A stretch of DNA of 64,000 nt, from contig CM102283.1 in assembly GCA_046563655.1 (NCBI GenBank), positions 9,238,001-9,302,000 of the forward strand. The letters are read 5' to 3'. Below the pieces are notes generated by a model. It did not search any database. It was not told the DNA's origin and saw nothing but the letters and a program-made list of their open reading frames with translations. The position numbers and the translations under genes are program-made. This DNA is from Yuukianura sp. NJ FZ-2021. Taxonomy: Eukaryota. Positions 1 through 64,000 of this stretch are shown one piece after another (positions within the stretch are counted from its first letter, which is position 1; each line of letters opens with the position of its first letter).

Positions 1-586
1 TTGTTCAGAGCCTCGTTGACCTTAAAATCAAACGAAAATTGACAATTTAGTGACGATTTGCAACATGGATGTTAGTTGTTCGCTGTTTTACCTTCCAAAC
101 CAAGTCGTCGTCACCGTCATCCTTGGGTTCTTGCATCCAAAAGAAAAGCTTCCTGGCGCTGACCTTGAACTTCAACAAGAATACTCGAGAGCCTTCCTTG
201 CATTGAGTCACCTTCTTGTACTCACAATCTAGAAATCAAATGTTAGAAATGAGAAATCAAAATCCATCGTTGATGACTTGCTGGAAGTCCTCATACCGTC
301 CGGAAACACGATCAGATCCTGGAAATACAAAATCCATTTTACAAGCTCAGCTTAATCCATATAAAAAGTCCAGAAATATGTGAGTCTTCAGACGACTTAC
401 ATCTTCAAGCGTTCCAGTCTTACGATCCTTCCAGCAAAAGTGAGTCAGACCATCTTCCGACTGGAAGATAAAGATCAGTCCTTTTCTCTTGTCAGGCGAA
501 ACCAAGTTGCCCACTTGATTCATCTTTCCAGCTCGGAACTCCACGATGTTCTTGGGTTGACGACCGCCCAACAGTCCTGAAGCCAT
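1..586 (-). CDS. ADRM1: Proteasomal ubiquitin receptor ADRM1/Rpn13, N-terminal Pru domain, partial (continues beyond the left edge)
   Basis: GT-AG exons 586-401, 318-297 (22-nt microexon), 228-92 and 20-<1 translate to [22 protein letters not shown]...[25 protein letters not shown]...EDDLIVFPDDCEYKKV...RVFLLKFK...[10 protein letters not shown]...VNEALN, the Rpn13 Pru-domain signature. Confidence 0.95.
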
Positions 587-3500
587 CTTTCCTTTCTGAA
601 AATTCGACAAGGAAAACATTTGTAACACTTTACTGAATCCTGACCTCAGTAACACCGCTCAATGACTGATTAATGAACTGTTCCAGCTTAATCAACGTCT
701 GTCTTCTCTGTGTCTACAGAGTCAGCTGTTCGTAAGGTCAGGGTCAAAGACCTGCCGAACAAAACGACTGCCATTTACGTATTACTTGTAAATCTAACTA
801 ACGCGTAATTAACTTTACCTGATATTGATTACTTGCAAAAAATTTCAGTTACACTTCGTAAATGATAAATCTCAGCTGAAAGTGTAGCCAATTTAATTAA
901 GGAGCAACGATTAATCACTTTTTTGAATTACTAATTGATAAAGAGGAGTAGCAGCAGATGACAAGTGAAAAATGAAAGTGAGGAAATGCGGGTAATTTTT
1001 TGTGCAACCCGCACCACCGGCTCTTTCCCCACCAAATCACCGCTGGGCATATTCACAAAATCATCATTTTCACACCTCCATGATGTTAAGCAGTTTATAA
1101 GTTAATTAATCTTGTAAACTTAATAATAGAAACTAATTAACTCAGTTTAGAGTGCTAAATATTGTATGATAGATTTACTAATGTTTAAGCAAAATCTTTA
1201 AGAAGTCTCAAATTCCCCAATTTTCGGGGATTCAAAATTCAAAATTTCCAAAAAGGCGCCAAAGTGTCATTTTTTTTGAACCGTGGCCTTGAAACCAACC
1301 GCCGACATTGACATTATTTCCTGTGTTGACGAAAATCGACAATTTGGGATGAAAATGTTAATTAATCGTTAATTAGCCAACCGTGGAACTTGCAGGTACA
1401 GGTTCCGGTCAGTTGATTCTCCACTCAGGTCAGTGCCGATCAGTATTGATAAACTTTCCGTAGATAAATTTTGAGGTTAACATAAAAGTTAGGCCGTTGT
1501 TCGTTGTAGACTTTGATTGCGCAAGGCAAACCGTACCGTACCGTAACGGCGATACCGATGCCGGTGCGGGACAAGTCGAAGGAATTCCAGTGTTACCGGT
1601 ACGTTCCAGTTTTGCTGTTGATGCCATTTCATTCATTTGTTCAGAAATTTGAACGTTGGTCTTGTCAATTCCATCTTTTGTTGTTTGTCAGGATGTTCAG
1701 TGCCAGCACAGCACCAGTCATGCTCTTCGCCAGAATCTAGCATGACTTGGAACGACGAAGTTTGTGGTGTCATGACTGTACTGCTTCTGCTGGTACAGAC
1801 AGCGTGATCTTTCGTAACCTCCTTTCCTCTCCTTTCATCTTCATGTTCTGGGTAAGGAAATACTTGTGTTTGTTCATTTTCTGGAGCAAGTTGGAGTCAA
1901 GCGATGTGTTTCTTTTCTTTTTTGGTGAATGGAATGAAGAGCGGAGATGAGATTAGACTGGCGCCGGTCCCCTCTTACCACCAACACCACCGTCGTCGTC
2001 ACATCTTCTGCCCTTATAACGGAAACTGTTCATAGGAAGCCTAAAGGATCTGGGAGCGTAGCACCAAGCTCAAAAGCAGTCATAGCGTCCAACATTCACA
2101 TCGCCAGATTACTCATCGCGAGCTGCAAGTTACAAAAACAGGCTGGCTCCACCACTTTACTGCACAACGTAATCCACCTTCCACACTCACTCCTTTTGTT
2201 GTCTACCAAGAGCACCAGGGAGAGGGGATTCCACACTTTGCTTTTTTTAAAACTCTGCCCATTACTCATTCTGTCTTTGTTTCGGCAGGAACGTACTACC
2301 ACTCGGCATAGTGTCATCCAATACCTCAACAGTGCTCTACTACAATCAATTAACATTACGTAACAAAACAAAAAAGAATCCAGCAGAAAATCCTGACAGT
2401 GGTAAGTTCACCATACAACTTAAAACGCAAGTCCAAAAATAAGTTGATCCTGATTTAAATTGGCGCAGTATGGATACAGATTGCTAATTTTAATACGCCT
2501 CTTGCGTTTTCATCCATTAAAAAAAAATCGGTGATTGGTTGATGGAGGCGGGAGAAATGAGAGACATAGCAATTAGCAATTGTTTTGATTCTCATCCGTT
2601 TGTTCACCCTCTGCATGCGATGTTGTGATGTTGATTTCTTTCTTTTTCAGCCAATCTACCTACGCATCCAAGCTTACAATTACTGATTTCCTTTTGTCTA
2701 TTTTCAGATCACAGTAATTGGAACGAACGCGACCAAGTTTGAAATCGGAGACAGAACTAAAACTTTTCAGAACCCGGAAAATGGGTTGGACCGGGTGACT
2801 TATTGTTTCTACAACATTTTTGTCTAAACCAATCAGAAGGCTTGTTACAATCAAGACATCCAACATAACTGGAGGTGCTACTGTGACTTTTAAGTTGTGA
2901 GTGCCATCAATCCCTAACTTTGTGCTTCCTTCATCAATCGATCCACGGTGACGTAACAGGTTGTTTTTGTTCCCTTACGCGTTCTATTCTCTGAATTAAC
3001 AAGGACAGCTTGAGGCGTAAACTGAGAATGGCTCAACAATCCTCTGAATCTTCAGAATGTTTGGCCTAGGAAGGAATTGAGCCACAAGAAACAAGAATAG
3101 GCAGACCAACCACCTTACAGAATCAGAACTGCAGTCTATTGTCACCTTAAGAAGATCTCTACTTTCTTGTTTCTGCTCAGAAAATGTGGTGATGACTTGT
3201 TAAAGTTCTGTAATGCACTTCAGAGTTAATTACTATTCGTCCACAACTACCAGTACAACAAACTACTCTGCAAGTTCAGTCAAACCAACAACAACAGCAT
3301 CAGACTTCTTCACCTCTGCAGTCTCAGGTCATCTTGTCAACTTATTCCTAAGGAAGCTTGATTCATTTTTTACTTCTTATGGAATGTAGAACTCATGACG
3401 ACTAAAGAAGACTTGTTCAAGTCAAGGATATTTCTGCAACTACCGACAAATAGTGTACTGCACATTTTCAGTTTTAAGTTGCAACTTTTAACAAAAGTTG

Positions 3501-6500
3501 AACAAGTATCGTAGATAAGTTCATCTTTTGTATCAGTTTTCAATTGTGAAAGTGAACAATTAATCTACGTCCACCACACCAGTTAACCTACACGGTTACA
3601 ATTCTTAGAGTGTCAAAATGAGGCGGAGAACTCGAGGTGAGAAATTCTTCTTTGTTTCTAACCATGCGCACTCAATTAATGGTTTAAGGCTGCTACTAAA
3701 CTAAAATGTTAACCTTGTCACACGTTATTGACTAGGTCATCATGAACTTAATGTGTAGCTTGTCTTGTCACAGAGTCTGAAGGTTTCCTAATTCCTTTTC
3801 TTGTTCATTTGGCATTGATTTTTGTCAATTTTTCACAGTCGAATGTTGAAAATCTTTCAATTCCGCTTGCTTTTGTGCTAAAACGGATTTTTGGATTTCT
3901 ATTTTTTAGTGCCAGAAAAAGAGAAGTTTAAAAGTAAAAACTAAAATTATGATTTTTTTCTTAAATTGTAAGTGACCGATTATCTGGGTGTTGGAAACTG
4001 GCATTCCTCTGTTTTTTTTTTGGAAAGTTGCTTCTGGGCATGGGTTTAAGGGCTCCTTCCTGGACACTCAAGGGCCCCCTATTCATTTGAAGGGATCTTA
4101 ATTTCTGGGTATCTTGATCCCAGTTAGTACTCAAGGCACTCCGTTTTGAAAATTGTTAAGCAAAAAAGCGGTTTTGGTAGACGGAGTTTTTGAACAACTC
4201 CGACGTCAGTCTGACCATTAACTTTTTTTGGGTTTTGAAATTTTTGAGTCGATGCCTTTTCTATTTAAGTTGTAAGGTTGTTTTGAGGGGGTACCCTTAA
4301 GGGCTCTCCTCGTCAGCCTAAAAATATCATGAGGGAATCCCTTTTAGTTTGCTCAAACAAAATACAAAACTATCACCACTTCCACTGGCTCCCTTCTTCA
4401 TTTTACAATTGGATATTTTTTGTTCTTAAATTCTTGGCTGAGGTCCCTTGAAGGGCCTCTGGCTTCAACCAAGGCAGCCTTGGGAAAAGGGCAGCCAAAA
4501 ACAGCAGCTCCCAATACCAAAACACAAAAAAAATCAAGAAATACAAAGAAAAAAAAAATTCAAACAATTTCTGGAAGACGAAGAGAAAAAGAGAAAATCA
4601 ATGTTCAATGTTCACTTAACAAGTTTTTGAGAAGTTTACAAATCTTAAAATTTTGAACAAAATTTTGAAAACTAAAATTTTGAACTTTTGTGTTATGTAT
4701 TTAAGTTGAAAAGTTATGATTTTTGTCAAATAGTCTGTGTACATAAGTTAATGAGGAGCAAAAGATCTTTGTAACTTCTAAGTTCTCCCCACTTCCGGTT
4801 ATTTCTGCTTCTTTGTTTTATGTGTTCAAACTCTCAGAAAAAAGTATTATAATTTTGAAGTCATTGCTCCATGTCCATTCTTGTTTTTGTATGTATGTGT
4901 GTGGTAAAGAATTGACTTTTTAGTAGATATTTAATTTTAGACAGATAACTTTTGGTGCATCCGCTTGCTTTTCTTGTACTCTTTTGTGGTTTTTCAATTC
5001 CATTCACAAAGTTTTAATCAAGTGCAGAACTAAACTTCTTTGGTTTAGAAATGATCATGAGGTTTTGTCTTTTGCGTGCTAAAGACTATGTATAGTGGCT
5101 ATGAAATTGGCAAAAATTCAAAATTGGTCATATGTTTTTATCAGAGTGTTGGATATGAAGTAGACATTGGAGTGTAGACAAAGGATTTTTAGACGAAGCA
5201 TAAAAAATGAAGTGGATGAGTTTTCTTTTGGTTAACACTAAATTTGTGACGTTATTTGTTAAAATTTGAATGGATTTTAGAGTTGTGTGCCAAATGAGAA
5301 ATCACGGCATACAGAGTTTGAGAGTTTCTTATGTACTTTGAAAAATTATGTTGACTTTGACGTTTTTATGTATTTTTAGCACACGGGAGTGGAATTTGTG
5401 CATAGTTAGACAGGGTTTAGTCAATCTGTTTACGTTTTTTTGAAATTATCATTTTGAATTGCGTTTTGGAGGTGATGCGAGTGCAAAAATTTATGACTAC
5501 TAGAGAAGTTGTGCAGTTTAAATTTTGATACCGGTAGCAGTAGATTTTAGATTAATGTGATTTGATTGGTACTTTGGAAGGTGGTAAAAACAAGTTACTA
5601 GTGTTAGTGGTATTATCATTAATTGTCCTATTGTTAAACCTCGTGATTACCAACAGGCCTGATAACAGTCCAAACTGTTTGTTTTTGTAACTCAATGATC
5701 AGGCATGTCAAAAATATTTAGCCTCCATCCTAGTTATGTTTGTTTTTCTAACTAAATATCTATTTATTTCCTCATGTAATTAAAAAAATGTTTCCGTTTT
5801 TTACTAAATATTCATTTTTTTTCCCGTATGCCGTTACTGCTAACAAAAAAATTTCAGTTTTTTAAAGAAAATATTTCTTTCATCATGCCCTTACAGTTAA
5901 ATAATTAAATATTTGGGTAATTTAGAAAAACAATTTGTTAATCTATATTTTATTTTTGGGTTTTGGGACATATTTTTGACATCCCTGATAATGACGAATG
6001 ACGTTAGGTTGCGTACGGCTGAAATTGTGGCTTATTTTTGGGAGTTTTGATGGCGTAACTTGAGAAACTGAAGAATTTGATGCATGACGAAGCCACGATT
6101 TTTTTTTCGTGCGAGAGACTGGGATGATGTCGTCTTGTACTTTGTTGTGCACTGCAGAAAAAGAGATTTAAATGGGGGTTTCCTCGTTTGGTTTCCTTTG
6201 GCACAGGGGAAGTAATGCCTCCTAGTGCTGATGCTGATGCTGGTCATTGGCAAAAGATACAAAAAAAGTGGGCGTCTTGTTGGCGTGGTTGTTTTTGTGC
6301 TGTTAAGGTCTTTGAATCACAGGGGGCATTTGGAATTAAATGCAAGGGTACATTTCAAAATTCCAATTCAAAAAAAGTGTAAAAAGAGGGGTGAGATTTC
6401 CTCATTGTCTGCAGGTTACTTTAGTATATTCTATGTTCAGATGTACTTTACCATAGTGTAGTCTATGTTATATGTTATGCTGAGATGTACTTTGCCAATT

Positions 6501-7636
6501 AGGTGGTAGGTGGTTATGGTGTGAGTAGACACTTTGAACTGTGAGTTGTTATGTAGATGCGTCATAATTTCCAATTCAACTTTTCTGCTACATAGTAAGT
6601 ACTTGTAGTAGTTATATTGACTTTTTGGCGAAATGAGTGGCTAGATGTTTATAAAGAGTGGATTAACAAGTTATCGATTTTGTGCAAATTTGAAGAAGCT
6701 GGATAGTAGTAGAACTCGTTTTGACAATTTTGTTTTCCTTGTGTAGAAGAGGAGAAACTTAAAGTTATTTGGAGGAGTTGTGAAAGATTTTTGCTAATAT
6801 GATATTAACAAAAACTAGTGTTGATATGCAGCATGAGAGATTAGAGGATGAGGGGGCGGGGCTTAAATGGCTGGAAACAGTTCCAGCGTCAGTTCTGCCT
6901 AAAGTGAGGGATGTTAATTGTGGATTGGAATTTAATCCACCCTGCCCCTGCCTTAAGGATGGGTAGATGCTGCTAAAAATGTTGAGTGCTTGAGGGATAA
7001 TGGTTGTGGTTATTGGGAGTATGTGGTAGGTTGTGGAAGATACTGGCAGTATGATTAGGGTGATGATGCTGTTCTATTGTTTTGTGTCATGGGATGGAGA
7101 TAGGGGAATACTCGAGTTGTACATGTGTGATGTAGCACGGTGCAATATGGTCGTGGTTTTTGTATTTTGAGAAACCGCATGTGAAGGTGGTGAGAGTGCT
7201 GAATGGAGAATATGGTTTGGTATTTGGTTAGGTTGATTGACTGTTGTGAGTCATGCTTTTATGCCAATGTGAGTGACAAAAGTACTACGTATTAAAAGTG
7301 CACGTTTTTTATGGGCAGAATTTTACAGTTGATTCGAATCGTAAAGAGAGATAATGAACTTAATACGGGGGGAGGAGGGAGGATGTAAATAAGTTGTAAA
7401 AACAAAAGTTAGAATCAGACAATAATTTAGGGACATGGTTTGTGTAATACATGCAAAAAATAGTTTAAAACAGGCGAAATATTTAAATATTGAATATTTT
7501 TAATCAAAAACCTTAAAATATTTTGCTTAATTAACATTAAGGGCATGGGAAAACCAATAAATATTTAGTAATAAAAAAGCCCAAAATATTCATTTTGCTG
7601 ACATTACGGGCATGGAAGCTAAATATTTTTTTCATC

Positions 7637-7798
7637 TTATGAGCCAGGATATAGGGTACATTTTGGATTTCTTATGATAGAGTGATGTTGTGTGAGTTAT
7701 GAGGCAGGATTTAGGGTAGCTTTTGGGTTTGGTAGACATTTAATACAGGGACAGGATGCGGGTTATGAGCCAGGATTTAGGGTACATTTTGGATTTTG
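7637..7798. repeat. Three dispersed ~35-bp direct repeats
   Basis: TTATGAGCCAGGAT(A/T)TAGGGTACATTTTGGATT near 7637 and 7764, with a diverged copy near 7697. Confidence 0.7.
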
Positions 7799-10700
7799 TA
7801 ATGGGAAAGACATAAGTAATGAATGGAGGTGAAATATTTTGGGAAATTGGAAATGTTTTTGATGAAAAGTTGGATTCTGGGTATTTTTGTGTTTGTTGTG
7901 TGTTTCTTAGGAGAGTGAGAATGACAGTTGAGACCGTGGGCGAAGGTGGCAGTATTTTGTTGATTCTGGGAAAAGTTGCGTTGCTTGGTTACAAAAATAA
8001 GGTAGAAGTGAGATGGATTCTGGAGTTTCTTGATAATTGGATGAAATTGGAGATGCAGGGAGTTCTGGGAAGAGGAAGAATGAGAGATGCTGGACAAGAG
8101 TGGTGGATGCTGACATGCTTTGGGTTTATGACGCAGGGCTATTCATTTTTAGGTTAGGCAACTTAGCTTTAGGTTTTCATCTTGAGATGTTTGGGGGTCA
8201 AGGGGGCGGGGCAAGCATGGTGCAGCAGCAGGTAATTTTCGGCAGCAGCCGAAAACACTTTTTTGATCAAGTCTCAAAACAGCGTGCTGCACGAACAAAC
8301 TTCAGTTTCAAAACAAAAGTTTTTAATTTTTGATTTTTTTGAAAATGTCAATGATTTAAGAAGCTGTCAATCGCCTACGTTAAGGAAAAAGTAAATGTTG
8401 AATTAGACTAGTAATAAAAATGTTTTGCAGATGCAATTCAACAGATGCCAACAAAAATTTGAAATCCGTGTTGTAAAAATTGTGCAATGGAAAAAGCTGT
8501 GGGATTAAAATTAAATTTTGTTTATGTTATTAAAAACAGAACTTTTAGAATACTGAAAATGGAATGTTGTTGAGTGAGTGCCAATTTGGACCAAAGAAGC
8601 AGAACTGCAGAACCTTGATTTAAAAAAAACTGTTTAAAAACTTTTTTCTTTGAATCTAGCGCTTCATTGTGCTGTTGGTTTTAAGGTATTTAGTGACGTC
8701 AGATTTCTGTCGTGTGGACTAATAAAACATTTTTTAAACTTTTTTAAAAAGATTTTTTAAGAAACTTGGCTTGTGTTTGTGCGAAATTTTGATGTGGGAA
8801 ATGAGATTAAATGAGGAAAAAATAAGTTGGCTTTGTTAGTACGTGAGAACGAAAAGCGGAAAAGTGGCGTCAAATATACACACACTTTTGAAGTTTGAAA
8901 ACTGGCAGAAAAAGAGTAAAGTTGAAAAAAAGTAGAGTAAGATGAATTAAGGTAACTCCTCAAGCGATGGTTTTGCACTTGAGGTTAGGTTCAAGGTAAC
9001 TTTTTTTTTGCACAGATGAATGACGAGGTTTGAGTTTCAAATTTCTGTGAGGTAGAAGAGTAGTACGAAGCCAAGAAAGTTGTTTTTGCAAACGAAAAAA
9101 AAAAGAACGACGCAGTTGGTCTTGAATCACTAGTACTGAAACTGATTTTTTGCGAGTTTACTATCTTCCTGTGTCTTTTTTGCAAACTTTGCTTTTGTAT
9201 AGGCTCCACTGACTCCTCGTCAGCAGTGTTCACCCTTCATACAAATTAAAAGTTAACCTCAAGCTATTAAGTTGGATTTTGCCTCAAGACTTGTTTTTTG
9301 CACTTGCTACTTGCAGATGAAATGCTAACTTACTATGGATTTGTACAAACTGCTAGAAATGATTCACGGTTGGGTGGGAAATTGTTGCTAGAAAAATAAT
9401 TATGAGAATTTTGAAAATCTTACAAGATAGTAACTAACCAAAGCTGAATTTAAATTAACGTATAGTTTTAGTTTAATGTTTAGTAGTTTTTTTTTTTCAG
9501 AAAAGTTATGTTTTTTTAGAATGTTTATTTTTTTGTGACGTAATAGAGTGTTTGTGAAATTATGTTCCAGGGCTGTGGATACGATGACTTTGCCAAATTG
9601 CCATGCATTCTTCAATTTAAAATGAAGATGAGAAGTTCCAAAGGTCGTTGGGTATAAAGAATAGGCGGAGTTAGGAATTGTTAGTTCATTTTTTATTGCA
9701 AATTTACTCTAACAAATAAAGTTCAAAGTGGTTTGTCTAGTTAGTTAAAGATTAAGGATGGATAGTTGCAGAAAAACAAAGTTTAAATATGAACAAAAAA
9801 GTAGAATTGTAGAGTTCAAGGAGGCAGTTGAGAAAGTAATACATAACAAAGAAATGTGCTGATTGGTCATTTCGTGTGCCTTTTTTGCTTAAAGTGAAAA
9901 ACATGTACTTGTATGTACGTATGTGTCAGCCAACCTTTCATTTACCTTAGGGCAATAATTATATACCAATGTCATTGACGGACTGACGTTGTGCTAAAGT
10001 AGTATAAAAAGATGTTTGGGACTTTTGTCAATAATTTTTTAGAAAGTGTTTAACTTTTTTTCTTTCGTTTTTTACTATTTGACTAATTTTTGTTGTAACT
10101 GCGAGTTTAATCTGAATTTATTTTTTGAGAGTGACGCAACCTCTCTAATAGACTTTGCTCTTAGAATTTTTTTTTTGAAGTTTTGTTTTTTCGTGGCCTT
10201 GTGTTTGAGTTTGTAGTTGATGTTTGGAGATACGGATTATAAAGTTATGACGAATCTAGAAAAAAGTTAAGGATGTGTGAATATTAAGTCATTGTTGTCC
10301 CATTGTCCACGTTCTTCCTTTTTAGAAACCAGTTTGCCCTAAGTTTTTGTAAAAAGTTATTAGAGACGTTGCGTCATTTAGCAATAATCACAAGGTTGTT
10401 CACAAGATCACCACTCATGCGATTTGATGCGCCTGCGTGCTGTGTCAAACTGTCTGTGTCCGAACGTAATGAAGTTAACATGAGGGAGCTAAACTGCATG
10501 GGCTTCTTAAAAGTTATACCTAACCTGTGTTAAGCTAACAACGTTGGTTATTTGCGTTTCAAATGACGTCAGGTCAAGTGAGAATGGACTGATGAGTTTC
10601 TGTTATCTTTGGATTTACTTGGACCTAATTGCTTTCTGCTCTAGACTTTAAAAGCGTCACTAAAATTAGGTGCTTATGAAGTTAACTATTTCGTTAGTTA

Positions 10701-12864
10701 AAGTTAAATAAATGGACTCTTCTGAGCAGCCACGTAAGTTGGTTGCTAGGTTGTGAAGTGGAGTAGTTGATGACAAGGTATTATATTAAAAGCTGTGTAC
10801 TGTGTGAGTCATATGGTGAGCCGTAGTTGAAGTGAGGATTGTCCATTTCCATGCAGGATTGGCACTAACACAAACCCAAAGTCACATTCTGTTTATCATT
10901 TCAAGATTAAACTAGTTGACCTCTGCTCTAAAACTTTTCTACAATTTAGCTTATGTTAAAGTTGAGGTTAAATTTTGAGGCGCCAGGACTTAAATTCTGA
11001 TGAAAAGTGGTGTTTTTAGGGGAATTGCATGAGTGAATGATTCGTACCAGCAGGTTGAGTTTTTTGTTTCTGTGAAAGGAGATTGTTGCGTGTGCAAATA
11101 AAGCACAGAGGGTGTATCGATTAGTCAAAGTCTACAAAGGCTAACGCTCAGACTAGACTTTTAGGCTCTTTTTAGGCTTTTGCCGGGTTTTTCGGGGAAA
11201 GAGAAGCGGGTAGTAGTAGTGACGAGAGGTAGGAAACACCGCTGCTCAAGGATTTTCGGATGACTCATAGACTCCAAGCCAATTTTGGCCATTGGCCACT
11301 TTTTTTTGTTCCGAATGAAAAGCAGCTCGTGATTCCAGACGTACCTCAACAGTTGAACTGGAATTTCAATAAGCTTTTTTTCAGCAAAGTTAGGGAATGC
11401 GCAACTTTGAGACACTTTTTAGTAGAAAATCTATTTGCCACTGCGTCAGAATAAACAACCTGTCTATTGTCCAGGATTTTTTTTTGTATACTCTGGATCA
11501 TCTCAACATTGGTCAATGTCCGATTTATCTTTTTTAGAATGTTTACTATATGTGAAGATGTCAACAAAAGTTTATATTCTCTAGAGTTTCCCAAGGGCTT
11601 GAAAACGTCTGCAGATTGCATGAGTGCACAATGTCTCCAACTTTTTTTGTAGTTTACTTTATAGTCTATGCATATTTGTTGTTGTGTTGTGTGTTTTTTG
11701 GCTCGAACGTTTGAACTTGTTTGTAGACAAAGAAAATATAAAGTGGAGTTATTAGGGAAATCCTGCTAAAAAGGAATTATTGACTGTAGGAATGATTTGG
11801 AGTTGCAGTGTGTATAGTCGTAAACATGCAGTAGTACAAAAAATTAGCAAAGTGGTTTGTAGATAATGATGCTGGTTTAGTGATGATGACGATGATGATC
11901 ACTTGAGCAAAGTTTTGTCCAAGTCCAGTTCTCTTTCAATCGGTTGAATGTTAACAGTGTGTCTATAGTCGTCAGTGACAAAACACGAAAGTTTCATTCC
12001 AACGAAAAATAAAAAGTTGAAGTTTTTAGTTGAAGTTGTAGTTTAATTGTTGTTTTGTGGTTCAAGAGTTTAGTTTACTGCATAATATAAGGGTGTGTGA
12101 AGACATGTTTTATGATTTTAGTGGTGACGTATCCTCATCAGTGAGTAGTTGTGCTTTTTAGTTAGTTTCAAGTCTAAGGTCATCCAGTTTTGTTTTTGAA
12201 TTTAGTTAGTTAAGGTGTACTGTTTGAGATGAGGAACTCTGCAAAACCAAATCGTAAGTTGAAGTTTGAATTTGAAATTAGCAATTATACAGTTCATGTA
12301 GTACAATGTAGATCGTACACGTAAGTGGTGATGCATAGGAAATTAATGCAAGGAAGCACTTTGGGCTGTACAGTTTTTAGTTACAATCTTGAGTAAAAGT
12401 GAAGCTAACAAGCATAACTTTACATTGGGTGCTGGAAAATAATGAAGTTGAGTATAAAATTTGTGTTGATGCGTGGCAAGTCAAAAAGTGGAAAATAATT
12501 TCGTCACAACATCTTTATCTATTTGCTTGGATTATCCCAACTTCTCTATAACTTGTAAATTTATACGCTGGAACAGGGACTAAAAAGTAGCGAAAGTTCA
12601 AGTTTTTTGAAAAGTCTAAAAAAAAGTTGATCCTTGTTGGTTTTGAGTATGCTATGCTTGGAAGTGTTTGTTTTTGAAGCGATTGGCAGAAGTGTTCCTC
12701 ATGCCATGAATAATAATGCGAAGTCTACGAACTTAACTTTATGACTGTGATAGATCTTTTACTCAACTAAAACTGGCTCAAGTTGTAAAAAAATGTTTTA
12801 GTCATACTGTATTAACTGTTTTTAAAACATTTTTTTAAAAAGTTTTTTGTTGTAAAATTTGCAG

Positions 12865-12910
12865 GTCGTGGCCGTGGGGGAGCTCGCGGCGGAGGAAGTA
12901 CAAGCTCAAG
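12865..12910 (+). CDS. shn: Candidate 46-nt upstream schnurri microexon (GRGRGGARGGGSTSSR)
   Basis: GC-rich island flanked by tttgcag and gtaaat. Its phase-2 end joins the 13985 exon in frame. Confidence 0.55.
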
Positions 12911-13659
12911 GTAAATTGGAATCAAATTTTAATTGTAAATTTTTCCTTGACTTTTGTGTGTGAGTGACGGTAAAGTTTGAGAAGTTTTGTGTTACAAAAG
13001 GTTCTAAATTCAGAGAAGTTGAATGGATTTATTTTTAAAAGCAGATTCATGATTCCGATTGTAGATTTTAGATTAGGAAAGAAGCAGCCAAAATATTGCG
13101 AAATTCAATTTTGAGAACCAAAAGTTGAATAATTTGTGTTTTCGTAGTAAAACTTAAACTTTAGCGTTTCCTTTGATTTTTTTGAGAATTGTGTGACGAT
13201 ATTCTTGTAACTTCGTAGAATCAATTGCATTTTGACATGTTTCTTGGTTCTTGGTTTTCAGCATTAAGTTTAAATAATAATTAGTGAGCAATTAAATTTC
13301 AGTGAAACCGGTTTCTGTTAAGAATTCAATGTAATAATGGTGTTCCCCGAAGTCGCTTCTTTTTTGAAGTGGTTTATGTGGTTTGAAGAGCCACATACAA
13401 AGTGTTATATGGGCAGTGACGATGTTGGTGTTAAAACGTAAAGTGTATGAAAAATGAAAAAAAAATGATGATGTTATGATATTTCCCTATGGAGTTCCTG
13501 GAATCTCAACATCGATTTCTATGCAATTTGAGTCACTCGTAATCTAAATGCTCACCACGTTTGCAATTGATTTGAGCTCAATAGTTTTTTGTTGACGTTG
13601 AAAGTGAACTGAAGTGGGTGTCAATGTCAATTGGTATGGTGTGACTGATTACACTTTTG

Positions 13660-13970
13660 AAATTATTAATTACCAATGAATTATTTTTATTGAATTACAT
13701 GTACCGTGAATTACTTTTATTGAATTTCTTGTAGGAAATGTTTCATTGAAATACTTGTACTCTGAATTGCTTTCACTGAATTATTGAGTTACTTGTACCA
13801 TGAATTTACTTTTATTGAAGTAATTATTGAATTACTTCACTATGAATTATTTCATGGAATTATTCGAACTATGAATTATCTTTTATGGATTAGGTACTTA
13901 TTGAATTACTTGTACTATGAATTACTTCTATTGAATTACTTATTGAATTATGTCTTATTGAAATACTTTT
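13660..13970. repeat. Degenerate AT-rich minisatellite (core TGAATTAC, ~30-bp higher-order unit) just upstream of the schnurri acceptor at 13984
   Basis: Repeated TTATTGAATTACTTGTAC(C/T)ATGAATTAC variants. It explains the low-complexity ORF 13784-13993. Confidence 0.8.
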
Positions 13971-13984
13971 GTTTTTTGTTCCAG

Positions 13985-16900
13985 AAATACTAATAGTACA
14001 ACTGCTACTCCAGTAACTCCTACAAAGTCCTCTGCTGCTATTCTAACGGCCTTCCACAGACAGTCGTCTCCGTACATTCGTCAGCTGAGAGGCGGACTTG
14101 GGCGGACAATTAAAAAAGCTATTGACAGTATCATCAGTGACAATGACATCATGAACAACAACACTGAAGGTCAAATGTCAATGTCACTCAACGGTACTCC
14201 ACAGAAACTGAACGGGGTTCATGAGAAAGTGAATGGAGAAACTGTCCAGAATGGATACTTGCACAAAAAGTTCAAAAAAGTTACGGCGGCTGAGGAATGT
14301 CTCGAGAAGAACGGAATCAGCCACCATAATCAGCAAGTTCAGACATCAAAAGTGTCCAAAGTAGATGAGCCGAACGGTGATAGGTCAAGGAAAGCTGCCA
14401 TTGGTCAAGTACAAAGTACTGGGGAAAGTACTGGAAGTACTGCCGAAGTACCCTCCTCGTCTTCGTCCGTCTACAAACCGAAATTCCGACTGGCTACTGC
14501 CAAGGAACCAGACAAAAGCCAAGAAATTCCGAATTTTGACAAAATGGCGGGAGTTTTGAATTCGCGGTTTGAGAAAAGTCCGGAAATTTTGAATTCAAGG
14601 TTTGAAAAAAGCGGGGAAATTTTGAATTCGCGGTTTGAGAAAAGTCCGGAATTTATGAATTCAAGAATTGAAAAAAGTGCTGTTCCGATTTCTACGTCAG
14701 AATTACGACTTCACGTGGAGAGTTCAGTTCAAGAATTCCAGAATTCGGGTACTAATTTGAATTCAAAGTCAAATGGACAACTCCCGCCTCGTCACCATTC
14801 GCTCCCTTTACCCCTGACAATTTCACCTGGAATTCTTCCGAACGGTTCTTCCAGTAACAGTGAACAGCGATTTGATCGAAAGTCATTAGACGATAGGATT
14901 TCCAAAATTATTAATGAAAATCAATCAATACTTGCGACATGGCCAGAACATCTTTCCAAAAGGACTAAAGGAAACGGAGGTCGATACTCTCTGGGTGCTC
15001 GGTCTGGACAAACACCTTCCTTTGCATTTGGTGACCACCAGCCAAGTCGAAGGGACTCTCTGGACTTTGTCATGTCTTCCAATAGCACCGAAGTGTCATC
15101 GTCACCTTTAACGAGGGTCAATGGCCACAAATCGTCACTTCAGTACCTTCATCATGGTCGTTCCAATTCGGATGTGGGTCTGTGCCAAGACGGATTTGAC
15201 GTTCCGACGGTTAGGCGTGAAGATTTGAGCTCCAAACAGACCGATTTTAGCTCCAAACAGACCGATTCTTTCACGGTTCCGAAGAAACGAAGGCGCCTTT
15301 CACCCGTTCCGGGCATTTTGTCAGGCGGAGAAGTAGCTGAAATGCCGAAGGACCAAGTACAAGTATCCTCAGCAAAAAATTCTGGCCCTGCGCAGTTACT
15401 TCAAATTCAAAAAGAAATGGATATGACCCTGAGACTCAACAGTTTTGGAAATTCTGGCGCCAAAGTGACCGTACTTGCTCCAGGACCAATGGAATCACAT
15501 GGACATGGACAGAGATCGGTTACGGCGCATGATGAATCTTCGAGTTCCAGTTCTGCAAGTTCTTCCCGATCCCATTTCTCTCCCGATCCGCGCCAAAATT
15601 TGATTCGGATTAGGAAAAACTCCATTTTTGAATCCGACCAATCATCATCTCCAACACCGCTCCCGACAACTACGGCGGCAGCCACGGTCCCACCGCCGCC
15701 GCCGCGGAGAAGAGGCCGACCTTCAAAAGTTCATCATGAAGAGGCACCCAAAATCCGGAAAGTTGTGGAAAGGTTACAGTCACATTTAAATGCCAAAACG
15801 GCAGCTTTGGCGGCACTTGCGGCTTCAAGTGCTCAACAACAACCTCATCCACAGTCAATTCCTCCACAAAAAGTAGAAGTTCTACCAAAGTCAGCTGTTC
15901 CTCATCACTTGTCCCACAAATCAATCACAACTGCATCGACTACTGCTACTACACAAAATATTGAAGAGACAATCAAAGTACCTGAGGCAGTCCCTGCCAT
16001 CACAATCAGTAAACCATCTCCACCGCCCACAGTTCCAAAGACGTCGTCACTTCTACTCCAAACTGCAGCACTCAATCCCAAACGTCCAACATTCTTAGCA
16101 CTCAAACCAACCAATGGAATCATTGCCAACAAACGACTTGACCTCAGTGCATGCATTCTTCCGAGTCCAGAAACACCGCGGGGTGCTAAGAACTACAATC
16201 AGATGCATATCAATGGTATGACTCATTTTTACCATTTTTAATCTTTTGTTTAAAAAAAACGTTCTCCTTACGTTTTTCTTTTCTAATTCTCTAATTGATT
16301 TCCTGTTTTCCTATTTGCTGATTTCTGGTTTTGTATTTTCTGATGCTTGATTTTCTATTTTTTATTGCTGATTTTTTGTTTCTGATTGCTGATTTTCCTA
16401 TTGCTACTTATCTGTTTCTAATGACTGATTTTCTGATTTATATTTTTTTTAGGGAATGCGTACACGTACTTGGGGTTCAAGATCTCTACAAAATCTAGTT
16501 ACACTTGTCTCTTCAAGCCACAACCAATGTTTGTTCCGCAGGAGACTGACCCAAAGCTGTCTATGTACTCAAATTGGCAGGTTGGTGTCCACATAAAAGT
16601 TGTGTTTCTTCTGTAGTAACTTGAAAGTATGTTAATATTTGCTAATGAACAATACTTCTTTTCTCTTTTTCCTTAGCCTCGTCCAAAGGATTCAAATGAA
16701 GACTACAAGCAACGACTCTCTACTTATGACTCTCGTGTCAACTTGAGAAGAACTGGAGAACCCTTGTTTGTTTCTTCTGTTGGAAGTCACTTTGATACGC
16801 TCACAATCAATTCACCGGACAATTCTTGTCCGAGGTTCACCTTGATGGATGTTTCCGAAGCGCCTTTCCCTTTGGTCAAACCGGAAAAGTCAGTTACTCC

Positions 16901-19900
16901 GAAGGTGAATCATACGAATCCACAAGGCAAAGATGAAGCGCTGCAAGTTCCGGTCGCAGCGATTCCAGTGCACCGTAGCCGATCCAGCACCCCACCACCA
17001 CCTCCTGACACCCCCGAGTTGACCATTGACGAAACACTGGAAGTTACGCCGGCAGTATCAATTCCGAAGGTATCTCCAACTGTAACTGTGATGACAGAAG
17101 AACCTGATGCTGATTTGGCGAAACCTTTGAAAAGGACGCTGGAACGACATAACGACGCTTCCAGCGATTCATCCTTGAGAATTAGGAAGAAAAGTATTTA
17201 TTTCCCGCCGTCGTCAGTAGCAACTCCTCTACCGAAAGACTTGCCAACATCTTCTCTGACTTCATCAGAATCTTCCAGTGCCGAGGAGCTGTCAACTCTT
17301 CATCTTCCAAGAAGTGATCACCATAGAGACCATCAGTCTGGAAAAGGAAGAAGTGTTTCACTTTGTATCCTTGACTCTTCGACGAAGAGTGACATGTCAC
17401 TGGATTTGAGTAAACCACTTGCACTTACTGTTGGAGGGAAAGATAGACAGAGGTCGCAGTCTGTGTCACTTTCGTCTCCGTCGGCCATTTTGAATAACTT
17501 GGACAGCGCCAGAGTCAAAATCATGGAGGGAGGATTCGAATCTAATGAAGATTATACTTACATTCGCGGAAGAGGTTGGTCAAAAAATTTTGAAAAAAAG
17601 GACATGAAATCAATTTTTGTTTTCAATGGTTTTTATCGTTTTTTGAAATTGTTGTAGGGAGAGGGAGGTATGTTTGCGAATCCTGCGGAATTCGGTGCAA
17701 AAAGCCGTCGATGTTGCGGAAACATCTCAAAACACACACTGACTTACGACCATACACTTGCAAGCTGTGTAACTTCAGGTAATTACTGAAAATGATGAAA
17801 TTTTTGAAACTTTTTTTTTTTTCTGAAAAATTTTCTGAATTGTGTTTTTTGATTTTGAAAAATTAGTTTCAAGACGAAGGGAAATCTGACAAAGCACCAA
17901 AAGTCCAAGTCTCACCATAAGAAGTGCATTGGGCTTGGGATTCACCCTGATTCATCCCGGTCACTGGAAATGACTGGTCCAATTATGTCGGACTCAAATG
18001 ATGAAGGAGATTCGGATGATGATGATGAAGAGGAAGATGAAGACAATGATTCAGATTCCTTTGATGATCAAGAAGACGATACTCGCTCAACTACGGACAA
18101 CAATGACAAAGAAAAGTTTGAGAAGGAAATTGCTCTAAGTTTGCTCGACTTGAGTCAGGTGACTCGCCTTGCGGAGAAGGTTCGGGATCGAAATAGCAGT
18201 GAAAGTAGCAGCTCATCTTCTCTGCCACCGAACAGGAAATCATCTTCCTTCTCTTCTCCTGGAAACTTACAGTCAAGTTTACAGCAATGTGCTGCTGGTG
18301 CTGCTGATTTGGAGGTTCCGATGGATTTGAGTACAAAGACGAGAGCCACTTCACTGGATTCTCATCAACCAAAACTTTTTGGAGGAGGTGTCAAGAGCAT
18401 GGAGATTGTTGGAGAAGCACAGAGATGGGAACCTGAAGATGATTTTTTACGGACGGGGTACTTGAATCTCAAGAAAGTTAGAAATCATCCGGAAGAAGTC
18501 GAAGTAAGCTCAAATGCAGTTGTTATGCCCAAAAATGTACTTGGTGAGGAAATCAAAATTGAAGTGTCCGAATCACAACAGTCTCCACCAGCACCAGAAG
18601 ACAGGCCGTTTGAATTTGAAATTAGAAAAAGACGAAGAGTATCCAGCATGTGCAGTCCGACGGTCCAAGCAGTATCGACTTCCAGAACTTCTTCGCTTTC
18701 TTTGTCAATGTCGTCGCCAGTAAGGATAGCAACTCCACCACGACCAGCGTCTGAGTCCAAAATGATGTCGCCGGTTCCTAGTTCGTCAGCGGCGACATCA
18801 GCTCCGAAGAGACTTCATCAACCTTGGCTGAGTCCACAAGAAAAGTCAACGGCAGAGAAGATCAGACGAGTTGAGTCGTCCAGCTCGCCTGTGTTGAATG
18901 GCAGAGAAGCAAATGGGACACCATTTGCTATGGACAAAGATAAAGAAGAAGATGCTGATTTTGTGGAAGATGCTCCGCCTCCAGTGTCATTGGCGCTGAC
19001 TATCATGGCCTCTCCAGTTGGAAACGGAATGAAACTTCCAGCTACTGCGGAGGATGGCAGCAGTTTCCATGGATTCGGAGGATTGTTGGCTCTCAAACCA
19101 CAAGCTGAGTTTCGCCAACCCAGCGGAGCTCAGTTGATGTAAGTTGTATAATATTTGGTGTAATTGATGTTAATGTAATCATGTAATTAAGTATTAACAT
19201 AGTATTTTTATGTAACAGGGATGACGGAAAAGCAGAGTGTAACGTCTGTGGTAAAACTTTTGTTCGAGCGTGTCAGCTGACCCTGCACATGAACATACAT
19301 TACTTGGAGCGTCCATTTCGATGTGACCCGTGTGGTGTAAGTTTTCGGACGAAAGGTCATCTGCTCAAACATCGCCGCTCAAGCAGTCACGATTGCAAGG
19401 TACGCCATTTTACCGCCAATTTTCAAATTCATTCGTACAATGCTACTATAGAAGACAAGTTTTATGCTTTTTAATTTTTTGAAATAGGTTTACTTGACTG
19501 AGGCTTGGGGTGTAGCGAATGAAGAAAATCCAAGGCCATTCAAATGTGGTGACTGCAAAATTGCATTTCGGATCCATGGACACTTAGCGAAGCACTTGCG
19601 ATCCAAAATGCATATCATGCGTATGGAATGTCTTGGTAAGCATTACTTTTTGGTTTTGGTGGAAAGTGGGAAATTTTGAAACATTTAAGTGAGAATAATT
19701 TTGGCGTTTTGGTTTTAGGTAAACTTCCGTTTGGCATTTACTTTGAAATGGAAAAGACTGGTTTGAACCTTAACGAAATTGATACAACTGACTGTGATTT
19801 GTCGCTGGTCTCTTTACAAGTAAGTCAAAGTTAACACTAACTGCAGGAACTAAACTTTTTACTTTTTTTTTGTGGAAATTTCAAAATTTGACTTTTTTCA

Positions 19901-19981
19901 AATTTTCAGGGGGTAGCCCAAAAAATTTATGGGGATGAGTGGCGACAGAAACTGAGTGCACCGATTGAAGATCCAGCTTAA
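13985..19981 (+). CDS. shn: Schnurri (HIVEP/ZAS family) C2H2 zinc-finger Smad cofactor
   Basis: Exons 13985-16215, 16453-16580, 16677-17574, 17658-17778, 17867-19138, 19219-19399, 19488-19635, 19719-19819 and 19910-19981 are all GT-AG and in frame. They encode NAYTYLGFK...PQPMFV...[49 protein letters not shown]...[16 protein letters not shown] plus an acidic tract (ZAS), a PMDLS CtBP-type motif, and a C-terminal finger triplet ending [29 protein letters not shown]. The first in-frame ATG in this exon is 14151, and the frame is open back to the acceptor, so the true 5' end is uncertain. Confidence 0.93.
14556..14678 (+). repeat. Coding 33-bp tandem repeat (about 4 x [11 protein letters not shown]) in Schnurri
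   Basis: [41 protein letters not shown] in ORF 14151-16241. Confidence 0.9.
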
Positions 19982-20537
19982 CTTTTTAAATCTTCTAGCA
20001 AAATCTACGTACATCGTGTAAACTGTGGTCCTAAAATGACAATTGAAGATTCCTTTCATGCGTTATTGTTTTAAACTTCCCTGGAATAGAAGGGATTTAA
20101 ATGTTTTAGTTTTTTAAATACTCGTTTAAAATATTTTATTCTAATTATTACTGACGAACTTCAAAGTGATTGATATTATTTTTTGTTTTTAGTTGTTAAT
20201 TAACTACACAACGATTAATGTAACAAGTTTATAGGGAACAACTTTTAATTGAGGTAACAATCAAGGACGATGTGAAAGCAGGGGACTAATTATATTTTTT
20301 AAGATTTATGAAATTATTTTTATTTATTTATTAAACTGACAAAGAGCAATTTCGGAAGTACAATTTCTACATTTTTTTTGGTTTTCTTACATAGTTTTTT
20401 TTCTTGGGTTAGGAACTTTTTTGAAATATTACTTTGATGTGCAGCACACATAACTAATTTTGAAATCCACAAACTTACTCTGAGTTGGTGTTAGATTACT
20501 TAATTGCTGGTGTTTTGGATAATTTGAGTGTTGAGGT

Positions 20538-21896
20538 CTAGAGGCTGCTGCCTGAATCATTAGCGTTCTCAGGACGGTCACGCGTTGGAAGATCTAGGTA
20601 AGCGCTGCCTTCGTACTCTGATGAATCCAGCTCCCCTTCTTCAACTTCCGGCAAGTCAGGCAAGTTCCGGGTTTCAAGCGGGCAGTGAACGACCATGGTG
20701 ACATGCTGACGACGCTCGATCATTTCCTAAACAGAGTTCAGGTTGTAAAACTTTTTAAAAGTTTAAAAGTTGTGTATAAGTGAAGAGAACTTACAGCTGG
20801 AAGTGATTCCAACTTGTCGTAGTTGCGGAAGAAGCTGTCCAAGGAACGAACGTGTCCCAACGTATCTGTTTGCTGTGCCTTCTCTGCGATGGACTTCATG
20901 GCCAAAATCTTGATCTTGCGACGAAACTCCTCCTTGACACTTAAGGCCTTAGCCTGCGATCCCTCTGGCGGAACATCGCTGTATTGAGCAAAGTATCCTG
21001 GATAGTAGCCGTGCCCTTCGTAATCGTCCAGGGGCTCACTAATTATAAAAAAAACATGTGAAACAATGAAACATGTTATGGTATGTTAAGTACACAGGTT
21101 ATGATGTTATGTTGCGTATACATGTTGCATATGGCATGTTATGTCTTGTGTTGAATGGCTTACTTGATATCCTGCAATGGAACATCAACCAATGGTGGTA
21201 TAGGGAAGCCCGGAATGAGAAATTCGTTCCAGTTGATGTGAGTAAACATCGTTGTCTCAGGTTTTTCAACAAGCCCTTCAGAACTGGATCGACTTGCTAC
21301 CGGCGGCATTGGAGACTCGTTTTGATTCGGATAAGTGTAGGTGACCAGTCCGTTCTTAGTAGTTGCAGTAATTCCATGTGGCAAGTATGTCCGTTCTCCT
21401 TCTCCGTCGTCCCCCGATTCTTCAAAGGATGATTGAGAACGGCGTCGGCCGAAACTTGCATTCGAAACAGTGTCTAAAAACAACAAATAGTTGGCAAATA
21501 TCTCAATTTAGGATTAGCTTTTTACGATTAGGCCTTACACATGGACACATCCGGCTCTTGTCCAAAGAAGCAATTCGTTTGCCGTGATGGAGTTGGGTAG
21601 AAGTCAACAGGCGGTGGTGGTAAATGTAAACGTGAAGAATTTGATGAGCCCGGATATGGTTGGTATGCTGGTGACACGTTTGAATTGGAGTGTCTCCTGA
21701 TCAGATGCGGAGGTGGCGACCCAAACTCCGTTGGCAACGGAGGACAACGAATTGAGTTATTGACTTGACCTGTTGGAGGATGATAGAACCGACATCGTCC
21801 ACCTTGGACGCAGTAGCCGTTGACGTAGTTGACACACGGGAGCATGCGATCCTCGTCATCGCTTGGTGAGTGCTGCATATTGCGGTTGTAGTCCAT
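20538..21896 (-). CDS. Uncharacterised protein with a single N-terminal CCCH (C-x7-C-x5-C-x3-H) zinc finger
   Basis: Exons 21896-21539, 21473-21164, 21038-20795 and 20726-20538 join in frame through GT-AG introns. The motif is CVNYVNGYCVQGGRCRFYH. Confidence 0.8.
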
Positions 21897-22599
21897 GATT
21901 CCCAGTTTGGATCACTGAAAAAACGACAAATAAACGTTATTCAATTCTCACACTTTCTGGTACACTGCAAAAACTTAAGTAATTAGCCTAACTTACAATT
22001 TAAACAGTTGCAATGACTTCACTCAAGTAACAAAAACAAAGAATTCGTACTGGCCGGCAACTCTTGTGACCAAACTCCCTCCGAATTCCCAAATTCCCTC
22101 TCTGTTCAGCGGTCCACCCTGTCTAAGGTGATTTGAATCACATTGGATAATTTTTATCTTACCTCAATTTTACAAGTCCCGAATTTTGGTTAATTGGTTC
22201 CACTTCTGAATTGCTTTGTCAAACTACTTGATTTGGGAGACTTCGAATTTGGACATCCGACTTCTACGGGAGACAAATTGGAAGTGAGCAAAAAAAAAAG
22301 TAAAAAAAGTTTCTTTGTTTGATGCGCGGTTAGAGGTCGTTGACCTCTGCGTCTCCTCCATCGAAGAGTCAAACGGGAGACAAGGAGGCAGGGCAGGGGA
22401 GGAAAGTTGTACAGAAGACTTCAATCTTCAAAAAAGTTCGGGCATTGTATTGTTTTGAATTCGGTAGTCAATAACAACAAGGTGTCTGTCATTTAGCACA
22501 ACTTGGACACTGAAACTGGAACTGAATTCTCGTTTTCTAATTTTCAGATCCGACGATTTTTTGGACTGTGAAAACGTTTTAATCATAGAAAACTTGGAC

Positions 22600-23056
22600 A
22601 TGGCCGAGGAACATCTCGAAGAAGCCGGGCTGTACTTGGACGAAATCACAAAGAAACTTCATCTAATTGATCCCGAACGTTCAAAACTAACGGAATCGCT
22701 GCTGAAGCACATTGAAGACTTCCAAGGAAGTAAGTTTACTTTAAAAATACCTGCGTCCAGCATGGAATAACGATTGTTATTGTACATTAGCTGGCGTGGA
22801 ACTGGTGGAATCCTTGGCAGAAGTCTTAGCATCGATGGAGAAGATGGGCCAATTAGTTGACAGTGCTCGACAGAAGATCTTCGGAGCAGAATCAGCGCTG
22901 CTTCTGGAAGCTATTCACCGTGAGCGGGATGAGCGTGACCTTTCCAACAGTATTCGTGACAAGGTCACTGAACTTGAGCGAAATCGCTCATACATTGAAT
23001 CCCTGGTGCGTCAGAAGAACGATATCCTAGAATTCATCTACAACATGAACAAATAG
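22600..23056 (+). CDS. IFT20: Intraflagellar transport protein 20 homolog
   Basis: Exons 22600-22729 and 22791-23056 give a ~131-aa coiled-coil protein. MAEEHLEEAGLYLDEITKKLHLIDPE resembles the IFT20 N-terminus ([20 protein letters not shown]), and the C-terminal KVTELER..YIESL...ILEFI also matches. Confidence 0.8.
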
Positions 23057-23591
23057 TCGTCTTTAAAACCTAACTTCATTCAAATTAATTAAAATTGTAA
23101 AACGACGGCTTTTCATGTGGATTCCCGGCAAGAAAAATTCCGCTCAACAAAACCTGTATTCAAGCAACCTATTATTTTATCACATATTCTAACTTTGTAG
23201 AAGATACTTTTGAAAAAAGTCACGATTAGGCTACAAAATTAGCGGATTATAGAAGGGAAGTAAAAACACAAACCATCATAATTTATTGCCCAAACTAATT
23301 AATTAATAAACAAGCAAATTTACAAGGCAAATGTTAAAACTAACTCTGATACAGTAATCATAATCAAAGACTCGTAAAAATTGAGCTGCTGTCTGGCTTG
23401 ACTTGAAATGAATCACTGACTTACAATACACATTGACTAAACTACACTTAAGAAGGGCGATTAAGCTTTTGTAAAAGTTTAACAGTGTTCTTAAAAGTTC
23501 CAAAAACTTCAAACTGATTTTCAAAAAAGACGAGTTCTTCAACATTTAGTCCAAATGGAACGACAGTGTCTGTCCAGGCCTCCGATGTTAC

Positions 23592-25129
23592 TTACTTGGC
23601 CTTCTTTTTTCGTTTTTCAGCATGCGACGATCCAGCGGAACCTGTATTGCAAATTATTTGCTAAATTAGTGACGAATCAAGTGAAATATGTCTTTTTCGG
23701 TTTGAATTAAATAGTTACCCCATCTCCAGACGTTGAGTGCTTCTCCAAGGAAGTAGAACATCAGAATGACGACTCCAAGGGCACCGATGAACAGCGCACG
23801 CTCAGTAGGCCCCAGAAGTGACAAAATTGGATATGGCCAAACATCCGTGAGATGATTTATCCACACGATCCTGGAAGAGATTCAAACAAATCAATTTACT
23901 TTGTACAAAAACCACTCCAAACCACATATCATCAGCACAATTAACGTGAGTGACACAAATAAGCACAAGTCAGCGAATACAGTTTAAAATACGCACCATG
24001 CGACATAAATAAAATATCCAGCGATTATCGTGCTGCATGTGACAGTAGGATTTTGGCGCGAATGTGGAAACAGTACAGACTCCATCAGAATCACGAAAAT
24101 CGGAAGCGTATGTAAAACGTGATTTAGCCAATCCGGAACGAAATCGGGCATGCCAATGAGTCCTTCATCTATGACTTGTAGAGCCCAAAACGTAACACAA
24201 ACAAACTACAACAACACAAACAACAAGAGTTATGTTCATGCTACATGTACAAAAGCAATCCTAAATACAGTATTCATTACTTCAAGCAGTAGTCGGCACA
24301 TAGAAAAGCCAAGCTGAAGCAATTTGAAGCAATGTTAATTAAAATTCGTGTTAAGTAATGTTTATAAGTTCTTACCACCCATCGTACAAGGCAATAAAAA
24401 CAACATTTCCAAGAAACCCGTTTACTTTGGTTGGATAAATTTTGGGAACATAGTAGGAGTCGAAAGTAAGGAAAAGAATTGGACCAGTGTGGACAGCATG
24501 ATTTAGCCAGGAGGGAAAGAAAATATCCATTTCCACCGGAAACACGAGTTGTCGATCAATTGAATACAGAGCCCAGAAGGAAGTAGAAACAAACTGTATA
24601 CCAAGGTCATACGAAGAAAATTGTTACAATTTAAGATAAATATGAATTGGACTAATTGGATTAGACGATTAATTTGCGTAAGTTAAAGCTCGATTATCAA
24701 TCTACACCAAAGTACAAAGCAGATATTGACGTTACCATTCCCGTGGGGAAGACCCAACTGGCGAAGTACGCATCACGTAGTTTCTGCAGAAACGTTTGTC
24801 GGTTCTTGTTGAGCTCGGCGGACCCTACGAGATCATTCACGAGAGCCAATGTGTGATACACGAGTTGAAGAACCTGAAACAACACAATTCACATCAGTTA
24901 ATATGTACATCAGCAGCAAATGATAAGTAAATCTTTGACTTTTGCTCACAATGTTCCAGACGGTAAGATATTTCCATTTTCCTGGCCACTTTGTAGCGGC
25001 TTTGATTCCTGGACTTTCGGCAATCAAGGAGGCTGGAGGATGGACGTAGAGCAAGTCGTAGTATAAAGAGTATCCAAAAACGCCAACTCCCACGGCATGG
25101 GCCACCGTGCTCACAACGGAAAACGTCAT
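23592..25129 (-). CDS. AIG1/ADTRP (FAR-17a) family membrane Thr/His hydrolase with mutually exclusive exon 3
   Basis: Exons 25129-24950, 24873-24736, [24593-24376 OR 24205-23997], 23870-23719 and 23641-23592. Motifs: GKWKYLTVWN (catalytic Thr), FWAL...WLNH(A/V)(V/L)HT (catalytic His), VWPYPIL, and a C-terminal KKAK di-lysine signal. Confidence 0.92.
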
Positions 25130-25723
25130 TTTCTAGTTTCCTTGTCAAAGTTGTCGTTCACTTCACTGGCACGACAGATCAACAGGCCCGAGATTCTGAA
25201 AATATATAAGGAAAAAAATTAGAGTGGTGGACATATTATCAATCATGAGTTCCTGATTGGTTGGGTTGCAAGTTGCAACTCATCATTTGAAACTAGTACC
25301 CACTTCAGAACCTTATAAATAAGTGCAAAGTGTATAATAACAAGGTCCAAAAAACAATTTTTTTTAAACAAAGATAACGTGTATGAAGATAACGATTGAA
25401 AACTTTTTCAAACAACGTCAAGGTCAACTACACACTAAGCTCATATAATACATTGTAAAGTCTATCTATGTGGTACCATTAAGTTAATGTAAACTTGAGT
25501 TATTATTAATCTTGTCAATCACTGGAATTCCGAAAAGATTGAATACGATTATGGGAAAACCCTGATGTCAGTCAAAAACAATAGCTTCGTTAGCATTTAA
25601 ATTGGAAAATCCATGATAATAAATTACGAAAGTTTGTACTTTAGTTAAAAAACATGAACAATCAGTACAAAATCTCAACCCGGCAGTTCCACATCTGACC
25701 TCGAAATTAGGAACAGGGAAACC

Positions 25724-27576
25724 ATGATTTTCTTGTTACAACTCTTGTTATGGGGAATCGGAAGTCTAATACTTCTGTTAGTCGCTGCTGCTGCAGCGAT
25801 TATAGTCTACGCTCGATGGTATCGCGGTACTTTAGAGAAAACTGGAGTTCCAGTAGTGGAACCCCATTGGTTTCTTGGAAGTAACTTCGACGCTCATAAT
25901 AGAGTTCAAGCCTTCGTAGATCTGGAACGAATGCACAAATATGGACACGTTTATGGGGTAACTTGACACACATCGTAATCTAATTGCATCCTTCAACATC
26001 AAGCATCTCGTGACTTTCTTTTCATTTCACTTTCTTTTAGGTATATGATGGCCGACAACCAACAATTTTCGTTTCGGATCCTAAACTGATGAAGATGATC
26101 CAAGCAACTGATTTTGAGTATTTTCGAAACCACCGCAGAATCCTAGTCGAACATCCTGTTGTGTCAGAGATTCTAGACTTCATTGACGGTAATTTTTAAA
26201 CACAAATGCAAAACTTACAAGATCCGAAGGTCGATGTCTTCGTAAATCTTTTCAGATGATAAGTGGAGAGAAGTCCGATCGCACTTGACACCTCAGTTTA
26301 CAACTGGAAGAATCAAAGTAATGTGTGAGACAATTTCCGAAATTACTCTGGATTACGTAAGGGAACTGAAAAAAGACATGGATGACAATGGTCTAAAATC
26401 TATCAAAATGGACTTTCCACAGTAAGTAAACTAATCACAACAACGAAATAGCCCTAAGCGAAACTGAAATTCACTTTTGTTGCACTCTAGACACTGTTCT
26501 CCGTTAGTTCTGGAGATTATTGGTAAAATCTTTTGCGGAATCAATATCGAAAATGCAAGAGACCCCAACAACATTTTCGTTAAGAACATGAAACGATGTT
26601 TAGGCGGTGAGGATGAGAAAGGTCTTGAGATGCCCTGGACCTTCACTTTGGCAAGTAAGTGACTAACTAATTGACTTCAATTAAACCAAAATTAATTCCA
26701 TACTACTACCTAAATGTTTATCACTTATGTAATGTTTACTCACCTAAAGCCGCTGTGCCGATACTTGCCAAGTTGTTTCCAGTACTTCCTCCTGGTGCAA
26801 TCGAGATGTTCTCCCAAGACGTAACAGGAATCCTGGAAGGAAGAGACAAATCAGGCATACAACATCAGGATATGGTTAACACTCTACTACAAATGACCAA
26901 GAAGGCTAAAAGTGATCCTAACTACAAAAGACTAGGAATAACAAGTGACACCGCAATGGGCCAAGCATTTGAATTCTTCTTAGCCAGTTATATGGCCGTG
27001 AGAACCAGTCTGAATTGTCTCTTCTACTATTTCGCAATTTACCCGGAAATACAGGAAAGAGTGAGAGCGGAAATGGCGGACGTCATGAGGAAACAAGGAA
27101 ATCAAACAATCAATTACGAAACTGTGTCTGAAATGCCGTTCCTCAATGCATGTCTCATGGAAACAATGCGACTCCAACCCTCATTGTTCTTTAGACCAGA
27201 TCGACGATGTACTAAAGACTGGGAACACAATGGACTCAAAATCAAGAAGGACATGATCGTCATCTTTCCTCTGTATGCAATTCATCGTGACCCCAACTCT
27301 TACACTGACCCAGAGACGTTCGATCCTGATAGGTTTATGCCCGGAAGAAAGGAGAAGCTTGACCCGTATACGTTCGGTACGTTTGGTAATGGTCCGAGAG
27401 CCTGCATTGGACAAAGATTCAGTATGCAAATGCTTAAGATTATTGCGGTCCATTACATGCAGAGCTTCGCTTTTCAGAAGAGGGAAGACACGGAACTAAA
27501 GTATCTTAAAGGAAATCCCTTTTTCATAAAGATGGGCCCAATTTACGTTGACTTTGTTAAACTGTCCTCCAAATAA
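25724..27576 (+). CDS. Microsomal cytochrome P450, CYP3 clan-like
   Basis: Exons 25724-25957, 26041-26188, 26256-26421, 26491-26654 and 26750-27576. N-terminal TM anchor, WREVRSHLTPQFTTGRIK (helix C), ETMR (ExxR), PDRF, and heme motif FGNGPRACIG. Confidence 0.95.
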
Positions 27577-28310
27577 ATCTGAATTACCTAATTCATCTAT
27601 TTCGTTCGTCGGAGTGTCAATTCAATGATATTTGATACCTTATGGTGTGAGTGACCTCCTGACCTTGACGTCTCGTTGTGTCCAGCACCCCAGTGTCCAG
27701 ACTCCAGTTCAGCTTATACGTTGTTATACCCTCTAACCACATCCACAAAACACTTAAAAAATTATTTGGACACTTGGACACTTCTGCAAAAAAAAATTGG
27801 CAATAAAAATCCGAAACTACAAAGTGAGAGAATGTCATTTCCTTTTCGTCGTGATTGCACTTCTATTACGATAGAATCTACAGTGTAAATTGTTGATACT
27901 TACTACTACTTCTCACATCGTGCACTAGTATGTATCAGTATTAGTTAATTAAAGTATAAGTTACCGATTTAGCCATGGTGTCAGTGCGGTTATTAATAAA
28001 ATATGTTTAAATACAGTAATGGTTAAACTTTGTGTCAAACACGAATGAATTTCCTATGAAACATTTCGTAATGCCAAACTTCGTAAGTTGCCATTGCAAT
28101 TGCAATTGAAAGTCAGGTGGACAACAAATTGCGGAAATTTTGTAATCTTTGGCGCCTAAAATTCTTTGTGAAATTTTGGCAATCGTGGTCTTCCTTGCTG
28201 TTGTGCCTTGGCCGTGGTTCCACTTTTCACTGGAAGAGAAGGCTTAAAACAAAGGAACTAAAGAAGGTGAGCGAGCATATCCCAAATATCCCATTCATAT
28301 TAAATGTTGA

Positions 28311-28375
28311 CATATACCACATTTGGTATATTTTTAGAAATTGACATATCCCACATTTGGTACATTTTTAGAAAT
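28311..28375. repeat. Tandem duplication of ~34 bp in the MCM3 5' intron/UTR region
   Basis: CATAT(A/C)CCACATTTGGTA(T/C)ATTTTTAGAAAT occurs twice in tandem. Confidence 0.75.
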
Positions 28376-28498
28376 CAATTTAGTAATTTTCAATTTGTTT
28401 GGTATGAACGTAGGACGGATTCCAATTTATATTAGGATAAAATTATGTTCACACAACTAATTATTTTTTGATTTTACAGTTGATTTCATTTTGCGAGA

Positions 28499-31689
<3,191 letters not shown>

Positions 31690-31944
31690 ATTTCAACATT
31701 CCAGCTGATCTTACTTTTGAAATTACTTAAGTTAGGAACTTGTGTCAACTTTCAAAATTTTAGAAATAACTTTTCATCACAAGTACAATGAAATAAATTG
31801 ACTTTTTGCAATAAATGTGCTCGCATTCGTAATTTTGACTTGCAATGTTGCAATTGGAAATCTGAGTGACGCGAGACGTAAGTTTTTCGAATTTAAACCG
31901 ACAGTACGTTGGTCTTTACTAAATTAGTACGAACCTCAATACAA

Positions 31945-32028
31945 GGCTCAGTGGTCTAGTGGTATGATTCACGCTTCGGGTCTTCTCGAGTATGTGTGAG
32001 GCCACGGGTTCGATTCCCGTCTGAGCCC
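31945..32028 (+). tRNA. tRNA-Pro(CGG) with a 12-nt intron (31981-31992)
   Basis: GGCTCAG/CTGAGCC acceptor stem, TGGTCTAGTGG A-box, CACGC-TT-CGG-G[TCTTCTCGAGTA]T-GTGTG anticodon arm, GGTTCGATTCC B-box, and downstream T-runs. Confidence 0.93.
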
Positions 32029-32080
32029 TTGAGTCTTTTCTTTTGCAATTGTTTTTTCTTTTCCAGTACTTAACAATACG

Positions 32081-32279
32081 CAGTGGCCAATGCATTCAGT
32101 ATACGCTTTTTACTTTTATTTTATTTTCGGTGGTAAGCTTGTGCTAACAAAATTCCTAGACCGTTTCCAGTTTAAGAAACCTTTGTTACCACAAGGGTAC
32201 CAGTGGTAACCTTGTGTGGTAACTCACCACCGAAAATAAAATAAAAGTGGAAAATGTATACAGAATGCACTGGCCACTG
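32081..32279. repeat. 54-bp inverted repeat between the two tRNA genes (32081-32134 vs 32226-32279)
   Basis: 48 of 54 positions match on manual comparison with the reverse complement. Confidence 0.9.
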
Positions 32280-32528
32280 TTATTTTTACCACCATCTGGA
32301 TGGATAAAATATTTCTTCCACTCCCCTCGGAAGTGGTGGATATATCGGCTTTTTTGGTTTCTTCTGGACGAAACTGAATTTCGTCCATCGGAAACTGGAT
32401 TTCATTCGGATTTATCCGTTTATCCAGTGGATATAACCTGGACGAAATGCTAAAAAAGTGGATAACCACCAACACTGGTTACTACTAAACAAACACACAG
32501 CTAAAAAACAAAATTGAAAAAAAATTAA

Positions 32529-32612
32529 GGGCTCAGACGGGAATCGAACCCGTGGCCTCACACAAACTTGAGAACACCCAAAGCGTGAATCATACCACTA
32601 GACCACTGAGCC
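32529..32612 (-). tRNA. tRNA-Pro(TGG) with a 12-nt intron (32576-32565)
   Basis: The reverse complement is identical to the + strand tRNA except for anticodon position 34 and the intron (TGTTCTCAAGTT). A T-run terminator follows. Confidence 0.93.
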
Positions 32613-33398
32613 TTGCTGAAAGCTTGAACCTTAAAATACAGCTATGAACAAATGGTGGATTAATTTGACAATGGAAATTGTAAATTGGCAAAACAGAATG
32701 AGAACAGACGCCGCCTGAGGAACTTTAATTCCACTTGCAGATTAGATTGTAAAAAAATTTAGCTTTAGGCAGAATTAATTTGCAAATTCATCATGTTGAA
32801 TGCACTCTGTGTTACCTTAAATTCTACATTTTATTTTGTGGACTTTTGGAATATTTTTTACATTTTCACATTACCTTTCACTTTCTAATTTTGACGATGT
32901 GATTAGAATTTTGGGCAGTCTATGTTAGAAGTTGTTTTTTTAGACGTTAAACAGCATCCAAAGTTTTGTACATTCGAAACAACAACTTTTGAAGCAACGT
33001 TTCGTTTTCAACGTGTTCCACATGCTACTCAACAGTTAACAGTTTCGTCACTGCGAATCTCCTAAGATCGAATACATTAAAAGCACCTCAATTTTACACT
33101 CATTCTGTCTCTAGTTTAATTATAGTAATTATGTAATTACTAATTACATAATTTACACACAGTATACATTGAGCAGTAACAATCCCTGTACTTCGCACTA
33201 ACTTTAACAAAAAGATTAACAAGATTTAACTAAAAACACTAAAATAAGTCACCTACGTGTCAAATTAAAAACAACTAAAAGACGGTACACTTCAAGCACA
33301 GCTTGTCTAAAAACTTTTGATTGGTTCATGGCCGATGATTTCTGAATTGTCGAAAGTTGCATAGTACAGTTGAAATTTAGTGCCGTTGTTTTGTTTTT

Positions 33399-34830
33399 CT
33401 ACATTGACTTGAGAAAGTCATTGAAATGTTGAACACTACTTTTGGCCACCATAACAGCAAAGTGAGCATCTTCTCCCGCCACAATGTCTTCCACTGAAAC
33501 GAAATTTGGCTTTTCTGGATTAAATTGAGCTCGGCCAAGATGCTGGAGGTAGCCAATCCGACTTCTCAAGCGTCCTTCACGAGTCAACAGCAACTTTGGA
33601 GATCGAGCAATTGTTTCGTGAGAAAACTTTACAATGTTGTGGACGTAATCAAATCTTCGCCAAAGCGTGTCGGCCCCTACAACACAAATAGTCATAGAAG
33701 TTCAAACTAATTTGCTAATTCAAACTAATTGATGAAAAATTCAAAGTAAATTACTTTGTCGCCAAATGGAAGGATGTGCGAGAAGAATTGATATGATCTC
33801 GTTTGGCTCGAATCCCATTTCATCTTTAATCTTAAACGTAACATCCATCAGTTGAGCACGTTTCGTCGTAATCGTTCGTGCACCCTTTGTAGCCAATTGT
33901 CGTATTTGGTTTCCAGTTAACTTGAAAGTTGTTTGAAAGTATCCCAGACACTTGTCAATTTCAGCAGTACTGGAATCAAAAACAACAGTATTCATCAAAC
34001 ACACCAGTGGAAATGGAAAAGTTTGCTTTCAAGATGTTACCTCATGGATAACCAAAAGACTTCGCTGGTAATGATGCTCGTGATTTGGTCATTGCTGAAG
34101 GCTTTAGATTTCAAGTACTGGATACGAATATTCAAATTTCTCAAGTCCTCAAGCAGTATCTTTGGATTCTTGGTGAAGAAAACTTTAAGTCCGTCCGGTG
34201 GAACGCCATTGTCAGTCAGAAATCTAACACAAAACAGCTGATGTTTACACATTCTGGAATTCGATTTTCAAAAAAACAGATAATTTTCTAGCATTTGAAA
34301 AACGTTTACCTGACGTAAGGTGCCACGTCCTTGTCGAAATCCAAACGAAGTATTTTTTCTACAACTTCCAAGTCCAATTTGTCCCATTTGTACAGTTCCA
34401 CTCCCATTTTGAGAAACGTTTGCAACAACACGGAATCGTTTACAAAGGATGCAATATTCGAGGAAGGACGGAATGCTGGTCCCACATTCCAAATGAACCT
34501 CTGCTGCTCCAGTTCACTTTCTTTGTCATCGTCAACATTCTTCACCAAACAGTTATCATCCAATTCCGAAATCTCATGTGTTCCAGTATCTGGATTCTTA
34601 TAAATCGCTACATTGGAGTATCGGCAAGCATCCGGAGCTATAAGACTAACAGCTGATAGTGGTGGAACTGAAGATACTTTGAGCTTTTCCAGAATACTTG
34701 CTCCAGAAATACTCCGGTGAGGTTGAACACAGTGTGATGATAGGGCACAGCTGATTGACTTTCGACTTACACTTTGAGTAAGTTTCAACATTCTCGTAAA
34801 TTTTGAAAGTTGGCGACTATAAGTCAACAT
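33399..34830 (-). CDS. MTERF3: Mitochondrial transcription termination factor 3 (mTERF3)
   Basis: Exons 34830-34310, 34223-34041, 33969-33755 and 33676-33399. Basic, Ser-rich presequence MLTYSRQLSKFTRMLKL with the ATG in a CCACCATG context. Motifs: NIASFVNDSVLLQTFLKMGVEL, ILRLDFDKDVAPYVRFL, RIQYLKSKAF, EMGF, RFDYVHN, LGRAQFNPEKPNFVS, FNDFLKSM. Confidence 0.92.
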
Positions 34831-35941
34831 GGTGGAGAACTCGAGCAAACTTTTCATGAAGGTCAAGAAAGATATGAGGATTGTCTGACAGGAGCGGAAG
34901 CGACCGAGCACCGGCAGCACTACTGCGAGTAAATGCCTTTGGACATCCACTTAGCGGAGTACTTGCATGGTGACCATCACCATCCAGAAGGGAAGCTAAT
35001 CGTTGACTTCTTTGGGGTGACACGGACTGTTCCTTGTTATAGACTTTTTCACATTCGTGGAGTAGCGTTTTACTAATATTGTAGAATTCCTCTGTGATGT
35101 AATCGTAGAACGGGACGAGGGAAGGATAAGGATTGGCCGTTGACTTTCTATCACCGTCTGAGTAGTGTGATTGCGAATCTTCCTTGGATAGACTCTTTTG
35201 AGGTAATCGTTTCTTATCTTTCAATGGTTGTTGAGGTTGACCTACTCCGAGGTCACGTGAAGCCGTACTCTTCGATGCTGCTTCAATAGCTGTTCGTCGT
35301 AGACACTGTTCATGTGTTTCTGGAAGGAATGTAAAGATTAGACAGTATTTCCGATGAAATCCACGAGCTTGTGAATCCTTCAGCGAAAAAGCTGTTCCGA
35401 TGGCCCAGATTTCAGAAGACGTAAACGCTACGGAATTGACTGGACTAATTTCACACGATAATGTCCGAGCTACACATGTATGAAGATGAGACAGATGAGA
35501 GTGGTCGTAGTTACTGTGGGAACAGTAGTACTTGGTAGTTGTTCCAGGAGTAGTTGAAGTACAAGGGTCAGAAATTGTTGCAGAAGGGGATGATTCGTGC
35601 TTGAAGTGACGATCGTCGAGATGGGATGGACCGATTTTAGAGTGTTTGAATCTGTGAAGTGAAGTGGAGGTTGAATGTTTTGGAACAAGACCGCACGGAC
35701 CTACATCGACTGAATTGGAAGACGATGTAGAGCTGGGTGATGGCGTTTGAGTAGGAGTTGTGTGAACTGTTTGAACAGTGGAAATATACCCTTCCAGTAG
35801 TGGGGCTTTACAGCCTGAGCAAAATTTCAAGTCAGGACATTGGGACACGAATTGTGGTTCATTGATGTTTCGGATGGTGTAGAAGACGAGGCGGGGACCA
35901 TGAACTTCACAGAAGTGACCGAGTGCTACGACCGTGGACAT
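34817..35941 (-). CDS. FLCN: Folliculin (BHD/Lst7-like), N-terminal longin domain only, intronless, 374 aa
   Basis: MSTVVALGHFCEVHGPRLVFYT, CSGC, CVARTLSCE, FSLKDSQARGFHRKYCL, KVYNKEQ..PQRSQRL and ARSLPLLSDNPHIFLDLHEKFARVL match folliculin N-terminal blocks in order. There is a 5'UTR intron at 36075-36004. Confidence 0.9.
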   Translation of the reverse strand: MSTVVALGHFCEVHGPRLVFYTIRNINEPQFVSQCPDLKFCSGCKAPLLEGYISTVQTVHTTPTQTPSPSSTSSSNSVDVGPCGLVPKHSTSTSLHRFKHSKIGPSHLDDRHFKHESSPSATISDPCTSTTPGTTTKYYCSHSNYDHSHLSHLHTCVARTLSCEISPVNSVAFTSSEIWAIGTAFSLKDSQARGFHRKYCLIFTFLPETHEQCLRRTAIEAASKSTASRDLGVGQPQQPLKDKKRLPQKSLSKEDSQSHYSDGDRKSTANPYPSLVPFYDYITEEFYNISKTLLHECEKVYNKEQSVSPQRSQRLASLLDGDGHHASTPLSGCPKAFTRSSAAGARSLPLLSDNPHIFLDLHEKFARVLHHVDL

Positions 35942-37800
35942 AAAAGCTCCAGCTCTAAAGTCAAGTTTCTTGGAGCTCTATTCCAAGCACTTGACACGAT
36001 ACTCTAAAAAACGACAATTACTATGATTAATCACAAATTGCTTACACTTTCTACAATAAATCATTCGAACCTCACCTTGTGTTAAAAGTGTTACATCGTC
36101 AAAAGGACTCGGGCAAAATTTCTGGTCCGTGCCATTTGTCCGAATATCTGAAAATTCAAATAAACAAGATCAGTTGTATCTAAAACGTTTAGGTTCCTAA
36201 GCTAAAGTCACTGTGTACTATTCCAAATCTGCGAAATGCTTAGAAATTTCGACAGCGTTCTACCCAACAAGAATCGCTGACACTTCAGAGAACACCGAAG
36301 ACATGATTCTGAACTGACAATCCCCGCGACACTACACCCAAAAAAAGATGTTTGATTTGATTGAGATCCGGATCAGAGAATGTCCTCCTGTGACATCCTT
36401 CTTTCGTCTAATGTCGTCTGTCGTGTTAGCTTTGTCCAAAATACATTATTCACTCCTTGACATTTCTGTCGCCAATCCTTCCTACTACTTTCGGAAACAT
36501 AAAAGCATTTGAGAGTCGAGTAAGAGAACGACTTGACTTGAAAAAACGAATGGAGATGGAAAACTCTGGCAGAGATTCTTACCAAAAAACCGAAAGCGGG
36601 TAGTAGGAAAGCCCTTCCAGAAGATCCAGCGAAACGTGAACAAGATGATGAAGGTAAGGGATGGATTGGATAGAGAGCTTATCCATCCACAGTAAAATCC
36701 AATTTTCTCTTTTTCAGAGTCCACAGGACTTCGTTTTCAAATTTTTAGGTGCTTGCTGGAGATCTTCAGCAGAACAAGAGTTAAAGGACTCAGCAGCTCT
36801 AGCGCTAGCGCAGTACAAGCGAAGATCCAAGGATCAGTTTGACGAGCTGACAAAGAAAGACTAAAAGGAATTGGCAAGTATTTGGGCACTTTCGTATCTC
36901 ATTCGCAAAGTCTTCGATCTTTTTTTCGCTTATCAATCTTGTGAGTGACTTTGAGTGGAAAAGAGAGAGGAGTGTTTTCTTCGGAGATTGTGAAAAAAGT
37001 AGGTCACAACTTTTGAACTTCGCGGTTAGAATGAAATGAGCAGTCAAAGAATAAAATGTCATCGTTTCTAATTCACACAGCAATTCTATTAGTAAAACTC
37101 ACATTAAATACGTTTTGAAAACGTAGTCGTGTGTTCAGATTTTAATTAAGTAAATCCTAAGTAATTCACAATTGAAAAGGATTCCAACTATTGCATGTTC
37201 GGATATCGCGAATTTGAGGGAGCGGAGCTGAAGAAGACGCGGGAAATTCCTGTTTGAATTTTGCAAACTTTTAGTTTTTTTGAATGGATGAATGGAATGT
37301 TTTTGCCGTGTTTACTTTTAAGTTACTTTCATGATTTCATAATTAATTAGTTTTAGTAGTTAATTAATTAATAGTTAGCTATTTACCTCGTTTTCTTATA
37401 CTGATTAATTTGAGCACGATCATCATCATCTCATCTCTTCTTTCTTATTGATCCAACAAACTATACTCTAATGGTAAATCACGTAATATCGACTTCGTTT
37501 ACCAGTAGTTGCAAATGTCGGTTGATTTCGATTGATTGATTTCCAGGTAAAAAGACACTACAAATTGGATTTTTGCCACACTCCAAGATGTACAGAATTT
37601 AAATGAAGGAAGGTATCGCACGCGGAACACTTTGATTGACTCCGACTGCTAAGCACCAGCACTTCGGTACAGAAATTGACGGACGTTTGGGGGTCGCTGG
37701 TGGGTGGGTATGTGAACGATTACATCACTGCTTAACGCAGATTTTATAAGTAGAGCTGGGGTCAATACTAACCTATTTAAACTACTTTTTAGCCATAGGA

Positions 37801-38603
37801 ATGTTTGCAAGGAGTAGGAGTACGTCGTCCGTGAGGCTTCTTCGCATTGCAATTACGAACGCAATAATCGGTGATGGGAAATCTAGTCACTTCTGCTCAT
37901 CTCCTTCCACCAATCTGCTGGCTACAAACCTTCCATGCGTAAATCCTTTTGCCTCTATTTCCTCGGCTCTTGCTTCTTTAATTCTCTGATTCCTTTGTTT
38001 TGCCTGCAGTACCGCTTCCAGCCTTCACCACTAAATTAAAGTTTAGCTTAATTTAGCACTAACAAACCATAACTTCGACGGAGAGTTTGTCCTTCTGCGT
38101 CACTCCGTATGAAAATCTAGAGAAAAATGGATTTTTCCAGATCCATATTTTTTGCAGAGACATTTTTAACATAATCACATTATAATTATTCATTCCATTC
38201 ATTTGCTAAAATTTTGTTAGTCGTTCCATTCCGTATCCATTCCATAAGAGGCGTGTTTAGTTAAGGTTTTAAGTAACTGTTAATTGTAGTTCTTAAGTGT
38301 AATTGACGTACCTCCCCCTTCCGTGTGAACGCTCTGTTAAAAAAATTAACGCGTCGTTGGTGAAACTTTTAGTAATTCTTATGCAACTTATGTTCAGTTT
38401 TAACTTCCAATCTTTCTTTTGCATACTTTGTTGAGATGATTGCTATGTTAATGATTGTTCTCTGATTCTAAGGTCAAACTTGGAGGCGTGACGCGAAGCG
38501 CTTCGTCAAAAGGCGGACGCCCTCATGTGCGTAGTAGTCAAGCTCAAGAGTTTGAAGTTGCAGCGTCTCAGTCTGCTGAAGCCTCTGGTGAAGAAGCACC
38601 AAG
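37801..38603 (+). CDS. Candidate alternative 5' exons of glutaminase encoding a mitochondrial-type presequence (37801-37938, 38473-38603)
   Basis: MFARSRSTSSVRLLRIAITNA... ends in phase 0 at gtaaat. Exon 38473-38603 is open, enters in phase 0 and exits in phase 2, matching the common acceptor at 39776. Confidence 0.65.
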
Positions 38604-38662
38604 GTACGCTTAAACGTTCACTAATCCTTACATTAACAGTGACTTTGCGCTAAAACGCCAAA

Positions 38663-41600
38663 ATGCCTTCACCCGAAACCGAACCCAAGTTGGACAAGGG
38701 CACCGAAAAGCCAAAACGAAGTAAAGTTTTTACTGAAACGTTCAACTCCATTTCAAGACATCTATCTAAAAAATCCAAATCCAAGGCCAAACTACAGAAA
38801 GCCAAGTCTATGCAAGCTATCAACAATGGTCACACCTTAGAAGTTCCAGGATCATCTTGGGTTGGAAGCGACTCAGACTTTGAGTACCAACGACACACCA
38901 ACGTTTCTTACAAATCGGAAGAAAACGTTAAATCTTCGATTGACAGCAGCAGTGACTCCCACTCTCTGTATGCAAGTACTACACTTCCAAGATCTGCTGA
39001 CAGAAGAGTTGTCACCAGGACTAGAACGAGGTCAGAAACGTCTTATGATGATTTCGAAGATCAAGTTCCAGAAAGATGTCAAACACCAAAAATGTCCAAA
39101 AAGAAAAGTCCAATGCCTTCTCCAGCTCCAAGTCGTCGTGAAATCGAAACCAGTCCAATCGCTTCACCACGAACAAGTATTCGGTCCGAAGTTAGTCCAG
39201 TATCGTCGCTGCCACCGTTTCGTCATGCCGAAGTGGAGGCAGTCAGCCTGCACACACAAACAACTGCTCGTAAAAAATCTATGCTATGGGTAGATTTTCT
39301 AACTGAGCCTGGAATTAATGTGCTGGAGGAAGATTATGACGACATTCCAGAAACGGATGAGGAAGATCACCATTCAAATGCAAGTGAACACGACCATGAT
39401 GAAGAATTGCATGACGAATTGAAACCAATTGTCAATGGTGGACAAGAAATGGGACGACAAAAGAACAGAATCAAAGAAGATTCAACCGAAAACGGCAAAC
39501 CGGATATTTTTACAGGAGAATTTGATGTTAACGGAAAACCGAAATTCGTGAAACGTGAAAATACCGGGGGATTCGACTGTCCGCGGAGTAACTTTTTCCG
39601 GAAAAATCGGAGAGATTCGCTTGCCATCTCTCTTAGATCGGTTGTGTCCAACCGCAGTAGTAGAAGTCCAATGCTTCTATCGTGAGTTTCAAGCGATGCT
39701 TGAACTAAAGCGCTTAAGCGTTACGGTTGGTTAAATTTTCAAAAGCGCTGATTTTATATATTTGTATCTTTTCAGCGACGTGTCACGCGTACATCGAAAT
39801 GTGGACGATCTTATATTTGACATGTTCCGGGAGAAGGACGAGGAGGTCGCTATTGTCGGAACGTTTCTATCCGTGAGACAAATTTTGAAGTTTAAAAATT
39901 TGGAAAATAGTTTATATTACTTTACGAATTTTTTTTTCAAAAGGCCTTGGCGAAAACTGGATTACGAAAAGACGATCCAAGGCTGGCCGAGCTATTTGAA
40001 AACTTACGTCGAGTTCACAAGGAGCAAGAAGCAAGTTTTCCTGGAAGAGTTGGATCTATTGAAACGCTGCGCTTGGACAGAGAAACTTTCAAGGTCATCG
40101 TCACTGATAACATTGTGCTCATTTCAAAAGCATTTCGACAACAGTTTATTATTCCCGAATTTCAAACGTTTTGTGGTCACTTGGAAGAGATGTACTGGAG
40201 GTGTCGGGATGTCAAAGGCGGAAAAGTTGCAGCCTACATACCCCAATTGGTAAGTGTTACCAAAAATTTAGTACGTTTTAAATTTTTAAAACTCACTTTA
40301 ACTTTAAAATTATCGCAATTTGTGCAGGCTCGTGTGGATCCAAATCTTTGGGGCGTGTCGATTTGCACAATTGATGGTCAGCGGTTTTCAATTGGCGATA
40401 CGTCAATCCCATTTACAATTCAATCATGCAGGTAAAGTTTAACCAGTTTAGCTCAGAAGTGATAAAATTAACACTCCATTTTAGTCTAATTAGTATAATT
40501 TAAATGCTAATTTTGTGAATTTTAGTAAACCACTGACGTATGCCATTGCTTTAAACGAATTGGGGCAAGATACTGTCCATCAATACGTTGGCCAGGAGCC
40601 TTCTGGAAGAATGTTTAATGAATTGGTTCTGGACTATAACAGTAAGTTTAAAGACTCGGGAATTCCCAATGTCATGGACAAAGTAATTGGCACGTGGGGG
40701 GCGTGGCCTAATGGTACTTGGAATAAATCTCATGTCTATTTTTATAGAGAAGCCACATAATCCTATGGTGAATGCTGGAGCAATTATTGTTTGTTCCCTG
40801 CTTAAGTCAATGGTTCGACCGGAGATGAGTTTAGCTGAGAAGTTTGACTACACACATAATTACTTCAAGGTAAAGGAAATTAATTTTTGAAAAAAAAATG
40901 GAACTGCTTCACATGACTTTTTTGAATTTTAGAAAATTTGTGGAGGGGAGTATGTGGGATTCAACAATGCTGTGTTTTTATCCGAAAGAGAAGCGGCTGA
41001 CAGGAACTATGCTCTGGGTTTCTACATGCGAGAGAACAAATGTTTTCCGGAAGGAACGAATCTCCAAGAATGCATGGACTACTATTTTCAAGTAATTAGA
41101 TTAACTAATTACTTTAATTAACACTCTATAACTAATTGTAGCCTAGTAAGTTAATTGATTGATGATTAATTTAGATTTGCAGTATGGAATGCAACTGTGA
41201 AGGCATGTCTGTGATGGCTGCCACTTTGGCCAACGGTGGAATCTGTCCTGTCAGTGGAGAGAAAGTTCTCAAGTCTGAGTCTGTGCGAGATGTCCTGTCA
41301 CTCATGCACTCATGTGGTATGCTACTAAAATTAATACAATTTAACTATGTTATTATAATTATTATTATACATTTATATAAAATTAACATTGTAAATTGCT
41401 TTCTATGTAAGGAATGTACGACTACTCCGGACAATTTGCATTCAAAGTCGGTTTGCCCGCCAAATCAGGAGTTTCTGGAGCCATTATGCTAGTTGTACCA
41501 AACGTTTTTGGAATGGCCGTTTGGAGTCCATCGTTGGACGTTCTGGGAAACTCTGTTCGCGGAGTCTCCTTTTGCCAAGTATGTACTAAAAATTGGAAAA

Positions 41601-42165
41601 TATTTGTGCCTAGCAGCGCTAATTTCAAACATTCTGTGATAGGAACTTGTATCGACGTTCAATTTTCACAAGTACGACAATCTACGACATGCTTCGGATA
41701 AACTGGACCCACGTCGACATCGCTATGAAACCAAAGGATTGAACATTGTGAATCTCCTGTTCTCAGCTGCCTCTGGTGATGTAACGTCCATGAGGAGACA
41801 TCACCTCTCTGGCATGGACATGAACGCTTCCGATTATGACGGAAGGTAAGAAAAACGTTTTTCGAAAATTCTTTTCAAAAACATAACTCATTTCTTGTCA
41901 TATTCAGAACGGCACTTCACTTGGCTGCTGCCGAAGGGCACCTTGAATGTGTCCAGTACTTACTTCGTCACTGTCACGTGAGCCACTCACCACTTGATCG
42001 GTAAGTATTATCACGAGTCTTAGTACTTATTTCAAAGATTCCCGCCATTTCAAAACTGACTTTTTAAACAGTTGGAGTCATTTACCGCTGGATGATGCTC
42101 AAAAGTTTGGGCATGAAGATGTTGCTGAGTTTCTGAGAAAGTGGGCTGAGGAGCATCCAGACTGA
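38663..42165 (+). CDS. GLS: Glutaminase, kidney-type-like, with C-terminal ankyrin repeats
   Basis: Exon 38663-39681, then about 11 exons from 39776 to the TGA at 42165. Motifs: [19 protein letters not shown] (catalytic SxxK), [58 protein letters not shown]. Confidence 0.96.
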
Positions 42166-45100
42166 AATTGAGCACGAGTGCAGCTAACATCGAAAAACTG
42201 GAATTGATCACCACCAACTTCTGCAGAAATACTGTTTAACTTCAGTATTAGCAACTTAACTTTTGGTTCCGTGTAACTTAATTAGTTAATTGCAATCCAA
42301 TAATGTGAATCTCCATTTTACCAAACTCCGCCCTTTTAGTAATCTCTAGTCTCTTTGTGATCCTAAACCAACTGAAGGATTGTAAAATCGAAAGTGCTAA
42401 TGCTGCTTTAGCTGTAGTTAAAGTTAACTGCAAGTCATTTCTTTTAGTGTAAAGACGATTCAGTATGCGACTGATGAAATTGACAATATGTAGAACCTTA
42501 GAGTACTTGCCAGTACTTTGAAGTACTTAGTACTTAAGATTAGATCCTTCGAAGTTAGTTCCTGTGCAAGCACATTTTGTCAAACCTTGTCAGTTTTCTT
42601 GTCATTCCGTCTCAACTCTACTGTCAATTTGACTAACCTTTTAGCTATTCATGTGGATTAAACGTAAACAAGACGTAGTAGTTGTTATTCAAGAGCAGCT
42701 GAAAATGTTTTTCTTCAAAATTTCAAAATTGAGGGGTTTCAGTTTTCAGTTTTTTGGTAATGTTACCTAAGGTCATTCAAATTCAAAGGGTTGAAATTTC
42801 TCGTTTCGTTTTTAAGTGTACGCGCGTAAAGTGCTTTAGTACGTAAAAGGTTTTCGTTTTTTCAAGGATTTTTAACAAAAAGGAGCAGGATATAACTTGG
42901 AATAGGAAAAAATTCGGCCTTCGCGCCGTTGTTCATTGTTTAAATTTTGAAAAAAGAAGTTTTTGGTTGAAAAATGTAACCCCTTTTTACGTTTTGCGTC
43001 CTGTTGTGCTCCTGTGATGCTAACCTTGTTTTTGAAACTTTTCTAAAAGAGTGCTACAACTTTTTGTTTACGTCGTCCTTCAAAAAAGAAGGGTTCGTGT
43101 TCAAATACAGAATTCAAAATTTTTACGTTTTTCTTTCTACAAAAAATGGTGAGTCAACCAGCCTGTAATAGTTTTTCAGAAAAACAAAATCCAATTTTTT
43201 CAAAAAATTCACAGCAGATGCTTAGCGAAAACGCCACAGAAAATTTTCCCTTAGTTTTTTGAAAAATCTTGTTGTCTAGTTTTTAGGTTAGATTTTGAAA
43301 ATTAAAGCCACAAAAATTTGTAATCTTTCTATTTAATTTCAGAAACAGATTCTCAGCAGGAGATGGTTTTTTGAGCGTTCTGTTGTACACTAAACACAAG
43401 AAAATTCACGAATTCTCAGGAGAAGCTAAAATTTTGAGAAATTTATGAAAAGCTTATTCACCTCGACTAAAATCTTAAGCCTTGTGTGATACATTTGCAG
43501 TAACAAGGAAACAATTGCATGTTTCACACGATGAATTATGATAAGGAAGAATACGACTAAATCCCACCGATTACAACGCTGTCAAACCTCGGTCAGAAAT
43601 AGGATTAAGTTCACATTTTAACAAAACTCCCGTGCCAGAGGTACGTGCCCCCAAAATTTCAAAATTTAATCCCGTTTTAGAAGTTTCCCCAGAAAGAGAA
43701 ACCAAAAAATTGGTTCAAATCTGTCACTTTTCATGTTTCAATCTTTCGATTTCTGAAAATTTTGGATTCATTTTTCGCTTTAGACTTAAGGAGGTGTGAA
43801 CAAATGGAAAAATTTTGTTGACAACAAAGTTGTTGGTTTGAAATCTTCTAATACTTTTTTTTCAAAAGTTTTTTTATGAGCAGTTAAACCAACGATGGTG
43901 ATGATCTTTGTGACGCTAACTGGGAAAAAGCGGTTGACATTTTATGACGCCGCTTACTTGTGTTTATGTCCACTTTTTCAAGGGAAGGGCCTTCAAGGGA
44001 CGTGTGGAAAGTGACCTTAGACATTGACTCAAAAAACACAATAAAATTCTAAATCTTTAACCCCGTCAGTCGTAACAATTGACTTACAGTAGCAGAGGAT
44101 GAGTTATGACAAACACTTATTTTGTTTTCCTAATGACAATTACACTCTCACTTTTCAAAAAATCCCACCCACAGTTCCACGAAAAACTGTCAATCTTACG
44201 CGCTTCCGGCGCGTATTTTTTTAAATCCTAAAGTAACTCAATTCTGCAGATTCTCCCAATTCTAAAAGATCAAAGAATGAATCATGAAATCCAATTTTGA
44301 CGAATCCAATTTTTGGAAGATTTTTAGTGCGGGCGTGTCGCGTGTGATTGACGCTTAAAAAGTCGGATTTTTGGGATGATTGATTTCATTGACAAAAAAA
44401 AATGAAAAAGAGGCTCGTGTCACTTTTTTTCTTCTTTTCTAAAAAAAAGTTGACAGTTGTTGAGATAACAGGATTTGAGTTTTTCGGATTTAAAAAAACT
44501 GGATTATTGTTCCCATTGCACAATTCGAAACATCAACTCTACTGAAACTTCTTTTTTGAAAAGCAAAAGGAAAATCAACCACAGCAAGTAGCGTGAAACA
44601 GTTTATTTTTTGAGCTCTTTATTTTCGAGACAGACTCTTTTTTGAAAATTTAGAAAAACTAAATTTTGTTCTTTGACATGTGAATCTTACACCCACCACA
44701 CAACGGTTACGGAGGGCCAATAAATGAAGTGACAGCACAGGGAGATTTTCTTGAAAGAAGCTTTTTAGCTCGTAGTGTGAGGCGTCTATTCACGTCAACT
44801 TTTCGTAAGAGACGTTTTCTGATGTGTAACAATGATTAGTTCAATTCAAAATTTCAATTGTTAGTCAATTGTCATTTCTCCTGTCACACTCCCACATCCA
44901 CCCTTAAGGCACCTCCAAGGGGCCCTTAAACTCAATTCAGAAAAGACTCAAACAAGACTTCAATCTAACTGACAGTCAGTCTTGATTACGAAGTGTTCAA
45001 AAAAAGATTACCGGAAGAAGACTTTTACTGTCTAAAATTATGTTTGTTTTGCAAAATTTTCCGAAATTCGAAAGTTTCTGATTCATTTTCAAACATTTTT

Positions 45101-48100
45101 TGAAAAGTTGGAAATTTTCGAAAACATGGAGTATGGTAGCCCGTGAACGAGGGCACTTCCGCTCAGTTTTTACAACTTTTTTCAGCTGCGTGAATTTTTT
45201 GCTCCGTTATTTTTTTGTGTACAGAAAAGAAGCAAAAAAATGCCTAAAAATTTTATGCATAAAGCCTAGGATTGTCGTTGATGACACAAAAAACGGAAGA
45301 AATAAAAAGGACCCGGGTACTTAAATTTAGAAAACCGATTTTTTGGGGGACCCTTAAATAAATTGTAGACACACGCTTCAAAAAATATCGCCTCCCCGCA
45401 AAGCGTCTCTTGTCGTTTTACTCGAAAGGCTAATAAAGAACACACTCCTTGTGATTTATCCCATTCAATTCCAAGGGTCCCCCAAATCCATTCTTTTTAG
45501 AAAACCGATTTTATAAAAAGCGGGTTTTTCTAAAAATTGCGTACACACGATGCAAGGGAGGGGAGATCATGATGAGAGTCCTGCTTCCTGCACCACGTCC
45601 AGAATTTTTAAGGGTCCCCCTTCCAAGTTTTTTATTTCCAGAAAAAATAAGAACCAATCCTAAGGGGTCCCTTTTTTATGAATAACTGGAAGGTTCATGT
45701 GTGGAGTTTTTTATTCCAGTTCTCAGAAGTAGTCAAAAAGTTCTCCGCCTTCCCCGTTTTTTAAGTCTATGATGCAACCAATTCGGTCTCTCCGTTTTAG
45801 AATTTTTTGTCTAATTCTCTTTAGAAACTGTTTTTTGTACAACTTTTCTAAAAAATCTCCCTCCTTTTTTCAAATTTCAACCCTTTGAAAATAAGGCAAA
45901 GTCGGAGGGGGGTGACTTTTATGGTGCCTTGATCCTTAGCAGAAGCCCTTGAAATAAGGGCCGTCCTTGAGGCCTTGAAAAAGTGAAAGTTTCAAAAAAA
46001 AAAACAAAATTTGTGTTTCCTATTGCGTCGTGTGTCTCAAAATTTTGAATTGTCGTATTAAAAAAACGTTTCGCATGCCTAAAAGTGCTTGCCACGCATG
46101 TACGATTAAAATTCAAAAGTCATTGAACCTGTATCCATCAAAAACTATTTTCTAAAACATTTTCATTCAATTAATAAAAACATTTTTTTTTTGAAAAGTG
46201 AAATTCAATTGAGTCGAATTGAGAAAACTGCCAACGTTAACTTGCACATGCACTTTATTTGACAATTCCCACGCTTAACTTACGGAGTTCACTGCGTGTG
46301 AATGAATTCCGTTTGTTCAAAAGTTAACTTTTGAAACTGGGAATAATCAAAGTTAATTTAAGAAAACCACAAAAACTTTTGTTACTTGAAAAGCTTCATT
46401 TTAGAAGCCTAAATTCTACAGAGAATCCAAATGAAATCAAAATTGGAAGTCTTACAAAATTTTGTGTTTGACAAGTTTGACGTGGGTGGATGCAGAGGAC
46501 AGTTTTTTGAAGCGGAATTGATTTTTGGTGGTTGTTTTGAACAAGATTTGAACAAAATGAAAGTGGATATGAAACAAAATAAGGCCTTGGCAGAATAAGG
46601 GACTCTTTTATGGAGTCATTCGAGATGACAAGATCCAAGGGCTTCTCTTTAACCCAAATTCAGTTAAAAACATAATAAAAATTGAACCATATTTCAAACT
46701 CTTCAGCCTAACATATCTTTCACATCTTCCACAATTAGTTAATCTAAATTCACGTACAACTTTTTTGCCGGCGTTAGGTTAATGGTGAACTTTTGAAAAA
46801 ATTCTTCAAAAAAGACATGTTTTTTTTGTCAAAAACTATTTTTCTGAATGCATTTTACGTTAGCTAGAAGCCAAAAAAAACGAAGGAAGTGATTTATTCG
46901 ACACTTTTTTTTGAACGTTGCGTTTTTGTATAGAAAAAGTCACTTTTTTTGTCCTGGTCAATGGACAGTTCGATCTGCGTTGGACTGCAACGATTTGTGG
47001 AGTATTCATGGTCACTTTTTGTAATTTCTTGGTTCATTTTTGAAAATTTCGAAGAAAAAAAAAGTGAATAAATGTTCTGCTCGTTCCTTTTGCTTCAGTT
47101 CAAAAGAAGAAGCACTTTGTACAACTAAAAAGGTTAAGTTTTTCCAAGTAGAAACACATTTTTCTAACTTTGGAAAACTGAAAAGTTTACAAAAATCAAT
47201 TCATAAAAATCGTTCTTTGTCAAAGCAAGAAAAAGTACGCTGAATTTTAAGGGTTAGTTTCTTCTTTTTTCCAAAAGTGACCCAAACTGTCCCTCTAAAT
47301 GCTCTCTTTACACTTTCTAAAACGAATGACTTCCGTCACTTTTCAAATAAAAAATATTTCAATTCTTTGAAAACTCCATTTTTTAAAAGTTGGGTCCACT
47401 TTTGGGCTCACTGCGTACTTTAAAAAAGAGTCCAAACGCCGTTCCAAAAAGGCGTTTTCTCGAGATGGACGTAAATCACTGATTACCTTATTCTCCATTC
47501 ACACTTTTCCACTTAACAGATCCAAAAAAAAAGTTTTTATAAAAAAAATGACCTCAACAAAAGTTTAACGCGTTTACACTAACTTAAATGTTCCATTTAA
47601 GTTAGTCATATGTCAAAACCAGGAAACTAAATTAAAATATAAAACAAAATTTTAAACCCAATTTTCGAAAAAAGTTAGAAGACGTCGAATGGTGAAAAAT
47701 AAGCATTAGGAGATTTTTGTTTCTCTCGATATAGTTGCGTCACGTGTCGTTAGAAAGGCATTGTATAAATTATGACAGGAAAGTGATGTAATACGATCAA
47801 CTATTATTCTGTCATGGATCATGAATTCTTTTTTCAAAAAAAGTAAAACTTTGGTCAAAATCGCTTCTGTTTTTCGAAAAAGCTCACATTTACTTAAATC
47901 TCTCTTCTTTTGTACTTAAATTGTGCGGACAGTTGCAGAAGCGTAGTCAGTGAATAGAAAAACACTTGAATTAAAATGTGCCCACTTGTGCCTCAACACA
48001 CTCCATTTTCTCACAATTATAATTACAACAAAATCCATACTATAATGGCCATTCTATCTGCAGTATTTACGATAATCACTTTTTGAAATATCCAAAACTC

Positions 48101-51100
48101 TCCAAAAAGTACAAAACGGAAACTATTTCCAAAAAAACTTATAACAAAAGTAAAGTTTCGTTGGAGTTTTCTGCCATGATTGGAACGATGGAGGGAGAAA
48201 GTTATTCAAATTGAATCGATTTCACATTTCGTTTTTTCACATTTTGGTTTTCATTTTTACCAAACGACTGCGGTGACTTTTAGTTTGAATGGCGCAGCAG
48301 TAAGCTCTCTCTATTTAACTTTTTTTTGCTTCCAAACCGCTGCTGTGCCACTAAAATCCAATGGATTACTATACTACTTTTTTCCAAAAAACATTTTTGT
48401 CCACAGAATGAATTTTGTAGAACTGTTTTCCTCCCCCTCCTGTTTTTTATTAAATGGAACTTTTTTGAGGGTTGAGGAAATGGGAAAAAGGAGGGGAGAA
48501 AGTATCTCCCTAACGCCAACTTTCTCCCCCTTCTTTAATCACGCAAAATGAAATGGACTCTAGGATCCATTTCACCATTTCACATTTCACCATTTTTTAT
48601 CCACAACTTTCCCCATTCTGATCAATACTGCACGAAACTAGGAAATTTTGAGCAGTTTCGATTCAAAACCAAAATGGCGCCAAACTGTGAATTCCAATTT
48701 GAAAATTTGAAGTGGTAGATTACGACTGCATATTAGAGAAAAGCGATCAAAATAGTCCATATGACACTTTTCTATTTAGAGTTGCTATTTTCCATTGTTC
48801 TTCCTTCCATCTGTCAACCAAATTACAGTCGAATGAAGAGGATCAATGATAGGGCGATGATACTTTCAAAATTTATATTCTTTTACTACTCAAAAAACGA
48901 TTATGAAGAGGAAACCATTTTGAAAAAATGTTATCCAGAAAAACCGAAAAGCAATTCAGTTTCGGTTCGTCATTTTAATATTTCCTATAAATGGCGTCCA
49001 AACAATTTTCTCTTCCTGAAAAAGATGAACTGGAAAACTGCCATTCTTGTGGAAAGTTTTGCAGAAAATTTTTAATTTTCAACCGGCGCTTGAAAAAATT
49101 GTCAAAATTTGATGCGTGTAGAGACAGATGAGAGTCATAAGCTTTGCTGGAGCTTAAGTTCATATAACGAAACCAACGTATTGAATTCATTCCCTGGTTT
49201 CTATCCACCACAAGATCTGCCAGTTTTCCGAAAATCAGGAAAAAGGGGCCCTAACCTAAGAATCCACAATGGAATCACAACCACTCTACTTCTGGCCACT
49301 CTACCGTTGACATTCACTCACTCTTCGTCCAAGGGATCCCTTGCTTCGACTTCAAAAATTCAAAATTTCAAAAAAGTTTCAAAATTTCGAACCAAACGCA
49401 TCTTAACTAAATTGTTTTCTCCAAAGTTATAACTTGAGTACCCAAAGAAAGTGAGCGTGTGAAGACTTGGTAGTGGAAACATTTAACTTTTAATTAACGG
49501 AATCCCCACTCAAGTAATCATCACTCTCCATCCAGATTACAACTAATTACGAACTTAGTTAACTCATCCTCCAACTCTCAAATTCCTCAAAAAATATGCC
49601 CATGGTCCAATGAATGGTGAGTTTTAAAAATTGACTTTTCTAATGAAACTTTGTTGCGGAAATTTCTAGTTTCAGTGATTTAAAAAGTTGGTTTAAAAAT
49701 AGTTTCTAAGAAATTCATTCAAAATGGATTGAATTTTATGAAATTTGGAATGTTTAGAAATGCAATTACAAAAGGATTACGGTATCTTAAGGACAGGGCA
49801 AAACAATAAGTCAATTAAGTTGAAGGGCATTTCACTCTAACATTAAGTGGACACTAGAAAATAAGTTAAGTTTTACTATACTCAAAATAGTTAAGTTAGG
49901 TAAACTGTAATTAACTAATTGGACTTAACGAACGTAAAAGTTAACCGGTTAACTTTTTGAAATCAGTCTTTGAGTAACACTCGCTTCAAAAACAACTCAA
50001 AATTTCGAAATGAAGTTTCAAAATTTTCTAACCAACTTGACCATGAGGTCAGTCAATTTCCAAATTTAGAGACGAACTTTGCAATTTTACATGAATTACA
50101 ATTCTACAAACTTTTTTTTTCTTTTGGCTTTTAGATTGTGCTGCTCCGAGTAACTAAAAAAACTTGAACTCCATATTCACTTTTGTCAAAAAACATCAAG
50201 GTAAGCAAATTCTTTTTAATTTAGAAAAAAAGTAAGTTCTTTTTTTTTGAAGTTTTCAATAGCGGTAAACCAGTTTGTTTTACAAAAAAAATAGAGTGCC
50301 TCCCCTCCTAAACAGTAATTGGAGCTTTAGTATTAAAAAAGAGACTAAAAATTCAATTGAGTATAAAACTGAAATGTTTTATCCCGGGACAATAAAAAAA
50401 CAGGGCGTTTTATAAGGGCTGAAAAACCCGCCTCTTTGGTTTTCGGATCATAAAAAACTTCTAAAAAGAACATTGGTTTACAAGCATATAAAAAATGAAA
50501 GTCCCCCTTAAGGGCCCCTTCGCGTGCCGACGTGTGTGTCTTATTTGTTAAAAAAAACTTTGGGAAGTGTGAAACCTAATCGTTTTATTAAAACTTCAAT
50601 AAAAAAGCGGCACGCGTTGGTTGTTTAAGGGCCCTTGAAGGGTTCTGAATTGAGTAAATCTCAGGTAGCACAAACACAACAGTTTTCAAGGGGACTAAAA
50701 TAGCTCCCTTAAAAAAGGAATTTGAGAGATGAAGGGGGCCCTTAAGCTGCTTGCGGAAGGGTATTATTAGGATACCTAAACCGAAATTCGGAATGAAGAT
50801 GAAGGGCCCTTCATTTGATCCTCTTTTTACAAAACTTTTTTTTAGAAAAAGCAAATCTCACGTATTATAAAAAGTACCGGGGAGCCCTTGAGGGCTAATA
50901 ATGTCCCCTTCGGTTTTCAACATGAAAGTGAGATGTTTCAAACATGGCTTATAATTTCAAGGGCTCCTGCGGTTTTTGACTAAAATCGATTATTGTAAAA
51001 CGTACAACAAATTTTCATTACTTCTTTAAACTTTTTTAAAAACTTCAGAAATTCAAGCGTAAAATTTTTTCGTTCCGGGCATTATCTGTTTTTAATTGAG

Positions 51101-54100
51101 TAGGAGTTACCTGCTCACTTTTTTTTCAAAATCGTTTCCGTTTTTTCGTTTTTTTAAAACTTGACGTGTGTCGGAAGTGTGTGGCTTTTCCGCTATAATG
51201 AATTGGTTCAAGGCGGGGCCCTTAAGATATTACTTCTTTGATCGATCGAGCCTTGACACTCCTCTTTTTAAATAAAAAAAAGTTTAAAAAAAAGTCTGAC
51301 AGAAATCTATCGCCTTTTACAATTTTTGTTTGGCTTGCCGCGGATGATATCAATTGAAAAGAAAGTATTAGAAACATTCAAATCTTAGGAAAGTTTTTCA
51401 AAATTTTGAAAAATTGGACAAATTTTTAGCCGTTAAAACCTAGTGTGTGCCCCGCCGTGACCTAGCGTGACCTTTGCGCACTCGCTCGACGTTTGTCTGC
51501 CTCTCCCTTCCTCATTGCCTCGTTCCAAAAAATTTAAGCAATTTAAAATATGGATTTTGAAACAACCCGGAGACACACAAAAAATATTGAAAGTGGGGAC
51601 CCTTAAGGGCTAACGGGTGGCAGTGGTTGCCGTGTGCCCTTACAAACACATCTGGTTTTTAGTATGTTTTTTGGTCTGATGACGGAATGATTTTTTTCCT
51701 GTACGGTGTGTGCCTATAAGCTTACTCAAGTCTTGTTTTCAATCCAACAAAGTACAGATGGATCAAGTTTTCAAGATTTTAAGGGTACCTATAAGGGTAC
51801 ATGCTGTACTTTTTTTCAAAAATGTCCCTTTTTAGTCACCATAATCGGAATGAATTTTTACTCAAAATAAAAATTCGTTCTAGTCTTCAGCACCTGCTGG
51901 GCAGGAGCTAAGGGCTCTCTCCCCTTGTGTTGACTGTTGGTGACATTCAAGCACGTTTTCAAAAAAAAACGAAAAACGAAAAAAAAGAAGTTTTTCAAAA
52001 AAACGAAGAAAAGCATCCGTACAAAAACATGTAAATACAAACTCAGAGTTATGCTGGAATAAGAATAACTTATTTCATTCTGACGAAACTTAAGAAAATC
52101 TCCAATTCTGAAATTTTCAAAAACTTTTTTTTTTCTAGTGGAAGCTTAACTGTTCTATTCCTAGCTTAAATTTTGGATGAATCATTTCTACTTTTTTCTG
52201 AAAATGAACTTTTTTTTTGAAAAAGAGGGAGATTTTTTGCGTTTTCTCATTTTTATGTTGATGAAAAAAAGTATTAGAAGCTTTATTCGCCCCCGCATTT
52301 CTGACAGTAATCGATGGGTTTGGTTTTTAGAAAAACGGGAAAAAACTGGAAGGAGGAAGAAAAATTTTATGGAAAAAACTATTGTGTTTTGATGAAAAAG
52401 TAAAAAGTTGAGGGCACAAGGGACAGGGGACCCTTGGCCACCCCCAAGGGACTCCTAGCCAAACTATTCTTTTGGACACGAAGAGTGATGTGACATTTGA
52501 TAGAGATTTATTGACAAGTTCATACAGTCTTCCGCTTTTTAAAAAAACTTTGAAAAAAAAAGTCGGTTTTTGAAAAAGTACCCCCTCCCCTTAGCCTTCT
52601 TCTACTCCCACTACTTCTCTAATAATTTCATCTTTAAAAAAACATCAATAGAGAGACTTTGTGGCCCTTCGCAGAAGGTTGGCCCTCAACTGTCGCAGTA
52701 AATCTTCAAGGTGTGTTCAGAACAACACTTTTTTCAAAAAGTTCAAAAAACTAAACTGTGCAGCGTCATCGCTTAAAAGTGTCACACAATGAATGGGCGA
52801 AGAAGTTTTTTCAAAATTTTGAATGGACATTTCTAAAAAATATTTCCAGCCTTTTAAAAATTACACTTCCGACTCAATGAAAACCGCCACTTCGAAAGGT
52901 GTGGTAAATTTTGATGATGAATGAGCCTTAACACCTCTACAGTCATTTCAAAATTTCCAAACTTTTTCAAAATTTTAAAAAGTACAACTAATTCGAAATT
53001 TCGAACTCCCGAAATCCTCAAGGGGTCAGAGCCCTTTGACCCTCCACGTTTTTGAGGTTTTTCAAAAAAGTATTTTGTTGTTTTTTAAGTTTCAAAAACG
53101 TAAGGACTCAAGGAAATAAGCCTCCCGTATTATGTTACGGAATGAGAGGAGCCCTTCAAGGGCCCCCTCGCCCTTTGTCAACTGCGGAATAATCACATAT
53201 TTTGTACTTGAACATAATAAAAAGTAAGTTGTTAGTATTCAAAGAAAGAATGACAGAAAAAAGAAGTTCAAATGGAAAATGATCCAATTCTTATACTTTA
53301 GGGAGCCCTTAGACCCACAGACCAAGGGTCCCCTGTCCCTTGATTAGTTTTTTCTTAAAGCTCACTCCTGACAGGCCCTAAAAAACCAAAAACCGCACAC
53401 TTTAACGATTATAGTAAGCAAAGGGACCAGGGGCCCTTAGGAAGATGCAATAAAGATGATCATCTTTCCAACCGTCTGCTTTTATCCTCCCAAAATCTAG
53501 TCATTCAGGTAGATCCAACCACAAGATACACCAGAAACGTTTTTTTGAAAAACAAATTTTTTTGAAAAACCAGAATTTTTTGAATTTCCGAGCTTTTTTC
53601 GCGGTAAAATTTAAAAATGTGAGAGGCCAAGGTGCAAACCATGTCCATTCATTTTATGATCTCCGAGACAGACAGATTGGAACTCCGTGTAGTTAAAATA
53701 TGTTTCGAACTAATTGCTTAGAAAACCGTCTGTTTTTGAACAAGCATCGTTGCGCAAGACCTTTAAACTGAAAAAACGAACTTTTTTGAAAAAAGTATTC
53801 TTTTTTGGTAATTTTGAGTTTATGGAATGAGGAACTTCTGAGGATGAATGGCAGTTGACCCATGTGGAGTCCAGAAGAGGGCCCTTAAGGGGTCAAAAGT
53901 ATGTGACCGGAAGTGTGACTAGGGGTTAAGTGTCAGACAAAATTCATCCCTCTCTTGCCAGTAACTAGGCCCATCAATAATGTTTTTCTACTTCAACTTT
54001 ACTTTTAAGTTTCACTTCCGAATTCTAAAATACTCTAAAAACATATTTTGAAAAAAAATTCTGAAAAACCGTTACATGTTTAAAAGAATTTCTGAAAAAC

Positions 54101-57100
54101 GGAAAAACTACCACTTAAATAGTAGGTTTTCCGTATGCTACCACATTTTCTATTTTAAAAATATTTACTAGAAAGACAAATCTTGAAATTAAAATTTTCC
54201 ATGAAAATGTTCAACAAAAAATTTTGGGGCATAGAGCAGTGTATTCAGCAAAAGTCATTGACCTTTTTTTAAAAACTATTTTTAAGTAATTTTTGTAGAA
54301 AAGTTCATTCGAGGTCATTCACAAAGTGACGAATGTGTCAACGGAATTTTCTAAAAATGACATTTTTTGAAAAAAGCTTTTGAATAACAGGATTTTTTGA
54401 AAAAGGATTGACAGGACGGGTCAACTTTTAAAACCTTTGGCTTTACGACGTTCTTTTTTTTCTATTTTCAAAAAATGACCTTAAAGGCTTATCTTTTATG
54501 CCGCTAGAAACTGTTTTCTAAAACCTTGTTTTTTCAAAAACTTTCACTGTTTTCAAAAAAGAAAACCTATTTTCAAAGCTAATGACTTCAAGCCTTTACA
54601 CTTAAAAAACCGTTTCAAAACTTCAATCCCTTTTGTATTAAAAAAGCACAGCTACTTAAAAAAGTACCAAAAACTGAAAACCCATTTTTCACTTTTTAGA
54701 ATTTACAACTCCGTTGACATTTTTTTTTCAGAAAAACTTCGTTTTTGTAAACACTAGGGACATTAGCATTTCTATTTTGAGGTCCACCAGTCCTTGTCCA
54801 CCCAAAATCATTATTTTTCTTTGAAAAATTTCAGAAACTGCAACTGTTCTTTTGTATTTTCGAAAAAAGAAGTTTTTCGAAACCATTTTTATCCTTGTCC
54901 CAAAAGGCTTAGAAAGAAGAATTTTTTCAAAAAAGTGCTTTTGTGAAAGAGTCAACTTGAAGTAGGTTGAGTAAGATCCAGGAAATTTAGGAGTTTGTTG
55001 GATTGTGGAGATGATCTCTGTCGGTTTTAGGAAATTCCGGAACTAAAACCCGGGTAGCCCCTTAAAACCCGGGTAGCCTCCAAAGACCAAAAGTCTAAAA
55101 GAACTATAAATTTCAAAGTCCCCTCTTTTCAAAAAATACTTCCGCAACAGTTTCCGTAAAGCCCTTCCCCAAAATTTCACTTTTGACATATTTTAAAGTT
55201 TCTACTCCAAGTTCAGCACGTGCTTCCGATATTTTTCTAAGAATTTTAACCAGCTCTAGTGTTTTTTCTTCAAAAAAGTAAAATTTTGTTTTGATTAGGT
55301 GTGAACCATGACCAGAAATTTTCACACTTTCGACAACAAACCAGGAAACACTTTTTTAAATTCAAGTTTTTAAAAACGGTGTTTTGAGATATGTTTATCT
55401 GAAAAATAGTTCAAAATTCAAACAAAGTTATTTTCAAAAAAAAAAATTTCTTCCAAAATTTTACAGTTGGAATTTAGCATATCTGTCGAAGTATCCCGTT
55501 AAGAAAGGGTTGAAAGGTCTTCACTTTACTTTTTTCCAAGCATTTCTTTAACAGCTTGAAACTTTCTGTTCTAAAGTCCAGTTTTGTTCAAACAAGCTTA
55601 TGGGCAGTGGGGAGGAAATTTTTTTGAAAAAGGCTCCAGACTTAGAAAACCATATTTTGAAAAAGGGCAAAAACCCCTTTTTAGTTTGAAAAAAGAACAA
55701 AAGGAGAGTGGACCAGAAACGGACAGTATCTTTAGCACTTTCATTCCCAGTCTAACGGTGCTCAGACGTTGAGGCAGGTCCTGCAGTTGTTCAAAATTTT
55801 TAGAACAGTTTTTAGAAAAAGTGGAACAGTTGCTCAAAATTTGTTCAACTAAACGCTAGTTTTTGTACAACTTTCAGCAAAGTCATCGCTTTTCAACCGA
55901 ATTTCAGCGCCAAGTAAGAAAACTTTTCCAAAATTCTTTTTCATGACACTTGCTGACTTTCCGATCAGCGCCTGTTTAAGTATTGAAAACCGTTCGAAAT
56001 TTTCAAAAAGTCTTTTCTAAACAAAACCCACGTTTAAAGATAGTTCAAAAATGTAAAACACTGCTCACAACGCCTCGAGTTAGAAAAAGTTAGAAAACGA
56101 CTGACTGACAGAAGCTGCTAAAGTCATCAAGACCTTTTTAAAATCTGTTTTTAGAAGTTCCTAATTTGTTTAAAAAACAAAGAAAACGAGTCAAAAATTG
56201 AAATTTTTGCAAAACTTCACTTTTTTTTAAATTTTCAAAAAACTAAGAAAGTGAAACCTGAGTTGGAGCATATGTCAAAGATCATTAGAACAAAGGGGCC
56301 TTAAAAAGTGATCATGGGTACTTTGCCTTCTAATTTGAGCCCTTATGGGGTCATTCAAAGTGTTCCAAGGGACCATTTCCTTGAAATTCAATCCAAGTCA
56401 TAATAAGGAACACGGGAAGAACTTTTTCTAAAAATTTAGAACGAGAGTTAAGGGCCCCCTTCTTCCTCTGGAGTAACAAGTCCCTTTGTGTAAAAAATCT
56501 GGACAGATTTCCTTTCAAAAATAAGTTGAAATCTAAGATTTCCTAAGATTTAAAAAAAGAAGTCAACTAATGCGAACCTCACGAACAACCACCACAGTTT
56601 GTGACTTTTTCAAAAAAGTCAAAGACTTTTTTTGAAGTCCTGCACAGTAAAAACACAAAGGTCAAAGAAATTGGGTCTGAAAAAGAGGCAGGGTCAATTC
56701 AAAATGAAGGTTTCTGGGCGTAAAAAATAGAAATATTTCATTTTCAAAAGTCCAGCTGCTGGTCCTTCCGTGTTTTCAAAAAAATGTTGGTTAGTGCGCG
56801 GTCAAATTCAAAAAAACCATTTGGTGGCCACATTTTAAAACTCAAATTTAACCAAAAAAGTGAAATTGACATTATTAGAACCAGGAAAAGGAACAAGGAG
56901 GGCCCTTAAGGACTTTAAATCATTTGGACACACGGTGCTTCCTCTTCCTTAACTTTACACACCTTGCTCAAAAAGTTTTTTTAACATTTCAAATTTTCAA
57001 AAACAAACTTTTTTGTAAATGACTTCCTTCGCGGGGTCAGGTCACGTGAGGTCAGTTTCAACATTATGTCAACTAGGTGACACACTTTAAGGGCCCCTTT

Positions 57101-59857
57101 AAGTCATCTTTATCACTGACAAATCATGTGTCAAAAACATCAAGATTTTGAACTCAGCAAAACTGAACTTTTCCCAACGTAAAAAAAACTTTTAAAAAAT
57201 TAAACTTTTTTTCATAAAATGCTATGAATCTAAGTCGTTCAAAAATTTTGATTTGACGTAGCCTCAATTTGTTTGAAGAAATTAAAGTTCAAAACGCGTT
57301 CCAGATAGGTTCGTGAACCGAAGGCAGAAAAAAGTGTTTTAAGTTTTGAATTTCGGAGCTGCTAATTGGTTCTAACCTCCAAGTTGATTGACATGAAAAA
57401 CAAAAAAGAAGATTTTTAGAGATGATGAGATATCAGGGCCGTTATCACACCCACAATATTGACGGCCCTGAAACCGTCAATGAAGTTAGCTTTTAACATT
57501 CAAAGCGCAGACGTGCGTATTTTTGAATGCCCAGAATATGGCGTCCACGCGTGCCATGATGACAGGAGAGAAAGTCTGTTCTCAATCCTCTTTTTTTGGA
57601 AAGACTAAAAATACGGGAGTTTTACCCGGGTGACTAATACCCGCTTTTTCTCTCCCTCCTTCCTTGTTCCTAGTTTTTTTTTACACTTTCCTAACGTTAC
57701 TGGAGGGCTTGATACTCTATTGACACGAACATGATCTTCCTGGAAGAACAAAAAACTAACCTAACGTACAGTAAAGTAGAGGGGAAAGGGTTCATTGTTT
57801 TTAATGGAACTTCACCCTATGGGCCTAACCTCAACGATTCCATGACACTCAGGAACGGAAACTTGCGTACGGTATGTTATGGATGGTCATGCACATACAG
57901 AACTTAATAACAAATACAGCTAATTTCCGAAAGTCACTGTCTTTTAACAATGTCGGTCCACAAGTTTCCGTTCAAAAGTGTTTCGTTACGGCCCTGAATT
58001 TCACCCTTTACTTTACTCTTTCATTATTCTAGGCGGATGACAAAGATGGCGGCGGGAAAAAGCTTAGGATTTCATTATTACTTTTTTCATTTCCTGGGAA
58101 AGGATTCCGATTTCTCCGATTCAGGCGATGAGTCATGCCCCCAAAAAAAAATTTTTTTTTGTCCACAGTGGACCGACGTTCTGTCGATCTCCGCCTCCAA
58201 CTTTTCCGCAAATAATGTGACAAGGGGATTTTGAACGCTTTTAAAATACATAATAAAATATAATAAAAATGTATAATAAAATATATAAATATCCGTTGGA
58301 CGTCATGCCCAGTCGCTTGACCCTTCCGCTCTAGCTCCCACTCTCTCCGTCCATTATCAATTTTACTTTGTGATTTATGAAATTGACATTGGACAGAGTA
58401 CACATTTGTTAAAGTTCTAAAAGTTTTTCAAAACGGACACACGACATGTCCCTTGCTTTTAGCCCCATTTCAAAAACACTAATAAAATGGGAGAAAACTA
58501 AAATTAAATGTTATTGTGGAGGGTTAGATTTTTTGGAAAAAGCCACTTATTTGCGTGGTGTAAGCCGTTTGAACAGGATTTAGAAAAAGTTGACCAGTGG
58601 TCATCCCCTCCCGTCCCTTCAAAAAGTGACGTACCCTTTTTACGTTATTTATTGTTATTGTTCTACATTGAATTCAATAACACAAGGACACTCCATTTTA
58701 CAATCTACACAGATGAAGGACACTTCCAAACCAGACTTTAACTTAATCTAACATCTATTTTTGAAATTTGGCCTTTCGTTTTTCCAAATTTTAGGATCAT
58801 TTCAACTATGGTTTTAGTTTTTGGAAACTGTTTCTGTCCATTACAGAAAAAAATTCAATTGTCCAGGGGAAGCGAACCGGCGTCTAATTTTTAACACCTA
58901 AAACCAGATACGTTTTTGCACCACATGCATGATTCACTTTTCCCCAAAAACTTCATCCAATTATGGTCACTTACGGATTCGCATTTTTCAAATTTCGAAA
59001 TCCAAAGCATTTGGACAATAAAACTTTCAAAATCTTTATGATTTAATTGAAAAAGAAATTTTGATTTGTGCAACTGGAGGGGAAGTTCGAATAAAAATCA
59101 ATACAGAATCCCCACATGAAAACTGAAAAATTTCATTTCCCAGAAAACGGCACTTTTAAGTCTTTTTCGGATCTTTTCAAAAACTGACCATTTTTTGTCA
59201 TGTCCAGAAAACAATGAAAAAGATCGACCCTAGGGTCACCGTAAACCAAAGAGAAAAAAAGTTAACTGTTTCATTTCTTTTGAACCATCCAAAATGCAAT
59301 TTCGGATTCTATTCTTCCTCTTTTTTCAAAAAAGAAGTTCCTCTGTCTGTCCAATTCCTTCCGGATTTTTTCTTTTGACCTTTGGCTGTTAATCACTGGG
59401 GTCGGCCTAAGGGTCCCTTGGGGTCAATTTATGTTTTAAGGGCCCCCCTCACCTTTTGGTCTCTTTACAAGATTAGTAGGGTGGAGAATAATAATTATTG
59501 GTCAGTGCTCAGGGTGACAATGGACAGAGGGCCAAGGGTCACCCCAACTCACTTTCATCCAAAAATCAGTTTAATTTTAACGGGCTCCATTTGGCTTTTC
59601 TCTTGGCGTTGAGAAATTGATGTCCTGTCGATCTGACCCCTCCTGACCGTACCAAATCAAAAAACGAAAAAAAGTCTTTTTTGAAAAACACATTTTCCAT
59701 ATTTCAGAAATTTTTTGTGTCCGGTTTTCACAAATTTTAAAATGCAACTAACCCTGGGAAAAACTTCCGTTTTTTTTTCTGCGGAACTGAAATTTAATTT
59801 CTTCCTACTTTTTTCTCCGGAACTAAAATTTGATTTTTTTCTTTTAATTTTTTTCAG
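42166..59857. promoter_or_regulatory. ~17.7 kb gene-free region upstream of hunchback (GLS 3'UTR plus probable hb promoters, 5'UTR introns and enhancers)
   Basis: No credible ORF. It is far longer than the <1 kb spacers between the housekeeping genes, and a splice acceptor at 59857 precedes the hb ATG. Confidence 0.6.
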
Positions 59858-59939
59858 AGTGGACCAACTGACCTTTTGAACAGAAAAACGTCATTTTAAA
59901 TTTCAAAAAAAAAGTTTCCCGCACTTTTTTTTTTTGAAA

Positions 59940-62277
59940 ATGATGCTCACCCAAAGTGGTCGTTCCGCCTCAACACTTCATGACAACCAAGAACTGCACC
60001 CCACTGACCTCTCACCCCGGAGCTCAGTCAGTTCAGTTCAAAGTGACAGCCAAACCAGTTCTCCATCACCAGGCTCATCCAAGGGCAGCACAAATATACT
60101 TGATACTGCCAGCACAAATATGCTGGGTACTGCCAGCACAAATATGCTGGGCACTCAACTCCTCCAAGCACTCAACGGCCACCACACAGCCACTCAGCAT
60201 CACTTTCCAGTCAACGACCTCTCGCCTCTCCAACGCCTCCAATTTGCCTTCGAACGGACCTCCATCCTCTCAAATCTCTTTCCTGCCAAGGAACATGAGC
60301 CCTTAAGTCCCCCTCAGAGGTCAAGTCCTAATCTAAGGTCACCTAACACGCAGGATGACATGGAAGAAGAAGTTACCCGGGTAACGCCTCCGGGCAGTCC
60401 GAATTCGGATCCAGCCAACATTTTCCAATGTCCCCTCTGCTCTTTGGTGTGTAATGGGCGTCATTCCTTTAATGAGCACTTGGTAAGGGAAGGAATTTTT
60501 AATTTAGCTAATGGAATAGTGCGTGGGAGTAAATAAAATTAAAAATTAAATAATATAATTAAATTAATTCTAATTATATTAATGTTGATTCAATTGTTTC
60601 TAGGTGACTCATACACAGCAACATGCTTGTCCAAAGTGTGACTACTTGACTACAAGTGAAGAAAAATTGCGCGATCATTTGATTCAGGAACACGATTTGA
60701 CTGACCCTGCGCAAGCCATGGACGAAGAGGACGCTTCCGTCCCAAAACTAAATGCTCAGGGAAAGGTACCAAAAATTTGAAATTTTCAAAATTTGAAATG
60801 GTAAAACTTAGAAATTTTGACCAAATTTTGAACTTTAAACTTGGTTTAGGTGAAAACTTTCAAGTGCAAGCAGTGTGACCACCGCTCAATGACGAAATCC
60901 GAATCCTGGACGCACTCGGCCACTCACATCCGTCCAGAGAAGATGCTCAAATGTCCAAAGTGCCAATTCGTGACAGAGTACAAGCATCACTTGGAGTATC
61001 ATCTCCGAATCCACGTTGGATCCAAACCATATCAGTGCAGTGTGTGTTCCTACACATGCGTCAACAAGTCCATGCTCAACTCACACTTGAAGAGTCACTC
61101 GGCAGTGTACCAGTACAACTGCTTAGACTGCGACTACCAAACCAAGTACTGCCACTCACTCAAAATGCATCTGCGCAAACTCAACCATCGCCCCTCAATG
61201 GTCTTGAATCCCGATGGAACGCCAAATCCATTGCCAATTATTGACGTCTATGGAACCAGAAGAGGCCCCAAGATGAAGAAACCTCAACCAATTGTCACTT
61301 TGGCGCCAAAAAGTCAGTCAAAAGTTGGATTTGTTCCAAGTCCAGCCAATAGTAGTCAGAGTAACCATAGTTACTCGTCACATGATTCCATGGATAATGG
61401 TCACATGACGTCAACCGTCAAATATGACGTCACTCCCGCCGTCAAATTTGATCACGTGACTCCAACTGTCAAATTGCCCCAACGAGAACTCCCGCCAATT
61501 TCAAAATCGAAGAAACGAAAACCAAAAAATGTCGTCAATGCTATGCCGTCACCACAGCAATTCCAGCGACCAGAGTCACATGACTCGGCAGAAAACGACC
61601 AATCAGGTTACAGGGATTTTCATGGCGGCAAATTTGAAGTCAAAACTGAAAATTTTGGAAAAACTGAAAATTTTGTCAAAACTGGACCAATTGAACTGAC
61701 TAAAAATCCGTTAGAGATGTACGCAGTCGCACTCAACCAATACTTGCTGTCAAATCCACTCCTTTTTGCTTCTGGTGGACCAGAACACTTCGTACGCATG
61801 GCAAAAGAACAAGAAAAAATGGCCCAAATGATTCAAAATTCAAACAGCATTGGAATTCCGCAGCGTCCGGACTTCGCTCAACACAAAATGCTTGAGCAGC
61901 ACATTTTCCCAAATCCTGAGCCAAATGCAGATCAAATGGCACTTGATCTGCGTCATCCCAAAGTTGACGCAGAACGACGCCGACGCAAAGGCAAAGCACA
62001 TCGGTACGAACGTCAAGTTTTTGAAGACGACGCAGACTCAGATGGAGAAATGGCTTTGGATTTTAGCAATAACAACAACACTTACAAACAGCAAGGGCAG
62101 AAACAGCTTTTGTGCAAATTCTGTGAAATTGCATTTCCGGATCAAATTTTATACCAAATGCATATGAGTTACCATTCACAGGAATCGGATCCTTTTGTTT
62201 GCAAAAAATGTGGAAAACGAACACAAGACAAAATTTCATTTTGTCTTCATCTCAACACAGATTCTCACTCAAACTAA
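59940..62277 (+). CDS. hb: Hunchback C2H2 zinc-finger gap/temporal transcription factor (2+4+2 fingers)
   Basis: Exons 59940-60482, 60604-60765 and 60850-62277. Motifs: [66 protein letters not shown]-box [24 protein letters not shown], basic box RRRKGKA, and C-terminal [16 protein letters not shown] / CKKCG fingers. Confidence 0.97.
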
Positions 62278-62840
62278 CTTTTTAAATGATTTTTAAGGTC
62301 CTAAATTGCACATAACGTCAAAATGCGGGTAAAAACGATTTTAAAAAATATAATTTCTAGTCTAAAAAATAGTAAAACATAAGTTGTCATTTGTGGCACA
62401 CAAAAAAATGACAAGCGGAGAATATTTTTCAACTCTTTCATTTAGAAACACAAACTAAATTTTTGTGCTATTTTTTGTCAAAAATGGAAATGGATTACGG
62501 GTAAATTATATTTTGAAATCCATACGGGGAAGAAACAACTAAAAAAGCAATTGTGTACAAAACTAAATTTTGAAAAAACTAAATTTTCTTAATGGATTTT
62601 AGATTCTGCAGTAGTTTAAAAATATAAGCTTAGTTAACATTGTTACAAAAAGTAGCAAAGTGGTCATTACGGGTATAACTGACTGTATTATACTTTAGTT
62701 GATAGGAATATTTTAGTTCCTTTCTAAAAATAATTTTGATGTAGATTTTCAAAATTATCAACTGTACAACAAACTACCTCAAAAATACAAATTTGCAAAA
62801 AAATTGCACAACAAGATTAAGAAGATACATAACTAAAATG

Positions 62841-62848
62841 TGTATATA
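62841..62848 (+). promoter_or_regulatory. Pumilio response element (TGTATATA) in the putative hb 3'UTR
   Basis: Exact UGUAHAUA match 564 nt after the stop, with near-matches TGTACAAA at 62554, 62926 and 62958. Confidence 0.5.
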
Positions 62849-64000
62849 TTTTTTGTAAGAAAAAAATAGTTTTTAGTACACGCTGTCTAAACCCAGCACC
62901 AGCACTGCAAAAAGTTCCTATTTTTTGTACAAAGAAAAACTGTAAAAATAATATTCTTGTACAAATTTTTATAAATTTTAGTTGAATTCACTTGACTCAA
63001 TACTTTTAAAAAATTTCTTATTGTTTGCTAAATTAGCAATTTTGGATGCTCCAAAATGGCCAAAAGCCAATCAGACCAACCTAATTTTTGCAACAAAACT
63101 CACTTTTTTTCGTTTTATGAAATCCTAGTCTGCCTAATCATTTTCTCCTGTAGCATTAACTAAATTCAGTTGCAGTAGTTACGTAATGTTAGTTAATTTA
63201 CCCACCATAATTTTAGTTAATTACTGACCTTTTAAGTTAAAATCCACCCCATACTAATTTCCTTCTGAAATAAATTAAAAAGTGAAGAAACTCGGTCATT
63301 TCTTGCCTAATTTTTAAATTTGAAGTCAAAAACGCTAATTTTTGTGATTCTTTCATTTAAATTCATTGATTAACCTTAGTTATATTGCACGACTGAGTTA
63401 GTTACGTTATAAATTGAGGTCATGACCATGTCACGACCATGTCAATTGGTAGGATGACATGAGAATGGATGATGAGGAAGCGACTGTAGCAGTGCGTGAC
63501 TGCAGTGGTGTCATTAAGGCCATCAGTAGGTCGGGCAGGCGCTAATTACAAACTTCACTTTTTAGTACAAAGAAAAGGAGGAGATGTTTGTCAAATTGCT
63601 TCTGCTTTTAAGCACAAACAAATTAAACTGTGATGCAATACTGCAGTTTTACAGATTCAATCTTAAGAGCAAAAGAAAACCTCGGAAGTTGATGAAGGAA
63701 CAATCGGTTTGCACACAGACTCATTTTTTTTACGTCTTCTGTCATCATGACAGATCCACAAACTTTTTGAATTTGTATAGAAATTGTTATTTGGATTGTT
63801 GCACAAGTAGGTCTCTTCCTCACCTCCAAAAATAAAAACAACTTCAACTAAATTTTACAGTTGTCATTTTTAGTACTAACTAATTCCCAAAATAAAAATC
63901 ACGCAAACTCTTAAAAAAACACGAAACGAAAACATCATCCGAAAAGAAAACATTGACCCACATGCTCTCTTGTAAAAAAATCCACGTTTTGAAACGCTCA

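Follow-up and report, generated by a model that had tools for sequence, protein, structure and literature searches.

The arrangement described here is already known in kind from fruit flies and green algae. In the Drosophila loci stoned (stnA/stnB) and Snapin, where one mRNA encodes two unrelated proteins, the upstream ORFs are short of internal AUGs, the first cistron has a start context off consensus, and ORF2 is reached by, and depends on, leaky scanning (PMC11291117, citing Wall et al. 2005; PMC4528330; PMC3372440). FlyBase also holds "multiphase" dicistronic pairs, which occur on polycistronic transcripts and share coding nucleotides in different frames, most overlaps being shorter than 40 nt (PMC4528330). 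Bicistrons of the green algae Chlamydomonas and Auxenochlorella combine a weak ORF1 Kozak context with depletion of start codons before ORF2 (PMC11291117, PMC7896298), with observed/expected ATG ratios of ~0.43–0.49 upstream of ORF2 versus ~1.0–1.2 within it (PMC11291117).

We analysed a 64,000-nt stretch of the springtail Yuukianura sp. NJ FZ-2021 (CM102283.1, 9,238,001–9,302,000; hereafter the window), in which folliculin and MTERF3 overlap on the minus strand. Like stoned and Snapin, these are hexapod nuclear genes for two unrelated proteins, with a first cistron that has an off-consensus start and no in-frame AUGs; unlike them, they are another gene pair whose ORFs overlap by 14 nt. As in the multiphase pairs, coding nucleotides are shared in different frames, although those Drosophila pairs are backed by cDNA and RNA-seq, whereas the Collembola pair, with its putative single mRNA, was recognised in genomic sequence. 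The algal bicistrons, in some of which the stop and start codons likewise overlap (PMC11291117), resemble the springtail loci in their ATG ratios (0.05–0.85 before ORF2 versus 0.69–1.58 in MTERF3 exon 1 in springtails); they belong to another lineage, however, and their median ORF1 length is 291–357 nt, compared with 1.1–1.3 kb here. The TURBS cases (caliciviruses, influenza B M1/BM2) also have a long ORF1 whose stop adjoins or overlaps an out-of-frame ORF2 start (PMC10275272). By contrast, neither synonymous sites nor RNAalifold revealed a conserved upstream sequence or structure at the springtail locus, and the TURBS mechanism needs neither a weak ORF1 start nor an AUG-poor ORF1, both of which the springtail locus has. 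Our literature search found no paper linking folliculin and MTERF3, co-mentions apparently being list entries, and none naming both "folliculin" and "Collembola".

Anatomy and conservation of the overlap

An initial annotation of this DNA had described a folliculin ORF ending in CAC CAT GTT GAC TTA TAG, with the MTERF3 ATG inside it in another frame and no intergenic space between the two genes. The sequence confirmed all of this (Table 1), and Pfam and human matches supported both gene identities. The shared nucleotides read CAT GTT GAC TTA TAG in the folliculin frame and ATG TTG ACT TAT AG in the MTERF3 frame. From stop to stop, the folliculin ORF comprises 386 aa (34817..35977). The MTERF3 frame was indeed open upstream to 34950 (ORF 34306..34950) and did contain the in-frame ATG noted at 34857, use of which would lengthen MTERF3 by nine residues. 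Also present was the GT..AG interval noted 5′ of folliculin; the 62 nt between its acceptor and the folliculin ATG contain no ATG in the window, and a GT..AG interval occupies a comparable position in a close relative, L001. On the 3′ side of MTERF3 lie two tRNA genes and a convergent MCM gene.

Table 1. Features of the folliculin–MTERF3 locus, in window coordinates
Feature	Position	Strand	Description
Putative 5′UTR intron	36004..36075	−	72 nt, GT..AG (gtgagg...ttttag); sequence only
Folliculin start codon	35938..35947 (ATG 35941–35939)	−	Weak context gcttttATGt, T at −3, T at +4
Folliculin CDS	34817..35941	−	Single exon, 374 aa + stop (34819–34817), predicted longin half only
Upstream ATG in MTERF3 frame (−27)	34855..34857	−	Weak context
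14-nt overlap, MTERF3 ATG to folliculin stop	34817..34830	−	+1 frame
MTERF3 exon 1	34310..34830 (ATG 34830–34828)	−	Presequence-like N-terminus
MTERF3 exon 2	34041..34223	−	Pfam mTERF E=5.8e-06; 3m66_A residues 47–104, E=2.6e-07
MTERF3 exon 3	33755..33969	−	3m66_A residues 110–173, E=0.22; conserved in L001, L002, L004
MTERF3 exon 4 + stop (33401–33399)	33399..33676	−	3m66_A residues 183–269, E=1.8e-18

For comparison we used springtail metagenome contigs L001–L005. L005 ends before the folliculin 3′ end and was left out, so that the five loci compared for the overlap are the window and L001–L004. All four contigs reaching the folliculin 3′ end carried the identical 14-nt overlap (CAT GTN GAC YTN TAR); the overlap is thus not due to chance, and an identical junction in four independent contigs rules out the assembly join considered earlier. 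The five loci fall into three sequence groups, just 62–66% identical in folliculin, and, because the loci are related, counts over them are not independent. Of the two His codons, the second is CAT in all five and the first varies. In four of the five, an ATG lies at −27 in the MTERF3 frame; L002 has one at −45 instead, and in every locus the ATG closest to the MTERF3 start on its 5′ side shares that frame. Among 182 conserved degenerate codons, 19 were identical in all five loci, evenly spread and without a cluster, and third codon positions varied through the last 35 folliculin codons. Neither AATAAA nor ATTAAA occurred within 333 nt 3′ of the folliculin stop in any locus. A scan of genome contigs with the folliculin alignment returned 31 pattern matches, with no relative among them, and word-based searches with MTERF3 exon 1 and the last exon found no MTERF3 relatives. 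From the anatomy and its conservation, together with the sequence biases observed below, we infer a dicistronic gene conserved among springtails, with a single mRNA and the translation route proposed in the last section.

The two encoded proteins

The folliculin ORF matched Pfam PF11704 (E=3.7e-19; 69.6 bits versus a cut-off of 23.3), and its alignment profile matched human folliculin 6ulg (E=3.5e-13). Residues 1–22, the region of the N-terminal HFCExHGP motif, aligned with the human protein (22 letters, not shown), as did profile residues 133–228 with human residues 76–175. In human folliculin, Arg164 of the longin domain is the catalytic arginine finger (PMC8107286). The human ARGFQR aligned with springtail QARGFHR, in which R193 was invariant in all ten aligned sequences; by this alignment, R193 is the predicted equivalent of the arginine finger.

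No Pfam match to Folliculin_C (PF16692, the C-terminal DENN domain) was found in the folliculin ORF, and all 13 relatives checked had PF11704 alone, without PF16692. Searching by tblastn with seven other folliculins, all with PF16692 (whole in five, cut off inside the domain in two), yielded no match below E=1 to their DENN parts in the window or in L001–L005. We also rejected a DENN exon 3′ of MTERF3: neither the rest of the window, as far as position 1, nor the next 10 kb of L002 yielded one. Beyond the helix aligned with human residues 235–262, the springtail ORF continues for just a few residues. Its C-terminal HHVDL was shared by 14 of 16 database relatives, that is, by all 14 that reach the end, and the ending LHHVDL by all ten aligned relatives. 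Folliculin at the springtail locus is thus predicted to consist of the longin domain only, without the entire C-terminal DENN half; a DENN part may still exist as several small exons or at another genomic site. The yeast orthologue Lst7 likewise keeps only the N-terminal (u-DENN/longin) part (PMC3438538); unlike Lst7, the springtail form is an animal protein, with 358–429 aa and long low-complexity inserts. AlphaFold2 on the 10-sequence folliculin alignment gave a model too poor for a fold search (mean pLDDT 37.7, pTM 0.26).

The four MTERF3 exons matched human MTERF3 (3m66_A) colinearly, exon 1 aligning with residues 2–42 (E=0.79), and the last exon fitted MTERF3 (E=1.8e-18) rather than MTERF4 (E=1.3e-03). 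Spliced through three GT-AG introns, the CDS encodes 398 aa with no internal stop. The N-terminal 30 residues contain no acidic residue, six K+R and nine S+T in the window (0, 2–6 and 7–9, respectively, across the five loci), and look like a presequence.

Start-codon context and AUG content

Start context depends mainly on whether −3 is a purine, and the consensus in Drosophila is rich in A. At the folliculin ATG, both −3 and +4 are T in all five loci. At the MTERF3 ATG, −3 is A in all five, but this A is forced by the His codon and is therefore not independent evidence; with T at +4 in the window (tccaccATGt), a context that the initial annotation had called strong is adequate rather than fully strong.

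Folliculin contains no internal Met in any of the five loci (0 of 1953 residues, the L001 count being made after removal of its 99-nt intron). Five Met were present in 5578 residues after position 1 of database relatives P0001–P0016, one of them the true start of a 5′-extended model. Met makes up 1.64% of the other folliculin-like matches (P0017–P0060), and the window MTERF3 has seven internal Met in 398 aa.

Depletion extended to all frames in most loci. The numbers of ATGs 5′ of the MTERF3 ATG were 12, 4, 5, 6 and 1 in the window and L001–L004, respectively, compared with about 11, 7, 10, 11 and 11 expected from synonymous-codon shuffles. The sum of 28 fell short of the 50.9 ± 4.5 expected, and none of 2000 shuffles was as low. 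In the same order, observed/expected ratios were 0.85, 0.30, 0.32, 0.30 and 0.05 in folliculin versus 1.01, 1.17, 1.58, 1.30 and 0.69 in MTERF3 exon 1. Depletion was significant singly in L002 (P=0.0045), L003 (P=0.009) and L004 (P<0.0005), which has one ATG in 1273 nt, and marginal in L001 (4 versus 7.3, P=0.06). The window itself showed no all-frame depletion (12 observed versus 11.2 expected, P=0.75).

The out-of-frame ATGs that do occur open ORFs of 1–27 codons across all loci, each closing 92 nt or more before the MTERF3 ATG. In the window there are 11 of them, with ORFs of just 1–24 codons ending at the same minimum distance; among its upstream ATGs, the one at 34977 has a strong context and three others an adequate one. 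Within 200 nt 5′ of the folliculin ATG, ATGs were present in all loci. Judged by its sequence, the folliculin ORF looks built for ribosomes to scan through.

Possible routes to MTERF3 translation

We consider the best reading to be a dicistronic mRNA from which MTERF3 would be translated by leaky scanning, with a probability of about 0.55. One mRNA, starting 5′ of folliculin, would carry the longin-only folliculin ORF, followed by that of MTERF3. Part of the scanning 40S subunits would initiate at the folliculin AUG, which is in the weakest context class. The remaining subunits would pass it, scan ~1.1–1.3 kb of an ORF that is free of in-frame AUGs and, in most species, poor in AUGs of all frames, and then initiate at the MTERF3 AUG with its A at −3. 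Because the window species has 11 out-of-frame AUGs, resumed scanning after mini-ORFs would also be needed there. In favour of leaky scanning we count the conserved overlap, the weak folliculin start, the Met-free ORF1, the ATG depletion, the mini-ORFs, the lack of AATAAA/ATTAAA and the published algal and Drosophila precedents, which bear these same marks. Against it stand the window species, with no out-of-frame ATG depletion and with upstream ATGs in strong or adequate contexts; an ORF1 far longer than those of algae; and the ATGs shortly 5′ of the folliculin ATG. Nor is the invariant folliculin C-terminus HHVDL explained by leaky scanning alone. The initial annotation had proposed one transcription unit for both proteins, an idea that the overlap in five of five loci, the absence of a spacer, the marks of scan-through and the lack of a synonymously conserved island that might serve as an embedded promoter support indirectly. 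The three mechanisms that it listed fared less well, and leaky scanning, which fits best, was not among them.

The two proteins might instead come from two overlapping but separate mRNAs, the MTERF3 start site lying inside the folliculin CDS and the folliculin mRNA being polyadenylated within MTERF3 sequence, with the overlap persisting through constraint on both protein ends. Many Drosophila dicistronic loci also yield monocistronic transcripts, and just 45 of 159 pairs are exclusively dicistronic in appearance (PMC4528330). Moreover, an MTERF3 mRNA with a short leader of its own would be unaffected by the 11 out-of-frame upstream ATGs in the window, and the last ~92 nt 5′ of its ATG are free of out-of-frame ATGs in every locus. 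What separate mRNAs leave unexplained are the Met-free folliculin ORF and its weak start, both found in five of five loci, and the ORF-wide ATG depletion in L002–L004; we regard them as possible but doubtful. A core promoter inside the CDS, one of the mechanisms proposed earlier, shares these gaps, and synonymous conservation was not raised anywhere (19 of 182 codons invariant, no standout cluster), although such a promoter keeps some chance of being real. Termination-coupled reinitiation, in which ribosomes would back up 14 nt after the stop at 34817 and restart at the MTERF3 AUG, would suit a start within 14 nt of the stop at invariant spacing in all five loci, as well as the HHVDL C-terminus invariant in all 14 relatives reaching the end; reinitiation typically involves start/stop overlaps that are out of frame (PMC10275272). 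The known cases after long ORFs, however, need a structured upstream element with a conserved 18S rRNA-pairing sequence (PMC10275272), whereas synonymous sites here vary freely over the last 35 folliculin codons, and RNAalifold from −105 to +20 gave just −6.64 kcal/mol, its covariation term (+0.92) being unfavourable. Reinitiation would also lead one to expect a strong rather than a weak ORF1 start, and it offers no reason for a Met-free ORF1. We judge it unlikely.

Least probable, and in our view very improbable, is a choice between 3′ acceptors, by which a 5′UTR exon would be spliced either to 36003, giving folliculin, or into the folliculin CDS, giving a monocistronic MTERF3. The 5′UTR donor at 36076/36075 is plausible, and the window does have an AG at 34886–34885 for the exon start proposed at 34884, but none of the four relatives has that AG. 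Another AG (Ser340 AGT, 34924–34923), 94 nt before the MTERF3 ATG and after TTY ACN, is invariant in five of five loci; this AGT, however, is only one of the 19 invariant codons among 182, and the pyrimidine tract before it is poor. The ORF-wide loss of AUGs and the weak folliculin start would again go unexplained. Stop-codon readthrough was rejected, the folliculin frame running on for just two codons in L004 and 12 in L003, and closing at once in L001 (at a second stop). A frameshift fusion of folliculin and MTERF3 was rejected as well: the MTERF3 frame is open for just 11 codons 5′ of its ATG in L003 and L004, and there is no conserved slippery site because synonymous sites vary. As for spliced-leader trans-splicing in Collembola, no paper on such an operon was evident from titles.

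A broader and tentative reading, which we hold with more doubt than belief, builds on leaky scanning. The pair may be an obligate springtail two-protein gene, born of a deletion that removed the folliculin linker and DENN half, its terminator and the MTERF3 promoter. Ever since, translation of the essential MTERF3 would have depended entirely on ribosomes bypassing the folliculin AUG and scanning over 1 kb of an ORF kept Met-free. Start-codon stringency would thereby govern, inversely, how much longin-only, RagC/D-GAP-like folliculin is made relative to MTERF3, so that conditions altering initiation fidelity would push nutrient signalling one way and mitochondrial gene expression the other, and this would be the first animal folliculin working without DENN. 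That this locus couples nutrient sensing functionally with mitochondrial gene expression, as the initial annotation had suggested, is speculation.

For annotation, the locus carries a warning: gene finders will annotate two overlapping genes here or overlook one member of the pair. Should a single mRNA be confirmed, springtails would have an old dicistronic gene, outside Drosophila and shared across the lineage, whose scanned-through first ORF is unusually long, and it would offer a clean natural test of the reach of leaky scanning in animals. Springtails also appear to be an animal lineage that, like yeast with Lst7, has only the longin half of folliculin at this locus while keeping the predicted catalytic arginine, a point that bears on the role of the DENN half.

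Identity of the two genes

Pfam matched ORF1 to a single family, Folliculin (PF11704, E=3.7e-19). Human folliculin (6ulg_L, E=3.5e-13) was matched by a profile built from ORF1 and nine relatives, in an alignment covering the N-terminal HFCExHGP motif and the catalytic-arginine block of ORF1. The catalytic arginine of human folliculin is Arg164, in the longin domain (PMC8107286); its equivalent in ORF1, R193, was invariant in 10/10 aligned sequences. Only two relatives of ORF1 carried a species name, Allacma fusca (60%) and Orchesella dallaii (55%); both are springtails, which assigns the window to a springtail or a close relative. For a further springtail, Folsomia candida, ONT transcriptome reads are reported in a genome paper (PMC13194869). 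Sequence comparison identifies ORF2 as an orthologue of MTERF3: colinear matches to human MTERF3 (3m66_A, residues 2-42, 47-104, 110-173 and 183-269) were found for its exons, and the last exon scored far better against MTERF3 (E=1.8e-18) than against MTERF4 (1.3e-03). Removal of three GT-AG introns (86, 71 and 78 nt) gives a product of 398 aa, free of internal stops. Its N-terminal 30 residues held no acidic residue in 5/5 loci, as a mitochondrial presequence would look. The coordinates of the initial annotation were all correct, including a frame open to 34950, an in-frame ATG at 34857, an AG before 34884 and a GT..AG pair at 36075-36004.

Features of the folliculin-MTERF3 locus and its neighbours
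Feature	Position	Strand	Remarks
Folliculin ORF1	ATG 35941 to stop 34819-34817	-	374 codons uninterrupted; begins MSTVVALGHFCEVHGP, ends ...CAC CAT GTT GAC TTA TAG
MTERF3 ORF2 start	ATG 34830-34828	-	Made by CAT-G, +1 frame; begins MLTYSRQLSKFTRMLKL, runs to GT donor 34309
MTERF3 exons 2-4	34223-34041, 33969-33755, 33676-33399	-	Splice check
tRNA-Gln(TTG)	32529-32612	-	Between MTERF3 end and convergent MCM gene
tRNA-Ser(GCT)	31945-32028	+	Between MTERF3 end and convergent MCM gene
MCM-family helicase	28829-31401	+	MCM P-loop and lid domains; downstream of and convergent with MTERF3
Cytochrome P450	26041-27576	+	Neighbouring gene
Glutaminase with EF-hand_14 domain	39735-41701	+	Divergent from folliculin

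The glutaminase-folliculin gap of ~2.7 kb contained no obvious gene, and a serine-rich 343-aa ORF (38654-39685, plus strand) had no Pfam match. A 14-codon upstream ORF (ATG GCA ... ATG TAA) lies in the 36104-36090 region of the minus strand, 5' of the 36076 donor; it would be inside the putative 5'UTR exon only if that exon reaches so far, and the mRNA may therefore include or lack it.

The folliculin ORF stops six residues past a helix with a weak alignment to human residues 235-262, where the longin half ends, and Pfam found no Folliculin_C (DENN) match in it. All 13 relatives from the database search (13/13) carried PF11704 only, and 14 of the 16 springtail-type database proteins ended in ...HHVDL, the remaining two being fragments that stop elsewhere. 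We searched by tblastn with seven other folliculins, all with Folliculin_C by Pfam (five with the whole domain, two cut off within it); they matched the longin ORF only, with no DENN match at E<1 in the 64-kb window and five related loci, the stretch covered in contig L002 extending 10 kb downstream. Because only the longin half is present and DENN was not found there, the springtail folliculin, as judged at this locus, is Lst7-like; yeast Lst7 likewise retains only the N-terminal longin part of folliculin (PMC3438538). Three non-springtail folliculin-like proteins (P0021, P0031 and P0043; 347-489 aa) also had the N-terminal domain only by Pfam. Two of them, P0031 and P0043, terminate 13-30 residues past the same helix as the springtail ORF, and longin-only folliculins therefore recur outside springtails.

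Conservation of the overlap

Scanning metagenome contigs with the folliculin alignment yielded five related loci, four of which extend to the folliculin 3' end. All four (4/4) read CAY CAT GTN GAC YTN TAR there, with an MTERF3 ORF running from the embedded ATG and an N-terminus across loci of M-[WLS]-T-[YF]-[SN]..., and the overlap claimed initially was thus confirmed. Contigs L001, L002 and L004 contained all four MTERF3 exons separated by short introns and hence are genomic DNA; L003 stops within exon 1. Together with the window, the loci form three groups, with 62-66% folliculin identity between groups. Since four related contigs share the arrangement, misassembly and chance are ruled out. 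No downstream in-frame MTERF3 ATG was nearby in L002, L003 or L004, which leaves the embedded ATG as the sole conserved MTERF3 start. Readthrough or frameshift fusion of folliculin to MTERF3 was also considered; early stops in the related loci exclude both.

The HHVDL codons vary synonymously (GTT/GTG/GTC, TTA/CTA/CTT), which suggests that selection acts on the peptide of folliculin, with the MTERF3 N-terminus following passively.

In L001, whose folliculin is 86% identical to that of the window, a 99-nt GT-AG intron (L001:1366-1464) with two stops and two ATGs interrupts the folliculin CDS, and gene callers split the product into two proteins (P0004 and P0014). The window lacks an intron at the matching site near 35290, so a gain or loss of this intron separates the two near relatives.

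Translation of the downstream ORF

The folliculin ORF looks designed for ribosomes to pass through. Around its ATG, positions -3 and +4 are both T in 5/5 loci (gcttttATGt, gattttATGt, ccttttATGt, gtttatATGt and acctatATGt), a context termed weak here by general consensus rules rather than by this genome's own starts. Position -3 of the MTERF3 ATG is A in 5/5 loci, a base dictated by the His codon there. Folliculin had no internal Met in 5/5 loci (in L001 after removal of the 99-nt intron), and, position 1 aside, the 16 springtail-type proteins together (5578 residues) held 5 Met, one of them the real start in a gene model extended at its 5' end; Met content was 1.64% in the other folliculin-like proteins, and the window MTERF3 has 7 internal Met. 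Between the two starts, summed over the window and L001-L004, we counted 28 ATGs in any frame where synonymous-codon shuffles predicted 50.9 +/- 4.5, a pooled comparison that overstates independence because the five loci are related. Observed/expected ratios in MTERF3 exon 1 were 0.69-1.58.

ATGs between the folliculin and MTERF3 starts, with the ratio for folliculin
Locus	Observed	Expected (about)	Depletion P	Observed/expected in folliculin
Window	12	11	0.75	0.85
L001	4	7	0.06	0.30
L002	5	10	0.0045	0.32
L003	6	11	0.009	0.30
L004	1	11	<0.0005	0.05

The single ATG of L004, in 1273 nt, lies at -27 in the MTERF3 frame, and in 5/5 loci the last upstream ATG is in that frame. The out-of-frame ATGs give rise only to short ORFs (1-27 codons), none of which comes closer than 92 nt to the MTERF3 ATG.

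Taking gene anatomy together with this sequence bias, we infer an mRNA common to both ORFs, and leaky scanning on such a dicistronic mRNA is the best explanation, with a probability of roughly 0.55. Leaky scanning leaves the invariance of HHVDL unexplained, and the ATGs present 5' of the folliculin ATG are a weak point. The window species fits worst: of its 11 out-of-frame ATGs, three have an adequate context and one a strong one; scanning would need to resume after these mini-ORFs, or, alternatively, this species may have gained an MTERF3 start site of its own.

The initial annotation had proposed one unit making two proteins, through an alternative acceptor at 34884, termination-reinitiation or a promoter within the folliculin CDS, and had not named leaky scanning. 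The conserved overlap and the marks of being scanned through lend the single unit partial support; the acceptor was not conserved, and no reinitiation or promoter element was seen. Production of MTERF3 from an internal start site within the folliculin CDS is doubtful: third positions in the last 35 folliculin codons vary freely among the five loci, and the degenerate codons identical in all five (19/182 over the whole ORF) form no cluster that could mark an embedded element. The same pattern bears on termination-reinitiation at the folliculin stop and MTERF3 ATG, which we regard as improbable, as viral reinitiation after long ORFs is described as needing such an upstream element (PMC10275272) and no supported RNA structure was found at -105..+20 (RNAalifold -6.64 kcal/mol, covariation term +0.92). 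Alternative splicing to an acceptor inside the folliculin CDS is highly improbable, the AG before 34884 being missing in 4/4 relatives. In alignment A2 of the five loci before the MTERF3 ATG, the Ser340 codon AGT (34924-34922, minus strand; columns 1-3) is invariant in 5/5 loci, after TTY ACN CGN/AGA. Its AG, 94 nt 5' of the MTERF3 ATG, could in principle be an acceptor, but the codon is one among the 19/182 invariant ones and may mean nothing.

Comparison with known bicistronic genes

FlyBase is reported to hold 159 dicistronic pairs and, as a separate list, 18 gene pairs whose coding sequences overlap in different frames, mostly over <40 nt; 26 of the 36 genes in those 18 pairs are on polycistronic transcripts (PMC4528330). 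The first cistrons of Drosophila stoned and Snapin are described as free of in-frame AUGs, and such AUGs attenuate the second cistron (PMC11291117, PMC4528330 and PMC3372440, citing Wall et al. 2005). Green-algal bicistronic genes are described as having a weak ORF1 Kozak sequence and a depletion of start codons ahead of ORF2, and their ORF2 output has been reported to drop upon strengthening of the ORF1 context or restoration of an AUG within ORF1 (PMC11291117). The springtail pair would fit this known kind of gene because its marks are the published marks of leaky-scanning bicistrons, although the genes are different ones and are known here from sequence alone. The scanned ORF also differs in length from that of green algae, where the ORF1 median is given as 291-357 nt (PMC11291117). 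Our literature search found no publication linking folliculin and MTERF3. What adds some interest to the springtail pair is a longin-only animal folliculin and, in the relatives, a very long AUG-free first cistron.
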